From: a virus | Lineage: Duplodnaviria > Heunggongvirae > Uroviricota > Caudoviricetes | DNA: 8,016 nucleotides | Strand: one strand, 5' to 3' | IMG/VR virus record: IMGVR_UViG_2585427776_000001 | Shown here: positions 1 through 8,016 of the stretch, one piece after another | Layout: the number at the start of each line of letters is the position of its first letter | How positions within the stretch are numbered: the stretch's first letter is position 1 | Notes under the pieces: model-generated | Told to the model about the DNA's origin: nothing | What the model saw: the letters and a program-made list of their open reading frames with translations, nothing else | Database searches by the model: none | Translations under genes and position numbers: made by a program

Positions 1-1255
1 AACGACCACCACGCGCCATCAATTGAACAACACGCGTGCCCAGGCGAACATCTTTCACATAGCGGGAATCAAAATTCCCCCAGTTGCTGGGTTGTATCTG
101 ACCGTTAACAGCAAATATTACTGAGTTATCTGTATTTCGCTGACTATAGAAATGCCAGCCAGAATCATCGCCAAGCTCTGCAACAGTTGGCCTTGACGAA
201 GCGCCCCATAAATTAAACCCTACGTTCTTCGTGGAGTTGTTGGAGCTGGATAGCGTGAATTTTTTACCATCCCCGGCCTGAATATTTTTAAAAGCAATAG
301 CCACTCCATTCTGAAAGCGGAATACACGCTGACTATTAGCATAAACATCCAGAATACCGTCTCCATTCTGTTTAAATCCGGTGTCATTATCACCAAGAAC
401 AATAGAGCTACCACCTAACGCATTCGTCGAACCAACTCCAAGACTGCCATTAATGACAGCATTAACCAGAATATTTAGTGCATCCCATTTCAGCGTCATC
501 AGGTCTTTTGTTGTGGTGCTTTGTTTGCTTCTCCATTTGAAATATTCATTGCCGTTGTCGCCTGTTTCAAACCACATGAATGAATCAGTGTCACCATCGG
601 CATCATTTTTAAATCCAATCTTCGCCCAGTCAGTATTTCGAATCCAGGCAAGGATTGAGTCGTTTTCAAAAGTAAGTCCACCGGATAAGGTATCGCCTGT
701 CTTTTGAACGGCGTTACCAGCCTTGTTTACCGTTTCCTGCAAACCGAGGTTTTGGATAAACAGCGGCTTATTGGGAATATCTGCTCCGTTCCGCTCTTTT
801 GCCAGACGGGCATTGGCATTATCCATCGCAATTTTCACCGCTTTTGCGGTGGCTGCCAGCGTTTCACTGGGGCTGTCAGTGGCACTGGTTAGCTGAACGA
901 GTCCTTTTTTGTTCAGGCTGGCATCATAGATATCCAGATTTTCACGTGCTGTACGCTGTGCTGATGCCCCGGCAGTTTTAATTTCGCTGAGGTTATTTTT
1001 TATCAGCAGCGCGTTCTTGTTCATGATGGCTTTAATGGACAGTGCAAGCTGGTTTAATTTTGTTTTATCCGGTTGAATACCGGCTTCTTCCAGCGTGTTT
1101 AATAACTCCGCCTGCACAATATTAAACCAGTCCATGCCGGGCCATGTGATAACATTATTCCCGTCACCTTCTGAAAACCAGCGAACGATAGCACTACGCT
1201 GGGCGGATACGGGCGGCATGACGGTTACGCCGCTGTCGTTATCAATATAAAACAT
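1..1255 (-). CDS. S: Tail fibre protein (Mu S / gp49-like), N-terminal ~417 codons; 3' end runs off the window start
   Basis: Manual minus-strand translation from ATG at 1253-1255 (MFYIDNDSGVTVMPPVSAQRSAIVRWFSEGDG...) is open with no stop down to position 2. Contains the tail-fibre repeat region (DIYDASLNKKGLVQLTSATDSPSETLAATAKAV) typical of Mu S / P1 S / P2 H-type fibres. Start overlaps the stop of the upstream gene (TAATG). Absent from the ORF track because it has no in-window stop. Confidence 0.85.
   Translation of the reverse strand, partial: MFYIDNDSGVTVMPPVSAQRSAIVRWFSEGDGNNVITWPGMDWFNIVQAELLNTLEEAGIQPDKTKLNQLALSIKAIMNKNALLIKNNLSEIKTAGASAQRTARENLDIYDASLNKKGLVQLTSATDSPSETLAATAKAVKIAMDNANARLAKERNGADIPNKPLFIQNLGLQETVNKAGNAVQKTGDTLSGGLTFENDSILAWIRNTDWAKIGFKNDADGDTDSFMWFETGDNGNEYFKWRSKQSTTTKDLMTLKWDALNILVNAVINGSLGVGSTNALGGSSIVLGDNDTGFKQNGDGILDVYANSQRVFRFQNGVAIAFKNIQAGDGKKFTLSSSNNSTKNVGFNLWGASSRPTVAELGDDSGWHFYSQRNTDNSVIFAVNGQIQPSNWGNFDSRYVKDVRLGTRVVQLMARGGR
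734..759. other. gix-like site-specific recombination site (Gin/Hin-family invertase crossover site) inside the tail-fibre gene
   Basis: 26-bp imperfect dyad TTCCTGCAAACCGAGGTTTTGGATAA with central GA core and AAACC/GGTTT inner arms. Differs at one position from the gixL sequence as I recall it (TTCCTGTAAACCGAGGTTTTGGATAA). Its position, about 170 codons into the fibre gene, is where the constant/variable boundary is expected. Confidence 0.65.
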
Positions 1256-1797
1256 TAGTTATCTCCGTCATGGTAAACAAATTTATAAATCTGATGTGCG
1301 GGTTTATATTTCTCCAGTAAACATTCCAGCGCACCCGATTCATAAACACGTAACGGCGTCAGAACATTATCCAGCACCGTTGCGTTGCGATAATTTTTAA
1401 TACCGTAAATATTGACCTGCGTAACCCACTGGCCTTCTGTGGAATCCGTCAGCCTGACGGTAAAACCGTACTGCGCAGCCAGCCATTCATAAAAGCGCCG
1501 ACTCAGATTGCCGGTCATACGCATTTTATTCGCGGCAGCCCGCTGGCGTTCGGACAGGGTGCCGTTTTCGCTTGTACAGTCCGGCAACCCCAGAAATGAT
1601 TCCCACTCCCCCAGATACCAGCGGGATGTGGAAGGGAAACGCTCCCGCAGCATTTGCCGCGCATCATCCGCCGCAGTGGCAATCACGTCGCTGATGGCCT
1701 GCGCCAGCGCAGATAATTTGCTGTCGGGGCTTTTATTCCAGGCAAGCCCTGACGGCAGTAATTGCAGAAAGGCCGTCTGATAGGGTGTTACAGCCAT
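1255..1797 (-). CDS. Baseplate wedge protein, Mu gp48 (R)-like / P2 gpI-like
   Basis: 180-aa ORF (MAVTPYQTAFLQLLPSGLAWNK...); position immediately upstream of the tail-fibre gene and downstream of the J-like gene matches Mu/P2 baseplate synteny; stop overlaps the tail-fibre start, and start overlaps the stop of the preceding gene. Confidence 0.8.
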   Translation of the reverse strand: MAVTPYQTAFLQLLPSGLAWNKSPDSKLSALAQAISDVIATAADDARQMLRERFPSTSRWYLGEWESFLGLPDCTSENGTLSERQRAAANKMRMTGNLSRRFYEWLAAQYGFTVRLTDSTEGQWVTQVNIYGIKNYRNATVLDNVLTPLRVYESGALECLLEKYKPAHQIYKFVYHDGDN

Positions 1798-2870
1798 TCA
1801 ATTGTCCCCGGTGTTAACAGTTCCGTATTCTCCGAACGCTGGATCTCTGTCGGGAAACGCACTTCAAAATCATCCAGACCGGTAACACCTGCCACCGCAC
1901 GGATAATACGGGAGGGGGCAAGTGCGCCGCCCGGCGTCACCTCATTAAAAAACATGGTATTAATGGCGTGAGTAATAGCCTGTTTCAGTTCGGCTGTCTT
2001 CGGTGATATATAAATCCGTGGATTTACCGGCTTTGCCTTTGGCGCAAATACCGTGACATATACACCATCAGGCTGTCCGACAATCAGACCAGTGATCGGG
2101 TCAGTATGACCGGCGATATAATCTGCCACACGTTCCACATCTGCCGGTTGTGGAAAAATATTGCTCCGGTTATCCATAACAAACGTCACCCCGACTGTGC
2201 CACCGCCTTTCCATGTCGGAAAACACCAGGCACGGGTAACGCCGCTGACTTCACGCGCCCAGCGAACATAATCAAACTGATTACCGCCGAACGGAGGATA
2301 CTGGACACGATATTCCAGCCGTGACAGCAGCTCCGCTGCACTCTCAATATCAGCCCCACCGGAAAACCCTTTTACAGTGATGGCATCGGAAACAACACAG
2401 GCAACCGGAGTGATCAACGTTAAAAGGGTATTCTCACCGGTATTTCCTGCTTCACCGGCAGCCAGTGCGGTAACGGTAATTTCCGTCGTTCCTGCACGGT
2501 CAATCACAATGGCATCAGCCAGGCTGTAAACCACACCATCAGCACGCTGCCAGCGTGTACCGGCAGGAATGGTGGTCGCTGCCGATGTGGTGACAGTCAG
2601 CGGGCCGCTGGCGGCTGTCGCCTGTTTGCGGCGCACGCCCCAGAACCGGCAGTGCTCCAGCAACTCATCTTCATCTGCTGTCGACGGGATAATCTGCCGT
2701 CCAACCCATGAAATATGCTCGTGACAACCGGCAGCAAGGCCCGCCTGAGCATAAGCAATGGCGCTCAGCGTTTTTTCACGGGCCTGAGGCCAGCTACCCG
2801 GCAGGCGCTGTTCAATATTCTGTTCTGTACGGGCAATCAGCGATGATAATGTCGGTGGTGAATAAGCCAT
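1788..2870 (-). CDS. Baseplate J-like protein, Mu gp47 (W)-like
   Basis: 360-aa ORF (MAYSPPTLSSLIARTEQNIEQRLPG...); size and position typical of the baseplate J family; start ATG 2868-2870 directly abuts the stop of the upstream gene (TAAATG). Confidence 0.85.
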   Translation of the reverse strand: MAYSPPTLSSLIARTEQNIEQRLPGSWPQAREKTLSAIAYAQAGLAAGCHEHISWVGRQIIPSTADEDELLEHCRFWGVRRKQATAASGPLTVTTSAATTIPAGTRWQRADGVVYSLADAIVIDRAGTTEITVTALAAGEAGNTGENTLLTLITPVACVVSDAITVKGFSGGADIESAAELLSRLEYRVQYPPFGGNQFDYVRWAREVSGVTRAWCFPTWKGGGTVGVTFVMDNRSNIFPQPADVERVADYIAGHTDPITGLIVGQPDGVYVTVFAPKAKPVNPRIYISPKTAELKQAITHAINTMFFNEVTPGGALAPSRIIRAVAGVTGLDDFEVRFPTEIQRSENTELLTPGTIEWL

Positions 2871-3308
2871 TTAAACCCCGTTAAATGCTGCTTTAAACTC
2901 ATAAGGAATAACGGAACCATCCGGTAATGTCAGTGCAATGTAGAGGTATAACCAGCCCTGATGTAACTGTTCCGCTCTGACGTTAATCGCACTTACCCGG
3001 CCCGCTGTTTTCAGCCATTCCAGCGCCTCTTCGGCATACCCTCTGGCGCGTTCCAGCGTATCCGGTGTGGCTTTTTCACGTGATAACAGCCACAACCGCG
3101 AACCGATGGGGCGGTCGCGGTAACTGTCCCCCCACCATCCACGGCGATCATCTGAACCATCCGGCAGCGTGTCAGAATCCAGCGCGCGCCGGTCGGTAAA
3201 CAGGGAGATTGTCACATCGGTTGTCAGGCTGTCGTCGGTCAGCATATCAATGCCATCCTGTGCAATATCGCCGCGCCCGTTCGTCCAGATAATGGCTAAA
3301 TCGGTCAT
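2871..3308 (-). CDS. Baseplate protein, Mu gp46 (V)-like / P2 gpW-like (phage GP46 family)
   Basis: 145-aa ORF (MTDLAIIWTNGRGDIAQDGIDMLTDD...); small acidic protein between the spike and J-like genes as in Mu/P2 baseplate operons; ATGA start/stop overlap with the upstream spike gene. Confidence 0.8.
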   Translation of the reverse strand: MTDLAIIWTNGRGDIAQDGIDMLTDDSLTTDVTISLFTDRRALDSDTLPDGSDDRRGWWGDSYRDRPIGSRLWLLSREKATPDTLERARGYAEEALEWLKTAGRVSAINVRAEQLHQGWLYLYIALTLPDGSVIPYEFKAAFNGV

Positions 3309-3898
3309 TGCATTGGCCCCGTGGTTCCGCCGCTGTCGCCACGGTGGATATGCTTATCCGTCGATTTGCCATTGATGATGGCATCCGGGGCAGTAATATT
3401 GCTGTCGAACTGGCTTTTACCTTTAACGCCCAGACCTTTCTGGATCTCAACGTCGCCGGTAAACGTGGTTCTGGGTGTGTCAACGGTCATACTTTCATCA
3501 GCGTAAACCTCGACCGTTTTACAGGTAATGATGCAGCGTCCGTCCTTTGTCAGCCTGATACGATGCCCCTCATGGTGGTAAATGCCTGCATCACCCGGTT
3601 CAAGATTTGTCGGGCGGTAGCGGCGGTCTTCCACCACAACAGCAATCCCCTGATCACGTTGTGCGCCTACACAGGCAATCAGCGCCTCTGCGCCCGGCAG
3701 GGGAACGCTGAAATGTCCGTAATTTTGCAGGCGCTCCACTTCATCGGATTCCTCATCATCCAGCAGACCGACCTGCAGGTTCTGAACTTTTCGCCCGTCG
3801 TTAATCACGTTAACAACGGCACGCGCAAGCATCAGGCGCACACGACGCATCAGCGGTGTCAGCAGGCGGTTCATGGCGGAATCATTTACTCTTTCCAC
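3305..3898 (-). CDS. Baseplate central spike / assembly protein V-like, Mu gp45 (Q)-like
   Basis: 197-aa ORF ([35 protein letters not shown]...), with a C-terminal segment ending KSTDKHIHRGDSGGTTGPMQ; size and synteny fit the gpV/gp45 spike family. Confidence 0.85.
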   Translation of the reverse strand: MERVNDSAMNRLLTPLMRRVRLMLARAVVNVINDGRKVQNLQVGLLDDEESDEVERLQNYGHFSVPLPGAEALIACVGAQRDQGIAVVVEDRRYRPTNLEPGDAGIYHHEGHRIRLTKDGRCIITCKTVEVYADESMTVDTPRTTFTGDVEIQKGLGVKGKSQFDSNITAPDAIINGKSTDKHIHRGDSGGTTGPMQ

Positions 3899-5025
3899 GG
3901 CGGCGTTTTCTCCGGGTGTCTGCGATAATAATCTTCAACCAGCGCATCAATACCGCCGTTACTGTCGCCGCCTTTCCTGTTTTTGCGGTCGCTTTCAACC
4001 GGCACCAGAAAGCCTTCGCGTGGTGCAAGGCTGACGCGGGTTTTCAGCCCGTCCTGGTCATTCAGTATCAGGGTGACTTTGCTGACCAGTAATTCTGTGG
4101 TTTTGATGGCATATTTCGAGGCATCAATAGTGACCAGCAGGTTCGGCATCCAGAGTTGCCCGTCCTTGCGTGTCCATCCGTCAATTTCTGCCTCAAAGGT
4201 GATGGATTTTGCCAGTCTGCGGCGTTGCTCACGCAGGGCGCGGGCCTGTGCATCCTTCGCCGTAATTTTGCTGTCGGCAATGATGATCATCGGTCTGTAA
4301 CGGGTCACATCACTGTCAGTGGCGGTCCCTTTCCGGGAGACGATACTTTTCGCATCAATATCATCACCCTCAGCACCATTTGCGCGGGCATACCCCTTGA
4401 CGGTGTATTCGCTGAACCGGTCGCGGAAGTCTTCCTCAAAATCCAGTGTTAGCAGATTTTCTCCGAGAACCAGCTCATCAGTGGCTGTGCTGGCAGCCCG
4501 GCTGAATACCAGCTCTCCGGCGGCATTGCTGGTCATCAGTACACCGCGTGCGCGGGAGGCACGCACCAGCGCCTCATAAACGGTTTCTGAATGGTCCAGC
4601 GTGAAGCCGGGAAAAACTGCCGAACTTTCCTTATCGGAAAGCTCCCAGCGAACGGTAACGCCATAAGGGGTGCACAGGTCACGCGCAATCTGCTCCAGTG
4701 TGCGGTTTTTCCATTGTCCGCCACTGTAAACGGCAGCACAGTCAATCAGGTCAGCCGTTTTGTCACGTCCGGCGATAGTGATTTTCATACTGTCAGCGGT
4801 CATCTGGCGTCGCCGTGAATCGATATAACCGGTGCAGACAATCTGCCCCTCGATTTCCAGCGTGAACTTCTTCCCCGGTGCCAGCCCGGATAAATCCGTG
4901 CCCGGTGGCACGTTCACCCCCAGCTCAAAATATCCGGCTACGGATTCAATCGAGCGGGTGACAGAGACTGACGTCCAGCCGGTAAAAAGCCTGCCATCCG
5001 TTCGCAGCGTGACGGTATTACTCAT
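3886..5025 (-). CDS. Baseplate hub protein, Mu gp44 (P)-like / P2 gpD-like (late control D family)
   Basis: 379-aa ORF ([37 protein letters not shown]...); position between the N-like and spike genes; overlaps both neighbours by a few codons. Confidence 0.85.
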
Positions 5026-6088
5026 TAATCACCTCAATACTGACACCACCGGGAACAAACAACGGGTTGCTGATACCGTTCCTGCGGGCCAGCCGTTGCC
5101 AGTTCCGGCTGTTTCCTGTGTAACGGTACAGAGCCACCATTGCAGGCATCGTCTCCGGCAGGCGGTGCGTTTCACTGCCCGCCAGTTGCAGCCCGCGTTT
5201 TTCCAGGTCGGCAACAACCAGCAGACGCAGTTGCGTAAGCTGAACGCTGTCTGTCGAAAAGCCCTGCTCAGATGCCGTCAGAATGACGGTATCCAGCGCT
5301 GCCCCCAGCATGGCGGCTGTTTTTCCGATATCGGACACACTTTCAAATACCGGGGGCGTGGCTGTACCACTGTCTGAAAAGGATACCTGTGAAAAGCCGC
5401 CGTCCGGGGTTATGGCAGTTAACTGTAACTGTCCCTGTGTGACGGTAGCGGATGTGCTGCTGGCCCCGCTGGCTGTGCCGGTTGTGGTGGACGGGGCATC
5501 CAGTACAGGTGCACGGGCGGCATTATCCATCCGGCGACTGAAATCCAGTGCCGCAGTCAGTGCCTGGCTTGCTGCCTCCGCCCGGTATGTCTGTGCTGCT
5601 GCCAGCATGACGTAGTTCAGTGTGGCAATATTTTTTTCTGCAACCGGACTGTTGTACGAGGTTGTGATTGTCCCCTGTCTGCCTGCGGTGGCGGCATGGC
5701 GACGTTCGAATCGCTGCGCCAGACGGTTCCATGTGGAAAATGCTGTCCGGGTATCGCATAACGATGAAACGCCGGACAGCGCCCCCATCAGCGAGGAGGC
5801 CAGCATGGCAGGCTGGTTAATCAGGCTGGTCACAGAGCCTTTCATCGCAGAAAGCGATCCCATCAGACCGCTGACAGTCTGCGTAACCCCCAGATTGTCC
5901 ACCGCATCACTGATATCATCGATGACACCGGTTACAGCTTCCATCACGGCGGTTGCCGCCGCAGTGCCATCTTTTACGGTCTGCCAGACAGAGGACAGCG
6001 TATCTCCCAGAGAACCGGTTACAGCAACGGCCTGTGCCGGTACGGCTGCACTGGTGTCTGTCTCTGCGTCCGGGGCAGTATCCTGCAA
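5018..6088 (-). pseudogene. DNA circularization protein N (Mu gp43)-like, apparently 5'-truncated remnant
   Basis: 356 codons in frame with the downstream baseplate genes (ends ...[21 protein letters not shown]). The frame stays open upstream to 6118 but has no ATG/GTG start with a Shine-Dalgarno (the track's start is a TTG), and the first ATG is about 49 codons in. The upstream end abuts the transposase remnant in another frame. Truncation is inferred from my recollection that Mu N is considerably longer; this needs alignment to confirm. Confidence 0.6.
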
Positions 6089-6095
6089 CGACGGA

Positions 6096-6218
6096 TATCT
6101 GTCGAAACACCCACTGTTCTAACCTTGCTTTACGAGAGATCGCGCTAGAGGATTTTGGAAGACCTATCAGCCCTTCTAATTTCTTTGCAGAAAACCAATC
6201 ATTACATTGTGGTTGCAT
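6096..6218 (-). pseudogene. A: Transposase A N-terminal fragment (about 40 codons of the operator/enhancer-binding winged-helix domain), fused out of frame to the N remnant
   Basis: ATG at 6216-6218, 2 nt after the ner stop. [41 protein letters not shown] is clearly paralogous to the repressor N-terminus in this same window ([35 protein letters not shown]), as expected for the Mu/D108 A and c pair. Similarity stops after about codon 41 and the reading frame then runs through the N remnant in a different frame (track ORF 5916..6224). Confidence 0.65.
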
Positions 6219-6220
6219 TT

Positions 6221-6439
6221 TCAATACCTCGAAGGCCAGATGTCTCGTGGCTCAACTCCCAATGCATCGGCAATGATTCTTTCCCCCCGAGGGTAAGGTT
6301 TATCCAAGGCATTTTTTACCGTAGAGATAGAGAGACCGTTCTCACGACCAAGAGCTGCTAGGCTTTTTCCTCTTTTGCGCAGATCAGCAACAATGTCGTA
6401 TCTACTTTTGTCTTCACATTTACTTTTCTTTATCGCCAT
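6221..6439 (-). CDS. ner: Ner-family DNA-binding transcriptional regulator (Mu Ner / Nlp-like)
   Basis: 72 aa from ATG 6437-6439 ([72 protein letters not shown]), with GAGGA 9 nt upstream. The C-terminal WPSRY and overall pattern match the Ner/Nlp family; divergent from the repressor gene as in Mu. The track ORF starts 3 codons earlier at a TTG. Confidence 0.85.
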
Positions 6440-6448
6440 AAAATGCAA

Positions 6449-6639
6449 TCCTCACAAGCTACGCCATCAGCTACGCCGCAAGGTAGCTGATAAGGTATGC
6501 AGCAATGCTAGTGTGAATACATTGTCAATGCAATAGTGTATTCAAATGTTTTGTTTGAAATTCATCTATCTCGATGATTTTAAAGTGAATATATTTTTCA
6601 TTTCTTTGAATACATCGTGTATTTAAAGCGAGGTTTGTG
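6449..6639. promoter_or_regulatory. Divergent early-promoter/operator region between ner and c (Pe/Pc with operator repeats)
   Basis: AT-rich 190-bp intergenic region with repeated TGAATAYA motifs: TGAATACA 6514-6521 paired with inverted TGTATTCA 6537-6544; TGAATACA 6607-6614 paired with inverted TGTATTTA 6618-6625; TGAATATA 6586-6593. A TTGACA hexamer on the minus strand (plus 6523-6528) lies between the first pair. Exact promoter elements and transcription start sites are not determined. Confidence 0.5.
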
Positions 6640-7155
6640 ATGACACAAGAATGGTTTTCAGCTAAAGAGCTACAAGGGGTTGCTGGTCTTCCGTCTTCAG
6701 CAAGTAGTATTAGCCGCAAAGCAACTAATGAGGGATGGAAAAAGAGACAGATCAAAGGAGTAAAGGGTGTTGCTTATGAATACCATATCAGCTCATTACC
6801 TGATGCCACTCAGGCAGAATTAGGAGGGGCGCAGTTATTAGATAACGATAAGTCAGCTTATAAGTTAGCTTCTGTGTTAATGGCTTTGGTTGCAGAGTTA
6901 GAACCAGAGGAAATCCAGAGGGCATTAAAGCTACTTAGTAAAGGTGGACTTAGTGCACTAATGCCAAGTATCTTTGATCAGACTCAAATCCAATCTCTGC
7001 ACGGCGTATCGCGTGAGTGCATACAACTCGCCCAAATGCTAGAAACTTTACCAGCAGAAGAGCGCAAAGAGATTTTGTCAGAGCATGGTATTCATGAACA
7101 GGAAAGTCTTGTAGCTCCTTCGCAAGAACCACAAGATGTAAAAAAAGCCGTATAA
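6640..7155 (+). CDS. c: Prophage repressor c (Mu Repc-family; immunity specificity appears non-Mu, possibly D108-type)
   Basis: 171 aa from ATG 6640 (GAGG 7 nt upstream; track ORF starts one codon earlier at GTG 6637). N-terminal winged-helix domain paralogous to the A remnant; C-terminus (...[29 protein letters not shown]) resembles the Mu repressor C-terminal tail as I recall it; transcribed toward the Mu left end as in Mu. Confidence 0.85.
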
Positions 7156-7321
7156 CAACCATGAACCAGCTAAAACATACTTCACCTCACATAATCACAC
7201 ATGTAACATACCTAAACGGCATGAGCTGATTTGTGATATGAGTCATTTGGTTACAGCCTGGTTGTTATCGGTTTTGAACGTTTTTTGAAGCTGTTATTGA
7301 AATGATTTGCAGTGTTTTTGT

Positions 7322-7493
7322 TTTTCGTATTTTCAATGAAACAAAAGCAATTTTTTACTATCTTTCGCGTTTCATTGATTAACGACTAAAATTTGCGCTA
7401 CAGGCTTGCAAGCCCCACCAAATCTAATCCCATCAGATCCCGAATAATCCAATGTCCTCCCGGTTTTTTTCGTACTTCAAGTGAATCAATACA
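7322..7493. repeat. Mu-type left end (attL) with three MuA-binding-like repeats (L3-like 7322-7340, L2-like 7362-7379, L1-like 7467-7485) and terminal ...CA at 7492-7493
   Basis: On the bottom strand the three copies align as TTCACTTGAAGTACGAAAA (L1), ATCAATGAAACGCGAAAG (L2) and TTCATTGAAAATACGAAAA (L3). Their spacing from the terminus (about 9-27, 115-132 and 154-172 bp) matches the L1/L2/L3 arrangement known for Mu. Confidence 0.8.
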
Positions 7494-7762
7494 CCGACAA
7501 TAAGCTTTATACCGGGATCACCACGGATGTCGAACGCCGCTATCAGCAGCACCAAAGCGGCAAAGGGGCGAAAGCACTGCGCGGGAAAGGAGAACTAACG
7601 CTGGTGTTTTCCGCGCCAGTGGGCGATCGTTCGCTGGCGTTACGGGCGGAATATCGCGTTAAGCAACTGACCAAACGGCAAAAAGAGCGTCTGGTAGCGG
7701 AAGGCGCAGGGTTTGCAGAGCTGTTAAGCAGTCTGCAAACCCCGGAGATTAAAAGCGATTGA
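7494..7762 (+). pseudogene. yhbQ: yhbQ (GIY-YIG nuclease-superfamily protein, UPF0213), 5'-truncated by the prophage insertion
   Basis: Host-derived reading frame ...[88 protein letters not shown] matches E. coli YhbQ as I recall it from about residue 12 onward. The first ~11 codons are replaced by Mu-end sequence (track ORF 7481..7762 starts at a GTG inside the Mu end). Confidence 0.75.
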
Positions 7763-8016
7763 AATGCTCGTGATACTCAACCAGGCCGGTAACGCCATTC
7801 AGCGCGTCATCCGCTAAACGATGTACCTGGAAGGCGCTTTCAGTGCCCGGCCAGCGGCAACGCAGATCGTGATGCGCCGCCAGTTCAAAGCCGAAACGAC
7901 TGTACAGCGCCGGATCGCCCAGCGTCACCACTGCGGCATAGCCGAACTCATTAAGCGAATCGAGTCCTTCATAGACCAGTTGGCGTGCCAGCCCCTGTCC
8001 ACGGTATTTTTCATCA
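7749..8016 (-). CDS. yhbS: yhbS, GNAT-family N-acetyltransferase, C-terminal part (N-terminus beyond window end)
   Basis: Minus-strand frame open from the window end ([88 protein letters not shown], stop 7749-7751); convergent with yhbQ and overlapping its 3' end, as in the E. coli yhbQ-yhbS locus. Confidence 0.8.

What the first reader, a model, noticed from the sequence alone, without database searches (positions are those of the whole stretch)
1..760. gix-like crossover site inside the tail-fibre gene: window start lies within an invertible host-range segment
A 26-bp dyad at 734-759 closely resembles the Gin/Hin-family crossover site and sits about 170 codons into the S-like fibre gene, at the expected constant/variable boundary. 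Positions 1 to about 746 are therefore probably part of an invertible G-type segment. In that case the fibre C-terminal domain encoded here is only one of two alternative receptor-binding domains and the population may be heterogeneous for orientation. The fibre module is the part of this degraded prophage still capable of programmed variation, provided gin survives beyond the window.
Basis: partly seen in the sequence, partly recalled or inferred. Interest (0 to 1): 0.45.

Follow-up and report, generated by a model that had tools for sequence, protein, structure and literature searches.

The report
Phage Mu-type tail-fibre inversion site
The 26-base site is a genuine phage Mu-type gix crossover site at the constant/variable junction of the tail-fibre gene, so the first 746 bases are one arm of the textbook invertible G segment; it is real but ordinary, and it sits in a prophage remnant that can no longer make fibres.

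Summary
Confirmed, and already known biology. Window 734-759 (TTCCTGCAAACCGAGGTTTTGGATAA) is unique in the window. It differs by one base from both gix sites of phage Mu. Its central GA (746-747) falls at fibre-gene nucleotides 509-510, codon 170, which is where Mu's G-segment boundary is annotated.

Intact copies of the same phage (0 mismatches over 5,360 nt) carry an inverted partner site about 3 kb away, next to a Gin invertase 192/193 identical to Mu Gin. Those copies occur in both orientations, and the 3,037-bp interval is an exact flip. Marker SNPs place the crossover inside window 732-753.

The window is an entire 8,016-bp contig (JOQP01000044.1). Partner site and gin therefore cannot be inspected on it. 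Contigs from sister assemblies of the same degraded prophage stop exactly where the two arms diverge (window 732). One of them is a k=31 assembly, in which the 22-28-nt perfect repeat cannot cause a break. This suggests both orientations were present in the reads.

A deletion of about 25.7 kb removed the transposase, the late activator C and the head and tail genes. Any continuing flipping is probably phenotypically silent.

The parts
734..759 (.). 26-bp gix-type crossover site, equivalent to the gix copy inside Mu gene S: two imperfect 12-bp half-sites around a central GA
   Evidence: Unique in the window. One mismatch to both Mu gix sites. An inverted partner with one mismatch lies about 3 kb away in identical or near-identical intact phages.
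746..747 (.). Central dinucleotide GA, the expected point of staggered cleavage and strand exchange
   Evidence: Marker SNPs bracket the crossover to window 732-753 in two independent pairs of genomes. Mu's G-segment boundary is annotated at the equivalent base. The exact cleavage position is inferred from the known family mechanism.
705..759 (.). High-identity arm of the inverted repeat: 55 nt with 2 differences from the partner arm. The weaker repeat extends to 675.
   Evidence: 85-nt inverted repeat at 82% in L001. Arm alignment shows perfect stretches of 5, 22 and 26 nt separated by two SNPs. BLAST matches of opposite-orientation genomes break at window 705.
747..1255 (-). Constant part (Sc) of the S-like tail-fibre gene, codons 1-170, outside the invertible segment
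   Evidence: Open frame from the ATG at 1255. 167/170 identical to Mu S. Pfam Phage_fiber_2 at residues 113-153.
1..746 (-). Variable part (Sv) of the fibre gene, codons 170-418, inside the invertible segment. It is truncated by the contig end; 42 codons and the chaperone gene are missing.
   Evidence: 0 of 731 mismatches to the same-orientation intact phage L014, whose S is 460 aa. 61% identical to Mu Sv(G+) and 40% to Mu S'v. Pfam Gp34_trimer at residues 210-281.
1255..5025 (-). Context: intact baseplate genes (gp44-, gp45-, gp46-, gp47- and gp48-like) upstream of the fibre gene
   Evidence: ORFs. Pfam families. 0 mismatches to intact phages.
6096..6097 (.). Context: junction of an internal deletion of about 25.7 kb. 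It joins the 5' stub of the transposase A gene to the DNA-circularization gene and creates a 356-aa truncated ORF (5018-6088).
   Evidence: The two blocks match separately in intact relatives. Their spacing and the intervening genes are seen in NZ_AP045177.1.
6221..7493 (.). Context: Mu-type left end with ner-like (6221-6448, minus) and repressor c-like (6637-7155, plus) genes. The phage terminus is at 7493, inserted in yhbQ.
   Evidence: Pfam HTH_35 and HTH_Tnp_Mu_1 on the called genes. Matches to prophage left ends stop at about 7494-7500. The terminal sequence was read directly. Recognition of it as the Mu terminus is from memory.

Best explanation
Window 734-759 is the fibre-gene copy of the two gix crossover sites of a Mu-family G segment. 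In the intact phage, a Gin serine invertase encoded just outside the segment binds both inverted sites. With the host factor Fis bound to an enhancer in the 5' part of gin, it cleaves at the central GA, rotates the subunits and religates. This flips about 3 kb. The flip swaps which of two variable fibre C-termini, each with its own chaperone, is fused in frame to the constant 170 codons, and so switches host range. The window carries orientation 'A'. The prophage here is a recent single-deletion derivative: about 25.7 kb are missing but there are no point mutations. The segment probably still flips in this lineage. The flip probably has no phenotype, because the late activator C and the virion genes are gone. 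Shown: site identity, site position, exact inversions in identical phages, and crossover within 732-753. Inferred: presence of gin and the partner site in the source strain, continued flipping there, and lack of fibre expression.
For: - **Site:** unique in the window and 25/26 identical to Mu gix.
- **Position:** equals Mu's annotated G boundary.
- **Layout in relatives:** L001 and L014 have S, U, inverted U' and S', the partner site, a Resolvase+HTH_7 invertase, com and mom. The invertase is 192/193 identical to Mu Gin and has Ser9. The partner site plus gin region is 689/720 nt identical to Mu.
- **Esc31 versus Esc30:** 0 mismatches in 16,356 nt of flanks, and the 3,037-bp interval is an exact inversion. 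The outer-arm SNP stays put and the inner SNP moves.
- **L014 versus L015-L017:** the same result, and these phages have 0 mismatches to the window over 5,360 nt.
- **Complete E. coli genomes:** 6 are in state A and 4 in state B.
- **Contig ends:** sister contigs of the same degraded prophage (L023 from NCBI, L024 from Logan run SRR1186685) end at window 732, the last base before the arms differ. Logan uses k=31 (PMC12424806). Perfect arm identity is at most 26 nt.
- **Single copy:** contigs run unbroken through the deletion junction, so no second phage copy explains the break.
Against: - The window is a whole contig, so neither gin nor the partner site is seen in the source assembly.
- The window contig reads straight through the site in one orientation.
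- One sister contig (L025) ends elsewhere, at S nucleotide 261, for unknown reasons.
- A second prophage in the same genome that shares at least 30 nt ending at window 732 could also create the assembly branch. Related sites exist in lambdoid prophages.
- No reads were examined.
Confidence: 0.9

Rival explanations
1. Frozen relic. The site is a true gix site by descent, but in the source strain the partner site or gin was lost, like the 25.7-kb block. The segment is locked in orientation A unless another prophage supplies an invertase and a partner site.
For: The prophage is already damaged by a large deletion. The window contig passes through the site in a single orientation. Frozen versions exist elsewhere: EC958 has a truncated invertase pseudogene beside homologous cassettes.
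Against: There are no point mutations against the intact phage over 6,091 nt, so decay is minimal. Contigs of the same lineage end exactly at the arm-divergence base in both an NCBI and a k=31 Logan assembly. A locked segment does not predict that.
Confidence: 0.2
2. The contig ends at the site are assembly artefacts from repeated crossover sites in other prophages of the same genome. They do not reflect orientation heterogeneity of this segment. The site is still a gix site, but nothing is known about its current activity.
For: Homologous cassettes and related sites occur in hundreds of non-Mu prophage fibre genes. The assembler and k-mer size of the NCBI assemblies are unknown.
Against: At k=31, a second locus sharing sequence outward beyond the site would end the Sc contig about 30 nt after the first shared base, before window 732. 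The observed end is exactly the base before the G/A difference that distinguishes the two arms of this phage. The EC958-type site differs at 3 of 26 positions.
Confidence: 0.15
3. Chance dyad with no recombination function.
For: The dyad symmetry alone is weak, 7 of 12 positions, and the inverted-repeat scan did not report it.
Against: The site is 25/26 identical to Mu gix, and shuffles give no match even at 3 mismatches. Inversion end points map inside it in two independent genome pairs.
Confidence: 0.01

Closest known systems
Phage Mu G segment with Gin invertase and gix sites (also phage D108)
   Same: The site is 25/26 identical. The position in gene S is the same (nt 509). Sc is 167/170 identical. 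Relatives share the S-U-U'-S'-gin-com-mom order, and their Gin is 192/193 identical. The segment length is the same: 3,037 bp between outer site ends here, and 3,084 bp by the same measure in Mu from the site coordinates.
   Different: The variable cassettes differ. The window's Sv is 61% identical to Mu Sv(G+), and the alternative Sv is about 40% identical to either Mu cassette. Relatives carry an extra 148-aa ORF beyond mom. The copy in the window has lost about 25.7 kb, including A, B, C and the virion genes.
Other Din-family inversion switches: P1 C segment (Cin/cix), e14 P segment (Pin/pix), Salmonella Hin/hix
   Same: The kind of system is the same: a serine invertase, 26-bp sites in inverted orientation, a Fis-dependent enhancer, and (for P1 and e14) swapping of fibre C-termini. 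Cross-complementation among these invertases is established knowledge and was not tested here. Homologous cassettes bounded by a related site occur in a lambdoid prophage of EC958.
   Different: The constant fibre parts and the phage backbones differ. Hin controls a flagellin promoter, not a fibre gene. The window element is of the Mu lineage, not one of these.

Membership tests
Gin/Hin (Din) serine-invertase DNA inversion system | 26-bp crossover site made of two imperfect 12-bp half-sites around a 2-bp core, matching the family site | tested here: met
   Window 734-759 is 25/26 identical to both Mu gix sites read from AF083977. 7 of 12 half-site positions are symmetric, and the core is GA.
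Gin/Hin (Din) serine-invertase DNA inversion system | A second site in inverted orientation with the same asymmetric core, on the same molecule | not testable with these tools
   The window is a complete 8,016-bp contig, and the other contigs of the assembly could not be reached. In identical intact phages the partner lies 3,011 nt away, inverted, with one mismatch and the same core.
Gin/Hin (Din) serine-invertase DNA inversion system | Adjacent serine invertase gene (Resolvase catalytic domain with the Ser9 nucleophile, plus a C-terminal HTH) | not testable with these tools
   It is not on the window contig. In relatives L001 and L014 it shows Pfam Resolvase (7e-50) and HTH_7 (2.4e-17), has Ser9 and is 192/193 identical to Mu Gin.
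Gin/Hin (Din) serine-invertase DNA inversion system | Fis-dependent recombinational enhancer in cis (inside the 5' part of gin in Mu) | not tested
   Only sequence conservation was seen. The partner site plus gin 5' region of L014 is 286/300 nt identical to Mu. Fis binding and enhancer function were not examined, and the region lies outside the window.
Gin/Hin (Din) serine-invertase DNA inversion system | The DNA between the sites is actually found in both orientations, with the exchange inside the sites | tested here: met
   This is met for identical or near-identical phages: Esc31 versus Esc30, and L014 versus L015-L017. The inversions are exact and the crossover is bracketed to window 732-753. 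For the source lineage it is only inferred, from contig ends at window 732.
Mu-type host-range switch (G segment) | The site lies in frame at the junction of a constant fibre N-terminus and alternative C-termini, each followed by its own chaperone gene | tested here: met
   The core is at codon 170. Sc is 98% identical to Mu and Sv 61%. In L014 and L015 the alternative S proteins are 460 and 511 aa, and two Caudo_TAP chaperones face each other.
Muvirus-type transposable prophage | Mu-type left end with c and ner, Mu-like baseplate and fibre genes, and insertion at varied chromosomal sites | tested here: met
   Pfam HTH_Tnp_Mu_1, HTH_35, Phage_Mu_Gp45, GP46, Baseplate_J and Phage_Mu_Gp48 are present. 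The DNA matches Mu, D108 and SfMu. Identical phages lie at different loci. The copy in the window is defective.

The most novel reading that the evidence does not exclude
A non-inducible remnant that has lost its transposase, late activator and virion genes keeps flipping its fibre segment. On this reading it is retained because the baseplate-fibre-gin module does something for the host or for a co-resident phage. It might supply alternative fibres or chaperones in trans, or Gin might act on other sites in the genome. The perfect sequence preservation and the contig branching do not exclude this. They are explained more simply by a very recent deletion.
Probability: 0.04. Interest if true: 0.35.

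Novelty: already known. Interest (0 to 1): 0.08.

Why it matters
The practical value is limited.

- **Annotation:** the fibre gene on this contig is one of two alternative forms.
- **Assembly:** short-read assemblies of strains carrying this phage break at the site.
- **Strain comparison:** differences between strains at this locus can be programmed flips rather than mutations.
- **Method:** a contig that ends at the exact base where two repeat arms diverge, in a k=31 assembly, is a cheap sign of an active inversion switch.

Nothing here changes what is known about Gin/gix biology.

Tried and rejected
- **Species-representative genomes:** a scan with the fibre protein did not find the source genome. 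It gave only distant or partial relatives.
- **Homology search:** a search to obtain a permitted handle returned a cluster representative only 99% identical, which is useless for an exact lookup. I ran no further search on this.
- **Inverted-repeat scan of the window:** it did not report the site, because its dyad symmetry is too weak. The site is recognised by similarity to gix, not by symmetry.
- **Second phage copy:** I considered that the contig breaks come from a second copy of the phage. I rejected this because contigs run unbroken through the unique deletion junction.
- **Local repeat at the window start:** I looked for a local repeat that would explain why the window contig ends at position 1. 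There is none of 18 nt or more within the phage locus.

Full report
**The observation.** The window carries Mu-like late genes on its minus strand. The fibre gene starts at 1255, where its ATG overlaps the stop of the gp48-like gene. It stays open for 418 codons until it runs off the window start. The 26-mer TTCCTGCAAACCGAGGTTTTGGATAA lies at 734-759. It is unique in the window even at three mismatches, and 200 shuffles gave no match. Its dyad symmetry is modest, 7 of 12 half-site positions around a central GA, and a generic inverted-repeat scan missed it. It is recognisable because both gix sites in the phage Mu genome record (AF083977) read TTCCTGTAAACCGAGGTTTTGGATAA, one base different. The central GA at 746-747 corresponds to fibre nucleotides 509-510, codon 170. 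Mu's record marks its G-segment boundary at S nucleotide 509. The protein is 167/170 identical to Mu S before the site and 61% identical after it.

**What lies around such a site in relatives.** No complete E. coli RefSeq genome has the window's overall arrangement, but many carry the same phage. In strain Esc31 (98.5% identical over window 1-6097) the region past the window start holds the rest of S, a chaperone gene and an inverted second chaperone gene. Next come an inverted fibre C-terminal ORF and an inverted copy of the site with one mismatch. Then come a recombinase gene, com and mom. The two site regions form an 85-nt inverted repeat. The recombinase has Resolvase and HTH_7 domains, has Ser9, and is 192/193 identical to Mu Gin. 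The region from the partner site through gin is 689/720 nt identical to Mu. This is the Mu G-segment layout.

**Direct evidence of inversion.**
- Esc30 is a near-identical strain with the same prophage in the same gene. Its flanks show 0 mismatches to Esc31 over 4,018 and 12,338 nt.
- The 3,037 bp between the outer ends of the two sites is an exact reverse complement, apart from one polymorphic base in each outer half-site. That base stays with the flank. A polymorphism 3 nt inside the site moves with the segment.
- Together these place the exchange within window 732-753, an interval that contains the central GA.
- An exact-protein lookup then found intact copies of the very same phage at other chromosomal sites. 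They show 0 mismatches to the window over 5,360 nt, from the circularization gene to the site.
- L014 continues exactly like the window (0 of 731 mismatches). L015-L018 continue with unrelated sequence. L014 versus L015-L017 is again an exact 3,037-bp flip with the same marker behaviour.
- In one state S is 460 aa and in the other 511 aa. The variable parts are 47% identical to each other.
- Among complete genomes, 6 carry the window's state and 4 the other.

**The source.** The 356-aa ORF created by the deletion is unique to this defective prophage. Looking it up returned four contigs. One is GCA_000714145.1 JOQP01000044.1, 8,016 bp long and identical to the reverse complement of the window. 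The window is therefore a whole contig. I could not reach the other contigs of that assembly.

**Indirect evidence on activity in this lineage.**
- Three sister contigs carry the same yhbQ insertion and the same deletion, with 0-1 mismatches to the window.
- Two of them end at window 732. One is an NCBI assembly. The other is a Logan assembly of run SRR1186685, seen in three samples. Window 732 is two bases past the inner edge of the site and is the last base before the G/A difference between the two arms.
- A Logan contig of an intact copy (L019) ends at the same base. L018 ends at the mirror position in the partner site.
- Logan contigs are built with 31-mers (PMC12424806). The arms share perfect stretches of only 5, 22 and 26 nt, so the inverted repeat alone cannot create a branch at k=31.
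- Contigs run unbroken through the deletion junction, so there is no second copy of the phage.
- The simplest reading is that the reads contained the same constant part joined to both inner arms, meaning both orientations were present. This is an inference. No reads were examined, and a second prophage sharing 30 nt or more at this point is not fully excluded. Related sites do exist in lambdoid prophages, for example in EC958.
- The window contig itself reads through the site in one orientation.

**Functional context.** Window 6096/6097 is a deletion junction. In an intact relative the two blocks are about 25.7 kb apart. The missing interval holds most of the transposase gene, the B-like ATPase and the early genes. 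It also holds both Mor-family activators (one is the counterpart of Mu's late activator C), the lysis and head genes, sheath, tube, tape measure and the 5' part of the circularization gene. From established Mu biology, late operons including S and U need C. The fibre gene is therefore probably silent here, and no particle could be built in any case. The absence of any point mutation relative to the intact phage shows that the deletion is recent. That makes it likely, but not proven, that the gin side is still intact.

**Comparison and verdict.** This is the Mu G-segment host-range switch, in a Mu-family prophage whose variable cassettes differ from Mu's own. Related phages with the same segment are already in GenBank, including D108, SfMu and several Mu-like phages isolated on Yersinia. 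The finding is real, well explained and already known, so interest is low.

Noticed in passing
window 1-8016: The window is identical to the reverse complement of a complete contig, JOQP01000044.1 of GCA_000714145.1 (8,016 bp). Both window ends are contig ends, not arbitrary cuts.
   Followed up: yes
window 6096-6097 (ORF 5018-6088, minus strand): An internal deletion of about 25.7 kb joins the first ~130 nt of the transposase A gene to the DNA-circularization gene. It leaves a 356-aa N-terminally truncated ORF that is unique to this lineage. The late activator C and all head and tail-tube genes are lost.
   Followed up: yes
window 7459-7500 (ORF 7481-7762, plus strand): The Mu-type left terminus (...CGTACTTCAAGTGAATCAATACA) ends at 7493, inside yhbQ. 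The first codons of yhbQ are replaced by phage-end sequence.
   Followed up: partly
window 1-6097 versus L014: There are no nucleotide differences from intact copies of the phage over 6,091 nt. The same phage sits at different chromosomal sites in other assemblies (near wzz/ugd, betT and pheL/raiA). It is therefore a recently active transposable phage, and the deletion is recent.
   Followed up: partly
window 1 and L025 end (fibre nt 261 = window 995): The window contig ends at fibre nucleotide 1255 and a sister contig ends at nucleotide 261. Neither end is at the crossover site, and there is no repeat of 18 nt or more within the phage locus. The cause is unknown; it may be repeats elsewhere in the genome or low coverage.
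   Followed up: partly
window 1-480 versus 480-732: Many E. coli genomes, such as strain W, match the window from 480 to 6097 but not 1-479. The variable fibre part is therefore itself mosaic, with a separately exchanged distal tip.
   Followed up: no
L028 (E. coli EC958) 2200-5547: Cassettes 99% identical to the alternative fibre arm occur in a lambdoid prophage of ST131 and in hundreds of other genomes. They are bounded by a related site (5515-5540, 3 mismatches) and lie near a truncated invertase pseudogene. This looks like a frozen inversion switch that shares cassettes with the Mu-like phage.
   Followed up: partly
L003 (JQCU01000606.1, 361 bp): A 361-bp contig filed under Acinetobacter idrijaensis encodes a stretch 93% identical to fibre residues 226-344. 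It is most likely contamination of that assembly.
   Followed up: no
L014 16770-17216 and 15203-15820: The intact relatives carry a 148-aa ORF beyond mom that Mu lacks; its hydrophobic N-terminus looks like a signal peptide. The called length of Gin varies: 193 aa in Mu, 197 aa in L001 and 205 aa in L014.
   Followed up: partly
phage records H46-H48: Mu-like phages isolated on Yersinia pestis EV76 (vB_YpM_3, vB_YpM_23, Tongde) carry a G segment 94-99.6% identical to this E. coli prophage's segment.
   Followed up: no

Follow-up and report, generated by a model that had tools for sequence, protein, structure and literature searches.

A probable decay remnant of a Mu-type prophage that joins the early operon to the baseplate and tail fibre genes and retains their late promoter

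What can drive the baseplate and tail fibre genes of a Mu-type prophage once its early operon has been brought to lie upstream of them, and is such an arrangement a product of selection or of decay? The question is raised by an 8016 bp stretch of E. coli DNA (the window), which is one whole draft contig and whose end falls inside the tail fibre gene S. Host DNA occupies 7494..8016 and comprises the 3′ parts of yhbQ (plus strand, to 7762) and yhbS (minus strand, from 7749). It is 100% identical to yhbQ/yhbS of K-12 from window position ~7492–7494 onward; the prophage is inserted in yhbQ, and this host flank extends over 8 kb in three sister contigs. A Mu-type left end (attL, minus strand) lies at 7364..7493, with the terminal 5′-TG at 7493, and matches bases 1–130 of Mu at 129 of 130 positions, A-binding region included, as expected of a Muvirus end. 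Judged by its sequence, the element is a defective Mu-type (Muvirus) prophage rather than a functional member: of the DDE transposase A and the ATPase B, whose intact forms mark an autonomous Muvirus, 41 codons of A are left and B is deleted. Other Muvirus characters are present, namely a repressor gene c divergent from ner-A, in the layout of PhiR68_1 and MIN10, and a baseplate module in which P and gp45–48 have Pfam matches and 98–99% identity to Mu and D108, with an S gene that carries gix.

The early and late regions meet at a deletion junction at 6096..6097, with a 2-bp TA microhomology. Alignments to intact Mu-type prophages end at 6097 and restart at 6096, with 25.1–25.7 kb between these points in the intact relatives. 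The deleted interval, equivalent to Mu ~1452–26615, took with it B, kil, mor, C and the lysis, head, sheath, tube and tape-measure genes; the C gene (Mu 9963–10385) falls within it, leaving the element without its own activator, and the lysozyme and spanin genes of intact relatives also map there. An ORF and Pfam survey found no sheath, tube, tape-measure, head, lysis, mor or C gene between the left end and S. The original prediction had described a head-less, sheath-less remnant that has lost C, and had called for a survey of the rest of the prophage for such genes; the description is borne out from the left end to S, and the negative answer to the survey applies to that stretch.

On the early side of the junction is the A′ fusion ORF (5916..6218, minus strand), whose 100 codons consist of 41 transposase A codons, defined by comparison of the translation with the 666-aa MIN10 A protein, and 59 out-of-frame codons from N DNA, followed by a stop. 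An exact-protein look-up of this ORF returned no record. On the late side, the N remnant (5018..6097, minus strand) retains 360 codons, which by alignment with Esc31 N correspond to residues ~136–495 of a 495-aa DNA-circularization/baseplate protein; its own start codon is absent. Searched by exact protein in turn, the N-remnant ORF led to the source contig. The two fragments are mutually out of frame, and there is no A–N fusion protein beyond the 100-codon ORF. Folding of the junction RNA revealed no unusual structure (z = 0.43), and an Rfam search gave zero matches. A sigma-70-like pair across the junction (TCGACA-17-GATACT, 6105–6077) was considered as a fusion promoter and rejected, as pairs of this kind are no commoner than chance predicts (6 found, 8.2 expected).

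The minus-strand order is ner, A′, the N remnant, P/gp44, gp45–gp48 and S. This order, the common strand and the short overlaps (8–13 nt, ATGA, TAAATG and TAATG) had been read from the sequence at the outset, and ORF calls and Pfam matches agree with them. The P/gp44 baseplate hub gene (3886..5025; 379 aa, intact; Pfam GpP-like_1st, Gp44-like_2nd and GpP_4th) is equal in length to its counterparts in Mu and Esc31, and its start overlaps the N stop by 8 nt (ATGAGTAA). It overlaps by 13 nt the gene for the gp45 spike (3305..3898; 197 aa, intact; Pfam Phage_Mu_Gp45), which meets that for the gp46 wedge (2871..3308; 145 aa, intact; Pfam GP46) at an ATGA junction; the exact gp46 protein is common among intact prophages. 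The gene for the gp47 wedge (1788..2870; 360 aa, intact; Pfam Baseplate_J) abuts gp46 at TAAATG and overlaps by 10 nt the gene for the gp48 wedge (1255..1797; 180 aa, intact; Pfam Phage_Mu_Gp48), which is joined through TAATG to S. Of S, the first 418 codons are present (1..1255; Pfam Phage_fiber_2 and Gp34_trimer), open to the contig end and collinear with S of Esc31, a protein of 460 aa; its distal part (window 1–480) is unlike Mu and D108. Within S, the minus-strand site at 734..759 is presumably gix, the recombination site that bounds the invertible G segment on its left, as it matches 25 of 26 positions of the gix sequence, with zero such matches expected by chance. The G boundary annotated in Mu maps to window ~747, in agreement with this assignment; the sister contigs break off at window 732 or 995.

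Upstream of this block the immunity region appears complete. The repressor gene c (6640..7155, plus strand; 171 aa, full length; Pfam HTH_Tnp_Mu_1) is of the PhiR68_1/MIN10 immunity type: its product differs from that of the intact MIN10 prophage by a single substitution (S155 versus G), and the c/immunity region is 97.7% identical in DNA to that of the isolated phage PhiR68_1. The c-ner intergenic control region (6440..6639), which houses the operators together with the early promoter (Pe) and, divergent from it, the repressor promoter, is identical to its MIN10 counterpart, and contains repeated TGAATACA/TGTATTCA motifs and an inverted repeat, ATCAGCTAC-N8-GTAGCTGAT, at 6466–6491. Consensus promoter scans of the control region place no early promoter; we assign it to 6440–6639 by identity to the intact prophage, and our best guess for Pe itself is TTGCAT-17-TAGCAT at 6533–6505. 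The early promoter thus lies outside the span 1–6439 to which it had been ascribed. The ner gene (6221..6439, minus strand; 72 aa, intact; Pfam HTH_35, Ner) encodes a protein identical to MIN10 Ner, and its TGA stop is followed after 2 nt by the A′ ATG at 6218.

P follows the early operon (c, operators, ner, A′) on the same strand, at a distance of ~1.4 kb downstream. Terminator-like hairpins number 9, against 8.1 ± 3.2 expected in shuffled sequence, and those on the minus strand are weak and within coding sequence. The claim that no obvious terminator separates the genes therefore stands, in that intrinsic signals are not above chance, and for this reason read-through from the early promoter into P–S is possible. 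A hairpin in P (4644–4622, −20 kcal/mol) was rejected as a terminator, being conserved in the native Mu operon and having its T-run apart from the stem. After the A′ stop (5916) no SD-preceded start occurs before 5140, leaving ~775 nt without a credible translation start, and the RNA of 5820–5340 has more C than G (C/G 1.1–1.55). An untranslated, C-rich stretch of this kind favours Rho polarity, so that Rho-dependent polarity downstream of A′ is likely. Read-through would also be limited by the intact repressor and intact Ner.

The block has a second possible source of transcripts. Within the N remnant we find the late promoter P_P (5353..5439, minus strand), with a C-binding region around CCATAACCCC at 5415–5406 and a −10 element, TATCCT, at 5385–5380. 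The match to the C-dependent Mu fragment of PMC4461284 is exact over 87 nt (5353–5439); the P_P annotated inside N of Mu (AF083977, 27287–27353) maps to 5360–5426, exactly conserved, and the alignment around it is identical at 120 of 121 positions. The original prediction held that the deletion had removed both C and the native late promoters: C is indeed lost, but the promoter of this operon is retained. In vitro, P_P yields no productive transcription without C (Chakraborty et al. 2015, PMC4461284). With C deleted, early read-through is consequently the only evident route into P–S in the absence of another Mu-type phage; the early promoter had been proposed as the sole driver of the block, and to this extent it may be so, but P_P is intact and should be usable with C supplied in trans. 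The beta clamp is also required for C-dependent transcription (PMC12867686), and trans activation of a non-replicating remnant may therefore be weaker than assumed. From its gene content and promoter, the P–S block is best read as an ordinary late operon minus its activator, not a rewired system, and C from a superinfecting heteroimmune relative appears a more plausible route to its expression than early read-through. A second Mu-type prophage, if one lies outside the 8-kb contig, could likewise supply C.

The junction is absent from all 5426 complete E. coli genomes, and occurs solely in four contigs, identical in sequence, that stem from about nine samples. Among the 52 Mu-type baseplate blocks in the complete genomes, 51 have a matching sheath/tube block; the single sheath-less exception (1/5426) is E. 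coli E24377A. A look-up of gp46 contexts for further remnants returned ten intact prophages and nothing else, and scanning species-representative genomes with P gave two loci, both uninformative. The E24377A remnant lies in ssuA (NC_009801.1, ~1062188–1074752) and is 98.9% identical to window 705–5070. As in the window, head, sheath and tube genes are absent. A separate internal loss, here of ~24 kb, runs from the early operon to just before P, leaving c-ner-...-P-gp45–48-S on one strand. In contrast to the window, its A is full length and the left endpoint lies in B (codon 102), giving an in-frame B′::′N fusion, which closes at the stop codon of N that overlaps the start of P, whereas the window fusion is out of frame; P_P, kept in the window, is deleted. 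Its immunity type also differs, its c being annotated as MerR-family and matching the window weakly. Both ends of the element, a 5-bp target duplication (TCGGC), U, the G segment, gin, com and mom are visible.

We consider the window element most probably a recent, selectively neutral decay remnant, in which a deletion brought the early region next to the baseplate genes and the native C-dependent P_P was retained. A single illegitimate-recombination event of ~25 kb, from A codon 41 to N codon ~136, would have stripped transposition, killing, lysis, heads, sheath, tube and late activation, and left the immunity module (c, operators, ner) and the P-gp45-gp46-gp47-gp48-S operon with P_P. In a resting lysogen, c would silence the early promoter and P_P would be silent without C, so the block is predicted to be unexpressed. 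If repression were lost, early transcripts would enter the N remnant and could reach P; output would probably be low, since Ner would shut the promoter again and the untranslated, C-rich ~0.8 kb of RNA would invite Rho termination. On infection by a heteroimmune Mu-type phage, incoming C could fire the resident P_P in trans, allowing complementation or fibre mixing. Because Mu does not excise, its lysogens shed lethal early functions through deletions, events that unavoidably bring the early operon next to downstream genes. The E24377A deletion, which also starts early (in B) and ends before P, fits selection against lethal functions, not for one fusion.

Whether the retained block is more than a fossil depends on how its rarity and integrity are read. 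The original prediction called its retention unusual and left open a neutral fossil or a supplier of parts to relatives. Rare it is, but the junction is private to a few identical assemblies, so the intactness of the ORFs is no argument for retention by selection. It is quite unlikely, in our estimation, that the fusion was selected as a domesticated module whose early- or C-driven baseplate and fibre proteins are of use to the host or to phages related to it, for instance as fibres of other host range for superinfecting Mu-type phages or as receptor-binding decoys. Every retained structural ORF is full length, the distal part of S (window 1–480) differs from Mu and D108, and E24377A has independently acquired an early-operon::P fusion, in frame and with the stop/start overlap with P kept; selection for a module could also yield six intact structural ORFs and two independent remnants of this kind. 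However, both remnants are lineage-private (0 and 1 of 5426 complete genomes), the sequence identity of the carriers makes ORF integrity uninformative on selection, and the search detects only elements that keep a baseplate without a sheath, which biases apparent convergence. Moreover, the window fusion is out of frame with a long untranslated gap, and we know of no activity of a baseplate without tube or sheath.

Mobility offers another reading, a natural mini-Mu of ~11–12 kb that would retain both ends and the operator/enhancer and be transposed, amplified and packaged by a helper Mu-type phage supplying A, B and C. The left end, at 129/130 identity to Mu, and the intact operator region would suit this, as would the E24377A counterpart with both ends and its TCGGC duplication, and laboratory mini-Mu with ends and enhancer alone are mobilised in trans (PMC3145075). 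We nevertheless consider it improbable: the contig stops in S before the right end, a homoimmune helper would be blocked by the resident repressor, and yhbQ is the sole insertion site in all carriers, with no sign of movement. A combined version, to which we also give little credence, sees early-operon::P fusions as a recurrent, selected end-state of decay, a ~12-kb helper-dependent satellite mobilised like mini-Mu and donating fibres or baseplate parts to heteroimmune phages via P_P/C or the early promoter. The proposed satellite would contain immunity, baseplate/fibre, G segment and mom. Least probable is a chimeric A′/′N join: the window is a whole 8-kb draft contig and its junction occurs in no complete genome, but the same junction recurs in three assemblies at NCBI and in a Logan assembly built independently from raw reads, on contigs of ~130 kb in two of these cases, and the 2 bp shared at the join are too short for repeat-driven misassembly.

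As a probably neutral remnant, the element is one more defective prophage, and its regulation follows from known Mu biology, in which late genes need C and P_P lies in N; what changes is that the late promoter of the operon outlives the deletion. Our search of E. coli turned up just two Mu-type remnants without a sheath, and in each the early operon is fused to P, which fits decay of non-excising Mu by loss of lethal early functions. With P_P present here and absent in E24377A, the two form a natural construct pair in which read-through, Rho polarity and trans activation by C can be compared. Were the remnant to donate fibres to relatives that infect the cell, it would offer a minor case of a prophage fossil shaping phage host range.

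Compared with known systems, the block stands closest to the P–U late operon of phage Mu (AF083977), with the same genes, order and overlaps, an identical P_P fragment and 98.1% DNA identity over window 480–6097. It differs in that C and mor, upstream in the cascade, are deleted, in its distal S, and in its upstream neighbour, ner-A′, where Mu has the tape-measure gene and a full-length N. In its immunity region (c, operators, ner, A start) the window is 97.7% and 99.9% identical to PhiR68_1 (PV340575) and the MIN10 prophage (NZ_CP069677), respectively, but both of these are entire genomes of ~37 kb, which encode an A protein of 666 aa as well as B, mor, C and the lysis, head and tail functions. 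Deleted Mu prophages are familiar from classical deletion-mapping lysogens, used for complementation and marker rescue. R-type tailocins are likewise prophage-derived and head-less, with contractile-tail baseplate and fibre genes, but the window does not belong among them: between the left end and S it has no sheath, tube, tape-measure or lysis genes, and its genes would therefore yield no functional tailocin particle. Laboratory mini-Mu and Mud elements are internal-deletion derivatives in which the ends and the immunity/enhancer region are retained, and a helper has to provide the functions they lack (PMC3145075). In the window remnant, whose contig stops before the right end, the left end and the operator region are present; it differs from the laboratory elements in being of natural origin.

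The baseplate and tail-fibre block of this Mu-type remnant still appears to be a native late operon with a promoter of its own, one that has lost its activator and kept its promoter. Mu has four C-dependent late promoters. The P-U genes are served by P_P, which is located within N (AF083977 27287-27353) and maps to window 5360-5426, on the retained, downstream side of the deletion endpoint. Identity to Mu in this region is 120 of 121 positions, and 5353-5439 is an exact match to the 87-nt P-promoter fragment that Chakraborty and co-workers used as an in vitro transcription template (PMC4461284). The original prediction had the native late promoters removed, leaving the early promoter as the only driver of these genes; for the P-U operon this must be revised, as P_P is retained. 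Between P_P and P, an ATG at 5140 after GGAG opens the final 40 N codons in frame (5140-5018, minus strand), and the ORF stops at the codon overlapping the P start; it could provide translational coupling into P for transcripts initiated at P_P, in Mu as well.

The window is the whole of contig JOQP01000044.1 (assembly GCA_000714145.1), reversed, base for base. The rightmost 0.5 kb is E. coli chromosomal DNA, in which the 3' portions of yhbQ and yhbS are 100% identical to K-12, and the Mu-type prophage runs leftward from 7493, with its terminal 130 bases matching the Mu left end at 129 positions. The insertion interrupts yhbQ (7494-7762; labelled in RefSeq as a GIY-YIG 'DNA damage response exodeoxyribonuclease'), the initial codons of which are not on the contig, and a GTG derived from the Mu end starts a 93-codon ORF that continues into the yhbQ remainder. 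Within the prophage, the full-length repressor gene c (6640-7155, plus strand) and a 200-bp control region (6440-6639) are followed on the minus strand by ner (6439-6221), the 100-codon A' ORF with transposase A at its start (6218-5916), the last 360 codons of N (6097-5018), P/gp44 (5025-3886), gp45 (3898-3305), gp46 (3308-2871), gp47 (2870-1788), gp48 (1797-1255) and the initial 418 codons of the tail-fibre gene S, open at the contig end. Each ORF falls in the expected Mu family in Pfam. Every gene-junction motif of the original prediction was found, and the layout stands: TGA-AA-ATG for ner/A', an 8-nt overlap for N/P, a 13-nt overlap for P/gp45, ATGA for gp45/gp46, TAAATG for gp46/gp47, a 10-nt overlap for gp47/gp48 and TAATG for gp48/S.

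The deletion, including the predicted loss of C, is equally evident when intact Mu-type phages and prophages are aligned with the window: the alignments end at 6097 and restart at 6096 with a 2-bp TA overlap. The distance between the flanking points is 25,141 bp in strain 2014C-3075 and about 25,700 bp in JNEC-KY180, and the absent interval (approximately 1452-26615 in Mu coordinates) holds B, kil, gam, mor, C, the lysis genes, the sheath gene L, the tube gene M, the tape-measure gene and all of the head genes. A retains 41 codons, after which the frame shifts into N DNA and reaches a stop at 5916; the N remnant, which spans residues ~136-495, lacks its own start. Misassembly at the A'/N junction can be ruled out, because the identical junction recurs in two further NCBI assemblies (GCA_000714225.1 and GCA_000714105.1) and in a Logan assembly made independently; in two of these it lies on a contig of about 130 kb. 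A sigma-70-like hexamer pair, TCGACA-17-GATACT, spans the junction (6077-6105, minus strand); such pairs occur in the window at chance frequency, and this one is probably without meaning.

The intact MIN10 prophage has an identical c-ner control region and ner, its c differing by one residue, and from the junction at 6098 to the left end at 7494 the identity to the isolated phage PhiR68_1 is 97.7%. As the control region is the same as in intact phages, the early promoter used by those phages is present, outside the interval for which the original prediction was made. Promoter scans gave no consensus placement in the control region, and our best guess is a candidate, TTGCAT-17-TAGCAT, at 6533-6505. 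The region also contains repeated TGAATACA/TGTATTCA motifs and, just upstream of ner, a perfect 9-bp inverted repeat (ATCAGCTAC-N8-GTAGCTGAT, 6466-6491); in the light of what is generally known of Mu and D108, they are probably operators for the repressor and Ner. The immunity type (6440-7155) is distinct from those of Mu and D108 and matches PhiR68_1, and this immunity region is covered in 15 of 5426 complete E. coli genomes, a prophage minority.

The window thus combines this architecture with intact c and ner, an intact P_P and a lack of C. In a lysogen, the early promoter would be held off by c and P_P would be silent. Were repression lost, transcripts could extend from ner via A' into N DNA with no recognisable intrinsic terminator in their path, and intact Ner would dampen the early promoter. 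That no obvious terminator lies between the genes, as originally predicted, agrees with the number of terminator-like hairpins (nine in the window versus 8.1 +/- 3.2 in shuffles, which is chance level), and those on the minus strand are weak and sit inside coding sequence. The most stable hairpin, inside P, is present in Mu too, and can be dismissed as a terminator given that the native Mu late transcript must cross the same structure. From 5916 to 5140 there is no Shine-Dalgarno-preceded start codon in any frame, and over 5820-5340 the RNA has more C than G (C/G ratio 1.1-1.55). Because long untranslated C-rich RNA is a classical Rho substrate, Rho-dependent polarity would be expected to let only a fraction of early transcripts reach P at 5025, and judging from these sequence features read-through from the early promoter into P-S is likely to be weak. 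The proposal of a sole early promoter therefore survives in part: read-through is possible, and is the only evident route in cis in the absence of C, but P_P has been kept. If a heteroimmune Mu-type phage were to supply C, the resident P_P would be switched on in trans, and we consider this a more credible route to fibre and baseplate supply than the early promoter. Recent work adds a need for the beta sliding clamp in C-dependent transcription (PMC12867686), and the response of a non-replicating remnant to C may for that reason be weak.

A useful natural comparison is E. coli E24377A, the only complete genome that has the Mu-type baseplate block but no sheath. Its 12.6-kb element lies in ssuA (3854-16419 of our extracted locus; NC_009801.1 1062188-1074752), retains both ends and carries a 5-bp TCGGC target duplication, and is ordered c, ner, full-length A, B (first 102 codons), N (last 14 codons), P and gp45-48, followed by S, U, the G segment, gin, com and a mom-like gene. 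Its c is of an immunity type other than that of the window, and its deletion (Mu ~3663-27642) is a separate event. There, B and N form an in-frame fusion whose stop is that of N, overlapping the start of P, and P_P is deleted. Expression of P-S in E24377A would thus depend on upstream read-through alone, and the early-promoter-only scenario fits that element better than the window. The joining of the early operon to P in two of two remnants is suggestive, its weight being limited by a search that detects only elements keeping the baseplate and lacking the sheath. A broader look at gp46 contexts gave ten prophages, all of them intact, and a scan of species-representative genomes with P gave two loci that added no information. 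Mu does not excise; the position of the left endpoints, in A here and in B there, agrees with the idea that lysogens tolerate deletions that kill lethal early functions and keep immunity.

The junction is found in none of the 5426 complete E. coli genomes, and its carriers comprise four contigs from about nine samples, with one base in one contig differing from the window. Because the carriers form such a narrow clone, the intact ORFs are no sign of selection. Mu-type prophages are themselves rare among complete E. coli genomes: the baseplate block occurs at 52 places in 45 genomes and the sheath-tube-tape-measure block at 51 places in 44, and since their copy numbers agree genome by genome, sheath-less remnants are rare. 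The remnant is an ordinary, recent prophage deletion product.

The contig ends within S, which contains a gix site (734-759) where the invertible G segment begins. Sister contigs end at window 732 (two of them, two bases beyond gix) or at 995, which fits an assembly break at the inverted repeat of the G segment, or G present in both orientations in the sequenced cultures, and hints that a G segment, perhaps with active gin, is present in the genome. By analogy, the unseen right part of the element probably resembles the content of E24377A. The distal part of S (window 1-480) has no match to Mu or D108 but does match E. coli Esc31 and Yersinia phage vB_YpM_Tongde, whose identity across the full 1-6097 match is 97.8-98.5%, illustrating fibre-tip exchange among Mu-type phages. 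In an otherwise intact metagenomic Mu-type prophage (ENA ERZ28604099 scaffold_1, 10438-15522 of our extracted locus), the stretch from inside gp47 to S and U is inverted relative to gp46, an inversion that exceeds the normal G segment.

Among known systems, a tailocin is excluded, because the sheath, tube, tape-measure and lysis genes are missing. As every carrier has the same single insertion site, there is no sign of mobility among them. The element belongs to the Mu-type phages as a defective derivative, with their left end, early-region layout, baseplate genes and gix but without an intact transposase, and it resembles laboratory mini-Mu in having kept one end and the operator/enhancer region.

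Follow-up and report, generated by a model that had tools for sequence, protein, structure and literature searches.

The closest described relatives of the element analyzed here are the isolated phage PhiR68_1 (PV340575.1, 37,128 bp) and a prophage of Escherichia coli 2014C-3075 (NZ_CP027447.1, about 764.3–801.1 kb), both of which are complete, at about 37 kb. PhiR68_1 and the 2014C-3075 prophage share with this element the left end, the repressor gene c, ner and the start of the transposase gene A (97.7% and 99.7% identity, respectively), as well as the block extending from N to gp48 (98.5% and 98.8%), with the genes in the same order and on the same strands. Phages Mu and D108 (genus Muvirus) also have a similar left end, an N-P-gp45-48 block that is 97–99% identical and an identical late promoter P_P, but differ in the operator-proximal half of c, ner and the 5′ end of A, where the present element represents a third immunity type. 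Defective phage derivatives are known as well. The laboratory mini-Mu and Mud units, for which the requirements in cis and in trans have been reviewed (PMC3145075), are internally deleted elements that keep the left end, c, ner and the operator/enhancer but carry no transposase. The "grounded" prophages, for example, the cryptic prophages of K-12, have likewise lost genes for replication, lysis and morphogenesis through internal deletion, such that the repressor and scattered structural genes remain; this class of defective prophages has been reviewed, too (PMC6379469).

The window, that is, the whole stretch of DNA that we analyzed, consists of 8,016 bases and corresponds to the entire draft contig JOQP01000044.1 (assembly GCA_000714145.1), in reversed orientation. 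It contains a prophage that, compared with the two complete relatives, lacks the 25.1 kb that separate A codon 41 from N codon 137. The minus strand carries, in this order, ner, a stub of A, a truncated N, P, gp45, gp46, gp47, gp48 and the start of the tail-fiber gene S, whereas c is located on the plus strand. We consider it highly probable that this arrangement originated through a single internal deletion of about 25.1 kb in a prophage of the PhiR68_1 immunity type, via illegitimate recombination at a 2-bp microhomology.

The host flank occupies positions 7494–8016 and consists of the 3′ part of yhbQ (plus strand, interrupted) and part of yhbS, as indicated by identity to K-12 and by Pfam matches of the called genes (GIY-YIG and acetyltransferase). 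Up to position 7494, the flank is 100% identical to K-12 and to many other E. coli, in which the site is unbroken. The left end of the prophage, attL (7300–7493, minus strand), could be read directly and by comparison with Mu and D108: the terminus is of the Mu type (5′-TG...), starting with 5′-TGTATTGATTCACTTGAAGTACG at position 7493, with yhbQ host DNA beyond it. The stretch from 7493 to 7036 is 95.4% identical to Mu positions 1–458, and the D108 annotation places transposase-binding sites in the stretch equivalent to attL. The five host bases adjoining 7493 are the candidate left-side target-site duplication. The contig ends inside the tail-fiber gene, so that the right end of the prophage lies beyond the window. 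The prophage breaks yhbQ (7481–7762), which is named a DNA damage response exodeoxyribonuclease in RefSeq, near its 5′ end, and gene callers produce a 93-aa product there that starts within the phage end. The insertion site differs from that of the 2014C-3075 prophage, which resides in ddpA, and none of the 5,426 complete E. coli genomes carries a Mu-like insertion at the yhbQ site.

The immunity region includes a divergent c/ner module, as expected of a Mu-like prophage. The repressor gene c (6640–7155, plus strand) is intact, encoding a protein of 171 aa that matches the Pfam family HTH_Tnp_Mu_1 over its full length (4.4e-23) and was confirmed by comparison with the relatives. Its sole residue difference from the 2014C-3075 repressor is in the C-terminal part, at codon 153 (position 7105), where Ser is found in place of Gly. 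On the opposite strand, ner (6221–6439, minus strand) is also intact (72 aa; HTH_35, 2.4e-25) and identical to ner of 2014C-3075; in PhiR68_1, the homologs of c and ner are annotated as "repressor" and Ner, respectively. The intergenic region between c and ner (6440–6639), which is 97.7% identical to that of PhiR68_1, is presumed, from its position and synteny with Mu, to contain the operators/enhancer and the divergent promoters Pc and Pe; a simple promoter scan found no site upstream of ner or elsewhere in this region. The immunity region is a mosaic: positions 7036–7493, comprising the left end and the 3′-terminal portion of c, are Mu-like, and the stretch 6097–7035, with the remainder of c, the operators, ner and the beginning of A, belongs to the third immunity type, as in PhiR68_1. 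The latter portion shows about 75% identity to D108 over part of its length and has no DNA match to Mu, and the mosaic structure implies a putative recombination point within c, near position 7036. The repressor together with the operators should still confer immunity against phages of the PhiR68_1 type, as judged from established Mu biology.

Immediately downstream of ner, the similarity to transposase genes is cut short. Over positions 6500–6096, the ner-A block matches E. coli 2014C-3075 with 100% identity, and the BLAST alignment ends at 6096. What is left of A are codons 1–40 of 666 (6099–6218, minus strand), identical to the N-terminus of the 2014C-3075 transposase, with the ATG at 6218 corresponding to the start annotated in both 2014C-3075 and PhiR68_1. 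An earlier note on this DNA, made from the sequence alone, had recognized that about 40 codons of A remained, which proved correct, but had described them as the winged-helix domain; the stub matches HTH_Tnp_Mu_1 only at positions 1–30 of 134, at 18.6 bits, below the cutoff of 23.3, and thus represents a fragment of this domain. With 40 residues, it would be too short for winged-helix folding. The DDE_2 domain, located at residues 260–476 of the intact transposase, is lost in its entirety, and the combination of a DDE_2 transposase A with an AAA+ ATPase B is missing from this prophage, B being within the deleted interval.

On the other side of the junction, the match to N starts at position 6097 in every record, equivalent to Mu coordinate 26616 and to N codon 137. 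In Mu, N is annotated at 26208–27695 and consists of 495 codons, so that codons 1–136 are absent here. The truncated gene (gp43, DNA circularization/baseplate hub protein) spans positions 5018–6097 on the minus strand and comprises codons 137–495, without a native start; across these 359 codons, the predicted protein differs by one residue from residues 137–495 of intact N. We detected no Pfam domain in the truncated N, because DNA_circ_N, which corresponds to residues 24–113 of the full-length protein, lies in the lost part. The earlier note had pointed out that N lacked a recognizable start, and indeed the first 136 codons are missing along with the whole of DNA_circ_N; the possibility that the gene would turn out to be full length did not materialize. 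No in-frame start linked to a Shine-Dalgarno sequence was found near the 5′ end of the truncated N, which is probably not made. By all appearances, both the A stub and the truncated N would be non-functional.

An ungapped three-way alignment places the deletion junction at positions 6096–6097 (minus strand), where the 2-bp microhomology TA is common to the A and N parents, and the ends of the BLAST blocks agree with this location. Given that both flanks are 98–100% identical to intact phages up to one point, a chance match is of no concern. The A-frame codons are counted from 6098 and the N-frame codons from 6097, so that N is one base off the A frame, in agreement with the earlier claim of an out-of-frame fusion of the A 5′ end to a 5′-truncated N. 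That note had further predicted two collinear blocks, at about 6096–6218 and 5018–6090, that would be separated by more than 20 kb in phage coordinates. We observed blocks at 6096–6218 and 5018–6097, and the junction points are 25,144 bp apart in PhiR68_1 (record positions 1403 and 26547) and 25,143 bp apart in the 2014C-3075 prophage.

The resulting fusion open reading frame (5916–6218, minus strand) consists of 100 codons, namely, 40 from A, one at the junction and 59 read out of frame from N DNA, and terminates at the TGA at 5918–5916. In a large gene collection, neither a 100-aa nor a 102-aa form of this frame is on record as a called gene, in contrast to the product of the truncated N, which is. 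A promoter-like pair of hexamers, TCGACA and GATACT with a 17-nt spacer, extends across the junction (6105–6077, minus strand; 9 of 12 matches). We considered, and rejected, a new promoter made by the fusion: the scan yielded one site compared with a mean of 3.3 in shuffled controls, that is, the chance level.

The product of the truncated N appears in RefSeq as WP_248783587.1 (5018–6088), under the name "multidrug DMT transporter permease", and many other partial N proteins in the 90% cluster of this protein bear the same transporter name. This 356-aa called gene is a C-terminal fragment of N, and the transporter name is a propagated mis-annotation.

Given that the window is a short draft contig (8,016 bp), that the sibling contigs break nearby, in the tail-fiber gene, and that the evidence for the junction comes from assembled sequences rather than raw reads, we considered an assembly mis-join, whereby a complete 37-kb prophage would be present and its A and N regions would have been wrongly joined. 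The exact 356-aa truncated-N product is found in JOQP01000044.1, JOQT01000015.1, JOQN01000015.1 and the Logan reassembly of SRR1186685; a contig in IMG/VR, identical to the window over positions 734–6220, also carries the junction. The junction is thus reproduced, at the level of assembled sequences, in three NCBI assemblies, one Logan reassembly and one IMG contig, and the copies differ by 0–5 substitutions. A mis-join is very improbable in the face of the same junction in three separately sequenced NCBI assemblies, an independent Logan reassembly and the IMG assembly, in one case (JOQT01000015.1) inside a 130-kb contig. Furthermore, the two shared parental bases fall far below what a k-mer overlap error needs, and the contigs break at the gix site of an invertible segment, an ordinary cause of such breaks.

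The recurrence of the junction is best taken as reproducibility. According to the NCBI protein records, at least one of the three assemblies is named E. coli 5-172-05_S4_C3; the 5-172-05_S4 isolates are, presumably, sibling colonies from one stool sample, as the style of the strain name suggests. The strain name and the small number of substitutions (0–5) indicate that the isolates with the junction are, to all appearances, closely related, and that the recurrence does not reflect independent origin. The junction was not detected in any of the 5,426 complete E. coli genomes (BLAST, no spanning record), nor, in exact-match scans, in the GTDB representative genomes or JGI metagenome contigs. The literature search found no paper on the assembly or run accessions. 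The presence of the junction in several assemblies, combined with its absence from all 5,426 complete genomes, argues for a real deletion confined to one isolate set, and we regard the deletion as recent and private to one lineage, as opposed to a native gene order. Accordingly, no related intact phage in which A and N are natively adjacent, an arrangement that would have contradicted the earlier interpretation, turned up among the phage records and complete genomes searched.

In the 2014C-3075 prophage, the deleted interval includes, besides the remainder of A, 35 complete CDS. Among these are early and regulatory genes, namely, B, gam and two Mor-family activators (mor and the late activator C); the endolysin and other lysis genes; the genes for the terminase, portal, protease and major head protein; and the tail genes for the sheath, tube, tail-assembly protein and tape measure. 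The prophage therefore has the makeup of an internally deleted one: two collinear blocks joined at one point and a gene cut short on either side of it. The loss of the transposase and most of the structural genes, suggested in the earlier note, is borne out by the disappearance of nearly all of A and the 35 whole genes, and so is the retention of c, ner and the baseplate block, all of which are intact (0–5 residue differences); attL and the start of S are intact, too.

The alternative to a loss of these genes is a rearrangement, in which the 25-kb segment would now be at another location in the genome, or the strain would have an additional, intact Mu-like prophage, so that all phage functions would be kept. 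With a single end of the element in view, a rearrangement of greater complexity is conceivable as well, and multiple Mu-related regions are common in E. coli, in up to 4 places per genome and, in a second search, up to 9. We nevertheless find this quite improbable: the two blocks are co-oriented and in the order expected of a simple deletion. As a weaker argument, no viral contig of taxon 2585427790 in IMG/VR, a database limited to predicted viral regions, contains the sequence just inside either breakpoint, and the scan for the missing segment returned only other genomes.

The following succession of events would account for the structure of the prophage under the favored scenario of a single deletion. 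A Mu-like prophage with the immunity type of PhiR68_1 would have inserted into yhbQ of a K-12-like E. coli, and one illegitimate recombination event would then have eliminated about 25.1 kb, from A codon 41 to N codon 137, at the microhomology TA; a single recombination at a 2-bp microhomology appears to be the simplest mechanism. Such deletions usually persist because selection favors the loss of lethal early and lytic functions. Other origins of the junction were discarded. A deletion mediated by a transposase or an IS does not fit because a Mu end is found on neither side of the join and an IS is lacking. An engineered mini-Mu or Mud was rejected as well, given that the immunity region is of neither the Mu nor the D108 type and there is no marker at the join. 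Compared with mini-Mu and Mud, this remnant is natural, derives from a microhomology deletion, carries no marker and keeps tail genes.

Downstream of the junction, the genes for the baseplate are preserved. P (gp44, baseplate hub; 3886–5025, minus strand) is intact, with 379 aa, and matches the Pfam family GpP-like; its length is that of the intact relative, with 5 residue differences and no internal stops. The genes gp45, gp46, gp47 and gp48 (baseplate spike and wedge; 1255–3898, minus strand) encode proteins of 197, 145, 360 and 180 aa, respectively, as in Mu, with 0–1 residue differences and no internal stops, and match the Pfam families Phage_Mu_Gp45, GP46, Baseplate_J and Phage_Mu_Gp48. 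Within the 3′ part of N, the late promoter P_P is located at positions 5360–5426 (minus strand), by correspondence with the Mu annotation (AF083977, 27287–27353); over 101 bases around the promoter, the window is 100% identical to Mu. The earlier note had placed the baseplate operon downstream of, and co-oriented with, the early promoter. This is indeed the case, with the amendment that the operon also keeps its own promoter, P_P, the activator of which, C, is lost.

The baseplate genes would probably be silent in this prophage, for two reasons: P_P requires the deleted activator C, and read-through from the early promoter would have to traverse 890 untranslated bases, the distance from the stub stop codon to the start of P, over which Rho-dependent termination would be likely. 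A scan of the minus strand from ner to P yielded no predicted intrinsic terminator.

The tail-fiber gene S (1–1255, minus strand) runs off the end of the contig, and its called product matches Phage_fiber_2 and Gp34_trimer. A gix inversion site is located inside S, at positions 734–759, with 1 mismatch to the sequence that we take to be that of Mu gixL and 0 matches expected by chance. The stretch 39–759 matches, in inverse orientation, the alternative fiber arm of the 2014C-3075 prophage, which indicates that the G segment is apparently flipped here relative to 2014C-3075. At positions 732–734, two sibling contigs stop, as does the IMG/VR contig. The available sequences suggest that both G orientations are present in the sequenced cultures and, hence, that an invertase is active.

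Given that c, ner and the complete set of baseplate genes are intact and share the orientation of the early operon, and that the fiber switch of the G segment is seemingly present, the element could be imagined to have a native architecture, that is, to be a reduced, satellite-like or domesticated element combining an immunity module with a baseplate/tail-fiber module. We regard this as vanishingly improbable. Both genes at the join are broken in mid-domain and out of frame; the flanks are 98–100% identical to those of complete phages, which leaves no time to adapt; among the collections searched, the arrangement is found in one closely related isolate set only; and, without the sheath, tube and tape measure, no tail-like particle is possible. 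A tailocin or a domesticated tail module was also examined and dismissed: the sheath, tube and tape-measure genes are all deleted, and the A stub adjoins the truncated N.

Taken as the product of a single deletion, the prophage is a member of the Muvirus lineage by descent, but a functionally defective one. The description that fits it best is a very young "grounded" prophage, a case of ordinary prophage decay; compared with grounded prophages in general, it is very young, with a single lesion and with genes 98–100% identical to those of active phages. Because A and B are deleted, the remnant would not be capable of replicative transposition on its own and, because the lysis, head, sheath, tube and tape-measure genes are deleted, it would by itself cause no lysis and produce no particle. 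The earlier statement that such an element cannot transpose holds for autonomous transposition and goes too far as a blanket claim, given that mobilization in trans has to be considered. Of the two ends that a mini-Mu requires, the left one is present and the right one lies outside the contig. If the right end is kept, the remnant might act as a natural mini-Mu that would be mobilized, amplified and even packaged by a Mu-like phage, co-resident or superinfecting, with a compatible transposase, a scenario to which we give a small chance. For the same genome, IMG/VR lists no region that would supply such a helper transposase, which is a weak argument. Were it true, the element would be a parasite of related phages that excludes its own immunity type and carries a spare, invertible tail-fiber cassette.

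The remnant is harmless and probably still immune. Beyond annotation, the deletion is of little consequence; it provides a clean, datable case of the first step of prophage decay, in which one microhomology deletion disarms the phage and leaves the immunity genes intact, and the 5-172-05_S4 isolates may serve as a test bed for the protection afforded by a repressor-only Mu remnant.

Follow-up and report, generated by a model that had tools for sequence, protein, structure and literature searches.

The c-ner control region of a defective Mu-like prophage as part of a probable third immunity cassette

Results

The window and its genes

The DNA analyzed here, called the window throughout, is a stretch of 8,016 nucleotides from IMG/VR record IMGVR_UViG_2585427776_000001. 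It comprises the left part of a Mu-like prophage, running from the prophage interior into the host chromosome, and contains the following genes and end.

1255-6088, minus strand: tail and baseplate genes, 98% identical to those of PhiR68_1 and D108
6096-6218, minus strand: A' remnant, the first 41 codons of the transposase gene (part of domain I-alpha), ending at the deletion junction 6096/6097
6221-6439, minus strand: ner, encoding a Ner/HTH_35 DNA-binding protein of 72 amino acids plus stop (PF13693, E = 2e-25, above the curated cut-off)
6640-7155, plus strand: c, encoding a repressor of 171 amino acids plus stop, with an N-terminal winged-helix Mu DNA-binding domain (PF02316, E = 4e-23)
7035-7493, no strand: 3' end of c and the prophage left end (attL), 95% identical to Mu positions 1-458

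Beside the left end, c and ner diverge and ner is followed by transposase gene A, which is the arrangement of the Mu family (Muvirus). Two other family traits were also found, a c winged-helix domain homologous to transposase domain I-alpha and a small DNA-binding protein of the Ner family. The order c, ner, A, B is that of the relatives too. A preliminary description of this DNA had called the ends and tail genes Mu-like, and the identities of attL to Mu and of the tail genes to D108 and PhiR68_1 confirm it. Mu position 1 corresponds to window position 7493, with host gene yhbQ beyond, and the flank from approximately 7492 on is 100% identical to E. coli K-12 yhbQ. This gene, which encodes a GIY-YIG nuclease (flank 7494-7762), has its 5' end truncated by the abutting prophage left end. 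At the opposite side of the window, positions 1-457 gave no match to PhiR68_1 or D108 and belong to a tail-fibre variable region, and the G-segment region of PhiR68_1 contains a second copy of positions 719-759, in inverted orientation.

In a blastn comparison, window position 6096 corresponded to position 1404 of PhiR68_1, in A codon 41, and window position 6097 to position 26547, in the middle of gene N, so that approximately 25.1 kb is missing at a single junction, where the two segments overlap by 2 nucleotides. The A' remnant is 100% identical to residues 1 to 41 of PhiR68_1 A, its match to PF02316 is weak, and its reading frame continues out of frame up to position 5916. Because A is cut at codon 41 by the 25-kb deletion, the element is defective and cannot transpose.

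The deletion junction was absent from all 5,426 complete E. coli genomes, and none of these genomes had a Mu-type end at the yhbQ site. The immunity module containing c and ner was present in 15 of the 5,426 genomes and in 4 IMG/VR contigs. Full-length prophages carrying it occupy a variety of chromosomal positions, near cyaY, bcs, yehP, and sinH. An active lineage of transposable phages would be expected to show such a spread. A scan of species-representative genomes with the c alignment returned one distant locus only, which was of no use for footprinting. The contig bearing it (JBHJJI010000016.1), labeled as a Leptolyngbyaceae cyanobacterium metagenome-assembled genome, encodes a Mu-type transposase N terminus that is 52% identical to c residues 1 to 62; it may have been binned incorrectly or else carry a distant transposable prophage.

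Relationship of the immunity genes to those of Mu and D108

The N terminus of c matched the PDB sequences of MuA domain I-alpha (1TNS) and of the Mu repressor DNA-binding domain (1G4D and 1QPM), and its C-terminal part is Mu-like, with VKKAV as the last residues. The proposal that c and A have the same DNA-binding domain was borne out by 59% identity over 37 amino acids (E = 7e-15) between c and the 41-amino-acid A' remnant. The protein N termini given in the preliminary description held up, with one reservation: for c, the more likely start is ATG 6640 and not GTG 6637; the ATG has a GAGG 6 nucleotides upstream and is the start annotated in relatives. The N termini quoted there for Mu c and MuA agreed with the Mu record. 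In one prophage of E. coli bR_120_Kylling (L006, 3541-4074), c ends in ...DVKKPYNNQESS and not in ...DVKKAV. This altered C-terminal tail is reminiscent of the Mu vir frameshift repressors, which become protease sensitive.

The amino acid identities of the window proteins to their counterparts were as follows.

c, full length: PhiR68_1 95%, D108 40%, Mu 49%
c, DNA-binding domain: PhiR68_1 98.6%, D108 53-56%, Mu 37%
c, C-terminal part: PhiR68_1 93%, D108 31%, Mu 57%
Ner: PhiR68_1 99%, D108 64%, Mu 46%
A' (41 residues): PhiR68_1 100%, D108 51%, Mu 32%

The view that c, ner, and A' are not those of canonical Mu is upheld by the identities of 49, 46, and 32% to the Mu proteins. Canonical Mu immunity was rejected on these values, on the 37% identity of the c DNA-binding domain, and on the lack of CTTTT-type sites; no CTTTT occurred in the 200 nucleotides upstream of c at the window-type loci (L012 to L015), versus 6 to 7 at Mu-type loci. 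The D108 module was rejected as well, with identities of 40% for c, 64% for Ner, and 51% for the A N terminus and without reiterated TGAAATCA-type sites. How far a member of the D108 type may diverge can be judged from SfMu, whose c and Ner are 89% and 98% identical to those of D108 (PMC4406740) and which was approximately 90% identical to D108 in the present comparison. Measured against the latter figure, the 40, 64, and 51% found for the window point to a third type rather than a D108 variant. The preliminary description had likened the combination of Mu-like ends with a heterologous immunity region to D108-type phages; the mosaic pattern is indeed the one known from D108, but the module itself is not that of D108.

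Of the 50,697 phage records searched, PhiR68_1 alone (PV340575.1, deposited in 2025) had this c-ner-A' segment, with 97.7% DNA identity. When the same records were searched by tblastn with the c DNA-binding domain, high identity was again confined to PhiR68_1 (98.6%), the next being Mu_3F6, SfMu, and D108 at 56 to 58%. With c, ner, and the A N terminus each at least 95% identical and the same five operator sites, the window carries a PhiR68_1-type cassette. A search for a published description of PhiR68_1 immunity found none, and the only paper with the term "PhiR68" concerns another phage, PhiR68.2.

The heterologous cassette measures approximately 0.98 kb. Homology to Mu (95%) resumes at window position 7035, at about c codon 132, and, at the other edge as seen in PhiR68_1, around A codon 54; beyond this point, A of the PhiR68_1 lineage shares 99% identity with A of both Mu and D108. 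The c gene is itself a mosaic. Its last 40 or so codons, together with attL, are 95% identical to Mu DNA, and its DNA-binding domain is nearer D108 (53%) than Mu (37%), the C-terminal part being nearer Mu (57%) than D108 (31%).

Reiterated sites in the control region

The intergenic region of 200 bp between ner and c contains the following elements.

6457-6491, no strand: putative Ner operator, with direct repeats AGCTACGCC at 6457-6465 and 6469-6477 and an inverted repeat described below
6505-6533, minus strand: candidate early promoter Pe, with -35 TTGCAT (6533-6528), a 17-nucleotide spacer, and -10 TAGCAT (6510-6505); a weak prediction
6514-6544, no strand: O2-like cluster, TGAATACA at 6514-6521 (plus) and TGAATACA at 6537-6544 (minus)
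6545-6585, no strand: AT-rich spacer between the clusters, where Mu has its IHF bend site; the most variable part among relatives
6586-6625, no strand: O1-like cluster, TGAATATA at 6586-6593 (plus), TGAATACA at 6607-6614 (plus), and TAAATACA at 6618-6625 (minus)

The motif TGAATAYA occurs exactly four times in the window, at 6514-6521 (plus), 6537-6544 (minus), 6586-6593 (plus), and 6607-6614 (plus). All four copies therefore lie within 6514-6614, as the preliminary description had stated for the c-ner intergenic region; in dinucleotide shuffles of the whole window the mean was 0.38 copies, and 0 of 200 shuffles reached four. Inverted pairs had been proposed. Of the exact copies, only those at 6514 and 6537, with a 15-nucleotide gap, form one. 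A second pair requires a fifth copy that deviates from the motif at one position, TAAATACA at 6618-6625 (minus), which together with 6607-6614 forms an 11-nucleotide inverted repeat with a 3-nucleotide gap, the palindrome CTTTGAATACA-N3-TGTATTTAAAG. Because the region is AT rich, the intergenic DNA was also shuffled by itself, to see how often any 8-mer would match the observed counts. This happened for three exact copies in 4 of 500 shuffles and for five copies with at most one mismatch in 9 to 18 of 500. By these local statistics taken by themselves, the repeat exceeds chance to a moderate degree. Whole genomes provided a stronger and independent test; in the 37-kb PhiR68_1 genome TGAATAYA occurs four times, each time between c and ner (887-986), and in the 37-kb D108 genome it does not occur.

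At the sequence level, then, two clusters of reiterated sites lie between c and ner. The sites of the O2-like inverted pair are 23 bp apart, start to start, and bracket the -35 element and spacer of the candidate Pe; those of the O1-like cluster follow each other at 21 and 11 bp. These spacings place the sites of each cluster roughly on one face of the helix. Among 10 relatives, 6 of 40 motif positions varied versus 27 of 81 in the rest of the operator region, a borderline and weak difference (Fisher p = 0.05).

Putative Ner operator, promoter, and spacer

The inverted repeat that adjoins ner consists of ATCAGCTAC (6466-6474) and GTAGCTGAT (6483-6491) separated by 8 nucleotides, with the core AGCTAC-N8-GTAGCT. 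It aligns column for column with the perfect repeat CCGTGAGCTAC-N8-GTAGCTCACGG of D108 and SfMu, which in D108 is reportedly the Ner site defined by footprinting. The ner-side part is the most conserved of the region, with 5 of 66 positions varying among the 10 relatives. The Ner operator is likely this separate, D108-like inverted repeat at 6466-6491. The suggestion that the TGAATAYA motifs are half-sites for the repressor or Ner is therefore modified here; they are best read as sites for the repressor and transposase, and Ner would use the separate repeat, which lies in the same region and had gone unnoticed.

A strict scan of 6380-6700 for sigma-70 promoters and terminators found nothing. 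In a lenient scan the candidate Pe had 7 of 12 consensus matches, the maximum in that scan being 8 of 12; it was chosen as the positional counterpart of the same-strand D108 sequence TTGATT-17-TACATT and of Mu Pe, which in Mu is overlapped by O2. With the strict scan empty and the lenient candidates weak, the promoter positions proposed here rest on positional analogy.

Between the clusters, where Mu has its IHF site, the IHF consensus WATCARNNNNTTR was not matched with at most one mismatch, nor was it anywhere else in 6449-6639; a degenerate IHF site or intrinsic bending may take its place. An exact IHF consensus, TATCAGCTCATTA, is located inside the c coding region at 6786-6798. This match is probably due to chance, since matches with at most one mismatch occur at the expected number.

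Site positions in D108 and covariation with the recognition helix

The control region, taken from the start of ner through its last motif site, is collinear with those of D108 and SfMu without internal gaps; the alignment has just two gaps, of one base ahead of the first site and of ten bases immediately before c begins. The five sites occupy the same columns, in the same orientations, as D108 sites: those at 6514 and 6537 align with TGGAATCA and TGATTTGA, and those at 6586, 6607, and 6618 with TGAATTTA, TGAAATCA, and GGATTTTA. At four of the five, the central bases have changed in concert, from AATC-type in D108 to ATAC-type here. No exact copy of TGAAATCA was found in the operator region of the window or of PhiR68_1, and only one with one mismatch; the PhiR68_1 genome has five TGAAATCA, 0 of them in its c-ner control region.

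We compared the reiterated short motif upstream of c with the recognition helix of the repressor at 38 IMG/VR loci encoding related repressors. The motif tracked the helix across these loci, as follows.

Helix SSISRKA, motif AATACA: window type
Helix ATNITRKA, motif AAATCA: D108 and others
Helix ATNITRRA, motif AATTCA: L038 type
Helix GVHYRA, motif CTTTT: Mu
Helix GVHKRA, motif ATAAACC: L031 and L034 types

The helices of c and A agree within each phage and differ between phages. The AGCTAC-N8-GTAGCT core, by comparison, is constant across several types that differ in their c motif. Covariation of the motif with the c and A helix, and constancy of the AGCTAC core, are as expected if c and A domain I-alpha read TGAATAYA and Ner reads AGCTAC. 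The repressor and transposase domain I-alpha, and not Ner, are thus the proteins most likely to bind the TGAATAYA sites.

One further locus (L016; IMGVR_UViG_2713897198_000001, 1240-1510) encodes a repressor with approximately 46% overall identity to the window c and a very similar helix, ANSISRKA, and its A helix, SSSAISRKA, is that of PhiR68_1-type A. Its sites, TGAATACT, TGAATACA, and TCAATACA, are interspersed with TCAATTCA repeats, and the locus may represent a related or intermediate specificity.

Discussion

A probable third immunity cassette

Positions 6449-6639 can, with good probability, be read as the region that controls early transcription of a Mu-family transposable prophage in both directions, serving as both operator and transposition enhancer and belonging to a third immunity cassette, the PhiR68_1 type. 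From the homologies, the positions of the sites, and the covariation of motif and helix, we infer the following scheme of binding, promoter position, cooperativity, and immunity specificity. Along the plus strand, the putative Ner operator with its AGCTAC repeats (6457-6491) would adjoin ner and be followed by the inverted TGAATACA pair (6514-6544) bracketing the candidate Pe, which would fire towards ner and A; the AT-rich spacer (6545-6585) and the three TGAATAYA-like sites (6586-6625) just upstream of c would complete the layout. The N-terminal winged-helix domain of c would bind the 8-bp sites and its C-terminal part would oligomerize, so that both clusters are occupied cooperatively, Pe is turned off, and lysogeny and immunity are maintained. 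In an intact phage, domain I-alpha of A would bind the same sites and use them as a transposition enhancer, and in lytic growth Ner would bind its own inverted repeat and thereby lower the activity of the two divergent promoters.

The sites are TGAATACA here, TGAAATCA in D108, and CTTTT-type in Mu, with helices that differ to match, and on these grounds the module should be heteroimmune to Mu and probably to D108. Together, c, Ner, and the repeated DNA sites most likely make up a third specificity type, distinct from those of Mu and D108. The distinct specificity claimed in the preliminary description is accordingly well supported with respect to Mu and plausible with respect to D108, from which the half-sites differ at only 2 of 8 positions; D108's own sites stray from their consensus at up to 2 positions, so that some cross-recognition may occur. 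As judged from these comparisons, heteroimmunity towards Mu appears close to certain, and heteroimmunity towards D108 appears probable. Of the window element itself, only the c-operator-ner part is intact, and it could provide immunity against PhiR68_1-type phages.

A more specific and more tentative suggestion, to which we give somewhat less than an even chance, concerns the D108-like branch as a whole. The central dinucleotide of TGAA-NN-CA, AT in D108, TA here, and TT in the L038 type, might be read by two to three helix residues (T/N/T in D108, S/S(A)/S here) and so largely set immunity specificity, with the repressor, transposase domain I-alpha, and all five sites changing in step. If this is true, the present module and D108 form a natural minimal specificity swap, and both a winged-helix recognition code and a three-way coevolution of repressor, transposase, and enhancer become directly testable.

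Other readings of the region

The module could instead belong functionally to the D108 immunity group, as a diverged D108 allele whose repressor and Ner cross-react with D108 operators. The gap-free internal alignment of the control region with that of D108 would fit such an allele, as would the common Ner repeat core AGCTAC-N8-GTAGCT, the shared TGAA..CA of the half-sites, of which TGAATATA and TGAATTTA are one base apart, and the I-RKA that the recognition helices have in common. We nonetheless regard it as unlikely. The DNA-binding domain is 53 to 56% identical to that of D108, versus approximately 90% for SfMu (PMC4406740), the central dinucleotide has changed in concert at four of five sites, and over 38 loci the type of motif is predicted by the type of helix. 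Moreover, TGAATAYA is absent from the D108 genome, and all five TGAAATCA of PhiR68_1 lie outside its c-ner control region.

The two remaining readings concern the repeats themselves. That they are Ner sites, or sites shared by Ner and the repressor, is suggested by their location between divergent genes, where Ner acts, but it is rendered very improbable by the separate repeat at 6466-6491, which adjoins ner, is nearly invariant among relatives, and aligns with the perfect repeat said to be the D108 Ner site, and by the fact that the TGAATAYA-type motif covaries with the c and A helix when the AGCTAC core does not change with the c motif. A slimmer chance still attaches to the repeats being a by-product of AT-rich promoter DNA, -10-like or UP-element-like, and not specific protein sites. 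The region does have a G+C content of only 29 to 35%, its one-mismatch count was reached in 2 to 4% of local shuffles, and TGAATATA resembles a -10 element. Promoter composition would not, however, readily account for a motif that the 37-kb PhiR68_1 genome has nowhere outside its operator, that coincides in positions and orientations with a different motif in D108, that covaries with the helix, and whose spacings of 23, 21, and 11 bp are each near a whole number of helical turns. We therefore retain the reading of 6449-6639 as the probable operator and enhancer of a PhiR68_1-type cassette.

Significance

Mu-like phages that are otherwise nearly identical are already known to have exchanged their immunity cassettes, and the general picture of modular exchange in temperate phages is unchanged by the present case. 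The sequence of the module was also already public, and no characterization of it was found. For the immunity of transposable phages of E. coli, Mu and D108 have long been the two standards, and the view that a single operator/enhancer is contested by repressor and transposase is founded on them. A third type, collinear with D108 and with a slightly different half-site, would provide a natural comparison for the reading of DNA by winged-helix domains, and its near-minimal specificity difference from D108 at collinear sites is what we consider its most useful aspect. It would also offer an additional orthogonal repressor/enhancer pair for Mu-based genetic tools, and the remnant may explain resistance of its strain to PhiR68_1-type phages.

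Comparison with known systems

Like Mu, the window has divergent c and ner-A-B units beside attL and two clusters of reiterated sites (PMC3145075 and PMC3820752). The Mu enhancer overlaps operators O1 to O3; its MuA sites, and the repressor sites with them, fall into two clusters on either side of an IHF site (PMC3145075). The Mu sites, however, are CTTTT-type, O1 of Mu extends into a longer c gene, and a perfect IHF consensus lies between the Mu clusters where none was found in the window. D108 and SfMu are closer in layout, sharing with the window the gene order, a collinear control region, the positions and orientations of the five sites, and the Ner repeat core AGCTAC-N8-GTAGCT. In D108, too, the repressor and the transposase N terminus are homologous, according to the passage of PMC3820752 that cites Mizuuchi et al. 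(1986). It differs from the window in its half-site, TGAAATCA versus TGAATACA, and in its recognition helix, ATNITRKA versus S(S/A)ISRKA in the window type. The nearest system is PhiR68_1, a complete 37-kb phage with an intact A, from which the window element differs in having lost the approximately 25.1 kb between A codon 41 and the middle of N, in a few operator substitutions, and at 7 positions in the c C-terminal part. Over window positions 6096-7493 the two are 97.7% identical in DNA sequence, and they have all five sites in common.
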